64,000 nt of DNA from Squalus acanthias. Its lineage: Eukaryota. The stretch spans positions 60,142,001 through 60,206,000 of the forward strand of contig CM059432.1 of the NCBI GenBank assembly GCA_030390025.1. The letters are read 5' to 3'. The notes below the pieces were generated by a model. It searched no databases and was not told where the DNA came from. It was given only the letters and a program-made list of their open reading frames with translations. Made by a program: the position numbers and the translations under genes. Of this stretch, positions 1 to 64,000 are shown in pieces (the first letter of the stretch is position 1; each line of letters begins with the position of its first letter).

Positions 1-829
1 TCATTAAAATACTGTCTAAGCAAAACAATTAAATCCCAAAAATGTTATGTTGAGTTGCTATGAATTTTTAAAATATTATTATTACTGCATCTGAAGAACA
101 TCCTGCTGTCAGAGTCAGCTCATTAAGAAAACAGAATCTGGACCCAATATACATTACTGGCAGTGAGAATGGGATACTTTACAAAGAAAACAGATCCAGA
201 TACTGTCTGTGCTATTGTTTTTTGTTTGCTGGAATAACACCAGCAGACAGCAACAGAAAGAGAAAAAGAGAAGGGAGGAAGGGAGATACAGTTAGAAAGA
301 AAAGAGAAATTAAGTCCAAGAGCTTCAAAGCACTTGGATCCATTAGTTGGATGTATGATGAGTTTTGTTAGCTTTCAACCGTGCCAGTATTTGGGATAAC
401 ATAGAGGATGTACAAACTGATATAATGCACCTTATCTGGTGCATTTAAAAATTCTGATAATATATACAAAGATTTGTAAAATCTAAAATAAGGTTGACAT
501 TATTTTACATTACTAATGGTGGATTGTAGTACTAAAAGCTTTATTTCAACTTTGAAAGCAATCTGTTTTTTCCAACTGTTATATTTGACCATTAAGCTTA
601 ACCCTTGTGGACCCCTTTACTACTTACAAAAAATAACATTTCCATTTACATGACCACGTCAGGGTTTAATATAGGAAGCTGCAACTATTGTCCCAGGAAA
701 CATTTTAAATTTGGGGCAATTATCTGTTTTGTTTGTTTGCTCCACTGGGAAGGTTGACCAGATTGACCACAGAGCAATCTTCAACTATACTAGGCATAAC
801 ACATATTCAGTGCATATAAGAATTGGTTC

Positions 830-1391
830 TTGTGTATCCCTGCCATGAAAATGGATCCCTCAGGAACTGTCTCCCTCCCTTTCAAAACTTCTGTCATCAC
901 CCCTTCTCAAAATTCCCACCCATGACCCCATTGTCCTTACAAACTATTGTCCCATCGCCAACCTCCCTTTCCTTTCCAACGTCATTGAACATGTTGTCAG
1001 CTTCAAAATCTATGTCCATCTTTCCCGCAACTCTTCAATCAGGTTTCCATCTCTGCCACAGCACTGAAAAGACCCTAATCAAAGTCACAAATGGCATCCT
1101 CTGTGACTGCGGCAGTAATGCACTAGCCCTCTTGGTCCTTCTTGACCTCTATGCAATCTTTGACATGGTCAACCATACCATATTCCTCCAATTCTTTTCC
1201 TCAATTTTTCACCTGAGACTGCCTTTGCTTGGTTCCACTTTTACCTATTCAATCATAGCCAGAAAGTCTCCAGCAATGGCTTCTTTTCCCACCCCTGCAC
1301 TGTTACTTCTGGAGTCCCACAAGGATCTATCCTTGTCCCCCTCCTATTCCTTATCTACATGCTGTCCCTCAGCAACATCACCGAAAGACAT
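830..1391 (+). mobile_element. L2-clade LINE RT fragment (5' part, continued at 7805-8610)
   Basis: Translates to LQSGFHLCHSTEKTLIKVTNGILCDC...LVLLDLYAIFDMVNH, closely resembling the L2 copy at 11345-12724. It breaks at ...aagacatg and resumes at catgacgtcaggttccatatatatgctgacgac (7805). Confidence 0.85.
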
Positions 1392-1716
1392 GGGGCTAAA
1401 TTCAATAGCCCCCGAAAACAGGTGAGGGGATCACAATGCCCAAATAACCCACGCTCGTCCAATGTGATGCAGGCAGCATGCAAACTTCATGCTGCCTGCT
1501 CATTTTCATTATTGTAGCATGCAACCAGTGCTAACCGCGCTGTTCATTAGCCGCACACATCAGCAGGGGGGCCAAAATCATAAGAGGTTAGCCCCACTTA
1601 AAGCTAGCCTGCACAACTTAAAGCCAGCCTGCACCCCTTAAAGGTGGGGGGGAGGGTTGCATTATGGCTGGTGGAAGTCATTCTACAACTGATTCTGACC
1701 TGGGAAACACTCAATA

Positions 1717-1953
1717 ATGGCACAACATGGGAGAGAGCGGGCTCCAAGGTTGTCTGATGCTGCACTTGAGGCCTTGGTGGAGGAGCAAAGTAGGAGAGAT
1801 GTGCTGTATCCACAGGGGGCCAGGAGGCCCTCCAGACAAACGCTCAGAAGGTAGTGGGAGCAGATAGCCGTGGCGGTCAATGCCAAGAGTCAAGCCCCAA
1901 GGACCTGCATGCAGTGCCGCAAGAAGTTAAATGACTTCACACAAGTGGTTAAG
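1717..1953 (+). pseudogene. Harbinger Myb/SANT-like (trihelix) DNA-binding protein, exon 1, with an in-frame stop
   Basis: Reads MAQHGRERAPRLSDAALEALVEEQSRRDVLYPQGARRPSRQTLRR*WEQIAVAVNAKSQAPRTCMQCRKKLNDFTQVVK, followed by a GT donor (gtcagt). Confidence 0.85.
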
Positions 1954-2030
1954 GTCAGTGAATGCATCTATAAATGCCATATCCCACCATATGCACCACT
2001 AGCGTCAGCCACTGCTCAATGCACCACACC

Positions 2031-3212
2031 CCCAGTTTTGAGCTGCTAGATCTGTCCTGAACCTATCCCATTTCGCACGGTGGTACTGCCACATAACACG
2101 ATGGAGGGTGTCCTCAGTACTACTGACCGAGCTGGCCGAGTCCTGAAGGACATAACTACCAGTCTGGGCCTCCGACAGGCGGTGAGAGAACCAACACGAG
2201 GGAAAAACCTACTTGACCTCGTCCTCACCAATCTATCTGTCGCAGATGCATCTGTCCATGACAGCATTGGTAGCAGTGACCACTGCACAGTCATTGCGGA
2301 GATGAAGTCCCGTCTTCATACTGAGGACACCCTCCATCGTGTTATGTGGCACTACCACCGTGCGAAATCGATAGGTTCAGGACAGATCTAGCAGCTCAAA
2401 ACTGGGCATCCATGAAGTGCTGTGGGCCATCAGCAGCAGCAGAATTGTATTCCACCACCATCTGTAACCTCGTGGCCCGGCATATCCCTCACTCTACCAT
2501 TAAGCCAGGAAACCAACCCTGGTTCAATAAGGGGTGTAGAAGAGCATGCCAGGAGCAACACCAGGCATACCTAAAAATGCGGTGCCAACCTGGGGAAGCA
2601 GCAACACAGGACTACATGCATGCTAAACAGCGGAAGCAGCATGCTATAGACAGAGTTAAGCGATCCCACAATCAACAGATCAGATCAAAGCTCTGCAGTC
2701 CTGCCACATCCAGTCGTGAATGGTGGTGGACCATTAAACAACTAACGGGAGGAGGAGGCTCCATGAATATCCCCATTCTCAATGATGGTGGCGCCCAGCA
2801 TGTGAGTGCAAAAGACAAGGCTGAAGCGTTTGCAACCATCTTCAGCTAGAAATGCCGAGTGGATGATCCATATCGGTCTCCACCACTACAGAAGCCAGTC
2901 TTCAGCCATTTCGATTCACTCCACGTGATATCAAGAAACGGCTGAGTGCACTGGATACAGCAAAGGCTGTGGGCGCCGACAACATCCCGGCTGTCGTGCT
3001 GAAGACTTGTGCTCCAGAACTAGCCGCGCCTCTAGCCAAGCTGTTCCAGTACAGCTATAATGCTGGCATCTATCCGACAATGTGGAAAACTGCCCAGGTA
3101 TGTCCTGTCCACAAAAAGCAGGACAAATCCAATCCGGACAATTACCTCTCCATCAGTCTACTCTCAATCATCAGCAAAGTGATGGAAGGTGTCGTCGACA
3201 GTGCTATCAAGT
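2031..3212 (+). mobile_element. Non-LTR retrotransposon fragment (APE C-terminus to RT N-terminus), distinct from the CR1 copies here, with an inverted 5' segment
   Basis: Contains EPTRGKNLLDLVLTN, SDH and PAVVLKTCAPELAAPLAKLFQYSY...WKTAQVCPVHKK, with frameshifts. Bases 2031-2119 are the reverse complement of 2319-2406. Confidence 0.85.
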
Positions 3213-4049
3213 TTTTATTTCAGCGTTGTGGCCAAGAGGTCACTGTGATGGTCAGTAACAGAGGGAAGGTAAGGTGTGGGACTAATGTTGAAAGGGGAAT
3301 TGGGGTTGTGTTCACTGGTACCGCAGGAGGATGATTCCATCCCGGATATCCCGACCAGAAAGGGGCTGTCTGGGATGCATCCTCCCTTCCGCTTCCTCCA
3401 CTTCTGCTTCTTCCTCTTCCGCGTCTTCCTCTTCCCTCTGTGAGCGGATGCTGGAAAACTGAAATAAAAGCAGAAAATGCTGGAAATACTCAGCAGATCA
3501 GGCAGCATCTCGACCTGAGACGTGAACTCTGTTTCTATCTCCACTAATGCTGCCTGACCTGCTGAGTATTTCCAGCATTTTCTGTCTTCTTGGAGGCCTT
3601 CCTTTACCATCTGAAGCCTTTCAAGCATCCAGCAGCACTCCTTGCACACTTTAAAAACTTTTAACATCTGTTGCACCAAGTCACTACTTCAATAAAATAT
3701 TAAAAAAGTCCAAAAGCTTAATTCCAAACTTATCTGAAAGATGTGTGTGCCCCTTTAAGAAGCGCTGATAGCATCTCTACAGGGCTGCATCACACACGCT
3801 TTTATGAGCATGCTTGGGACTCAGCAGTAAACAGAGCAAAAAGGTTTGCTGACGTGGTGTCAATTTGGCGTGGACATCACGCTCTGATCATTTACAGGTC
3901 AGTGGCCAGCACTGCCAATGGCAGCGCTATGGCCCTTACCAAAATGGCGGCAGTTGTGTCCCGCACCAGAGGCGGGTGGAAGTGAGGTACCACCATTTTT
4001 CTTTCGAAACAGGCCTTAACAGCCAGCATAAACAGTGTGAATTTCTAGA
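3213..4049. mobile_element. Right-hand part of a second, internally deleted Harbinger (copy B) nested in copy A
   Basis: Its start resembles the intergenic/3' region at 48160-48330 and 4554-4650. It ends in gaatttctagacc, like the ends at 21695 and 49913. Confidence 0.65.
3471..3584. repeat. Short inverted repeat (38-bp arms), probably a remnant of a Penelope-like element end
   Basis: cagaaaatgctggaaatactcagcagatcaggcagcat (3471-3508) pairs with atgctgcctgacctgctgagtatttccagcattttctg (3547-3584) with one mismatch. Confidence 0.7.
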
Positions 4050-4649
4050 CCACAGTGTTTAAAGGGTCTTGCAGGGTGTCACAGCAGTCCAGCAATCTGT
4101 CTTCCAACAGATTACTAGGATTTTTGAGGCGCCACCCTGTGGGAGAGGCAGTAGCTCCATGGATCACCAACATGCTGTCCTCTCTCAGGATGACAGCATT
4201 CATCCTCCCACCCCTGCCACTCCGCCAGTGCCCTTGTTGTTGTCTTACAGCCAGCCAGCCCAGGCTGCTGCCGCCCATGCTAAGATGGTACAGTCTGCAG
4301 CCGAGCCTTCTCGGCCCAGAGCTGCTCGAGGTCATCCTCTAAGGCCATCTGCAGTCTCCTCTACTGAAAGTCAACAGCCTTCCACCAGCCATACTGCAGC
4401 CACTGGGGCAGCACTGTGTAGGAGTACTAGGACAGCAAAGGCACATGGAAAACAAGCACTAACGGAATGTACAGGGGTGATCAGCTTACATTTATATGCA
4501 ATATGGCATAATTTCATTTATAAATTTGGTTTGCAATGTTTATTTTGTGTTGGCTTTTATTTTTGCATTCTGGCCAAGCAGATGCTGTGACGGTCAGTGA
4601 CAGAGGGAAGGTAAGGTGTGGGACTGTTGGTGAATGGGGAATTGGGGTT

Positions 4650-5798
4650 GTGTTTCCTGGTATCGCACACGGATGAGTTCTTCACGGACAGCCCGGCCAG
4701 AAAGGGCCTGTCTAGGTTGCCTCCTCTCTTCCTCCTACTCCTCCAACCTCATGCTTCTCATCTGGTCACCGTATTGCTGGTGGCAAAGGCTGTGCCCTCA
4801 TGATGGCGAGGCTGTGCAGCATGCAGCAGACCACCACGAATCTCAACACCCGCTCTGCCGAGTACTGCAGGGCTCCTCCAGAGCGGTCCAGGCAGCGGAA
4901 GCATTGTTTCTGCACGCCAATGATCTGCTCTATCACATTTCATGTGGAAGCATGGCTTTGATTGTATGCATGCTGCCCACATGTGCATGGGTTGCGCACC
5001 GGAGTCATGAGCCATGTCGTCAGCGGATAGCCCTTGTCACCCAATAGCCACCCTTTGGTTTGGCCTGGTGGCTCTAATGCAGATGGCACAGCAGACTGCC
5101 GCAGAATGAGGGCATCATAACTGCTGCCAGGATACCAGGCATTGACCTGCATGATTCGCTGCCTATGGTCGCACACCAGCTGGACATTGAGGGAGTAGAA
5201 TCCCTTTCGGTTGTGGTACATGTCAGAGTTGACATGTGGTGCCCACAAAGTGATGTGCGCGCAGCCAATGGCACCCTGCACCACGGGGAAGCCTGCAATC
5301 CCAGTGAAGCCATGTGCTCGCTCTGCCTGCTGGCTACTGGCAAGAGAATAAAATGTAGTCAGCTCTCTTTGAATACAGAGCCTCAGTGACCTCCCTTACA
5401 CAACAGTGGATGGCAAACTGCGAGATGTTGCAAATATCTCCAGCTCCAGCCTGGAAGGAGCCCGACACACAAAAGTTCATCACCACGGTCACCTTCAGAA
5501 CCACTGGCAATGTGGTCCTTGCCCTGCTCTGAGGTTGCAGTTGTAGCTGCTGCAGGGGGCAGATTTCAGTGAGGACGCCCTTACTGAAGTGCAGACGTCT
5601 CACACATTGTTCCTCACTGAGGTTCAGGTAGAAGAATTGCTCCCTGAATACCCTCGGCAGATATGGCCTCCTGCTGAGAGCCCTTCTCCCTCTCCTCTTC
5701 CTCCTCCCTCTTCCAGCAGCTTGACCTGCTCTGTGTCGCCCCTGTTCATTCTCCAAGTCATGCTATATTCCAAGGGGAATTCCTGCTAGTGCACCCAT
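4650..5798 (-). pseudogene. HARBI1-like Harbinger DDE transposase, frameshifted
   Basis: Motifs: SGSFQAGAGDICNISQFAIHCCVREVT; VQGAIGCAHI (catalytic D lost); [42 protein letters not shown]. Confidence 0.9.
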
Positions 5799-6067
5799 GT
5801 CGGGGAGCAAGAGATTTGTGCAGAAGCCTTGAAGTCAGAAAAAAGTCCTTCAGCACGTGCCACACCACTCCCTTTAGACTTTTGAAACTTTAAACAACTA
5901 TTGAAAGCACCAAACACTTGTAGAATCGTAGCAACAGCCAGTAGAAATCAATCAGCAACTAACCTGTAAGTAGGTGATGATCCCTTTAAATACCAGTGGA
6001 GGGGTGGGGGGTCCTTCCTGTAGCTGAACCCGTGTACAGCTTTGCGAGCTTAAGAGAATACATTAGC

Positions 6068-7575
6068 ATAGATGCATAGCAGCATAGAAGATAGGAGCAG
6101 GAGTAGGCCATTCGGCCCCTCGAGCCTGCTCCGCCATTTAATGAGATCATGACTGATCATCCAAATTCAGTACCCTGTCCCTGCTTTCTCTCCATATCCC
6201 TTGATCCCTTTAGCCTTAAGAAATATATCTATCTCCTTCTTGAATATATTTAATGAATTGGCCTCAACTGCCTTCTGTGGTAGAGAATTTCACAGGTTCA
6301 CCACTCTTTGGGTGAAGAAATTCCTCCTCATCTCAGTCCTATCCTTAGACTGTGACCTCTGGTTCTGGACTCCCCCGACATCGGGAACATCCTTCCTGCA
6401 TCTAGTCTGACTAGCCCTGTTAGAATTTTATAAGTTTCAATGAGATCCCCTCTCATTCTTCTAAACTCTAGCGAATATAAGCCTAATTGACCCAATCTCT
6501 CTTCATACGTCATTCCTGCCATCTCAGGTATCAGTCTGGTAAATCTTCGCTGCACTCCCTCCATGGCAAGAACATCCTTCCTCCTTCCAAAGATGTGCGG
6601 GTTAGGTTGATTTAGCTATGATAAATTGACCCTTAGTGTTAGGGGGGATTAAATACGTGGGGTTACGGGGATAGGGTGGGATATGTGTCGGTGCAGGCTC
6701 GATGGGCCGAAATGGCCTCTATCTGCACTGTGGGGATTCTGTGATTCTGTGATAAGGCGACCAAAACTGCACACAATACTCAAGGTGTGGTCTCACCAAG
6801 GCCTTGTACAACTGCAGCAAGACATCCTTGCTCCTGTACTCGAATCCTCTCGCTATGAAAGCCAACATACCATTTGCCTTCTTAACCGCCTGCTGCACCT
6901 GCATGCTTACCTTCAGCGACTGGTGCACAAGGACTCCCAGATCTCGTTGCACTTCCCCTTTTCCCAATCTATTGCCGTTCAGATAATAATCTGTCTTCCT
7001 GTTTTTGCCACCAAAGTGGATAACCTCGCATTTATCCACATTATACTGCATCTGCCACGCTTCTGCCCACTCACCCAACCTGTCCAAATCATACTGGAGT
7101 TTCTCTGCACCCTCCTCACAGCACACACGCCCACCCAGCTTTGTGTCATCTGCAAACTTAGAGATATTACATCTAGTTCCCTCGTCTAGATCATTAATAT
7201 ATATTGTGAATAGCTGGGGTCCTAGCACCGATCCCTGCGGTACCCCACTAGTCACTGCCTGCCACTCGGAAAAGGACCTGTTTATTCCAACTCTTTGCTT
7301 CCTGTCTGCCAACCAGTTCTCTATCCAAGTCAGTACCTTGCCCCCAATCCCATGTGCTTTAACTTTGCACGCTAATCTCTTAAGCGGGACCTTATCGAAA
7401 GCCTTCTGAAAGTCCAAATACACCACATCCACTGGTTCTCCCTTATCTATTCTACCAGTTACATCCTCAAAAAAATACAGTAGATTAGTCAGGCATGATT
7501 TCCCTTTTGTAAACCCATGTTGACTTTGTCCGATCCTGTCACTGTTTTCCAAGTGCTCTGCTATTACATCTTTTA
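6068..7575 (-). mobile_element. CR1 LINE 3' part (RT and 3' UTR) inserted in the Harbinger A subterminal region
   Basis: ORF 6719-7612 has [27 protein letters not shown] and FADDTK. The Harbinger sequence resumes on both sides (ttagc at each junction). Confidence 0.95.
6584..6750 (+). mobile_element. SINE 3' fragment (HE1/V-SINE-like, with a CR1-type tail) inserted in the CR1
   Basis: Starts tccaaagatgtgcgggttaggttgatt...aaattgaccctt and ends gatgggccgaaatggcctc...gattctgtgattct. It interrupts the CR1 between aacatccttcctc and gataaggcgacc. Confidence 0.75.
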
Positions 7576-7804
7576 GCTGGAGCGTTGCACTCCAAAATGG
7601 CAGCGCTGGCACGAAATCAGCGTTGCACGCTGATTGACGTCATGATCTGCCTACTCTGCTCACTGCGCATGCGCTAACGGCCTCACCAATATGCCATCCA
7701 GTGCGGCTTGCACCAGAAGTGTGCGCACCGTGGACGCCATTTTGGATCTCTCAGGGCATTCCTAGTGCCCAAAAAACAAATGCTACGGATCTGAATTTTG
7801 CATC

Positions 7805-8610
7805 CATGACGTCAGGTTCCATATATATGCTGACGACACCCAGCTCCACCTCTTCATCTCCTAACCGTCCAATGCCTCTTTGTTGTCAAACTGCTTGTCC
7901 AACACCCAGCCCTGGATGAGCCACAATTTCCTCTAGTTAAACTTTGGGAAGACCGAAGCCATTGTCTTTGGCCCCTCCCACAAACTCCCTTCCCTTGCCA
8001 CCGATTCCATCCCTCCCCCGACCACTTTCTCAGGTGAACCAGATTGTTCGCTTGATCCTGAGCTTAGCTTCCAACCCCGTATCCTCTCCATCACAAAGAC
8101 TGCCTACTTCCAGCTCAGGAGGATTGCCTGTCTCGGCCCCTGCCTTAACTGCTGCTGAAACCTCCATCGATGCTTTTGTCACCTCTAGGCTCAACTATTC
8201 CAATGCTCTCCTGGCCGGCCTCCCATCCTCCACCTTATCCAAAACTCTGCTGCCCGTATCCTAATCCCCACTAAGTCCTGCTCACCCATCACACCTGTGC
8301 TTGCTGACCTACATTGGCTCCTGGTCCCCCATCAGCTCCAACTTAAAATGTTCACCCTCTTCATGCCCTAAGCTTTAGACCTCGTCATGCCCTAAGCTCT
8401 GGAATTCCTTCCCTAAACCTCTCTGCCTCTCCACCTCTCTCATCCTTTAAGACGCTCTTTAAAACCTGCCACGTTGACAAAGCTTTTAGTCACCCCTCCT
8501 AATATCTCCTTCTTTGGCTCGGTGTCAAGTTTTTCTGATTATGCCTCTGTGAAGTGCTTTGGAATGTTTTCCTATGTTAAAGCGCTATATAATTGCAAGT
8601 TGTTGTTGTC
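7805..8610 (+). mobile_element. L2 LINE 3' part
   Basis: Contains a YADDTQL-like motif, AFVTSRLNYSNALLAGLP and a (gtt)n 3' tail. Confidence 0.85.
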
Positions 8611-8989
8611 GTAATGTGGTTTACTTGTGAGAGGAAACTTTGCAAATGTGCTTGTGATGTGCAGCTTTGCCACCGGGGGTGCATATTAGAATTTGGGTGC
8701 AGAAATGGCTGTAAAATCCTGCAGGGCCCTCTGACTTTGATGCCTGAAATCCTGCTACACACTTCAGGTGGGCAAAGCAACACGCCAGGAACAAGAATTT
8801 GTAAAATTTACCCATGGTGTCATTTTGACAGATTTATTAGATTGATTTGCGAAGGACAATACAGATTAAATTATTAATTTCATATTATTTTTATATTTTT
8901 CCATTCTCTTCCTTGTAGGTCTCCATTCATCACATTCTGCTCAAGAAATAAGCTGGCTCTATTTTTTGGATGGGTCATTATGGACTAAG

Positions 8990-9250
8990 GCTTCAAATGT
9001 GGTTCACGTGAATGTAAAGAGTGTTCTCCCAATGTTCTAGCCAATATTCCTCCATCAAGCACCAAAAATAGATTAACTAGTTGCTCACCACTTTTGATGT
9101 CTGTGAGACCTTGCTGTGCACAAATTGACGGCTGAATTTGCCTACATTACAACTACTGCCTATATTACAACGCTGACTGCATTTCAAAAGTAATTCGTTG
9201 GTTGTGAAGCACTTTGGGATGTCCTGAACATGATATGGTGCTGTATAAAT
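8990..9250 (+). mobile_element. Degraded DeuSINE/SacSINE1-like 3' half
   Basis: Similar to the 3' half of the SINE at 29408-29847 (ccaatatt...tacattacaac...aaagta...aagcactttgggatgtcc). Confidence 0.6.
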
Positions 9251-9342
9251 TCTATCTTCAAACCATTATCAGGATCTGCAGGAGATTTGTTGCCTTGTAC
9301 ACTTCAACTGTGATATAGCCTTGTACTAACGAAGAGCTTATA

Positions 9343-10101
9343 GGCCGTATTTTCCGATCGGAGGCTTCCTGCGTGCGGAGGCCTCCGATCTGGAAAAAAT
9401 CTACGGACTTACCTGAGGGCTCCCGAGGTGTGCATACTTCCGCTCCTGGGCCTCTCCAAACTCAAAATGCGCAGGGCCCACGTATCCCAGAGGCGCATGC
9501 AGTTCACAAGCGTCCCTGGGATCACGTGGGCCATGGGGAGCCAATAGGAGAAGGGAATCTCCCTTCATACACTTGACAGATAGACCTGTCAAATATATGA
9601 ATGGAGATCATCCCAAAAACACAGTAAAACATTAAATAAATTTAAAAAAAAAATCACATTTTTAAAATGAGTTGAAATTACAATAAATTAAATATTTTAT
9701 ACAAAAATTAAATTTTTTGAAAAAAATAATTAAAGTTTTTTTAAGGGGCTTAAAAAGAAACTTATCTTTTTTAAAATTATTTTTAAATTATAAATCAGTG
9801 AATTTAAAAAAAAAAAACTTTTTTCAACTCTTATGCTGGTAAAAGCAGGCCTTACGCCTGCTTTTACCAGGCGTAAGATTTCTAATGGTTGTCTGTGGGC
9901 GGAGGTTCTCCAGAAAGCGGAACTCTCCGCCCGCAGAGGCCCTTCTCCAGGGCAGGCATCCGATCTGTCAGGAGCATTCTTGACAGATCGAAAATACCGT
10001 TTTCAGCGCATGCGCTTTGCATGCCTGAAACCGGCATTTCCGATGTCCCGACGGGTGCGTACACAGCTCATACACACCCGTAGGGATCGGAAAATACGGC
10101 C
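9343..10101. mobile_element. Non-autonomous TIR element (Harbinger/Tourist-like MITE)
   Basis: Perfect 17-bp TIRs ggccgtattttccgatc (9343-9359) and gatcggaaaatacggcc (10085-10101), an AT-rich core and no ORF. Confidence 0.8.
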
Positions 10102-10235
10102 CCATATTTTTCTTTCTTTCTCCTGATCTCAGCTGGAGTAGAAACTCAACAGGTGATAAAATCCTATCCTATACTCCACAGAATAAAGACACAGTATGCT
10201 TTTTTAATTTTTTCATCATATATTGTTGTAATTAC

Positions 10236-10385
10236 CTGTAGATAATCTTTAATGCTTACTTCTGTCTTCAGTCTGTCATGATAGATATCTGCAAGTTTGC
10301 TTTTTGCGGCTAGATATGAATGTTGCAGATGCTGGTACTCTTCAGTTCGAGCAGAATTTTCCATAAGTGCTAAAGCAAGTTTGAC
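10236..10385 (-). CDS. CCDC178: Internal coding exon (150 nt, phase 0-0) of a coiled-coil protein gene, probably CCDC178
   Basis: The minus strand reads tatctttctAG|GTCAAA...CTACAG|GTaatt and is open for 50 codons: VKLALALMENSARTEEYQHLQHSYLAAKSKLADIYHDRLKTEVSIKDYLQ. The pattern EN..R..EYQ.LQ...L..K.....IY...L....SI.D..Q matches my recollection of the C-terminal region of vertebrate CCDC178. The flanks are non-repetitive. The gene name is from memory, not from a search. Confidence 0.8.
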
Positions 10386-10669
10386 CTAGAAAGATAATTA
10401 CCAGAAATAAATGGTACTGTTTGCAAGGTAAACATTTCTAAATCCAATGTCTAAACCAATGTTTTATTTGTTTGGTTGGATTCATCTATAGTATAAGAAT
10501 TTGTCATTGTACAGTCATATACCTGAACCCTCATTGAAAGAACAATCATGGGGAATTGGGTGCTTGTGTTTCATCTCTGATATCAGAGTTCAAATGCAGC
10601 CCATGCTGGTGGGACGAAAGTTTCTTTGGTCTGCTGGCTGTAAAGATTCTTAATCCAGTTCCTCATTTG

Positions 10670-11010
10670 TATATTAGTCCCGCTCGCCCATCACTCCTGT
10701 CCTTGTTGACCTACATTGGCTCTCGGACATCCAACGCCTCCAATTTAAATTTCTTATCCTTGTGTTTAAATCCCATCATAGCCTTGCCCCTATCACTGTA
10801 ACTTTCTGCAGTCCCTTTCCCCCTTTGCCCCACCACAGGTGGCTGTGCCTTCAGCTGCCTTGGCCCCACGCTTTGGAATTTCCTCCCTAAACTCCTCCGC
10901 TTCTCCATTTCCCTCCGTACCCATTTTTGTTTGTTTATGTCTTTGTGAAATGCCTTGGGACCTGTTCCTACATTAAAGTTGGTATAAAAATGCAAATTGT
11001 TGTTCTTGCT
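10670..11010 (+). mobile_element. L2 LINE 3' fragment
   Basis: Matches the 3' end of the L2 at 11345-12724 (gacctacattgg..., gccttcagctgcc..., tail aaatgcaaattgttgtt). Confidence 0.7.
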
Positions 11011-11344
11011 TTAATTGTCACTAAGGAATACAAATTTAGATGCACCCGCTCCTGGTGCGCACCATAAATGCATATTGCATAATTGAACATTGCTGTCTAG
11101 GAGTATGCAATTTTCCAATGGATGCTCCAGGCGTGTGTCAGGAACAAATGCATTGGAACTTTTATTCCTGTATTGCCAATCTCACTCAGGTAAGCCACAG
11201 GATAGATAATAGAAAACCACCACATTAATAGTAGAATTGTGCTCTTCTGAAGATAGAACTGAGATGTTGTTAGGGTAGACTAGGGGTGGCTTTAGACTGC
11301 ATCTCACTGTCCTATACCTGACTTGGGAGTACTTGATGTTCACA

Positions 11345-12724
11345 TCCGTGCCCATATTTCCCAGAACTCCTTGTTTCAATCTCTCCAATCAGGTTTCCGC
11401 CCCTGCCACAGTACTGAAACTGCTCTAACCAAGGTCACAAATGACATCCTAATTGACTGCGACAAAGGTAATCTATCCCTTCTCATCCTTCTGGACCTGT
11501 CCGCAGCCTTTGACATGGTTGACCACAAAATTCTGCTCCAACATCTCTCCACCGTTGTCCAGCTGGATGGGACTGCACTCTGGGTTCATTCCTATCTTTC
11601 CAGCCGAAACCATAGAATCACCTGCAATGGCTTATCTTCCCGATCCCACACTGTCACCTCTGATGCCCCCCAAGGATCTATCCTTGGCCCCCTCCTATTT
11701 CTCATCTACATGCTGCCCCTCGGTGACATCATCCAGCAACACGTGAGTTTTCACATGTACGCTGATGATACCCAGCTCTACCTCTCCTCCAACTCTCTCG
11801 AACCCTCTACCGTCTCTATACTATCAAACTGCTTGTCCAACATCCAGCACTGGTTGAGTAGAAATTTCCTCCAATCAGATATCGGGAAGACCGAAGCCAT
11901 TATCTTTGGTTCACGCCACAAACTCCATTCCTTTTCCACTGATTTGTTCTCTCTCCCTGGCCACTGTCTAAGGCTGACCCAGTTTATTCGCAACCTTGGT
12001 GTCATATTTGATCACGAATTGAGCTTCCTACCTCATATCCATTCTATCACTAAGACCACCCATTTCCACCTTCGTAATATCGCCTGTCTCCGCTCTTACC
12101 TCAACTTATCTGCTGCTGAAACCCACATCCATGCCTTTATCACCTCCAAACTTGACTATTCCAATGCACTCCTGGTCGGCCTCCCTAGTTCTACCCGCCA
12201 TAAACTTGAGGTCATCCAAAACTCTGCCGCTCGTGTGCTATCTCGCACCAAGTCCCACTTACCCATCTCCCCTGTGCTTGCTGACCTACATTGGATCCCA
12301 GTTAAGCAACGCCTCGATTTTAAAATTCTCATCCTTGTTTTCAAATCCCTCCATGACCTTGAGCCTCCTGATCTTTGTAATCTCCTCCAGCCCTATAATC
12401 CCCCTAGACCTCTGCGCTCCGCTATTCTGGCCTTTTGAACATCCCCGATTTTAAATGCTCCACCATTGGCGGTCGTGCCTTCAGCTGACTAGGTCCTAAG
12501 CTCTGAAATTCCCTCCCTAAATCTCTCTGCCTCTCCACTTCTCTTTCCTGCCTTAAGACGCTCCTTAAAACCTACCTCTTTGAGCAAGCTTTTGGTCATC
12601 TGCCCTAACATCTCCTTATTTGGCTCAGGTGTCAAATTTCTTTTTGATAACACTCCTGTGAAGCGCCTTAGGATGTTTTTATTATGTTAAAGGCGCTATA
12701 TAAATATACGTTGTTGTTGTTGTT
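11345..12724 (+). mobile_element. L2 LINE, RT domain plus 3' UTR
   Basis: A 371-aa ORF with QSGFRPCHSTETAL, LLDLSAAFD, PQGSILGPLLF and HMYADDTQLY, followed by a (gtt)n tail at 12711-12724. Confidence 0.95.
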
Positions 12725-12884
12725 GAAGTGGAAAGGCAGTGGCACGTACGAAGAAAATTTCAGAGTTTAGGGCCTGTGATAGTGGTGCAGAAAGAGGTGG
12801 AATGCACAGTAATTTGGACTCAGAAAAACAAAGGAAGTAAGCTGAGACTTAGCATTGGAATAGGTTTCACAGGTAATGTTAAAA

Positions 12885-14302
12885 ATGGGGAAAGTGATAA
12901 ACCCAGCAACTACTGGTCAGTCAGCCTAACGTCGGTGGTAGGGAAACTTTTAGAGACAATATTCCGGGAAAAATGAATTGGAATTTGGAAAAGTATGGGC
13001 TAATAAATGAAAGTCAGCATGGATTTGTTAAAAGCAAATCGTGTTTGATTAACTTTGTTTCTGTGCTGTAAATACAATCTAATATGTAATATGTAACTTG
13101 ATCGAGTTCTTTGCTGAAGTAATGGAGAGGGTTGATGAGAGTAGTGCGGTTGATGTTGTGTATATGGACTTTTAAAAGATTTTTGACAATGTACCATACA
13201 ATAGACTTGTTAGCAAAATTAAAGCCCATGGGATTAAAGGGACAGTGGCAGCATGGATACGAAATTGGCTAAGGGACAGAAAGCAGAAAGTAGTGGTGAA
13301 TGGTTGATTTTCAGACTGGAGGGAAGTATACAGTAGTGTGCCCCAGAGGCCGGTATTAGGATCACTGCCCTTTTTGATATATATTAATCATCTGGACTTG
13401 GGTATACGGGGCATCATGTCAAAGTTTGCAGAGGATATGAAATTCAGAAATGTAGTAAACAATGAGGAGGATAGTAACAGACTTCAGGAGACAGACTGGT
13501 AAAATAGGTAGACACATAACTGATGAAATTTAATGCAGAGAAGTGTGACGTGATTCATTTTGGTAGGAAGAATGAGGAGAGGCAATATGAACTAAACGGT
13601 ACAATTTTAAAAGAGGTGCAGGAACAGAGAGACCTGGGGGTGTATGTACACAAATCTTTGAAGGTGGCAGGACAAGTTGAGAAGGCTGTGAAAAACGCAT
13701 ATGGGATCCTGGGCTTTATTAATAGAGGAATAGAGTACAAAAGCAAGGCAGTTATGCTAAATGTTTATAAATCACTGGTTAGGCCTCAGCTGGAGTACTG
13801 TGTTCAATTCTGGGCACAACACTTTAGGAAGGATGTTAAGGCCTTGGAAAGGGTGCATAAGAGAGATTTCCTAGAATGGTGTCAGGGATGAGGGACTTCA
13901 GTTATGTGGAGAGGCTGGAGAAGCTGGGATTGTTCTCCTTAGTGCAGAGAAGGTTAAGACGAGATTTGATAGAGGTTTTCAAAAGTATGAATCATTTTGA
14001 TAGAGTAAATAGGGGGAAACTGTTTCCAGTGGAAGAAGGGTTAGTAACCAGAGGGCATAGATTTAAATGATTGTCAAAAGAACCAGAGGTGACATGAGGA
14101 AACATTTTTTTTACACAGTGTGTTGCTGTGATCTGGAATTCACTGCCTGAAAGGGTTGTGGAAGCAGATTCAATAGTAACATTCAAAAGAGAATTGGATA
14201 AATACTTGAAGGAAAAAAAATTACAGGGCTATGGGGAAAAAACAGGGGAGTGAAATTAAGTGGATAGTTCTACCAAAGAGCCGGCACAGGCACGATTCTA
14301 TG
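12885..14302 (+). mobile_element. CR1 LINE RT/3' part, decayed
   Basis: Contains NYWSVSLTSVVGKLLE, KFNAEKCDVIHFG and [13 protein letters not shown], and ends in gattctatga. It appears to split an older minus-strand L2. Confidence 0.9.
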
Positions 14303-14900
14303 AATGTAGAGAAAGTCCATGGAGAAATTTGTAAAAAAGGATAAAGATTTTTAAATCAATGTGCTTGGAGATAGGAAGCCAGTAGAGGTTGGTAAAGTCT
14401 AGGTGATAGGCAAGCAGAACTTAGTAAGGGATATGAGCTAGTCTGCAGAAATCTAGATAAGTTGGACTTTGTATAGGAAAGAGCTTGCTAGAACAGAGTT
14501 GTAAAGCCCAGCCTGAAGATAACAAAGGTATGGATGAATGTTTCCGTAACATTGGGGTTAATTAAGATAGGGACAAAGGCGATATTGCGAAATGTGGAAG
14601 TAGGTGGTCATGGTGATGGACTGACTGAGGTTTCCAGCTCAGCTCAGGGTTTGTGCAGAACTCCTAAGCTGCATACTGTAGGGTTCAGGCTGAACAAGCA
14701 GCCAAAGACAAAAATTGAATTGAGAGGAGGCGGAATTTTTGGTGAGAGCCCAACAGGATGATTTTTGTCTTGCCCATATTTAGCTGAAAGGAATTCTAGC
14801 TTGGTGTTGGACATGCAGTTCGACAACACAGCAAGTCATGGAGTTGAGGGTGGTGGCAGAGAGTAAAACTTAGTATGATCAGCATACATATGCAAGCTGA
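14303..14900 (-). mobile_element. Old L2 fragment (continues at ~12728-12880)
   Basis: The reverse strand has an HMYAD-like sequence (atcagcatacatatg on +) and LSNCMSN. Confidence 0.55.
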
Positions 14901-16374
14901 TCCCATGATTATGGATAATCTTGTCAAAAGGCATTGCAACAATATTAAAGTGCCTTTACAGCATCCATTAAGGTCCAACAAGGTGACAACTGCTGACATT
15001 AATCCCAAAAGATTGCTAATGCATAATGGGAAAATTTTACTGATAATTGAATCTCCTAGTGCATTGCTCCCGATCGCTGCCCGCCACACTGCATATTGTT
15101 GTCAGTAGGAGCTTGATTCTGTGTGTTGAAGTACACCATGTGAAAGTAATGTCATTAATATCAAAATGATTGCAAATTAGTGGGGGAGCGAACCCAAATT
15201 GCTGGCCTTGTGCATCACACGCACAATGCATTCTTTCCACCCATATAAAAAGGAATCATCAGTTGCAGAAAGAAATCTTCTGCAGACTTTGATTGTGACT
15301 TCACTGAAAAGTCCTTTGCAGTTTTCTACTAATGGCATCACTTAGGAGTCCTCTATAGTCTTCTGTGGCTGACATCACTTGAGAGTCTTGCAGAATCAGT
15401 GGGCGGTGCCGCCGCAGGCCAAGGTTAACGGCCGCCCGCCTGCAAAAAGAGCACAGGCTGCACTGGTATTTTGGTGCTGATTTAAATGAGCGCAGTGCAG
15501 AAGCTCCCATGCAACACGCTCTTTCAGGTGGTAACATCAGCAGGAAGCCAAAGGTCGGGTCTAAAGGATCAGTGCAGCGTTCTCGGGCAGTCACCTTATT
15601 AAAAGTACATTTCCAAGTAAAAGACTGTGGCACAGATGTCAAATGGAGCAGAACATGTTTGAACTAAGAAGGTTTTACTCCCTTCGTACAATTTTCAATT
15701 TTACTGGAGCCCACCAATTACGTTATCACGATACAAAAACAATGGAGAACCCGCGTCGCCTGTTCCCAATTCCCCAGACAATACAAATTGCTATTTCCTG
15801 TCTTTATGAGATATGGGGCTAGTTGAGAAGTTCTGATTTTCAATAAGAACAAAAAAAGTCTATAAATCATAGGGCTAAAAATTCGGGGGTTTAGCGCCAC
15901 CCGTTACAGACAGATTCGGGATAAAAATGACGGCTGCCACACTTCCGCCCGCTGCCGGCAAGTCTTGTGGCAACCGCCATTTTCAGGTGGCCGGCAGCGC
16001 TGCCGATGTCGGCGCTCGCCAAAATTATGTAGATGATGCAGATAGTGACGCCAGTGAGTGTGCAACACTCACTTGACGTCCGATCTGCAAGTTTCAACTT
16101 TGCCACTCCACTTATTAGCATGCCTTAAGTGCGATCAGCTGAGCAAGCATTGACAAGCAGGAAGGAGGCTCCAGCAGCGGTATATAAAATGATCATCAGC
16201 AACTACTTGCACCTGACATGTTTCTGCAGTTTGACTGCCTCTGTGCAACTTTCTGTAACTCTAGCAGTTTATAAACTTCTTTCAAGGTTCTAAGGTAACA
16301 GTGAGTGTTGTTGCAAGTGGAGAACGCCTTCATTCTTATTCAGAAGCTTCTGCTCACACCACTTGCTCACAGTC

Positions 16375-17497
16375 ATAGGGGCTCTACTGGCAGTTCCCCT
16401 CGCGCTCGAGTATCTTAGGGCGAGGGAGTGGAGGCAGCGAAGAAGATGAGAAAATGCGAGCAGAGGGAGAAGGAGGAGGGCCAGGAGGGCTCTCAACTGG
16501 AGGCCTTACCCACCGAGAGCAACTCTCTTATATCCACTTAAGCCAGGAGCAGTGCATTAGGAGGCTCTGCTTCACCAAAGAGGTGGTCACAAAACTCTGC
16601 CACCTCCTGCAACCAGACCTGCAGCCTCAAAGCAGGGTGACCACGGCTCTCACAGTAGTAGGCAAGGTCACTGTGCCCTTCAATTTCTTCGCCAGCGGAT
16701 CCTTCCAGGCTGCAGCAGGAGACATAGCTAACATCTCCCAGTTCGCCATCCATCACTGCATCTGGGAGGTCATGGAGGCTGTCTGGACCAGGAGAAGGGA
16801 CTACATTGTCTTCTCTCTGAGCAGAGACAAGCAGGACGAGCACGTATGTGGCTTTGTCAGGATAGCGGGCTTCCCCATGTTGCAGGGCGCCATTGACTGC
16901 ACCCACGTGGCTTTGTGGGCGCCGCATAACAATCTGAGATGGTCCGTAACCACAAAGGCTACCACTCACTTAATGTGCAGTTGGTGTGCGACCACGCCCA
17001 GGGCTTCCTGATGGTCAATGCCCACTTTCCTGGCAGCAGTCATGATACCTTCATTCTGCATCAGTCTGGTGTGCCAGCAATCTCCCAGCCACCACATGAA
17101 ACTCGAGGGTGGCTACTCGGAGACAAGGGCTATCATATAATGAAAACCATGCTTCCACCAGGAATATCATCGAGCAGACCATTGGGCTTCTGAAGCAACG
17201 GTTCCACTGCCTTGACTGCTCGGGAGGAGCCCTCCAGTACTCGGCAAAGCGTCCCATTTTGTGGTGGGCTGCTGCATGCTTCACAACTTGGTCATCATGA
17301 GGACGCAGCCCTTGCCACCAGGGATTGCGGGACCACCTAAGGAGGAGGACGTGGGAGAGAAGGAAGAGGAGTAGGAGGAAGAGGAAGATGAGCAAGAGGA
17401 AGAGGAAGAAGACGAGGAGAAAGGGAGGAGGCAGGCAGCCAATCCCCCTTCCAGACAGACTGTCAGTGAACGCCTCATCAGACTCCGATTCCAATGA
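16375..17497 (+). pseudogene. HARBI1-like transposase of copy C, frameshifted
   Basis: Motifs: FFASGSFQ, QGAIDCTHV, NHKGYHSLNVQLVCD, FPGSSHD, LLGDKGY, STRNIIEQTIGLLKQRF, plus an acidic C-terminal tract. Confidence 0.9.
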
Positions 17498-17668
17498 AAG
17501 AAACCCCAGATCCCCGTTGCTCACCACATCCCCATCATTCCATCCCTCTGTCACGGAATATCACAGCGTCCTACTGGGCACAAAGCTGAAATGAAAGCCA
17601 CCACAAAAGATTCCAAACAAAATTAATAAATTTATCAACAATCAATTTGCACATATGATATGAGCTAA

Positions 17669-20600
17669 TCACCCTTGTGCATCCCTTAGTGCCTGTCGTT
17701 CAGGTGCCCTTTCCTGATCTAGTGCTCCTATGAAGTGCTTTCCAAGTGGCTGCAGTTTGGCTGGTGGAAGGCTACTGAGTTTCCATGGGGGAGACTTCAG
17801 ATAGCCTTGCAGCACGGCCTCGAGCAGCTCTGGCCCTAGAAGGCTCGGCTGTAGACTGCACCACCTCGGTATGTGCAGCAGCAGTCTGGGTTGGCTGGCT
17901 GACAGACAGCAGCAAGGGCAATGGCAGAGTGGCAGTGGTGCTAACAGGAATGCTGTCATTCTGAGAGAGGACAGCAGGGTCATGCTCCACTGACCCATTG
18001 CCAATCCGCCGGGGCGGAAGTCCCTCATTCCTGGATGAAAGGCAAGGGAGGAAATAGCGGAGGCTCTGACCACCATTTTCCAATCCTCTCTGGCTGCATG
18101 CGTGGTGCCAGAGGACTGGAGGACTGCTAACATTGTGCCAATTTTTAAAAAGGGAAAAGGGATAGACCGAGTAATTACAGGCCAGTCAGCCTAACCTCGG
18201 TGGTGGGAAAATTATTGGAAAAAATTCTGAGGAACAGTATAAATCGCCATTTAGAAAGTTACGGATTAATCAAGGACATTCAGTATAGATTTGTTAAGGA
18301 AAGGTCATGTCTGACTAACTTGTTTGAATTTGTTGCGGAGGTAACAAGGAGGGTCGATGAGGGTGCATTTGATGTAGTCTACGTGGATTTTAGCAAAGCC
18401 TTTGACAAGGTCCCACATTTTGGTCAAAAAAGTAAAAGCCCATCAGATCCAAAGGATAGTGGAAAGTTGGATCCAAAGTTGGCTCAGTGGCAGGAAGCAA
18501 AGGGTAATGGTCGACAGGTGTTTTTGTGACTGGAAGGCTGTTTCCAGTGGGGCTCCACAGGGTTCAGTACTAGGTTCCTTGCTTTTTGTGGTATATATCA
18601 ATGATTTAGACTTCAATGTATGGGGCATGATTAAGAAGCTTGCAGAGGATACAAAAATTAGCCATGTGGTTGATAGTGAGGAAGATAGCTGTAGACTGCA
18701 GGAAGATATCAATGGACTGGTCAGGTGGACAGAAAAGTGGCAAATGGAATTCAATCCTGAGAACTGTGAGGTAATGCATTTGGGGAGGGCTAACAAGGCA
18801 AGGGAATACACAATAAATGGTAGGATACTGAGAAATGTCGAGGAACAGAGGGTCCTTGGAGCGCATGTCCACAGATCCCCGAAGGTAGCAGGACAGGTAG
18901 GTAAGGTGGTTAAGAAGGCATACGGGATATTTTCCTTTATTAGCCGAGGCATACAATATAAGAGCAGAGAGGTTGTGCTAGAACTGTATAAAACACTAGT
19001 TAGGCCACAGCTAGAGTATTACGTACAGTTCTGGTCACCAGCAAGGGTACAGAGGATGTTGTCAGGACTGGAGAATTTTAGCTATGAGGAAAGATTGGAT
19101 AGGCTGGGTTTGTTTTCATTGGAACAGCAGAGGCAGAGGAGAGAACTAATTGAGGTGTTTAAAATTGTGAGGGGCCTAGATAGAGCGGATAAGAAGGACC
19201 TATTTCCCTTAGCAAAGAGGTCAATAACCAGGGGGTATAGAATTAAAGTAATTGGTAGAAGGATTAGAGGGGAGTTGAGGAGAAATTTTTTCACACAGAG
19301 GGCGGTGGGGGTCTGGAATGCACTGCCTGAAAGGATAGTAGAGGCAGAAACCCTGATCACATTTAAAAAGTACTTGGACATGCACTTAAAGTGTCGTAAC
19401 CCGCAAGACTATGGACCAAGAGCTGGAAAGTGGGATTAGGCTGGACAGCTGTCTTTCGACTGACGCAGACATGATGGGCCGAATGGTCTCCTTCTGTGCC
19501 GTAAATTTCTATGATTCTATAACTCTTCGGGAGTTTTCCATCATTTCCAGCCTGGAAATCCTAGGCTCCAAGCTCTGCGCAAAGCCCCGTGCAATGTTGG
19601 AGGCAGACTCCTCCATGCTACTTGACATTGCCAAGAGGCTTTTTGGCTAGCTTGACATTGCACCTAGCAATTTGGTGTGCATGCCCATTACTCCTCTTCT
19701 GAAGGCCGCCCCATCGAGGTCCTCATCTGAGTCCTGTGCAGCAGAACTCGCACACGAACTCATCCTCCGGGGAGCTGGCTCCGAGTTACCCTTTCCCCCT
19801 TGGACTTGCTGCAGCCCACTTATGCCCAGTGCCTCACCCTGTGCAGATTCCGCTTCTACACTAGCCTCGAAAGTACGCGCAGTGCCACTTTCTGAGCTGG
19901 TGTCGGTGAGTGACAGATGCAGTGACACTGAGTCTTCTTCTTCTTCTCCCCCCTCGCTCTCCTCCATTGTCTTGGGGACAGGCTGGTCTGGTGCCTGGTC
20001 TTGATTAGCTGACAGCAGAAAGGCACAAGAGTCAGGTTATCGTGAGGGGAGTGGGGGGGGAAGCAAGATATGTATGCATACAGCATCAGCAGCTTGGGAT
20101 TAGGGGGGAGTGGGATGTGAGAAGATGGATTAAGAATGAGCATACTGCTGTTGTCCCCAAGAGCTTCAACCTCACTGGTTGCCATGGCCTCCATGATCTG
20201 CCACCCAATGATCTCCAGCACTTGCTCCTCCAGTTGGCTGAGGTCCTGGATGGCAGCTTGCGCCCCCCCCACCACCCCCCACCTGTCTACTGCTGCTCCC
20301 TCCTGTTATGCGTGACCTTGGCCAGCAAAAGAAAGGGAAGAGTGCGAGTGAGTGTGGTGCAATGTGTTTGGTGATGTGCCTGCCATAGTTGAATAGCTGT
20401 CAGTGTGTGCAAGGTGTGAGATGTGGGTGTGAGTGTTGCAGCATTGGTAAGGTTGTGAGGGCTAAGTGAAGCTATGATTGTGAGGTGTGAGTGGTGACAG
20501 GTAGAGATTGTTGGTAGGTGAGTGCTGGGGGTGTGGTGCATTGAGCAGTGCGTGAGGCTTGTGGTGCAGATGGTGCGATATGGCATTTGCTGAAGCCTTC

Positions 20601-20862
20601 ACTCACCTTGACCTGCCATGTGAGGTCATTAAACTTCTTGCGGCACTGGATCACTGATCTGGGGAAAACAGTGCTGGCCGTCACATAGCCAGCTATCTCC
20701 TGCCAGAGCCATCAAGATGTATGGGGCGAGGGCTTCCTGCCAGTCTTCTGGAAGAGGACAGCCCGCCTCCTCTCCATGGCCACCACCAGTGCCTCAAGAG
20801 CCACGTCTGAGAATCTTCGGGCTCTCTCTGTTCTCGTCTTCCGTCTGCTTCGAACGTGGCAT
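17669..20862 (-). pseudogene. Spliced Myb/SANT-like gene of Harbinger copy C, interrupted by a CR1
   Basis: IQCRKKFNDLTWQVK followed by a gtgagt donor near 20607; exon 2 VTHNRREQQ..GG; acidic exon 3 EESEGGEEEEDS...DSDEDLDGAAF. Confidence 0.8.
18035..19520 (+). mobile_element. CR1 LINE RT/3' part inside Harbinger C
   Basis: Contains VYVDFSKAFDKV, GAPQGSVLG and LVRPQLEYYVQFWSP, with tail ttctatgattctat. Confidence 0.95.
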
Positions 20863-21369
20863 TGGAACTGGATTAACAGTGAGGTGCTGTAGCATCAATG
20901 CACCTCCCCTTTAAGTACTGAATAAAGCCTGTGCCAAACATGACCCGATATTAGCCCACCTGTTGAGTGGTAAGCCAATGAGCAGCGGTTTTAGCGCTGA
21001 GATCAAGACTATAATCATGTTAATGAGGACTGAGCATGAATTTTGCGTGCTACCTAGACCATTTTGACCTGGCGCAGCTTAACATCGTTGGGCCATGACA
21101 TCACCCACTTTATGGCCATATCCAATTTTTAGCCCTTAATATTTCTTTGTTTAGTGGGTTCATCAGCATTTTCTTGATGTAAACTGGATCTTGATGAAAA
21201 GATTTAAAAAATAAATTAAATTAAGCAACAATGAAAAAAAAAGCCAGCTCAACCCGGATCATATTAAAGAATTTTTGCAATAAACTGAAAGACAATTGAA
21301 GTCAGTTATTTGGGTGTAACTTATTTAAAAGTAGCGCGGTAAATGTAAATTGTACAGAACGTTTACTAT

Positions 21370-21695
21370 ACAGTTTATAGCTCACTGCCGCTTTTTCCTG
21401 GCTCGATGCACTGTCACCAGCTGCATGCATGGGCTTCCTTTGGAGAGGGCAGTAAGAGGAGCGGCGACGTCCAAAATCGCTGAGCGTGCATCAATTCCAC
21501 ATTGCACGCCGACTGACGTCATGCTCCTGGTAATTAAAATACTTGTGGTGAACGCAGGCAATGGCAGTGCTGCCAACCTGCCCAATATGGCGGCTGCCAC
21601 GTTACGCGCCGGAAGTGGGTGGAAGTGAGGCGGCCACCATTTTTTCTTCAAAACCGGCCTTAACGGCGGGTGCTAAAGGTTCAAATTTCTAGGCC
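21370..21695. mobile_element. Harbinger right-end fragment
   Basis: Homologous to 3780-4049 and ends in aaatttctaggcc. Confidence 0.65.
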
Positions 21696-22239
21696 ACTGT
21701 TTGTTACAGAAGGTTGATCTGCAGACAGTGCACAATGGGCATGGCATTCAGTGTTGTCCAGGCACTGGACTTGGCAGAGAGGATGAATAGGAGCAGCAAT
21801 AGGTGGAGGCTCTCTGGGAAGTCAGATGGCAGCAAAGGGGTACTGTTTGGACCTATCACTATGCCGCTCATTGTGTGTATTGTCCCAGACACAGCTGCCT
21901 GGAATTGAGTGAGTAACAGCTCCTTAGAAAGCTACAGTTTAGATTGGAATCCAAGCTATGCTTCCTGCTGCAGAAAGACTTCCAGCCAACATCTGCAATC
22001 TGGACAGCACTTGCAGCAGCAACTGAAATCACCATTACCTTCAAGTTGCATGCTTCTGACACTTTCTAGGCGAGCATCTGCAATATTACCTGCTTCGCTG
22101 CTCACAGATGAATCAAAGAAGTAACTGATTAGGAACCTAGGGCTTCATCATTTTTGCCACCAACCAACAGCAGCAACACAATTCCATCCTACAGGTGGCT
22201 TTAGCGCTGGCCAATGACACCAATGCGTCACCCACGGAC

Positions 22240-22545
22240 AGAAGAATTGCACAGATACAACAAGGCTAAACCATCATCAGGTTCATTATTGAGTATACCA
22301 TTGGAACCTTGAAGCAGCACTTCAAATGTCTAGATAGATCAGGGGGCACCTTACATTTCAGTGCATGGGGTTGCCAAGATAATCATCATGTTCTGCATGG
22401 TTTACAACTTTGCTACAGAAAGAGGCTTACACATGAACAAAGCGGAAGAGGGCAATCTGGAATCAAGTCCAGCGCAGGAACACACTGTCAATGAGACTGC
22501 AGCCCTGAAGACTTGTGTGCTAGGCACTCATCCAGGATACATTTA
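22240..22545 (+). pseudogene. Very degraded HARBI1-like transposase C-terminus
   Basis: Reads [23 protein letters not shown]...KIIIMFCMVYNFA, compared with [13 protein letters not shown]...[10 protein letters not shown] at 63440-63952. Confidence 0.6.
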
Positions 22546-23741
22546 GCTAAGTACCCCTTGATAGAACATTGTTGGCCGTATGTACTAAATGAACTGACCG
22601 AAAACACCATCAGCAATAATGTCATTAGCACATCCTCCAGCACCATCAATGTCCATCATTTGATGTTGCTGCATTATTCTGCACAACCATAAAGATATTC
22701 TCAGCAGAATGTACACATCAGGGTATATTTTCTGTCAGCATGGCCAATAACACAGGTGTTGGGGACTGGAAAATCTGTTTCAGATCCATTTAGCCAGATC
22801 TACACCAATTAAGCACTGAGTGCAATCCTCCAGCAGGCCTTTTAAAATGGCCTAAAGTTGTATTGCTGCATTTAAATGAGGCCCAATACTATTTTTCGTT
22901 GGCTCCTTTTGCCTATTTGGAACAGGCTTCTTGGGTAATGGAGCTCTTAAGGGGTTAGAAGCTTGTTAGCTATTTTTTTTCCAGTTTTCCAGTATGTTAG
23001 TAATAATGTTTTTTGTTACTGATTTTTGTTAGCATTTCTATCAACAACAAAAAAATTTCTGTGAATATTTTTCTTGTAACAGTATGTAAAGGTAGGTTTC
23101 GCAAGGTTCCTAAATGCCAGCAGGGCACCCACAATTTTCCAATTTATGCTGGCTGCACGTGAGGTCCTCACCAGTGGCAAAAGGCATCACAAAATGTATT
23201 CTGTAATGTTTATGTTTACTTAAAATATCTGAATTGTCTGTTAATTCACTGAAAGCCAACTATAATTGAAGCATTTACTTCGGCAGAACAGGATGAGGTA
23301 GAAAAAAAAAGGACATGGAAAAGATGTTCATAAAATACAAATTTTCACAGAACCTCAGGGAATGACAAGACATTTAAGTACACAATCGCATGACAAGCCA
23401 AGTTAAAATTAATGATAAGGGTTGGTTTTGATAGCTATAAATCTAGTATTTGATGAGTGAAGTTGTACTGGGACATCATCACCAACCAGAACTGGACTAT
23501 CCGTATCTGCCAGTATGCCACCAATCAAACAGCAGACCCTGGTACACCTACCTGGAAATTACTCTGGGGAACTGACTCTGCAGACTCTGGTTAGCACAGA
23601 GTTATTTGAAGATCTGTGCCATCAGCTGCAAGGACACCAGCAACATATTTGCACTGTAGGGATGGCAGTGCCAGAGACAGCAAAGGTCACCTCCGCTCAA
23701 CTTTTTACCTCTGTCTCCTTCTAGGTCAGCATTGGGATCAT

Positions 23742-23885
23742 TGGACTCTAGGGAAATCAAGGGATATGGGGATTGGGCGGGAAAGTGGAGTTGAGGTCGA
23801 AGATCAGCCATGATCTTATTGAATGGCAGAGCAGGCTCGAAGGGCCATATGGCTGACTCCTGCTCCTAATTCTTGTGTTCTTATT
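23742..23885 (+). mobile_element. CR1 3' tail fragment
   Basis: Nearly identical to the CR1 tails at 27790-27930 and 41230-41370. Confidence 0.85.
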
Positions 23886-24949
23886 ATCAGTATCAGCCAA
23901 TATGCTGCCCAACAATTTGTGATGACTGATGCATAGATCAGCAGAGTCAGCACTTTTGTCTCTTTTCACACTGAGCAGCAACAGCAGTATGTCACAGCTG
24001 TCCAATGTCATTGCACTGCTGTATTTCTCAAACTGGAGGGTGTTCGTTGTTCAGGTCTTTTTTGCTTTTCCTATGCTACATATTTTTGTTTACATATTTT
24101 AGACTACTGTCGTAGGTGAATCTTACCTCCCTATAGTCTCAAAAGTATCTCGGTAAATTTTGATGGCATGCTCAGGATTACAAACAGAAAACCTTTTGTT
24201 TAGATTTCTTTAGAAAGAACTTGCATTTTTCATAACCTCAGGATGTCCCAAAGTGTTTCACAGCCAATTAAGTTCTCTTGAAGTGTAGCCACTGTTGTAA
24301 TGTAAGGGACATTGAAGCAGATGCAAAAAAAAGTATGCCAACCTAAGAAAATCGATCACGATAAGGCTATAAACCAGTACATTACTCCAAGTAGATGTGC
24401 ACAATATACATGCCACGAAGTGTTTCCTCACAACCTGTAACATATTGATTGCTGTCCATGCAAAGCAGCCAATTATACAACTTTTTGATTACTTCAAACC
24501 CATGGTTATACTACTGCAGAGCATTCTTTGCAGCTGCAATTTACAAACAGAACTCTTGTCAACCTTTCATCTTTAAAGGTGAATACACAAACAATTCTTT
24601 CAATCAACCCCAGCTGTATGAAGTATTTTCATCTGCTCACATAAGCCTAGGGAGGTAGGATGGTCATTGGGTATCACTGCGCCTGTGCTCCTGCCATTTC
24701 AAACATGTCAAGTTTACGTTTCTCCTTGCAGACCAATGTGGCACATACGAGGGAAAGAAAAGCCCACATGAGGACCCTGGAACTTCAAGCCCCTGCGTCC
24801 TTTTGAAAAAGCAACAATCAGAATCATTGGAACTGAGAACAAGGAAGAAAAGGAGAGCGTGAATTTGGAGGCTTCACCCAAGTTCAGGGCTATGCTTTTT
24901 ATTTATTTTCTCCTGACACAAAGGCATACACTGAAGCTTAATACCATGG

Positions 24950-25050
24950 GGGTGAATTTCCGTGGGGTTCTCTCGATCATCTGGTTTACGCCATTTTTCC
25001 GGGGTATTGTTATGGCAGACGAGCTGGAGAAACCCTGTGGAAATTCACCC
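24950..25050. mobile_element. ~100-bp hairpin MITE
   Basis: TIRs gggtgaatttcc / ggaaattcaccc, with further imperfect pairing inward. Confidence 0.6.
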
Positions 25051-25634
25051 TTCCATGGCACATAGTATACTGTCATGCGAAGACTAGTTAGAGACCTGGC
25101 ATAGAGCCAGCATTCTAACATATGTTCTATCATTTCTATAGGCATTCCCCAAGAACTTCTGAAGAAGCCAGCACACACAGCAGCCTGCATCACTCACTCC
25201 AACTGTTGTAAGCACCAGGTACATCCACCCTGGGGATTTACCTGGTGAGATCAAGAAGGGGTCACTGCGTGGATCACTGAGTATGAGTGAGACGCAGCAA
25301 GTGGTGGGGACTCTATGGTGGACTAATGTGCCAATAAGCCTTCCTGAATGTCTCCAGCGGCTAGTGGATTTCTCCACAATCATCACCAGGGTGTTTTGGA
25401 CACAACCTCAAATAATTCCATAAGAATATTGTAAGAAAGTCCCTGTGAGATCAGAATCGTTAGGCTCTGCTGAGGAACGATGATCCTCCAGGCAGCAGGT
25501 TCCTGCTATTACCTTCCATCACTATTTGCTGCTCCTAACTCATGCTCAGTAAATGAGTTTCACTTTACTTAAACTTTGTTCAGAAATTTCCTTTCTGATG
25601 TTGCAGTATAAGGTAGCAGCAGATCAAAGGATAG

Positions 25635-27932
25635 ATGTTACCTGAGCCACGTGCAAATTGGCATAGGGACAAGCAGATCAGAGAGTTAAATGCATGGCTC
25701 AAAGAGTAGTTTGGGAGGAAGTGGTTTCGATTCGTGGGGCACTGGTACCACTACTGGGGAAAGAGGGAGCTGCTCCGTTGGGACGGGCTCCACTTAAACC
25801 GGGCTGTGACCAGTGTCCTGGCGAATCGAATAACTCGGGCTGCAGATTGGGAAATTAGATTAAAAGGTATGACAGTCGATAAGCAGTGGCAAACATTTAA
25901 AGAAATATTTCAAAATTCTCAATGAATATACGTTCCACTGAGAAATTAAAAATCCACAGGAAAAGTGATCCCTCTGTGGCTAACTAAAGAAGTTAAGGAT
26001 ACTATTACATTAAAAGAAGAGGCTTATAATGTTGTGATGAATAGTAGTAAGCCTGAGGATGGGGTGAGCTTTAGAAACCAGCAAAGGATGACCAAAAATT
26101 GATAAAAAGGGAGAGAATAGAATGAGAGTAAACTAGCAAGAAATTTTAAAAAACAGATTGTAAGAGCTTCTACAAGTATGTAAAAAGGAAGAGAGTAGCA
26201 AAAGTAAGCATTGGTCCCTTAGAGGCTGAGACAGGTGAAATTATATTGGGGAACAAGGAAATGGCTGAGAAGAAACAAAAAGCATACCAAAGATAGTGGG
26301 GAACCAAGGGGCTAATGAGAGTGGGGAACTTGAAGTAATTAACATCAGTAGAGGAAAAATTCTTGAGAAACTAATGGGGCTAAAAGCGGACAAATCCCCT
26401 GGAACGTGACGGCCTACATCCTAGGGTTCTAAAAGAGGTGATCTTGCAAAATTCTCTAGATTCTTGAACGGTCCCAGCAGATTAGAAGGTAGCAAATGTA
26501 ACACCGCTATTCAAGAAAGGAGGGGGAGAGAAAATAGGGAACTACAGGGCAGTTAGCCTGACATCAGGCATTGGGAAAATGCTGGAATCCATTATTAAGG
26601 AAGTGGTAACAGAGTATTTAGAAAATCATAATATGGTTAGGCAGAATAAACATGGTTTTATGAAAGGGAAATTGTGCTTAACAAATTTATTAGAGTTTTT
26701 TGAGGATGTAACTAGCAGGGTAGATAAAGGGGAACCAGTGGATGTAGTATATTTGGATTTCCAAAAGCCATTTGATAAGGTGCCACAAAAAAGGATGTTA
26801 TGCAAGGTAAGGGCTCATGGGGTTGGGGGGTAATATATTAGCATGGATAGAGGTTTGGTTAATGGACAAAAAACAAAAGTAGGGATAAACATGTCATTTT
26901 CAGGTTGGCAGGCTGTAACTAGTGGGGTGCCGCAAGGATCAGTGCTGGGGCCTCAGCTATTTACAATCTATATTAATGACTTAGATGAAGGGACTGAGTG
27001 CAATGTATCCAAGTTTGCTGATGATACAAGGCTAGGTGGGAAAGTAAGCTGTGAGGAGGACACAGGGATATAGACAGGTTAAATAAGTCGGAAGTAAGGT
27101 GGCAGATGGAGTATAATGTGGGGAAATGTGAGGGTATTCACTTTGATATGAAGAATAGAAAAGCAGAATATTTTTTAAATGGTGAGAAACTATTAAATAT
27201 TGTTGTTCAGAGAGATTTAGGTGTCCTGTACAGGAAACACAGAGAGTTAGCATGCAGCTACAGCAAGCAATTAGGAAGGCAAATGACATGTTGGCTTTTA
27301 TTGCAAGGGGGTTGTAGTACAAGAGTAAGGAAGTCTTGCTACAATTGTACAGGGCTTTGGTGAGACCACACCTGGAATACTGTGCACAGTTTTGGTCTCC
27401 TTATCTGAGGAAGGATATACTTGCCTTAGAGGCGGTGCAACAAAGGTTCACTAGACTGATTCTTGGGATGAGAGGGTTGTCCTATGAGAAGAGATTGAGT
27501 AGATTGGACCTATACTCTCTGGAGTTTAGAAGAATGAGAGGTGATCTCATTGAAACATACAAGATCTGAGGGGGGTTGACAGGGTAGATGCTGAGAGGCT
27601 GTTTCCCTTGGCTGGAGAGTCCAGAACATGGGGGCATAGTCTCAGGATAAGGGGTCGGCCATTTAAGACTGAGATGAGGAAGAATTTCTTCACTCAGAAG
27701 GTTGTGAATCTTTGGAAATCTCTACCCCAAAGGGCTGTGGATACTGAGTCATTGAGTATATTCAAGACTGAGATGGATACATTTTTGGATGCTAGGGGAA
27801 TCAAGGGATATGGAGATCGGGCGGGAAAGTGGAATTGAGATCGAAGATCAATCATGATCTTATTGAATGGCGGAGCAGGCTTGAGGGGCTGTAAAGCCTA
27901 CTCCTGCTCCTAATTCTTAAGGTCTTATGTTC
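25635..27932 (+). mobile_element. CR1 LINE with an ORF1 esterase remnant fused by deletion to ORF2
   Basis: GHWYHYWGKRELLRWDGLHLN is followed directly by ORF2 sequence (VDKQWQTFK). RT motifs [21 protein letters not shown] and FADDT are present, then a CR1 tail. Confidence 0.9.
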
Positions 27933-28029
27933 ATTCTAGTTGAGGTTATGCAGGAATCAATGTTGGCAATGGTGTATTGGACCACTGCATTGTGGAGACA
28001 TGGACAGGAGGTTTAGTTAAATGGGTAGC

Positions 28030-29318
28030 TCAGGCACTTAGATGAATGTCTGCTGAATGAGAGCCTGGTGTATCACTGACCAAGTTGCAAAGGTGTTTCA
28101 TGGTGTGCGCAAAGCTCTGTGCAATGTTGGAGGCGGACTCGTCCACGCTCCTTACCATTGCCGAGAGGCTCTCGGGCACCCTTACCATTGCACCTATCGT
28201 CTCGGAGTGCATGGCCATCACCCTTCTTGTGAACGCCTCCCCATCGAGGTCCTCATCTGAATCCTGTGCAGCAGAACCCGCGCGCGAACTCGCCCTCTGG
28301 GGAGCTGGCTCCCGAGCTATCCTTTCCTCCTGGTCTTGATGCAGCCCGCTCGTCCCCGGTGCATCACCCAGTGCAGACCCCTCTACTAAACTTGCCTCTA
28401 AATATCGCATAGTGCGAGTATCTGAGGTGGTGCCTGCGGGTGAGAGATGCAGTGGTGCGGTGCTTTGCTCCTCCTCCTCTTCTCCTTCCTCACTCTTGGT
28501 GAGAGGCTCAGGGACAGGCTGGTCATCTGGTTGCTGATTCTCTGATAGCACAAAGGCACAAGACTCGCGTTAAGGTGAGGGCAGTAGGACAGGAAGGGAG
28601 CAAGGAATGCAGACAGTATCAGGAGCTGGAAAGTGGGAAAGGCTTGTGGTGTGAGGGGGAAGTGGGATGAGAGAAGGAGAGGGGATGAACATACTGTTGT
28701 TGCCCCCAAGGGGGTCGATGTTGCTGACGGTCACGGCGCCCGCCACCTACTGTCGAATGAGTCGCAGCACTCGCTCCTCCAGGTCTGCAAGCTGCCGGAG
28801 CTGCGCATCATCCTCGCCTGTTCTCTGCTGCTCCCTCCTATTGTGGGCCATTTTGGCCTGCAAGAGAAACGAATGTGTGTGAGTCAGAGTCCAGCTATGT
28901 GTTTGGGAGATATGCCTGCCGTAGTTGAATAGCTGTGATTGTAGGCAAGGCATGAGCTGTGAATGTGAGTTTGATTAGATGCAGATGCTTGGTGGGTGAG
29001 TGGTGGGGGTGTGGTGCTTTGTGCAGTGTGTACAGACTGAGGTTCAGCTGCTGGTATGTAGGACCTGCTGAAGCATGTACTCACCTTGACCACCCGAGTA
29101 AGGTCGTTGAATTTCTTCCGGCACTGTGTCAGGCTGCGTATGACCACACGACTGGCCTAGACCTTCTGGGCCACTTCCCTCCACATTGCCCTGAAGACCT
29201 GGGGCAATGGCCTCCTTCCAGTGTCCGGGAACAGCACTGCCCTCCTTTGCTCCACTCCCGCGACTAATACCTCGTCCGTGAAACGACGAGCTCACTCCCT
29301 GGGAATGGGATCAGCCAT
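28030..29318 (-). pseudogene. Harbinger Myb/SANT-like gene remnant (3 exons)
   Basis: Exon 1 (29318-29085) ends TQCRKKFNDLTRVVK|gtgagt; exon 2 AKMAHNRREQQRTG; exon 3 acidic ...DSDEDLDGEAF. Confidence 0.8.
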
Positions 29319-29407
29319 CACAATCAGGGGATTGAGTTGGTTGCAGGTCGACTTCACAGCAAGCAATGCTGATAATGAGGATCTGCACAATGATGCAACC
29401 TCCCTCG

Positions 29408-29847
29408 TGTCAGCTGTGGCTCAGTGGGTAGTACCCTCGCCTCTGAGTCTATGGCTGTGGGTTCAAGTCCCACTCCAGGGATTTGTACACTTAAATCTAG
29501 GCTGACACTCCAGTGCAGTGCTGAGGGAGTGCTGCACTGTCAGCGGTGCCGTCATTCAGATGAGACATTAAACTGAGGCCCCGTCTGCTCTCTCAGGTGG
29601 ACATAAAAGATCCCATGACACTATTTCGAAGAAGAGCAGGGGAGTTATCCCTGGTGTCCTGGCCAATATTTATCCCTCAACCAACATAACAAAAACAGTT
29701 TATCTGGTCATTATCACATGCGCATATTGACTACCGCGTTTCCCACATTACAACAGTGACTGCACTCCAAAAGTACTGCATTGGCTATAAAGCGCTTTGA
29801 GATGTCCGGTGGTCGAGAAAGGCGTTATATAAATGTAAGTCTTTCTT
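29408..29847 (+). mobile_element. Full-length tRNA-derived DeuSINE (SacSINE1-like)
   Basis: A box tggctcagtggg, B box ggttcaagtccc, Deu-like core (gatgagacattaaactgaggccccgtctg...aaagatcccatg...ggtgtcctggccaatatt) and an L2-like tail tatataaatgtaagtctttc. Confidence 0.85.
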
Positions 29848-29971
29848 TTCCCCTTTTAGAGCTGGAAGGAGCCAGTGTGAAGGATCATTCCCGATTGCAC
29901 TGCACCTGAAATTCATTATCGATCTGCTGGTAGCAGCCCTGTAGCACCCTACTGAGATCTTTAGCTCTCCA

Positions 29972-30221
29972 GGGGGGAAAAATTCGGTGGCTAATTTTAG
30001 CGCCCCAAAAAAGTTAGTGCACCTGCGCCGTAAATTCAGTAGTAAAGCCCCAAGCAGGAGGTGGGGCGCCCCCGGGGGCGCTAACGGGGCGCAAAGCAAC
30101 CCAATTTTCCCCCCAGGTCTTTCCAATTTAGGAGAAGCTCAGAATCCTTAGTGCCTGGTGCTACTTTTTCATCATTTCAAAAATTAGCATCCCAAATGGG
30201 GCGATACCGAATTTCCCCCCC
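29972..30221. mobile_element. Harbinger-type MITE
   Basis: TIRs ggggggaaaaattcggt / accgaatttcccccc. Its interior shares ttagcgccc and tagcacc motifs with 35802-36481. Confidence 0.65.
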
Positions 30222-30685
30222 ATGTGTCTAATTTGTCAATTAAAAATAAAAATCTAGATTCACAGCTAATTGTAATGTAAATCTAAAAGCAAAAGCCCTG
30301 ATTAAGTAGCACCTAAAAATCAAAGATTAATACCATCAATTAAAATGTGCCGTTTGATAGTAAAATTCATAGGCAAGTGTTGCACTAGGTTGCACTACCT
30401 AAACTATCTTCAATTAATGAGGGTGCACAGAGCAAGTGAATAGTTGAGGCTGCAGTTAGAACTCACCCATACACTAGCAGCACTCAGCATCAGCAAGATT
30501 CTTTGTTCTACAAATGACTCATGCATGTTCTGATTCCTCCTCCTGAGATTGTCAGTGGAACTAGACTAAACTCATGCCAAACAGAAGTTGGGAGCCATTG
30601 GCAATTGATGTTTCTACAATTTGTTGTACAGGATATGGGTTATAACATATGCAACCTCTTGTTGTCAGCTCAGTTCTTTATGTTA

Positions 30686-31455
30686 TGGCCTCCATATTAA
30701 ACCCCTCACGAATGACGGGAGAGGGTCGGGGAGGGGTTAAAAATTGAAATTAGCGGAACCAGAGTCCAACACACCGCGCATGTGCACGCTGCCATTTTTA
30801 AACTGGTGGATATTGGGGCTTCTGAGTGTCCCGCTGTGGAGAGGTCGGAGGCTTATTAATATATTTAAGTCAGGCTCCTACAGTGCAATTTGGAGCCCAA
30901 TTTGAAATTAACTCGTGCTGCACAGGATTCCTGGGGGTCGGGAAACTCGGCAGTGAAACGGAGGTGGGAGCTGCCAACTCCCCAAGTTAAATGGCTCTTT
31001 CAGCACTTCTTGTGGGCCAGGAGGAGCAGGAGTGCTCCACACAGGCCCCTCAAGGAAGCCATCGGCCTCCCTCAGCCCCCCTTAGCCCCAATTTCCAGCC
31101 TCCCAGCCCCCTCCACCAGCCCTCTTGACTGCAGGCCTCTCCCCCCCTCCCCGATCGCAGGCCTCTCCCCTCCTCTCGATTGCTGAACGGAGCTTCCTTG
31201 CCCCCTCATGATTGCCAACATCCCCCAGGCTCCTAATTGCTGGGGACCGTGCCCAAGGGTCCCCAGTTGTGGCCTACTGCTGCTAGTGTTACTTCCTGCC
31301 TGCCAGCCAGGTTGTCCATTTGACGGGCTGCCGGGTGGGAGGCAGAGCTAGAAAATGCAAATGAGCCCCTGTCGTTAAGATCGGCAGGACCTCCGCGTCC
31401 ATGGCTTTGCCATTTTCGGCCTCACCCACGCCGTCCCCACCTATCAAACTATATT
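30686..31455. mobile_element. Non-autonomous Harbinger-like element, related to 39340-40352
   Basis: C-rich ccgatc-type interior, and a gccagccag...aatgagcccctgtcgttaa block resembling 40175-40270. Confidence 0.5.
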
Positions 31456-31490
31456 ACTTGCCTGAGTATAGGATAAAGTACCCATTGAGA

Positions 31491-32330
31491 AATAACAACA
31501 ACTTGCAATTATATATCGCTTTTAACGAAGTAAAATGTCCCAAGGTACTTCACAGGAGCATTAGCAAACAAAATTTGACACCAAGCCACATAATGAGATA
31601 TTGGGACAGGTGACTAAAAGATTTGTCTTTAAGGAGCATCTTAAAGGAGGAACGATAGTTAGAGGCAATGAGGTTTAGGGAGAAATTACCAGAGCTTAGG
31701 CCTAGGCAACTGAAAGCACAGCCATCAATGATGGAGAGAAGGAAATCGGGGATGTGCAAGAGGCCAGAATTGGAGGCGCGCAGAGATCTCGGAGGGTTGT
31801 AGGTTATAGAGATAGGGAGGGGTGAGGCTATGGAGGGATTTGAAAACAAGGGTGAGAATTTTAAAGTCGAGGCAATGCCAGAGCGGGCCCAATGTAAGCC
31901 AGTGAGCACAGGGGTGATAGGTGAACGAGACTTGATGCGAGTTAGGACATGGGCAGCAGAGTTTTGGATGAGCTCAAGTATATGGAGAGTGCAAGGTGGG
32001 AGACCAGCCAGGAGAGCATTGGGATAGTCGAGTCTAAAAGTAACAAAGGCATGGATGAGGGTTTCAGCAGCAGATGAGCTGAGGCAGGGGCGGAGATGGG
32101 CAATGTTACAGAGGTGGATGTAGGCGGTCTTGGTGATGGGAGAGGATATGGCGTCGGAAGCTGAGCACAGGGTCAAATAGAACACCAAGGTTGCGAACAG
32201 TCTGGTTCAGCCTCAGACAGTGGTCAGAAAGAGGGATGGAGTCAATGACTAGGAAACAGAGTTTATGGCTTCAGTCTTCACAATATTTAATTGGAGGAAA
32301 TTTCTGCTTATCCAATACTGGATGTCGACA
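31491..32330 (-). mobile_element. L2 LINE 3' part
   Basis: Reads AAETLIHAFVTFRLDYPNALLAGLP...LELIQNSAA; the tail appears as (aac)n on + at ~31494. Confidence 0.9.
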
Positions 32331-35300
32331 AGCAGCGGAATTAAACGGAGTGCACTTAAACAGAGTGTTTCATTTGGGAATTTGGAAAGAGTGGGAATTC
32401 GGAGAAGAGGGGGAAGGAATTGCTGCTTTTTGCCTACACTACTTGTGGTGCTTCGTGTTACAGGTAGATATTTAATTACATTATCCATAACTTAATCTAG
32501 ATCAATTAAGTAGTCAAGAAACGAAACTGTAAACTAAGTTACTTAAACACAAATGTAATTAAATTTAATTAAATAGAACAAGGTCATATAGGGATAACAG
32601 TACAGGTGGTGTGCCTCAACTGCAGCATGTGGGAGTTTGTGGAGATCATTGCTTTTAGATCAGCCACGTTTGCAGTAAGTGCCTGCATCTTGAGAAACTT
32701 CAGCTCAGAGTTGTTGAGCTGGAGTCTGAGGTGCAGACATTGCGGGGCATCAGGGAGGGGGAGAGTTATCTCGACACTTTTATCCAGGAGGCAGTCACAC
32801 CCCTTAGGTTAGGTAGTGGTACAGGTCTGGTTAGTAGTCAGGGACAGGAGGGTGTGACTGCAACTCAGGCAGCTAAGGGGACCCCAGGTGAAGTGCTGGA
32901 GGAGCTTCGGCATTTGTCCTTATCCAACAGGTATGAAGTTCTTGCTGCCTGTGTGGATGAGGGAAAAGCCTGCAGGAATGGATGAGCAAGCTCACCATGG
33001 TACCATGGTGCAGGAGGCGATTCAAGTGGGGGCAGTGAAAAGGAATGTGGTAGGGGACAGTATAGTCAGGGGGATAGATACTGTTCTCTGCAGCCGCGAC
33101 CGGGAGTTCCGAAGGTTGTGCTGCCTGCTCGGTGCCAGGGTTAAAGACATCTCCTCACGGCTGGAGAAGAACTTGGAGTGGGAAGGGGAGGATCCAGTTG
33201 TCGTGGTCCACGTAGGAACCAATGACATAGGTAGAACTCGGAATGAGGTTCTGCTGAGAGAGTTTGAGGAGTTGGGGTCCAAATTAAAAAGCAGAACCTC
33301 AAAGGTAATAATCTCTGGATTGTTACCTGAGCCATGCGCCAATTGGCATAGGGATAAGCAGATTAGAGAGTTAAATGCGTGGCTCAAACAGTGGTGTGGG
33401 AGGCAGAGGTTTTGCTTCATGGGGCACTGGTACCAGTACTGGGGAAGGAAGGAGCTGTACCATTGGGACGGGCTCCACTTAAACTGAGCTGGGACCAGTG
33501 TCCTGGCAAATCGAATAACTAGGGCAGTAGACAGGGCTTTAAACTAATGAAGCGGGTTGGGAGGATTCAGGAAAGTGTAAATTTAAAAGCAGCAAGAGAA
33601 ATGTCATGGCTCTAGAGCAGAGTAGAGTTTTGGGTAAAAATAAGCAGAGTGGGTCAGGAAGTGACAGAGAGAGTAACAAAGGTAATAGGGCATCAGTGAC
33701 TAAGGTGACATCAGGGAAAAATAGAAAAAAGTCAAAGCTAAAGGCACTATATCTGAATGTGCGAAGAATTCGCAACAAAACAGATGAATTAATAGCGGAG
33801 GTATAAATTAACAGGTTTGATCTAATAGCCATTACGGAGATGTGGTTGCAAAGTGACCAAGGTTGGGAACTAAATATTGCAAGATACTTAAATTTTAGAA
33901 GAGATAGGCACAATGGAAAGGGAGGAGGAGTTGCCCTGATAATAAAGGATGGGATAAAGACAGTAGAGAGAAAGGATCTGAGCTCCGAAAATCAAGAAGT
34001 AGAATCAATTTGGATGGAGCTAAGAAACAGCAAGGGGCAGAAGACATTGGGGGGAGTTGTTTATAGGCCCCCAAACAGTAGTTGTAATGTCGGGCAGAGT
34101 ATAAGTCAGGAAAATAAAGGCGCATGTAACAGGATAATACAGTAATCATGGGGGACTTTAATCTACATATAGACTGGGCAAACCAAATTTGCAGTAATAG
34201 TGTGGAGGACGAATTCATGGAATGTGCAAGATAGTTTTCTAGATCAGTATGTTGAGGAACTAACTAGGGATCAGGCTATTTTAGATCTAGTATTGTGCAA
34301 TGAGAAAGGGTTAATTAATGACCTTGTAGAAAGGGGCCTTTAGGGAAGACTGACCATAATATGATAGAATTTTATATTAAGTTTGAAAATGATTTGGTTA
34401 AATCCGAAACTAGGGTCTTCAATCTAAACAAAGCAAACTATGTAGGCATAAGGGGGATGAGTTGGCTAAGGTAGTTTGGGAAACTACATTAAAAAGTATG
34501 ATGGTAGACAAGCAATGGCGCGCATTTAAAGAATTAATATATAATTTACAACAAATATACATTTCTTTAAGGCACAAAAACCCCACAGGAAAAGCGGTCC
34601 AACCGTGGCTAACAAGAGAAGTTAAAGATAGTATTAGATCAAAGGAAGAGGCTTATAATGTTGCCAAAAAGAGCAGTAAGCCTGAGGATTGGGAGGATTT
34701 TAGAATTCAGCAAAGGAGGACCAAGAAATTGATAAAGAAAGGGAAAATTGAATATGAGAGTAAACTAGCGAGAGACATAAAAACAGACTGTAAAAGCTTC
34801 TATTGGTATGTAAAAAGGAAAAGATTAGCAAAAGTAAATGTGGCTCCCTTACAGGCTGAGACAGGAGAAATTATAATGGGGAATAAGGAAATGGCAGAGA
34901 AATTAAACAAATACTTTGTGTCTGTTTTCACAGAAGAAGACACTAAAAACCTTCCGGAAATAGTGGAGAACCAAAGGTCTAGCAAGAATGAGGAACTGAA
35001 AGAAATTAGTATTAGTAAAAAAATAATACTGGAGAAATTAAATGGGACTGAAAGCTGATATATCCCCTGGACCTGATGGCCTACATCCTAGGGTTTTGAA
35101 AGAGCTGGCTATAGAGATAGTGGATGCATTGGTTGTTATCTTCCAAAATTCCATAGATTCTAGAGCGGTTCCCGCAGATTGGAAGGTAGCAAATGTAACC
35201 CCACTAGTTAAGAAAGGAGGGAGAGAGAAAATGGGGAACTACAGAGCAGTTAGCCTGACATCAGTCATAGGGAAAATGCTAGAATCTATTATTAAGGATG

Positions 35301-36648
35301 TGGTAACAGGGCACTTAGAAAATAATAATAGGATTGGGCAGAGTCAACACGGTTTTATGAAAGGGAAACCATGTTTGATGAATCTGTTACAGAGTTTTTT
35401 GAGGTTGTAACTAGCAGAAGTATACTAGTGTACCGGTTTGGTCTCCTTACCTAAGGAAGGATATACTTGCCATAGAGGGAGTGCAACGAAGGTTCACCAG
35501 ACTGATTGTCTTTTGAGGAGAGATTGAGTAGACTAGGCCTATATTCTCTCGAGTTTAGAAGAATGAGAAGTGATCTCATTGAAACATACAAATTTCTTAC
35601 AGGGCTTGACAGGGTCGATGCAGGGAGGTTGTTTCCCCTGGCTGGGAAGTCTAGAACCAGGGGTCACCAGTCTCAGAATAAGGGGTCGGCCATTTAGGAC
35701 AGAGATGAGGAGAAATTTCTTCACTCAGAGGGTGGTGAATCTTTGGAATTCTCTACCCCAGAGGGCTGTGGAGGCTCAGTCGTTGAGTATATTCAAGACA
35801 AAGGAGGTGAAATTCCCATCGTTAGCACCTCAGTGGGAGGCGCTAATGGGGCGCAAATGGCTCCCCCCCCCCGATGCACGAACCGCGCCTCCCACGAAAT
35901 TCCGCAGGAGGCTTGCGGCGCCGCTACCGGGTATCGCTCCGATCTTCTGCGCCCAGAGATCATGACATCATCTCCTGGCGCAGCGCCCCGGTAGCGCCTC
36001 GGGAGAAGAATTTCCCCTCACGCCCCGCAGCAGCGCCGGGCGATGTTACCGACTGCTGCAGGGGTCGTGAACAGTGAGGCTGGCTGCTTGCGGGGCGCCA
36101 TTTAAAGGTGCGGTGGCCGGCCGACATGAAAAAAATCACCGATTAAAAAAAAACAGTGCCACGATCGGTCAGCCCGGCACTCAGCTCCAGCAGATGGCAA
36201 AAAAAATGCAGAGCTCACAGCAGGGAGTTCTTCCCTTTAATTGAGGGAGAGCCCCTGCAACGCGGGAGTGCCATGCTGATGATCACATCGCCCTGGATCG
36301 GGACATTGCCCCCCTCTTGTGCTCCAAGAGGCAAGTGGAGCGCTTGATTTAGCACTCTACTTCCCTTTTGGAGCAAAAAATGAGAATTTCTCAAATGTTT
36401 GAAAAGGTTAGCACCTGGTGCTAACTTTTCAAACATTTTTGAATTAACGCCCCAAATGGCCCTCTAGGGGAATTTATCCCCCAGAGATCGATAGATTTTT
36501 GGATATTAAGGGAATCAAGGGATATGGAGATAGTGCAGGAAAGTGGAGTTGAGGTAGAAGATCAGCCATAATCTTATTGAATGGCGGAGCAGGCTTGAGG
36601 GGCCGAATGGTCTACTCCTGCTCCTATTTCTTATGTTGTTATGTTCTT
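32331..36648 (+). mobile_element. Near full-length CR1 LINE: ORF1 (zinc finger, coiled coil, SGNH esterase) and ORF2 (APE and partial RT, RT core deleted)
   Basis: ORF1 has CLNCSMWE, VVGDSIVRG, VHVGTNDI and DGLHLN. ORF2 has LYLNVRRI, VVYRPP, PGPDG and QHGF, then jumps near 35420 to post-RT sequence. A CR1 tail ends near 36648. Multiple stops and frameshifts. Confidence 0.92.
35802..36481. mobile_element. GC-rich Harbinger-type MITE inserted in the CR1 3' end
   Basis: Splits ttcaagaca|gagatcgatag with a CAA/CAG duplication. Ends are gtgaaattccc / gggaatttat. Confidence 0.75.
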
Positions 36649-39339
36649 AAATCAGAGGCAAGTTGCAAAACTGAAATCCATAAATTAAATTTTCATCAAA
36701 ACACCTAAGTGCAAACCCTCTTTGTTTGATGTTACATGCTTTCAATCTTCCATTCAGATTTGGAAGATCCGAGAACCATTACTAGTGGTTTGAATTTGCT
36801 TCTGAATGCTAAATATGAGTAACCTGTGAGTTGCTTTTAGTTTCTATGAGTTATTATTCAAAAGCTAGAAAGCCTTATTTTAGTTTTTGGGGCTTGTGGA
36901 AGTTTCAGGGCTGGAGGCGGGTATGGAGGCGGGACTGCCGGGAAAGTTGCAGAAATTGGGGGCGGGTGCCAAACCCACCTCCGTGCCTTCTTGCCAGGAG
37001 GCGGGAAGCCGTCCCACCCTGGGTCCCGTCTCCTTGGAGGCGGGAAAAGATTAAAGCCTATTAACTGCCTGTTAACAGGTAGTTAACAGGAAGAAAATAG
37101 GATTATCCCCATTTTTCGTCCTGAAGTGCGGTCTTCCCGACCTGGGGAAACCCTGCTGGGGCATAGGAGGTGAGTAGGAGGTCTGTGGGGGGTCGGAGGG
37201 GTCTGAAAGTGCGATGTAGAGGTGAGTGATGGGTGCAAGTGTGGAGTGGTAAGTATGTGAGGTGAGTGTAAAGTGTTAGAAAATGTTAACTTACCTTTGT
37301 TTTTACCTACAGCCTTCAGCCGCTGTGGAGCCAGAATCCCCGACATCTCCATTGTAGAGATCACAGACTGCCTGTTGCATCCTCCGATACAACAGCCAGC
37401 TGATTTCTGCAAAGTAGAAAGGTTTGAGGAGTCCTGAACACAAGGAATACACAGAATGTCAGTGTTTGACAGCTTCGCAGAGCTGTCAAACGATGACATT
37501 TCTTCTTTCAAAAGTTCTTGACAGATGACACGTCATACGTTGACGTGCTCTGTCACTAACTGCCCCCTAATTGGCCTGCTGAGCCCACCGGGCGGGCTTA
37601 ACAAGGCCAATCAGGGGAAATTCCCGTTGATTGGCCAGAAGCTGATGGAGGCGGGACTGAAACCCGCCAAGCAGCAGTCCCGCCTCCAAAAGCTTCCCAT
37701 TCAGAAAATCCAGCCCTCAGTGTCCAAAAAGGATGCACACTGAACAGCCAATCGTATCACATCTACAATAATGCTGCAAAGGTACTCCTTAATGAAATAA
37801 TTTGCCATGTAACTACTATAGCCTGGAAATTAATACTTTGTGCCCTAAATACAAATTAACCGTGGTTCCGTATTTGTTTGTGAGAATTAGGAACACCCAG
37901 CTGAAGACACGATCTATTGATTTTTTTTCCATGTGCACTGGACCATGTATTTTAAACACTTACAGAATGGGACAGTCAATCGAATTGGTTGCAATCTAGC
38001 TTTAAGGAGCATGTCAAGTGCCTAAAAAGGCAGTTAAAATAATTTAAAAGTGTATGCAAGAGTAACACTTGTTTGTGCATAGCAATTTTGGAGGGGTAAT
38101 GGAGCACAGAGGAAGGAGTAAGAGCTGGTTTGATGACCAGGCTCTGGAGCTACTGGTCCAGGTAGTGTGAGAATGGAGACAAATGATTTATGGAAGAGAA
38201 GAACAACCTCCCAGAGGGGTAGGGGCCAAGATGGAAGTGAGGGTGTGGGGAGAAGACGTGGATGATTGGGGAGGGAATGGGAACGGAGCTGCTGAGGGCC
38301 ACATTTCTTCCAAATGCTGTCGGTAGACTTAGCATTCCGTTAACGCCGACAATAAGCCCGCTGCCACTTTCAAAGGGTCTCAACGCTGGGCGGCTGAAGC
38401 ACCTGCCTGTAAATCAGGATCCCATTACGTACATAGGACTCTGCTTATCATTTAAGAATAGAACTGATCAGAGTTCAAGTTAAACAAATATTTTGTATCT
38501 GCCTTCACAGTAGAAGACACAAAAAACATACCAGAAATAGTGGTGAACCAAGGGTCGAATGCGAGTGAGGAATTTAAAGTAATTAATATTAGTCAAGAAA
38601 AAAAAACTGGAGAAATTACTGGGACTGAAAGCCGACAAATCCCCTGGAACTGATGGCCTACATCCTAGGGTTCCAAAAGAGGTGGCTGCAGAGATAGTGG
38701 ATGCATTGGTTGTGATTTTCCAAAACTCCCTAGATTCTGGAACAATCCCAGTGAATTGGAAGGCAGCAAATGTAACACCACTATTCAAGAAAGGAGGGAG
38801 AGAGAAAACAGAAAACTACAGGCCATTTAGCCTGACATCAGTCATCGGGAAAATCCTGGAATCCATTATTAAGGAAGTGGTAACAGGGCACTTAGAAAAT
38901 CATAACATGATTAGGCAGAGTCAACATGGTTTTATGAAAGGGAAATTGTGTTTGAGAAATCTATTAGAGTTTTTTGAGGATGTAACTAGCAGGGTAGATA
39001 AAGGGAAACCAGTGGATGTAGTATATTTGGATTTTCAAAAGGCATTCGATAAGGTGTCACACAAAAGGTTATTACACATGATAAGAGCTCATGGAGTTAG
39101 GGGTAAAATATTAGCATGGATAGAAGATTGGTTAAAGGACAGAAAACAGAGAGTAGAAATAAATAGGTCATTTTTAGGTTGGCAGGCTGTTACTAGTGGG
39201 TTACCGCAAGGATCAGTGCTGGGCCTCAGCTATTTACAATCTATATTAATGACTTAGATGAAGGGACTGAGTGTAATGCTTCCAAGCTTTCTGACGATAC
39301 AAAGCACGTTGGGAAAGTAAGCTGTGAGGAGGACACAAA

Positions 39340-40352
39340 GGGGGGAATTTTGACCCCAAAAAACAGGTGGGTTGGGGTCAGGTTAGAGGTTAAACAGTTA
39401 AAAAACAGAATCCCGAACCCAACCCACCTCCAACTGTGGGCGGGCGGGTTTCCCTGGCCTTGGGGAACCTGCTAGCTAAAGGGAGGCAAGGACTGCTGCA
39501 TCCAGGAGGTAAGTGCCTTTCCACTTACCTGCTGGATCTAGTGTTCCTGCCTCGCCAACCCCCCACGATCGGACACCCACCCCGATCCTTCCGTTTTCCC
39601 CCTGACCTCCCCCTGCCCTGAGGCCTCCGATCCCCCCCTCCAGCCCCCGATCTGGCCTTCGATCCCTGGACCCCAATCCTCCTCCGCCCTCCCTCCCCCC
39701 CACCGAGCCCTCCGATCCCCCCTCCGGCCTTCTGACCTCCCCACTCCGGCATCCGATCACCTTCCCGGCCTTCGGATCTTCCCCCTCTGACCCCCCATTG
39801 CCTTCCAGCCTTCCAACCTCACCCCTCCAGCCCCGATTACCTTCCCGGCCTTCCGACCTCACCCCTCCAGCCCCGATTACCTTCCCGGCCTTCCGACCTC
39901 ACCCCTCCAGCCCCGATTACCTTCCCGGCCTTCCGACCTCACCCCTCCAGCCCCGATTACCTTCCCGGCCTTCCGACCTCCCCCCTCCGGCCCCCGATAA
40001 CTTTCCCGGCCCTCCCCCTCCGGCCCCGATCCCACTCTGGCCCTCCCCCTCCGGCCCTGATCCCACTCTGGCCTTCCCCCTCCGGCCCCGATCCTCCTCC
40101 AGCCTCCCACCCACCCCCATCGATCCCTCCCTCCCACCTCTCTGCGACTTGGTGCCGCAGGCCTAGCCGTCTGACAGCCAGCCAGCCAGCCTCTCCATCT
40201 GGCTGGCTGCGGGCGGGAAACAGAGTTTTGAAATGCTAATCAGACCCCGCCGTTAAATTCAGCAGGGCCTGCGGGAAACCCGTTCTCCCGGGTTTGCCGA
40301 CCACTTTCCAGCTCCCCCGCTCCCTACCTGCCTCCAAATTAAAATTCCGGCC
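39340..40352. mobile_element. Harbinger-type non-autonomous element with an internal minisatellite, inserted in a CR1
   Basis: Splits ggacacaaa|gagtctgc with a 3-bp duplication. Ends are ggggggaatttt / aaaattccggcc. Confidence 0.8.
39809..39990. repeat. 40-bp minisatellite, 4 copies plus a partial copy
   Basis: Unit ccttccgacctcacccctccagccccgattaccttcccgg starts at 39809, 39849, 39889 and 39929, with a partial copy at 39969. Confidence 0.95.
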
Positions 40353-40504
40353 AAAGAGTCTGCAAAGGGATATAGCCAGGCTAAGTGAATGGGCAAGAAG
40401 GTGACAGATGGAGTATAATGTGGGGAAATGTGAGGTTACTCACTTTGGTAGGAAGAATAGAAAAACAGAATATTTTTTAAATGGTGAGAAACTATTAAAT
40501 GTTC

Positions 40505-40783
40505 AAGGAAATCTGCCGTCCTTACCCAATCTGGCCTATATGTGACTCCAGCCCCACAGCAATGTGGTTGACTCTTAACTGCCCTCTGAAATGGCAGAAT
40601 AGCAAGCCACTCAGTTGTACCTAACTACTGCGACAAAGTCAGCACCGTGGGAGTACCTTCCCATTGGGACTGCAGTGGTTCAAGAAGGCGACTCACCACC
40701 ACTTTCTGAAGGGTAATTAGGGATGGGCAATAAATGCCGGCCTTGCCAGCGATGCCCACATCCTGTGAACGAATAAAAAAAAA
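40505..40783 (+). mobile_element. SINE-like 3' fragment sharing its tail with the LINE at 43560-44110
   Basis: The tail ggactgcagtggttcaagaaggcg...ttagggatgggcaataaatgccggccttgccagcgatgcccacatcc plus poly(A) is the reverse complement of 43560-43680. The upstream body is non-coding. Confidence 0.7.
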
Positions 40784-42747
40784 TTATACAGGGCTTTGGT
40801 GAGACCACACCAGAAGTACCGCGTACAGTTTTGGACTCCATACCTAAGGAAGGATATACTTGCCTTAGAGGCGGTGTAACAAAGGTTCACTAGATTGATT
40901 CCTGGGATGAGAGGGTTGTCCTATGAGGAGAGATTGAGTAGAATGGGCCTATACTTACTGGAGTTTAGAAGAATGAGAGGTGATCTCATTGAAACATAGA
41001 AGATTCTGAGAGGGCTTGACAGGGTAGATGCTGAGAGGTTGCTTCCCCTGGCTGGAGAGTCTAGAACTAGGGGGCATAGTTTCAGAAGAAGGGGTTAGCC
41101 ATTTAGGACTGAGATGAGAAGAAATTTCTTCACTCAGAGAGTTGTGAATCTTTGTAAGTCTCTACCCCAGAGGGCTGTGGAAGCTCAGTCATTGAGTATA
41201 TTCAAGGCTGAGATCAATAGATTTTTGGACTCTAAGGGAATCAAGGGATATGGGGATCAGGCAGGAAAGTGGAGTTGAGGTCGAAGATCAGCCCTGATCT
41301 TATTGAATGACAGAGCAGTCTTGAGGGGCCGTATAGCCTACTCCTGCTCCTGTTTCTTATGTCCTTATGTTTTTTTTAGAGTGTACGCCATACTGCTCCA
41401 ACCAGTTTCATTGGCAGTAGAGCCGAAAAGGCCCTGAAAAGGCCCCACAAAAGTAATCTGGGCTCTGTAGTTCCGGGCTCCCTTCCCCCCTACTTCCCTC
41501 CACCGCTGTTGCCGTCCGAGCAGCCTCTGGCCACCTGATATTGAGCTGACCTGAATCTAACGAGCTGCATCAGGGTGCCTGTTTGATGCTTGCCCTTCCA
41601 TTTAAATGAGACCAAGGCCTCAAAATGGCTCTAGCCTCTTCACCCCTGGAACGAGTGAGTTGCTCTAGTTGTACGATTTCTTCTGGACTTCTAGGCAGGT
41701 TCTCCAGGTTCATGCCTATTACATTCCATGTTTACTGCATGGCGTTTACTCATCCCCAGTCCTCCAACGGCTTTGGCTGATAAAAATGTTGGCAGCTGTA
41801 AATGCTTGAGTGGGAGGGATACCATCACAGGTGTGGAAGATAGTTTCTAAACTGCACATAGCTGGCCCGAGTGCTTTTGCCAGTTTATGAAGAACAAGAA
41901 GTTGTTCTACTGCACACTCAACCAATGAGTAGTGGGCAGCATCAAGTTCAGCCTCTATCCCACACCCTGCCTGCTAATCCAGCTATAGCATCCAATTTTG
42001 GAGTCACGGGATGAATACGAACTGAGAAAACTCTGATTTAATAGAGCTCTACAAACGTTAATAAACTCTAAAATGAAATGACACAAGCACACTTTTGTTG
42101 GGAGAGGATTCTCTAACCATACAAAGCAGGTGCTATGGCTGGCAACACAGAGTACCAGCCTGAAGGAGATGAAGCTGCATGACTTAAAGAGGAGCATCCA
42201 GGTAAAGCATCAATGTCAAGACATGGAAGAAAGTAGCAGTTGTTAAAAATTTATGAAAAAACGCTACTGATAAACAGAAATGTTAGCAAGGTGTCACCAT
42301 TTAATGTACAAAGCCCACAACAATTACAGCAATACTGGCCCTCGGCACTGATGCAGGGCTATTGGGGTTAGTTGTAGATACTTTCTGTATCCCCTTGTTA
42401 ATTGGCTAAGTAATTAATCTACTACTGCTGCTCACTCAACTAGGAGAGCCATTACTACTAAGCCACATCCACAACCAAGATAGAGAATCTCAAAACAAAG
42501 GGACAAACAGAAAAGCAAAATACATTAAACATGTACCCCACTTGCACTTTAGTGGTCAGGGGGGTGTCCAATCGCGGAGGGGTGGGGTCTGATTGCGGGG
42601 AGGAGCAGATGCTGGTCGGGTGGGAGGTCCGATCGCTGTGGGGGGGGGGGGGGTGGGTGCGATGGATGGCAACACAGGGGACCTGCCGCTTCATGACTTA
42701 AAGAAGAGCATCCAGGTAAAGCATCAAATGTCAAGAGATGGAAGAAA

Positions 42748-44235
42748 GCAGTGGATGTAGTGTATTTGGATTTTCAAAAAGGTGCCACACAAGAGGTTAT
42801 TACACAAAATTAGGACTCATGGGATTGGGGGTAATATATTAGCATGGATTGAGGATTGGTTAATGGACAGAAAACAGAGAGTAGAAATAAATGGGACTTT
42901 TTCGGGTTGGCAGGCTGTAACTAGCGGGGTACCGCAAGGATCAGTGCTTGGGCCTCAGCTATTTACAATCTATATTAATGACTTAGATTAAGGGACTGAG
43001 TGTAACGTATCCAAGTTTGCTGATGAGGACGCAAAGTGGCTGCAGAGAGATATAGACAGGTTGATTGAGTGGGCAAGAACATTGCAAATGGAATACAATG
43101 TGGTGAAGTATGAAGTTGCTCACTGTGGTAGGAAAAACCAAAAAGCTGAATATTTTTTGAATGGTGAGAGACTGGGAAATGTTTGCATTCAGAGGGACCT
43201 GGATGTCCTTGTACATGAATCACAGAAAGTTAACATGCAGGTACAGCAAGGAATTAGGAAATAAAATGGTATGTTAGCTTTTGTTACAAAGGGATTAGAG
43301 TATTAGAGTAAAGAAGTCTTACTACAACTATACAGGGCATTGGTGAGGCCACACCTGGAGTACTGTGTACAGTTCTGGTCTCTTTACCTGAGGAAAAACA
43401 TACTTCCTTAGAGGGAGTGCAACAAAGGTTCACTAGACTGGTTCCTGGGATGACAGGATTGCCCTATGAGGAGAGATTGAGTAGACTAGGCCTATATTCC
43501 CTAGAGTTTAGAAGAATGAGAGGTGGTCTAATTGAAACATATAAAATTCTTAAGGGGCTTTTTTATTCATTCATTTTTTATGGGATGTGGGCGTCGCTGG
43601 CAAAGCCAGCATTTATTGCCCATCCCTAAGTACCCTTGAGAAGGTGGTGGTGAGCCACCTTCTTGAACCGCTGCAGTCCGTGTGGTGAAGGTTCTCTCAC
43701 AGTGCTGTTAGGTAGGGAGTTCCAGAATTTTGACCCAGCGATGATGAAGGATCGGCAATATACTTCTAAGTCAGGATGGTGTGTGACTTGGAGGGGAACT
43801 TGCAGGTGGTGGTGTTCCCATGCATCTCCTGCCCTTGTCCTTCTAGGTGGAAGAGGTCGTTGGTTTGGGAGGTGTTGCCGAAGAAGCCTTGGCGAGTTGC
43901 TGCAGTGCATCTTGTAGATGGTACACACTGCAGCCACGGTACGCCGGTGGTGGAGGGAGTGAATATTTAAGGTGGTAGATGGGGTGCCAATCAAGCGGGC
44001 TGCTTTGTCCTGGATGGTGTCGAGTTTCTTGAGTGTTGTTGGAGCTGCACTCATCTAGGCAAGTGGAGAGTATTCCATCACACTCCTTACTTGTGCCTTG
44101 TAGATGGTAGAAAGGCTTGACAGGGTTAATGCTGAGAAAATGTTTCCCCTGGCTGGGGAATCTAGAACACAGGGTCACAATCTCAGAATAAGGGGTTGGC
44201 CATTTAGGACTGAGATGAGGAGAAATATCTTCACT
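42748..44235 (+). mobile_element. CR1 LINE RT/3' part
   Basis: Contains [21 protein letters not shown] and [19 protein letters not shown]. Confidence 0.9.
43560..44110 (-). mobile_element. LINE 3' end (non-CR1 family) inserted in a CR1
   Basis: Reads AAPTTLKKLDTIQDKAARLIG...SLHHRRTVAAVCTIYK...FWNSLP. ggctt is repeated at both junctions. Confidence 0.85.
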
Positions 44236-44538
44236 TACCTTATAGATTCAGCCCAGCTCGCTTCCTTTCACCTGCCGGATTTCCCGAGGCCTGGGAAACC
44301 CAGCCGACTGTGGTTAAAAATAGAATCACTGTTAACATGAAGGCGCGCAGCTTAATTAAAATATTTAAATGACCAACCCACCTCCTGCGAGTGGATTGGT
44401 CGCCCACCTCTCGTCCCGCCTCCATTAAAACCAGAAGTGGGCAGTTTCTAGGCGGGTTGGATCCTGTTTCAGATTTTTAGCTTTTTAACCTCCCATCCAA
44501 ACCAAACTCACCTGTTTTGGGTGGTTAAAACTCCCCCC
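44236..44538. mobile_element. Terminal part of a Harbinger-type MITE (39340 family, reverse orientation)
   Basis: Ends cacctgttttgggtggttaaaactcccccc, which resembles the reverse complement of 39340-39375. Confidence 0.6.
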
Positions 44539-47146
44539 AAAGTGTATGTAGTCCAAAGCTGAAAGAAAGTGGCTTCTCCTGAGATACTCCCTGTAGGTGC
44601 TTAAAAAGTGACATAAAAGTTGAGAGCAATGGTGACCTTCATTGCTGCTGATAATGCATTGCAGATAATTCACTGTTCTTACAGGTTTTCGTGGGCCAGG
44701 CTGCACACTTTAGCCTTCCTGGTGAGCCTAAGCTGCCTAATGCACTGCGCCTTTACCAGGCCCAGGTAGCTAATTCTGTTGCAGTACACCTTCTGCCTGC
44801 AGTAGTGCTGGCTGCAACTCATGCATCTAATATCCCCTCTACAGTCCAGCCTTTGCATGCACTTCATCTTGTGATATACCTTTCAAAGCCATAGCCATGC
44901 TTTCTGAGAAAAAAACTCCTCTGCTTATTCATTTCTCTTACTGCTATGTGGTAGACTCAAATCATTTCAGTCATTCTGCTCATACTAACTACAGCTTGGA
45001 CCTGGAGTAAAATATTCAATTTTGATTTGTCTGTGTAGCTGGATAAAGGTGCAGAAGCTCATCACCAGTGATCTTAAACAAGGCCTTGATTTAGGGTTAG
45101 ATTTTTGTCCTCTTTTCGATAGCCTTTTTTACTCCTTTTTTGGAGTGGCAACAACGCTCATATCATCCACTGGCACTTTCTCCTGACATTACAGCATTAT
45201 ACTTAATTCTAATTTTTCACAAAACTTAAAAAAGAGGAATATTGGATGCAAAATGTTTAAGTGTTAAAGAATCACTTTTCAGTACATAAACACTTCTCAA
45301 TCAGCTCTTTTATCCATGGAACTGATATAAAGTTATGCTTTCTACTGTTAAATCAGGATTTACAAGGTCAATGAACTGTAAAATTATTAAAATATTTTAC
45401 ATCTTCTGAGCAAGATAATTTTTTTGCAATATTTTCAGAAGCTCATTATTTTAATGTTACTCTTGAAATAAAGAAGAGAACTGTTGGAGTCACGCAACTT
45501 TAAGTCTATTGCACTTAACTTCCCTTTGCCAGCATATGTAAGGGGCCATTTTCTGACTTTACAATCCTCAGTGGGAACACTGCCCCACTAGCAGTGCAGA
45601 TGGGAATTTTGGGCACAAGCTGTGCATGATTTTCTGACCATTTAAATTACCAGTCGACAAATCATGGACAGCATTAGGGAGGGGGGAAATCATATGGGAT
45701 TCCTGGTCATGATTGCTATCAAGCGATCTTTGGTGGAAGTGTGCCTGTGTGGAGGTTGGTGGCAGATAGGATTGGTCTTGGCTGTGATGCTCTCACGGTT
45801 ATAATGGGCTATCGGCATTCATTATGAAATCTTACAAAAAGTGTTACTTGGGTGAAGTACTAGAGGATGACAGCCACCTGTGAACTTAAACCACGGCAAA
45901 GAATCAATGACCCAGATTTTGTGGTAAAAATGACGGTTAGGCTATCAGCGCTCACTGTTAGTAAAGTGTAAATCAGACAGCAACTTCAGGCGACTGCACA
46001 TTTGCAGTTAAATGTGAAGAGCAGGAAGTTGATGTCCAAGTCGTCCTGCTCATCCAGAAGCTGTGCTATACCGCTATCTCACTGAGAGACTCACCATTGA
46101 AACACATGGAACGCGTGAAGTTGCTGTACTTACCCACTAGATACCCACTAAACTCGTCTGAAAAAGTTAAGGCTTGTCCATTTTAGTGTAAATAGATTTT
46201 TAACTCTGGCCGTCCACTCTGGCCCGATGCAACTTAGAGGGCCTACTGGGTGAAATGTGAGCCATGGATGCTCCGCTCAGTAAATCCTGGCTGTCTGGAC
46301 CTATTGTAGACTAATTGATAGAGATTGATTGCTCTGAGTAGTCAACAACTCCATTATCGTTGTATCATGCAACGACCAGGATGATAGAAGGTGAACTAGG
46401 TGATCTGTGGTCTTTTTCGTCTACCAATTTCTATGTGCCGAAGAGGAAGAGGTTCCAAAGAGGTAAGTCTAAAATTATTTTTGTGGGTCAGGAGAAGTAG
46501 GAGTGCTCTTCTGGGCTCCACAAGAATAATGTGGTCCGCTGCCACCCCAGACCCTATAGCTGGACCTACTTTTCTGTCAACCGGTGTGGCGCCTGGGCCA
46601 CCAATACTGCAAAGGCCTGGAGCTACTGAGTTGCAGTGGGACACCTGTTTGGGCCGTGCAACTAGCCAGACGTATATTAATGAGTCCCAGGCTTCAAAAT
46701 GGCTTGGGCCTCCCACTGGAGGGATCGGTGGCTCCTCCAGTTGGCCGTCCAAAAGTTAAAATCTACTCGATCAGTGCTGATGTGAACCAAAGAAGAATAG
46801 AGAATGAATAACACAGAGGTAAAATAAATTAAACATTGGATGCCGTCACGAGTTCTTTCGACATTTTGATAGTCATTAAACAGTTGTTCAAATTGCTTAC
46901 ATTAGCATCAATTACTTTTATTTTTTAGTTTCACATTTCACTAGAAATACACTAATGCATATAATAGCGACATTTTTGAAAAACTCAGTGGGAACACAGA
47001 CTGATGTAATTTGTTGTGACTAAAATTTCAAAATTTAGAAAATAAAAGTAGTTAAACTTCACTCAAAAAGGAATACTGATTGCTGAGTAGGATAGAAAAA
47101 TTCATGTTGCCTTCCCAGAGAAAAATCATAGTGAATAAAACTAGAT

Positions 47147-49913
47147 GGCATAGAAATGCGGTAGCCCTCGAAAACAGGCACAGGAATCGCGAGGCGATAG
47201 GAATCCGTGCTCGTTCGGAGGACTGCAGGTAGCACGTAAAATTCGTGCTGCCTACTGCTTTGCATGATTGTAGCGCTGAACATGCTGCTGAGTAGCTGAA
47301 TGCTCAGCAGGGGACGCAGAATAGGGTGGCACATAATAGATGACAGCAGACCTTAAGTGGCGGGGGATCTCACCTCACCCCCTTGGAGGAGACAGTGCTG
47401 GCCTGCAGCCGGGCAGGGCAAAAGGGTAGTTCAGATGTCAGCTCCCCGGAGCTGCACAGGACTCAGATGAAGACCTCGATGGGGCAGCTTACAAAAGAAT
47501 GCTGATGGGTATGCACAATGAAATGCTTGGTGCATTTTACAGGCCTGCCAGAAAGCCTGAATGCAATGTCAAGCAGCATGGAGGAGTCCAGCTCCAGCCT
47601 TGCACAGGGCTCTGGGCAGAGCTTGGAGACCATCCTTTCCAGTGTGGAAGGCTGGCCAGATCCATTAACGCACTTGTGAACCCAACATCATGCCGCGTCT
47701 GATGGTCGAGGTCTCAGCTTCCACTGCAGCGCAAGCACAAGCCACCTAACATCTGAGTGCTGCAATGGAAGCTCAGACTGAAGTCGTGCAAGGACAGCCT
47801 GCTGCCATTATGGCTGGGTTTCCCAGTGTTGAAAGGGGCTTGCAGGGTGTCACAGCAGTCCAGCTGTCTGTACTCCAGCAGATTACTAGGATTGCTGAGA
47901 TGCTGCCCCTGGGGAGTGGCAATGGATCCCTGCAGGATGACCTTGCTGCCATCTGCATTCTTCCCCACTGAAAGTCAGCAGCCTTCCACCAACCATGCTG
48001 CAGCCACTGGGGTTGCACTGCGTAGTAGCACAAGGACAGGCAAAGGCACACACAAGACAGTCACTAAGGTAATGCACAGGGTGATTATTTAAATCTTTGA
48101 TGTATTATTGGATGGATATATGGATAAACTTTGATTGGAAAGTTTGCTTTGTGGTGGCTTTTATTTCAGCATTGTGTCCAAGATGACGCGGTGATGGTCA
48201 GTAACAGAGGTAAGGTAAGGTGTGGAACTAATATTGAATGGGGAATTGGGGATGCTTTCCATTATACCGCAGGTGGATGATTTGATCCCGGATATCCCGG
48301 CCATAAAGGGGCTGTCTGGGTTGCCTCCTTCCTTCCATTTCCGCTTCTTCCACCTCCTCCTCATCTTCCTCCTCCTCTTCCTCCTCCTCCTCCTGCTCCT
48401 GAGCTGGTGGCCGCAACCCCGGTGCCAATGGCTGTGCCTTCATGATGGCCAGGTTGTGGCGGATACAGCAGACCACAATGAATCGGGACACAGGCTCCGG
48501 TGAGTACTGTAGGGCTCCTCCAGAGCATTCCAGGCAGCAGAAGTGTTGTTTAAGGACGCCAATGGTCTGCTCTATGATGTTTTGTGTGGCAGCATGGCTC
48601 TCGTTGTACGCAAGCTGGCCACGTCTGGTTGGGTTGCGGAGTGGAGTCATGAGCCAGGTGGTCAAGGGATAGCCTTTGTCGTCCAGTAGCCACCCTCTGG
48701 TTTGTCTTGTTGGCTCAAAGACTGAGGGAGCAGCGGAATTACTGCTGCTAGGATGCTGGACATTCACCATCATGATGTGCTGGGCACACCAACTGCACAT
48801 TCAGCAAGTGGTAACCGTTGAGGTTGCAGTACAACTAAGCATTTATATAATGTGCCCGTAAAGCCATGTACGTGCAGTCAATGGCGCCCTGCACCATGGG
48901 GAAGTCCACTATCCTGGCAAAACCACGTGCACGCTCCGTCTGCTTCTCTCTGGTCAGAGAGAAGGCAATGAAGTTCCCTCTCCTGGCATAAAGAGCTTCT
49001 GTCACCTCTCTTATGCAGCAGTGGACAGCGAACTGCAAGATGTTACAGATGTCGTCTGCTCCAGCCTGGAAGGATCCCGACGCAAAGAAATTCAGAGCCA
49101 CGGCCACCTTCACAGCCACTGGCAACGCTGTCCTTACCCTGGAGTGAGGCTGCAGGTCGGGTTGCAAGAGGCGGCAGAATTCTGTGAGCACCTCCTTCGT
49201 AAAGTGCAGAGGCCTCACACACTGCTCCTGGTTCAGGTTGAGTTGAAAGAATTGCTCTCGGAAGACCCTTGGTGGGTAAGGCTTCCTGCTGAGAGCCCTT
49301 CTTCCCCTCCTTCCTCTGTGAGCAGCTTGTCCTCTTCTTCGCTGCCTCTGCTCCATCTCCCTGTCATGCTGCAGGCCAAGGGGGATGACAACTAGAGCAC
49401 CCATGACTGGGAGCAAATGGTCTGACCAGAACCCTTGAATTCAGAAGCAAGGCCTTCTCCACTTGCAGCACCACTCCCTGTCACCTCAGCAACGTTATAT
49501 AGCTCTAGAAAGCTCCAAACAGCTCCTCAAACTTACACAGAACAAGTAGAAATCAAAAAGCAAGTTACCTGAAAGTTGTTGATGATCCCTTTAAATACCG
49601 GTGGTGGGGTGTCCTTCCTGCTGCTGAACGCATGTTCAGCTGTGCGAGGTGAGGAGAGGGCGCTAGCTCCAGCAATGACGATGAAAATGGCAGTGCTGGC
49701 ATCAAATCAGCATTGCACGCTAATTGACATCAGGATCTGCCTACTTACCATATTTCTCGAGCATGCTAACAGCCGCCCTACCGCCCTCACCAAGATGGTG
49801 TCAGGCACAGCCTGCACCAGAAGTGTGTACGTGCTGCTTGGGAGCCATTTTGGTCCCAATTCGGCACCTGTAGCACTCATACAATGGGCGCTACGGAACC
49901 AAATTTCTAGGCC
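47147..49913. mobile_element. Harbinger copy D, with most of the Myb gene deleted
   Basis: TIRs ggcatagaaat / atttctaggcc, a Myb 3' remnant at ~47370-48090 on +, and a transposase on -. Confidence 0.85.
48228..49404 (-). pseudogene. HARBI1-like transposase of copy D (two ORF blocks)
   Basis: Motifs: ALNFFASGSFQ, VQGAIDCT, WLLDDKGYPLTTWLMTP, HAATQNIIEQTIGVLKQHF, and a poly-E tail. Confidence 0.9.
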
Positions 49914-50886
49914 TATATATATACCAGATATGTAGTAAATAAATTATGATAACATATGATGACACTTTGGTCTGCCCGAACATTTTAATCTCAATGTTGT
50001 ACTCAAAGTATTGGACATATAACCAAATATCTCAACAGTACCTGAAAAAATAATGGAGCGTGTCCCCGCAGTTAAACAGAATGGCACTAAACTGATGAGT
50101 TTAACCCAGCAGAAAGAGTGGCTGTAAACAAGACAAATGCCTGCTATTGATTTCAGGTTTAATTACTCCAGCAGCACTGACAAAGCCCATCAGATGCTCT
50201 TCAGAAATGTAAATGGGACAAACCACATTTCACCACCCATAGGAAACTGTTGGTTTCTGCAATATGCATTATTTGCTTTTCCTTTAAAAGAACTTCAAGT
50301 TTGATTGTATTAAAAATCACAACTATTCACAATAATCATGATACTAAAAGAGCTCCTTACTTTAACAGGTTAACATTTAACAAACAGAAGGAATAAAGAT
50401 GCAGTACGTAAGCCTATTGCATCAGAAATGAGTTACTCAGTAAGGTCTTCAACTGTGCATTTGATTGAAACAGCTGTTTATTAGTGCCCTAAGCTCTGCT
50501 ATAAACTGACAGAAAGCCTCTGCAGATGCTGTTTATTGCCACACAGCAAGATGCATTGTAATATTTTTAAAGTTTTAATGGTTGGAATGAAAATGTACAT
50601 ACCGACATTAAAGTAACACCTAACAGGCCATTACATATTCAGGAACATGAGGTAGGCTGGGCATTATATTTCAATAAGCCTACAGACAACAGTATACATG
50701 ATGAGGTACTCAAATTATCTTTCAATATTTGGTCACATATGCAAATTTATGCTGGGTTGAATTATATGAAATGCATCTTATATCTATGCATATGCATAGA
50801 GGTATATATGTACAAAATACATACTTAATAGATTTGATTTATATAACTTGGAAAACAAACTTTTTTTTTATGAAGTGATTTTCAAG

Positions 50887-51128
50887 TAATTTTTATATTA
50901 ATGTCTACATACATTTAAACATTAGTAAGTTTCAGTCCTAGCTTTAAATATTACTGATCCTCTAGAATTTCTGCTTTGGAAAATGTACTGCTCCCAACTT
51001 TTTTGCGTGAAGCTAGTTGGGAGCAGTACATTTCTCAAAGCAGAAATTCCGAGAGAATCTGTAATATTTCAAGTTAAGAGTGAAACTTACTAATGTTTAA
51101 ACATATGTAGAAAATAATATGAAAATTA
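50887..51128. repeat. ~240-bp AT-rich foldback (long imperfect palindrome)
   Basis: Paired segments include tttaaacattagtaagtttca / tgaaacttactaatgtttaaa and aaatgtactgctcccaact / agttgggagcagtacattt. Confidence 0.9.
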
Positions 51129-52169
51129 GAACAAAAATAGTTAACAAGGTGCTGCATCTGATTGTTTCAGCTATTTAAGTCAACTGTATAGCTACAGGCA
51201 GTCAATCCTGAGACTAGGACCCTGACTTTGCAAAATTGGTGTGAAAATTATACGGCCAAGTGGGAGTGGATATTGGGACAGGGCCCGGTTACGCCAGGTC
51301 CCTGGCCCTTTTAACACCCTTCAAAATTTGCATTTATTGGCTAGGAATTTCCTCAAAACTGCTCCCGTTCTGCTGCTGTAACTTCGCCGTAAATGCGGCA
51401 GAAACCCAATTAAGGCACATAAACAAGGTTTTCGCCACATTTCCAGTGAAGTTTTGGCAGCAGTGCGGAAGCAGCTTTGAGGAAAGTCCTGGTCACAGTT
51501 TATAGTTAAGTGAGGGCAGTTCCACAATACGTCCACAAAGATATGGGCAAACGTATCATGATGACAGGCAAATGAGGGAAATACGATATATTCCCCTTAG
51601 CAATGCTGGATGATCAATTGCAGTTTGGAAACCAGCCTATTGAAAAACAAACCTTTTAAGTTTTAAAAATCTTTGTCGAACTACGACTTATATTGCAGCA
51701 AGGCCGACAAAATGTCTAAATACCCTGACCCCGGGAGGTGGGATGGGAGTCAGGGGAACACCCTGCCACACTTATGGCAGTGAAACAATAAATTTGGGGC
51801 CTGGGACTTTTGCTAAGCCATCTGAAATCAAGGGCTGTTATATGAGAACATACCTTCATAGGAGAGGGATTAATGCTGAAAGGTTTGTAGTATTTACAAT
51901 ATTTCAATCATATACAGTGGGTTTATTGGTTTCATATATAATACAAATCCTTACACAGATTAATGGAATACATTACAAATTGTAAATTGACAAATTGTGT
52001 TGCGATGTAAGCCTCAATTGTCTGTGGTTCCACCTGTGGCGTGACACTTCGCTGATGGCAGCCCAGATCAAAAAATCGTTTTTGACCTCAAGTCCCCTCA
52101 AGTGGAGGGACTTGTAGATGGCATCCATGTGGCCATCAATGATTTTCATATCAATCATAGCCTATATGA

Positions 52170-55100
52170 TGAAGGTCAGAGCATGTGGAGTCAGGGACAA
52201 GTAGCAGAATGGATAACAAGCTGGCTACAAAACAGAAAAGAGAGAGTAGGGATTAAAGCTAGTTACTCAGACTGGCAAAAGGTGGGAAGTGGTGTTCCAT
52301 AATGATCGGTGCTGGGACCACTGTTGTTCATCATTTACACAAACGATTTGGACTCGGAAATCGAAAGTACAATTTCAAAATTTGTGGAAGGCACCAAATT
52401 GTGGGGTGTAGTTAATACAGAGGAGGACCAGGACAAAACTTGCAGAATGGGCGTGTAATTGGGAAAATAACTTCAATATAGATAAGTGTGAGGTGGTACA
52501 TTTTGGTAGGAAGAATAATTAATGGAAAATAAGGGGGCTAAATTGGATAGCCCTCGAAAATGGGCGCGGGGATTGCGATGCGTGATTACCCTTCATGCTG
52601 CCTGTTCATTATAATGTTTGCTGTATGCAGCCAGCGTTAACCACTGTGTTCACTGGCTGCACACATCAGCAGGGGACCCAATATCATTACTTGCTAGCAC
52701 TACTTAAAGTTAGCCTGCACCTCTTAAAGGGAAAGGGCATTGTGGCTGCTGGAGGTGCTGAGGTCATTGGGAATAGTGCTGAGCAACAATCAACAATGGC
52801 TGACCATGAGAGAGAGCGGGCTCTAAGGTTTTTTGACGCTGCACTGGTGGTCTTGGTGGAGGAAGTGGAAAGGAAGAGAGATGTCCTGTATCCGCAGGGG
52901 GGCAGGAGGCCCTCCAGACACATGTAAAGGCAGTGGGAACAGATAGCTGCGGGCGTCAACGCCAGGAGTTTAGCTTCAAGTACCTGGATGCAGTTCCGCA
53001 AAAAGTTTAATGACCTCACACAAGTGATCAAGGCCAGTGAATGTTTCTTTGAATGTCGTATCCTGCCAACTGCACCACTAGCCTTACACACTGCTCAATT
53101 CACCACACCCCCATCACTCACCTACCATCAATCTCTATCAATCAGGACTCATTCATATGCTTCATGTCACCCTCACACACTTAGCACTGTTGCAAGCCTC
53201 ACACCCACATCTCACAGTTTCCATACAGAGCCAGCTATTCAACCATGACAGCCACATCACCCAAACAGATTGCAAAACACTCACTGACACACTTCCCTCT
53301 CTCTTGCAGAAGAAGGTGGCGCACAACTGGAGGCAGCAGGAACTAATCGAAGGGGGAGAGGTGTGCCTGCATGTTCTAATCCCCATGGAGGAGCTTGGAA
53401 GCCATCCTTTCCAGCATGGAACTGGTGGCCAACTCCATCAACACACTTGTGGAACCAACCATGATGCGGCGTATGATGGTCGATGTCTCAGCTTCCATTG
53501 CAGCACAAGCTGCTACCACCAAAAGTCTGAGTGCTGCAGTGGAAGCTCTGCTGCCATGCAAACTCAGCCTGCTGCCAAGCAAGCTCAGACTGCTGCATTT
53601 ATGGCTGTGGATACCGGTGTTCAAAGGGGCTTCCAGGGTCTCACAGCAGTCCAGCAATCTGTCCTCCAACAAATTACTAGAATTGCTGAGGCGCCGCCCT
53701 GGGGGAGTGGCAGTGCCTCCTCTCTCAGGATGACAGCATTTGTGATCCCATCCCTGCCACTCCGCCTTGCAAGGTCAGTGACAGAGGAAAAGTAAAGAGT
53801 GTGGGACTGTTGGTGAATAGGGAATTAGGGTTGGGGTTACTGGTATTTCACTTGACTTAGTTCTTCACGTACTGCCTGGGCAGCAAGGGTCTGTCTAGGT
53901 TGCAGCCACCCTTCCTCTTCCGCCTACTCCACTTCCTCGTTCTCCTCCCCCCCACCCCCCTCTCCAGCAGCTTGTCCTGCTCCCCATAGCCTCTGCTCAT
54001 TCTCCCACGATTCCAAAAGGAAACTACTGGTGCTCCCATGTCTGGGAGCAACTGGTTTGTGCAGAAGCCTTGAAGTCAGCAAAAACTACTTCAGCAACTG
54101 CCACACCACTCCCTGTAGATTTTTGAAACTTGAAACAACTATGGAAAGCACCAAAAACATATAGAATTGTAGCCACAGCCAGAAGAAATAAACCAGCAAC
54201 TATCCTGTAAGAAGTTGATGATCCCTTTAAATAGCACTGGTGGGGGTGTCCTTCATGCTGCTTAATGCATGTTCAGCTGTGCAAAGTTAAGAGACGGCGT
54301 CGCTGGAGCATGGAGCTCCAAAATGTCTGTGCTGGTGTCAAATAAGTGTTGCACCCTGATTGACGTCATGATCTGCCTGCTCTGCATACTTCTGGCGGGC
54401 ATTAACTGCGCGCGCTAACCCCTTTACCAAGATGGTGTCTGGCGTGCTTCACATCAGGAGTGTGCCTGCACACTGTGGACGCCATTTTGGGACCTTGAGG
54501 GGCCTCATAGCGCCCAAAGAATGGGTGCTACTGAGCCTAATTTCGCCCCCTAAGAGTCTAAATGGGGTAGAGGGACAGAGGAATCTGGGGTACAGATACA
54601 CAAATCACTAAAAGTAGCGACGCAGGTTAATAAGGCCATAAAAAAGCACTGGGGTTAATTTCTAGAGGGACAGAATTGAAAAGCAGGGAAATTATGTTAA
54701 ATTTGTCTAGAACCTTGGTTAGACCACAATTGGAGAATTGGAGTACTAGGAACAGTTCTGGTCTCCATATTATGAAAAGAATATAGAGGCACCTGGAGAA
54801 GGTACAAAAAAATTAACTAGAATGATACCAGAACTGAGATGTTATACCTATCAGGAAAGATTGAACAGGCTGGGGCTCTTGACTGAGGGGTGATCTGATA
54901 AAGGTTTTTAAGATTATGAAAGGGTTTTTGATAGGGTAGATGTAGAGAAGATATTTCCACTTGCAGGCTAGGCCAGAACTAGGGGCCATAAATATATGAT
55001 AGTCACTAATAAATCCAATAGGTAATTCAGGAGAAAATTGTTTTACCCAGAGAGTGGTTAGAATGTGGAACTCGTGAGTAGTTGAGACGAATACATAGAT

Positions 55101-55240
55101 GCTTTTAAGGGGAAGCTAGATAATCACATGAGGAAGAAAGGAATAGAAGGATATGTTGATGGGGTTAGATGAATAAGGGTGGGAGGAGGCTCTTGTGGAG
55201 CATAAACACTGGAATGGATCTGTTTCTGTGCTGTAAATGA
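52170..55240 (+). mobile_element. Decayed CR1 LINE split by Harbinger E
   Basis: Reads WITSWLQNRKERVGI...VGSGVP. The sequence ggaaaataa|gagtctaaatgggg is rejoined across the insertion. Confidence 0.85.
52533..54550. mobile_element. Internally deleted Harbinger copy E with a TAA target-site duplication
   Basis: TIRs gggggctaaatt / aatttcgccccc, with TAA at 52530-52532 and 54551-54553. Myb exon MADHERERALRFFDAALVVLVEEV...WMQFRKKFNDLTQVIK; the transposase core is deleted. Confidence 0.9.
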
Positions 55241-55734
55241 ACAGAAAGGGTTTGCACTCAGTTACTGTTCAGGTCATATCTGACCACAGAAACATCATTG
55301 TACAAGGCAATGGCCATTATCCACATAATGTGGGTACTATGAAGTGCTGCACAGTGAATACCTTCATCGTTGGCTGCCACCTCCACGTTCAATAAAAGTG
55401 TGCCTTGCAGCAATGTGTACAATGCTTGAAATGGTACCTGATACCGGCAAACTTGGTCCTTATTTGCAGCCAACTATGAGGGACTGGCTGAGTGCACTAA
55501 CTCAGTCAGTGACCTCCTTCCATGCAGTTTCCACCTGTATTTTTACTGAAGGGGAGCCTTCACCTTAAATAGGGCCACCTTCCAGCAGCAGTAAAAGTAG
55601 CCGTATTACCCATATGTCTCTGGTGTATCATTGTGAAGAATTAGTCAATTTCTTTGTCAACACCACAATTTCCCCATTAATGACGAGCTGCACCCTTGTC
55701 AAATTTTGCGCTCTCTAGCCAAGTGTTCTATAAG

Positions 55735-55850
55735 AAAGAAAGACTTGCATTTATATAGCGCCTTTCATGACCACCGGACGTCTCAAAGCGCTTTTACAGT
55801 CAATGAAGTACTTTTGAAGTGTAGTCACTGTTGCAATGTTGTAATGTAGG
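55735..55850 (-). mobile_element. DeuSINE 3' end fragment
   Basis: Reverse complement of ~29745-29847. Confidence 0.75.
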
Positions 55851-57657
55851 CCAAACACGTTGAGCAAGCGCCATAAGCCAGGAGCCTATTAAAATGAGGG
55901 GGAAGGACTCTTGTTGGAAAAGTTACTGAGGCCTGCCATGTGAGCTGGCTGGCTTAACCCCATTTTTATTGGAAATTCAGGTCTGTAGGCACTTGATAAT
56001 GAAGGCTGTACTTCAATGATATGAACAGTTACAGTAAGAAATACTGCTTTATGTGTACTAATCGCTAAGAAGATACCAGATTTTGCTAAGCAAGGTAAAA
56101 CACAAATTAATTTAAAATAGGGTTTGATCAGTCAATGTTAAAATTGCTAATTTGTTTACAAAATACATGCAGCTCTTATTAATGAAAGAATCTTTTTTGC
56201 CCCAACAAAATTTCACTTCATCAAAAACCAAATAAATAAGCCTTGATAGAGACTGACAGTTTGATAAAACAAAAAAAGCAGAAAATTTCAGTTGTTACAG
56301 TAAACAACTCTATTTGAAACTGTTGGGATCTTGTTGACTCAAAATGCCATTTCGAGACTCTCAATATAAACAATTGTGCTGTATTATCAAAAGTAGTAGT
56401 ACTACCCATATGTACCATTGTGAAGAATTAGTCAACTTTTTTGTCAACACAACAATTTCACTATTACTATTATATACTATCTATTCTTCTGTGTCCTTAA
56501 CCTGAAATCTACATAATTTTCCAAAATTTATAAAAAGACTTTCTATAAACACACATAATAAGCACATTTGAGAGATTAGATCAGTATAGAGGCAGAGATT
56601 AATCATTTTGATCTGTGAGATACGTTGTATTTGTCCTTACAGGTTGTTTATAGATAATCTGGGGTCCAGAATGAGGCTTCTGGACAATTGCCTCTCAATG
56701 ACCTCCTGTCACTGCTGCTCCAGTGAGAGGCCTGATGTTCACCCTCTGCTGTTCCCAAGTGCTGTGTTAAAAGTCCCACATGTAACTGTCATGGCAGTTT
56801 TTTTCCCTCTGGTTCTACAGAGGAAGTTTACAGCCAGCAAGCTATACAACTTTTTAATATTCTGAACAGTGGAAGAAAGAAAAGCAGCATGTGGGTACTA
56901 ATTATAACAACAAAATTACATGTGTTGGAGATTAAAATTGAGAAATAGTTTAAAAAAATCCTATTTACATGAAGGAATCACTTACATTGATTTCATTTTA
57001 TTAGTTCTGTAGTTAAAAACTTGGAATTAAAAAACCTGCAAATGTAGCTGACAGGCAATATCTGCAGAATGTTAACAAATCTGTAATACATCATATAAAA
57101 TAGCCTTGGATAGTTCTAATCTCATGTATACATCTATATTTTTATTCTTTTCTGTACAAGTAAATAGGTAAGGTAGTTTATGTTATGTCCTGAGATTGTG
57201 CTGTGGAGCTTTTTTCAGTCTTTGGTATGTTGAGCTAATAATACCTAATGTAAAACCAAGAGTGAAAGTCATGGAGGAGGTGCTGTAATGGCCTTTTAGC
57301 TCAGCTTAGAAGCAAGACAATTGTGATGTGAAGTTGTGAGATAAAGAAGGGAGACATCTGGAAGATTGAACTCAACTGACTGTACTGTTCATATCTTATG
57401 CAGCAAAGCATCCTTTGTAATTTCAGTGTTGGCCATGAGTATGTCACTTTTAATTTTTAATAAACTTTGACTCCATGTCCAATAATTCATCCTTGGCTTA
57501 CAGGCAATATAGTATTACAAAATTTACATTCCTAATGCAGGTTGAAATTATGCTGTGTGATATTATTAATGAACTCATGAAATTTCATTGCTCTCTACTT
57601 TAACAAAAATGAGAAGTCGCACAACACCAGGTTATAGTCCAACAGATGTATTTAATT

Positions 57658-57696
57658 TTACAAGCTTTCGAAGCAGTTCGCTCCTTCGTCAGGTAA
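57658..57696 (-). ncRNA. Second copy of the minimal hammerhead motif (left arm)
   Basis: Exact reverse complement of 60463-60501. Confidence 0.75.
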
Positions 57697-57915
57697 GTTA
57701 GCAATGAGAGAATCTCCCAGAATTCACAATTTAAACCCAGACAAAATCTATTCACATTATTCCCTACAACAAAGAGCACAGCCAAGACAATGAGATGTGT
57801 CCCAGGGGGTCCAACGTGTCAAACCACCTGCTGGCTGCATATCCTGTCAATTTGTGTTCTTGTGTTAGTCTTTTTAAAAAAAAAAACACCTGGGAAGACC
57901 GGCCATGATGTCAAG

Positions 57916-59061
57916 TCACGTTCTGTATCGTGACATGAACCCGATATCGCGATTGAGGCCATCCTCATGAGTGCGGAACTTGGCTATCAGTTTCTGCTCT
58001 ATGATTTTGCGCTGTCGTGTATCTCGAAGGCCGCCTTGGAGAACGCTTACCCGCAGATCCGAGGCTGAATGCCCCTGGCTGCTGAAGTGTTCCCCGACTG
58101 GGAGGCAACCCTCCTGCCTGGCGATTGTTGCGCGGTGTCCGTTCATACGTTGTCTCAGTGTCTGCATGGTCTCGCCGATGTACCATGCTCTGGAGCATCC
58201 TTTACTGCAACGTATCAGGTAGACAACGTTGGCCGAGTCACATGAGTATGTACCGTGTACCTGGTGGGTAGTGTCCTCACGTGTAATGATGGTATCTGTG
58301 TCCATGATTTGGCATGTCTTGCAGAGGTTGCCGTGGCAGGGTTGTGTGGTGTCTTGGTTGCTGTTCTCCTGAAAGATGGGTAATCTGCTGCGAACGATGG
58401 TACTTTTGAGGTTAGGCGGCTGCTTGAAGGCGAGTAGTGGAGGTGTGGGGATGGCCTTAGCAAGGTGTTCGTCGTCATCGATGACATGTTGAAGGCTGCG
58501 AAGAACATGGCGTAGTTTTTCCGCTCCGGGGAAGTACTGGACGACGTAGGGTACTCTGTTGGTTGTGTCCCGTGTTCGTCTTCTGAGGAGGTCTATGTGG
58601 TTTTTCGCTGTGGCCCGTCGGAACTGTCGATCGATGAGTCGAGCGTCATATCCCGTTCTTATGAGGGCGTCTTTCAGTGTCCGTAGGTGTCCATCGCGTT
58701 CCTCCTCGTCTGAGCAGATCCTGTGTATTCGCAGGGCTTGTCCATAGGGGATGGCTTCTTTAACGTGGTTAGGGTGGAAGCTGGAGAAGTGGAGCATCGT
58801 GAGGTTGTCCGTGGGCTTGCGGTAGAATGAAGTGCTGAGGCGTCCGTCTTTGATGGAGATTCGTGTGTCCAAGAATGAAACCGATTCTGAGGAGTAGTCC
58901 ATGGTGAGTTTGATGGTGGGATGGAACCTGTTGATGCTATCGTGTAGTCCTTTCAGTGATCCTTCGCCGTGGGTCCAAAGGAAGAAGATGTCGTCGATGT
59001 ATCTGGTGTACAGCGTTGGTTGGAGGTCCTGTGCAGCGAAGAAGTCTTGCTCGAACTTGTG
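57916..59061 (-). pseudogene. Penelope-like RT C-terminal half plus GIY-YIG endonuclease, open but 5'-truncated
   Basis: RT motifs RYIDDIF, VSFLD and YRKPT; endonuclease motifs CKTC, VVYLIRC...WYIGET, RMNGHR, VGEHF, EQKLI and GLN. Confidence 0.92.
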
Positions 59062-60243
59062 GGACCAAATTCGCACCCCAATACGCCAACATCTTCATGC
59101 ACAAGTTCGAGCAAGACTTCTTCGCTGCACAGGACCTCCAACCAACGCTGTACACCAGATACATCGACGACATCTTCTTCCTTTGGACCCACGGCGAAGG
59201 ATCACTGAAAGGACTACACGATAGCATCAACAGGTTCCATCCCACCATCAAACTCACCATGGACTACTCCTCAGAATCGGTTTCATTCTTGGACACACGA
59301 ATCTCCATCAAAGACGGACGCCTCAGCACTTCATTCTACCGCAAGCCCACGGACAACCTCACGATGCTCCACTTCTCCAGCTTCCACCCTAACCACGTTA
59401 AAGAAGCCATCCCCTATGGACAAGCCCTGCGAATACACAGGATCTGCTCAGACGAGGAGGAACGCGATGGACACCTACGGACACTGAAAGACGCCCTCAT
59501 AAGAACGGGATATGACGCTCGACGTCGATCGACAGTTCCGACGGGCCACAGTGAAAAACCGCATAGACCTCCTCAGAAGACGAACACAGGACACAACCAA
59601 CAGAGTACCCTACGTCGTCCAGTACTTCCCCGGAGCGGAAAAACTACGCCATGTTCTTCGCAGCCTTCAACATGTCATCGATGACGACGAACACCTTGCT
59701 AAGGCCATCCCCACGCCTCCACTACTCGCCTTCAAGCAGCCGCCTAACCTCAAAAGTACCATCGTTCGCAGCAGATTACCCATCTTTCAGGAGAACAGCA
59801 ACCAAGACACCACACAACCCTGCCACGGCAACCTCTGCAAGACATGCCAAATCATGGACACAGATACCATCATTACACGTGAGGACACTACCCACCAGGT
59901 ACACGGTACATACTCATGTGACTCGGCCAACGTTGTCTACCTGATACGTTGCAGTAAAGGATGCTCCAGAGCATGGTACATCGGCGAGACCATGCAGACA
60001 CTGAGACAACGTATGAATGGACACCGCGCAACAATCGCCAGGCAGGAGGGTTGCCTCCCAGTCGGGGAACACTTCAGCAGCCAGGGGCATTCAGCCTCGG
60101 ATCTGCGGGTAAGCGTTCTCCAAGGCGGCCTTCGAGATACACGACAGCGCAAAATCATAGAGCAGAAACTGATAGCCAAGTTCCGCACTCATGAGGATGG
60201 CCTCAATTGCGATATCGGGTTCATGTCACGATACAGAACGTGA
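59062..60243 (+). pseudogene. Penelope-like RT C-terminal half plus GIY-YIG endonuclease, 5'-truncated, with one frameshift
   Basis: Begins at GTKFAPQYANIFM. A tca-to-g change near 59524 shifts the frame; otherwise it matches the left arm. Confidence 0.92.
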
Positions 60244-60462
60244 CTTGACATCATGGCCGGTCTTCCCAGGTGTTTTTTTTTTTAAAAAGACTAACACAAG
60301 AACACAAATTGACAGGATATGCAGCCAGCAGGTGGTTTGACACGTTGGACCCCCTGGGACACATCTCATTGTCTTGGCTGTGCTCTTTGTTGTAGGGAAT
60401 AATGTGAATAGATTTTGTCTGGGTTTAAATTGTGAATTCTGGAAGATTCTCTCATTGCTAAC

Positions 60463-60501
60463 TTACCTGACGAAGGAGCGAACTGCTTCGAAAGCTTGTA
60501 A
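60463..60501 (+). ncRNA. Minimal type I hammerhead ribozyme motif in the Penelope 3' repeat
   Basis: Reads UUAC-CUGACGA-A-GGAGC-gaacu-GCUUC-GAAA-GC-UU-GUAA. It has the CUGANGA and GAAA cores, stem II GGAGC/GCUUC, stem I UUAC/GUAA and a palindromic AGCU stem III. Confidence 0.75.
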
Positions 60502-61290
60502 AATTAAATAAATCTGTTGGACTATAACCTGGTGTTGTGCGACTTCTCATTTTTGTCCACCGCAGTCCAACGCCGGCATCTCCACATCATGTACTTTAAC
60601 AAAGGCATTGGGGCCTATTTAACATTTTGAGCAAAATGGGCTGTTGGTGGGTAAAGTATGTTAGCCATCCACCCATTGTTGCTCCCATGAGGCCCTAGCC
60701 ATTTTGAAGCCCGAGACTTATTTGCATGGATCTGGTGTGCTGCCCATGCTGAACTGACACACACCGATTGGGGATGATGGTGAATTGGCCAGTTCCTATG
60801 TGGCGTGGCATAACAGTACGGGCCTGGATGGGACTGTGCACATGCCGCCAGCGGGCTGGAGTATTTTGTGGGACCAAGAGGACCAAGCTGGAGATTATAG
60901 AGGATAGATGACAGGAGACCAACGAGGAGAGCATTGGCGTAGTTGAGTCGGAAGATGAAGATGAGGTGGGCAATGTTAGAGGTGGAATTATTTGGTCATT
61001 GTGATGGAGAAGATATGGGCCTCGATTTTAATGGAGCAGGCGGGTTGGAGTCGGGTTGCATGGTGACGGGTTTCGGACCAGCTGCCGGTTTCTGCCGGTT
61101 TCAGCCGCTCCCAGTGTCTCATTTTGATTTAATTGGACCAATTAGTCCCGTTGTGCACGCTGCCTGCTGCAATGAGTTGGAGCGGGTCTGTTGGTCTGCA
61201 CTGATGAGGTCTTTGCTGCTCTTGTTTTTAAGGGCTCCATGTAGCCTCAGCCTCCATTTCTCGTTGCTGCTGGTAAGGGCCAGGATCACC

Positions 61291-63164
61291 ATGAGTGCTG
61301 CCACAGGCAAGAAGGCTGCTCCTAGATTCAATGATGACTCCCTGCAAGCTCTTGTAGAGGGAGTAAGAGAGCGCAGGGAGATTCTGTTCTGTGCCAATGG
61401 CTGCAGGAAGCCTCCTCAACAGACGAAGGCAGCCTGGCTGGAGATAGCTGAGGAGGTCAGCACAAGGTCGCTGTGTGGACGCACCTGGCTCCAGTGCCGC
61501 AAATGCTTCAATGGTCTTGTTCGAACATCAAAAGTGAGTATCACATCACATTTACCTTCACTCTGCTTCCCTTCTCTTCTCATCACCAGCACTCTGCATT
61601 GTCAGCCTGCTCCTCTACATCCCACCTTACCCTTACTTCCCTTGCACCCTTACCTTTCTATCTCTCTCTCTGTACTGAATCACTTCACCATCCTGCTATG
61701 CAGCCCTCACACTCGCTCTCACTGTTATGCAATGACAACAACTAACAACGCATAGGGAGGCTCCTTCCTCTTGCCACCTCACTCCATCTTGGCCTCCCTC
61801 TAAGATTCTACCTTATACATTCTTCACACTCACTTGTGTCCCTCCTTGCAGGAAAAGATAGCCCACAATAAGAGGGAGAGAGCCAAGACAGGAGGAGGCA
61901 CACCATCACTCAACACATTAACTCATGCTGAGGAGGCTGCTCGCGACATCATGGGAGGTGGCGAGGAGCTGGAAGTGGGGGACTGAGAGACAGGCGCACT
62001 AGAGGAAGCTGGTGACAGAATGCATTTTCATCCCTTGCATTTACAATTCATGATTGACTGCAATAGCATATGTTGCTCATAGAGATTGACTTCTGATCAT
62101 CTTCACAATAGGATGTGTCTGCTACCTCCAGACCTGATGTCTAACTCATGCCTTTACTCTCCCACAGGACCATCGAGAGCCTCCCTCCCCACTGTCCAGG
62201 AGGAAGAGCCAGATGAATCCTCAGAGGAACCTGGAGCCTCTGAGGGAGCAGTGTCACCAGGACTCAGCGCACCCAGCACCAGCACAGATACGCACACCTC
62301 GGGGGGGTCCTTCGCGACATACAGTAGTGTTGTCACCTGGTGTATCACAGATCACAAGTGAGCATCAGCAGATACTGGAGACAGCGACAGCAGTGGACAG
62401 TCCTCGTCGGAGGTCGCAGGACTCTCCTAGCTCAGCTCATCTGCATGTAGATGCTGTCCCTCTGGGGCCATCCAGAAAGAGAGCGGTGCTGGAACTCCAG
62501 GAACAAGTGCAGGAGTCTCTGACAGGGTTTGCATCCAGGGTAACTCCGAGTGTGGAGAGAATGGAGGAGTCCATCTCTAACATGAGCACTGCCTTTGTGG
62601 AGGCAATGACGCATGAACGTGCCACTATGGAGAGGACATAAGTCGCCACACTCAACAGAGCATGGTGACTCTTCTAAATAGATGGTCTGCTATGGAGGAT
62701 AGATGGGCATCTATTGAGGAGAGACACCAGAGGTACATGGACGTCCCCGTTATGAGGACTGTCAGTACTGAGATGGGTCCTCATGGCTCCACTGAGGTGC
62801 AGCAGGTTGCTCTCCAGCCACTTGCTAGCAGTGAAGTGCAGGTGACCCATGAGAGGGATGTTGGTGGCAGACAACAAAGAAGTGTGGGCTCCTCTCCAAG
62901 CGCTCACACGACCATGCCACTGCAGAGCCCTTGGTCAGAGCCCCAGGTTTCTCACCCACTGAGATGGCCGTATCAGCCCCTACAAAGCCGCAGGAAGAGC
63001 AGACTGTGGAGGAGCCCTCACAGGCTCCCAAACCCAGAGGACGCCCATCAAAGCTGTCTAAGCAGGCGCAGCACCAAAGTGAGCAAGGTGCCTCTACACC
63101 TGCTGAAGCCACAGGGGAAGCACCACGTAGGAGCACGCATAAGAAGAAGTTAAAGCACAAATAG
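61291..63164 (+). pseudogene. Myb/SANT-like gene of copy F: exons 61291-61533, 61852-62011 and 62168-63164
   Basis: Exon 1 MSAATGKKAAPRFNDDSLQALVEGV...AWLEIAEEV...WLQCRKCFNGLVRTSK|gtgagt; exon 2 cag|EKIAHNKRERAKTGGG with one stop; exon 3 is phase-compatible but frameshifted and ends KKKLKHK*. Confidence 0.85.
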
Positions 63165-63439
63165 TCGCAAGGGTAGCCACTTGGGTGTTTTATAGCATTG
63201 TTAAATATCGAGTTTGTGATGCAATTAAACAAACGTGATGGCAAAGAGTTGAGGTTCTGGCCTATGTGTTCCGGGAAATGGAAGTTCAAGAGTGAGGGCT
63301 CAGGGCTAATTCCATTTATAATGATGGTGCGAGAGTGAGATGAAACCACCGTTTATTGGACAGATCATGCATGACGTTTTGAGAACGTCGGCCTTATATT
63401 CATCTCCATCTGCCAGCCACTTGTGTTTGAAGCGTAAGT

Positions 63440-64000
63440 TTACGCAAATCTGGCATGGATTAGTGCTTCCCTTGTCAAACGGCCAGCAATGTGGTCGAGT
63501 GCGGCTGCATTGGCCACATCCGGCCCTGCAACACGTGGCTCCCTGTCCTCCTCCTCATCCTCCTCCTCATGCTCCTCCTTGTCCTCCTCCTCGTCCTCCT
63601 CTTCTTCTTCCGAGGAGTGTGTGTGCTGAACCACTTGTTCGCCCGGCAGACCTAAGCCGCGCTGCTGTGCCATGTTGTGCAGGGCACAGCAGACCACGAT
63701 GATTCTGGACACCCTGGCTGGTGCATACTGCAGGGTTCCACCAGATCTGTCCAGGCATTGGAGGCGTATTTTGAGCAAGCCGATGGTTTGCGCGATGATG
63801 CTTCTGGTGGAAATGTGGCTCACATTGTAGTGCTCCTCAGCCTCGTTTGTTGGCCTCCTCATCGGTGTCATAAGCCACTTTTTCAGGGGATAGCCCTTGT
63901 CACCAAGTAGCCATCCGGAAAGTTGGTTTGGCGGATGGAAGAGCTGAGGCACAGTAGACTGGCGCAGGTTGAAGGAGTCATGGCAACTGCCAGGGTACTT
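63440..64000 (-). pseudogene. HARBI1-like transposase C-terminal half (the 5' part lies beyond the window)
   Basis: Contains [24 protein letters not shown] and [17 protein letters not shown] (the expected catalytic E appears as A), plus an acidic tract. Confidence 0.85.

What the first reader, a model, noticed from the sequence alone, without database searches (positions are those of the whole stretch)
57596..60603. Young ~2.95-kb Penelope palindrome made by one insertion event
Seen in the sequence: two ~1.46-kb arms lie head to head around a 38-nt spacer (59062-59099) that is itself RT sequence (GTKFAPQYANIFM). By eye I count about nine differences between the arms, many of them CpG-type transitions, plus one indel. 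One 12-bp duplication (TACTTTAACAAA) brackets the whole structure. Established knowledge: Penelope-like elements often form inverted, truncated partial tandems. Inference: both target strands were primed on the same or identical RNA, or the cDNA folded back. An almost symmetric, coding-length hairpin with a clean TSD is an unusually clear record of this mechanism.
Basis: partly seen in the sequence, partly recalled or inferred. Interest (0 to 1): 0.75.

Follow-up and report, generated by a model that had tools for sequence, protein, structure and literature searches.

The report
Polymorphic head-to-head Penelope retrotransposon insertion
Two half-length, non-autonomous copies of a Penelope-like jumping gene landed mirror-wise in one event in a shark-like genome; this layout is already described for these elements, and the copy is young enough that another individual still lacks it.

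Summary
The palindrome is in the sequence as described: arms 57603-59061 and 59100-60556, a 38-nt RT spacer and one 12-bp duplication. The arms differ by 8 substitutions (6 at CpG) and one complex indel. Contigs from 3 of 4 public runs (another individual, two related species) leave the window exactly at 57607, so the site is empty there; no shown contig crosses a junction of the filled allele. Both arms share one rare Leu>Phe change, pointing to one source template. Most likely a Neptune-type Penelope-like element primed both target strands, at the two RT start sites bounding the tail, and the truncated cDNAs joined over 1 nt (0.6). cDNA fold-back is the rival (0.25). An inverted 5'-truncated copy, one-sided tail and single TSD are the published architecture of these elements. 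The scan noted the same kind on other DNA (this genome and others). An ordinary kind in an unusually clean copy; the near-symmetry is unexplained.

The parts
57596..57607 (+). Left copy of the 12-bp target-site duplication (10 of 12 A/T); its last 5 nt are also the end of the left arm
   Evidence: Contigs of runs X2, X7 and X9 align through 57607 and then leave, so these bases are target-derived
57603..59061 (-). Left arm: inverted, 5'-truncated, tail-less copy of the Penelope-like element
   Evidence: It ends at the T5 run where 66 contigs of run X2 also leave into unrelated flanks (loose ends at 57605)
57658..57696 (-). Minimal hammerhead ribozyme motif of the left arm
   Evidence: Core found on the minus strand at 57692-57666; mirror of 60463-60501
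57916..59061 (-). Open 381-aa ORF remnant: RT motif YIDD, thumb, C-X4-C-X2-C linker, GIY-YIG endonuclease with CCHH residues; the N-terminal ~55% is missing
   Evidence: 90% identical to a Heptranchias perlo protein
58827..58827 (-). Rare non-CpG change (Leu>Phe) shared with the right arm at 59334
   Evidence: Leu in 32 of 33 close homologous segments; the other letter in all covering contigs of the 4 runs (27, 35, 45 and 22 contigs)
59062..59099 (+). 38-nt spacer, which is the extra 5' part of the right copy (RT sequence); 1-nt overlap (G59061) with the left arm
   Evidence: Family sequence upstream of 59061 read from loose ends in runs X7 and X9
59100..60556 (+). Right arm: direct 5'-truncated copy, frameshifted at 59522/3, stop codon at 60241-60243
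60463..60501 (+). Minimal type-I hammerhead motif: 4-bp stem I, core CUGAnGA, extra A, 5-bp stem II closed by G-C, palindromic AGCU in place of stem III
   Evidence: features as in PMC4209133. No Rfam hammerhead hit
60557..60591 (+). 35-nt tail, present on the right unit only
   Evidence: Its first letters match the family continuation seen as loose ends at 57603 in X1 and X2; 30-40-bp one-sided tails are described in PMC8557442
60592..60603 (+). Right copy of the 12-bp target-site duplication

Best explanation
A single retrotransposition of a Neptune-type Penelope-like element by priming from both target strands. (1) The GIY-YIG endonuclease nicked AT-rich DNA on both strands 12 nt apart (inferred from the duplication). 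(2) The bottom-strand end primed cDNA at the outer end of the tail and ran about 1530 nt, to 59061. (3) The top-strand end, whose last 5 nt pair with the RNA at the U5 run just inside the tail, primed a second cDNA that ran about 1455 nt. (4) Both cDNAs came from the same source RNA, either one molecule used twice or two from one locus. (5) The two truncated cDNA ends were joined over 1 nt and filled in. Since then the arms have decayed independently, mostly at methylated CpG. The product lacks the N-terminal half of the ORF in both directions and cannot move on its own. Shown: anatomy, departure of contigs at the target site, shared variant, CpG bias. Inferred: order of priming, number of RNA molecules, who made the second strands.
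For: One duplication brackets both arms and there is no target DNA at the centre. The site is empty in X2, X7 and X9. The two outer ends are 35 nt apart on the element, at the two ends of the tail. A purified anole Poseidon protein cleaves and extends both strands, starts at two sites bounding the tail and is predicted to be a dimer (PMC11167929). The tail-less end recurs in the family: 66 contigs leave at 57605 in X2 with 0.36 agreement, i.e. varied flanks. Both arms share a rare variant. Both arms carry their own derived changes, left at least 2 and right at least 5, mostly CpG. There is no stable hairpin at the end of the longer cDNA (about -1 to -4 kcal/mol, z above +1).
Against: Independent truncation would rarely give arms within 39 nt of each other (4-8% in a simple uniform model), so a coupling step must be assumed; the case was also picked for its symmetry. 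The in vitro work is on a different clade and reports initiation without homology to the cut DNA, whereas 5 nt match here. The spacer sits on the tail-bearing arm, as fold-back requires. The shared variant fits fold-back equally well. Recurrent tail-less ends may include direct copies. No shown contig crosses a junction of the filled allele (32 of 42,954 pieces shown).
Confidence: 0.6

Rival explanations
1. Fold-back (self-priming): one cDNA primed at the right end stopped at 59061, looped back 38 nt, copied itself for 1.46 kb and was captured by the 12-nt target overhang through the 5-nt match at the left end.
For: It explains the near-symmetry, the spacer on the tail-bearing arm and the shared rare variant without extra assumptions. 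Self-priming was proposed for head-to-head junctions with palindromes (PMC3846280). Both arms begin right after a CATG in the family sequence, which could have tethered a loop.
Against: Only 1 nt of overlap closes the loop and the cDNA end has no stable fold. The CATG is not retained at the junction, and two separate cDNAs could anneal through it equally well. The left end falls on a family-wide recurrent end that matches a demonstrated RT start position in a relative.
Confidence: 0.25
2. Not made at integration: a pre-existing palindromic unit was copied whole, or a single-arm insertion later gained an inverted duplicate, or two insertions stacked.
For: Two opposite-strand joints in the family appear at 5-8 times single-copy depth (58099/58220 in X1, depth 76; 58095/58933 in X7, depth 121), so some inverted joints may be multicopy. 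The shared variant fits a later duplication.
Against: There is one duplication, no second duplication or target remnant at the centre, and both outer ends sit at tail boundaries. This centre junction is not among the 15 of 32 joints shown. The arm differences look like decay after insertion.
Confidence: 0.1
3. Assembly or chimeric-read artefact.
For: No shown contig supports the filled allele; X1 is uninformative (its piece ends at 57531, 55% of the run read) and the other three runs are empty. Such structures are known to trouble assemblies (PMC8557442).
Against: The arms differ by CpG transitions in both directions (p = 4e-5), which sequencing errors would not give. A fold-back chimera would mirror the flank as well, and would not create a 12-bp duplication or a one-sided tail at the family's own ends.
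Confidence: 0.04

Closest known systems
Canonical EN+ Penelope-like insertion units with an adjacent inverted 5'-truncated copy and a one-sided tail (PMC8557442; A. vaga Pen2a/Pen2, PMC3846280; D. virilis Penelope, PMC2377424; passages read)
   Same: Head-to-head copies, inverted copy 5'-truncated, 30-40-bp tail at one end, one TSD (9-10 bp in the A. vaga examples, 12 bp here), minimal hammerhead in the terminal repeat, AT-rich target.
   Different: In the passages read, the inverted part is usually pLTR-sized or variable and flanks a partial tandem with a full ORF. Here there is no tandem, both copies are cut inside the RT, and the arms are 1.46 kb and almost equal.
Poseidon of Anolis carolinensis (PAc) in vitro (PMC11167929, main text read)
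   Same: Both strands cleaved and extended; two RT start sites bounding the tail; AT-rich target.
   Different: Different clade (no C-X2-5-C-X2-C linker by PMC8557442). It is reported to start without homology to the cut DNA, whereas 5 nt match at the left end here. No ATT motif at either inferred nick here.
LINE-1 twin priming (10.1101/2024.08.27.596794; PMC11702581; passages read)
   Same: Second target strand primes inside the RNA through short complementarity; the TSD is preserved; two cDNAs are joined head to head.
   Different: In L1 the second primer lands near the end of the first cDNA, so the two parts barely overlap (1-10-bp deletions or duplications in PMC11702581). Here both start within 35 nt of the 3' end and overlap almost fully.

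Membership tests
EN+ Penelope-like elements | Single ORF with RT followed by a C-terminal GIY-YIG endonuclease | tested here: met
   381-aa remnant aligns over 99% with full-length RT proteins. RVT_1 in P0001, P0005 and P0058; weak GIY-YIG hit (E 0.008) in P0005. The arm alone has no Pfam hit at E 0.001; motifs read from the alignment.
EN+ Penelope-like elements | CCHH motif with two cysteines between GIY and YIG (PMC8557442) | tested here: met
   C-X3-C at residues 285-289, His at 309 and 325; C285 and H325 invariant in 9 sequences
EN+ Penelope-like elements | Minimal hammerhead in the terminal repeat (PMC4209133) | tested here: met
   Core, extra nucleotide after position 9, G10.1-C11.1 pair and palindromic 15.2-16.2. 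Rfam gave no hammerhead hit. Cleavage not tested.
EN+ Penelope-like elements | Inverted 5'-truncated copy, 30-40-bp tail at one end, variable-length TSD | tested here: met
   against PMC8557442 and PMC3846280
EN+ Penelope-like elements | Partial tandem with a full-length ORF (autonomous unit) | tested here: not met
   Only about 45% of the ORF is present and there is no other copy in the window. This excludes autonomy, not family membership.
Neptune/Nematis clades (versus Penelope/Poseidon) | C-X2-5-C-X2-C linker upstream of GIY-YIG (PMC8557442) | tested here: met
   C242, C247 and C250 invariant
Neptune clade (versus Nematis) | Placement in an RT phylogeny with named references | not testable with these tools
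   No clade-labelled sequences were available. Neptune is inferred from the linker and from a preprint that found only Neptune and Poseidon in its vertebrate sample (10.64898/2026.07.22.740005, passages).
LINE-1-type twin priming | Second primer anneals near the end of the first cDNA, so inverted and direct parts barely overlap | tested here: not met
   The arms overlap over 1457 nt. It works like twin priming but is not the L1 pattern.

The most novel reading that the evidence does not exclude
Long near-symmetric Penelope palindromes record two RT subunits copying the same RNA in turn. The first cDNA starts at the tail end; the second invades at the U5 site, displaces the first and stops a fixed enzyme footprint (about 38 nt) behind the stalled leader. 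Spacer length would then cluster near 30-40 nt and the spacer would always lie on the tail-bearing arm. Polymorphic shark insertions would become a natural readout of the unresolved PLE integration step.
Probability: 0.15. Interest if true: 0.55.

Novelty: new member of a known kind. Interest (0 to 1): 0.24.

Why it matters
How Penelope-like elements make their inverted and tailed units is still open (PMC8557442, PMC11167929). This copy gives all three junctions at base resolution, has an empty allele, and puts its two outer ends at the two tail boundaries, as the in vitro data predict. One copy cannot decide between two-strand priming and fold-back; a census in a genome where the family is abundant could. 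By inference only, a 1.46-kb, 99% inverted repeat could be a fragile site or, if transcribed, a source of long double-stranded RNA against the family.

Tried and rejected
No whole genome is held for the window, so no census of symmetric copies was possible. A terminal-repeat motif found 0 matches in JGI metagenomes. The alignment search there gave 5 short loci at 29-39% identity, none with an inverted repeat over 25 nt: uninformative. No solved structure matched. The only Rfam match, MIR6459 at 30.8 bits against a gathering score of 100, just reflects the hairpin. Run X1 does not reach the junction. The states of the arm-difference sites were not among the 40 of 100 variant rows shown, so polarity comes from CpG direction and proteins. 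Only the left flank, left arm and spacer were laid, so the right junction and the letters beyond 57607 in the empty allele were not seen. Host-gene context: 95 ORFs of 100 aa or more outside the element gave only transposon-type domains; short exons would be missed. In one search my bracket string was one character short, so its stem I pair list is out of register; stem I is taken. Searches for a paper on this arrangement in sharks or on a both-strand PLE mechanism by six terms returned 0; the library lacks most subscription papers, and supplements were not read. An absolute age was not attempted: only 2 non-CpG substitutions, and conversion between arms is possible.
Full report
Observation. 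The structure is in the sequence as described. The arms are 57603-59061 (1459 nt) and 59100-60556 (1457 nt), 38 nt apart. They differ by 8 simple substitutions and one complex change at 59522-24. Six of the 8 are at CpG positions, which make up 162 of 1457 positions (p = 4e-5). The 12-mer occurs twice in 64 kb, at 57596 and 60592. No other copy of the element lies in the window. The right unit has a 35-nt tail (60557-60591). The last 5 nt of the left duplication double as the end of the left arm. Each arm carries a minimal hammerhead motif near its outer end.

What the element is. The left arm holds an open 381-aa frame. It is 90% identical to a Heptranchias perlo protein, and the next named hits are from Scyliorhinus, Mustelus, Hemiscyllium and Chiloscyllium, so the host is probably a shark (inference). 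The frame has the YIDD RT motif, a C-X4-C-X2-C linker and a GIY-YIG domain with CCHH residues. By PMC8557442 (passages) the linker marks Neptune or Nematis. Neptune is inferred from host range (10.64898/2026.07.22.740005, passages); no tree was built. Against three full-length homologues the longer unit covers 44-46% of the ORF. The right arm is also frameshifted. Neither copy is autonomous. The hammerhead shows the features listed in PMC4209133 (passages); Rfam does not detect it.

Empty site and age. Nine public runs hold part of the left flank; 4 of them were laid on 56500-59099. In 3 of 4, a contig aligns through 57607 and continues into other sequence. These are X2 (organism A, 371 aligned, 464 nt beyond, depth 11.6 against 11.9 for the flank), X7 and X9 (two other organisms, 439 nt beyond). 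X1 stops at 57531. So another individual and two relatives lack the insertion, and the left 12-mer is target DNA. The letters beyond 57607 were not printed, so a single 12-mer in the empty allele is inferred, not seen. No shown contig crosses a junction of the filled allele, but only 32 of 42,954 pieces, 15 of 32 joints and 24 of 1344 loose ends were displayed. The flank differs from X1 at 4 of 845 and from X2 at 7 of 908 positions, and from the relatives at 3.9-4.0%. The arms differ at 2 of 1295 non-CpG positions (0.15%, 95% interval 0.02-0.56%). This fits an insertion still polymorphic in the species.

One template, then decay. Both arms carry Phe at a site where 32 of 33 close homologous segments have Leu. 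At that base (58827/59334) every covering contig in all four runs has the other letter (27, 35, 45 and 22 contigs), though contigs drop rare variants. The arms therefore share a source: one RNA, one cDNA or one locus. Their differences polarise to both sides. Right-derived are 59552, 59588, 60018, 60208 and the complex change (Ile, as on the left, in 41 of 46 homologous segments). Left-derived are 58598 and 58444. Two sites are unpolarised. This is the pattern of methylation decay after insertion and not of sequencing error.

Junctions. At the right, the tail runs straight into the duplication; the family sequence beyond the tail was not available, so overlap there is untested. At the left, the arm stops at a T5 run just inside the tail, with 5 nt matching the target end. 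This end recurs: 66 contigs of X2 leave at 57605 into varied flanks (agreement 0.36), and 32 and 27 contigs of X7 and X9 leave at 57612. At the centre, loose ends in X7 and X9 give the family sequence upstream of 59061, leaving a 1-nt overlap. The end of the longer cDNA has no stable fold. Unexplained: both arms begin directly after a CATG in the family sequence (13 CATG in 1531 nt). Annealing through it would give the same product under either mechanism, but the observed junction lacks 5 nt of that product.

Mechanism. Best reading (0.6): both target strands were nicked 12 nt apart and both primed cDNA from the same source RNA, one at each end of the tail; the truncated cDNAs were then joined. 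A purified anole Poseidon protein cleaves and extends both strands, starts at two sites bounding the tail and is modelled as a dimer (PMC11167929, main text read). Against it: near-equal arms are unlikely under independent truncation (4-8% in a uniform model, before allowing that this copy was picked for symmetry), and the anole protein needed no target homology. Fold-back (0.25) explains the symmetry and the side of the spacer, and was proposed for rotifer elements (PMC3846280, passages and Discussion). It has only 1 nt to close the loop and does not predict the recurrent left end. Copying of a pre-formed unit or later duplication gets 0.1 and artefact 0.04. A single PLE-made event of either leading kind is about 0.85.

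Comparison with what is known. PMC8557442 describes an inverted 5'-truncated copy adjacent at the 5' end and a 30-40-bp tail at one end as common PLE features. PMC3846280 shows inverted pLTRs with a tail on one and a 9-10-bp TSD, and calls head-to-head the most frequent arrangement. PMC2377424 notes large inverted terminal repeats of variable size in D. virilis (passages). It works like L1 twin priming but fails that pattern, since L1's two parts barely overlap (passages). What differs from the examples read is degree: both arms reach into the RT and are almost equal. Two searches found no paper on this in sharks or on such a mechanism by six terms; the library is partial and supplements were not read. 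Earlier notes of this scan report the same kind: 1.8-kb mirrored copies in this genome and a 4.2-kb palindrome in another. I did not check them.

Surroundings. The window is transposon-dense. Of 95 ORFs of 100 aa or more outside the element, those with Pfam hits were RT, DDE_Tnp_4, Myb/SANT or GDSL-type. The insertion sits in AT-rich sequence just left of a Harbinger-like element (Myb/SANT in 60943-61752, DDE_Tnp_4 in 63443-64000). No host gene was found.

Verdict. Real with high probability, made in one event, polymorphic, non-autonomous. It is a new member of a known kind; interest 0.24. The open point is why the arms are so nearly equal. If a census showed spacers clustering at 30-40 nt on the tailed arm (probability 0.15), these copies would report directly on the PLE integration step (interest 0.55).

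Noticed in passing
window 59061 and 59096-59100: Both arms begin right after a CATG in the family sequence, yet the junction does not keep it; 13 CATG occur in the 1531-nt unit.
   Followed up: partly
window 59517-59527 versus 58631-58644: The complex change in the right arm turns an imperfect palindrome into a perfect 10-bp one, as a local template switch would; the left arm keeps the ancestral form.
   Followed up: partly
joints, window 58099/58220 (X1) and 58095/58933 (X7): Opposite-strand joints inside the element at 5-8 times single-copy depth, so some inverted junctions of this family may be multicopy.
   Followed up: no
joints, window 57629/58971, 57653/58055, 57654/58306 (X1): Joints from the terminal region to internal coding positions at depth 62-326 suggest internally deleted, possibly non-autonomous subfamilies or partial tandems.
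   Followed up: no
window about 60611-64000: Harbinger-like element (Myb/SANT and DDE_Tnp_4 frames on opposite strands) starting a few bases right of the duplication; related copies with DDE_Tnp_4 at 4943-5395 and 48231-48800.
   Followed up: partly
window 56500-57004: Single-copy AT-rich flank about 96% identical in two other organisms; it holds a 91-codon frame (56590-56865) with no Pfam hit.
   Followed up: partly
window 39753-40032: Tandem array with a 40-bp period.
   Followed up: no
window 32858-33484: GDSL-lipase-like frame upstream of RT fragments, probably the ORF1 of a CR1/L2-type LINE (family name recalled).
   Followed up: no
proteins P0039, P0048, P0055, P0057, P0156: Pieces of this family's ORF appear inside annotated shark host-gene isoforms (for example XRCC5, follistatin-related 5); exonisation or annotation error.
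   Followed up: no
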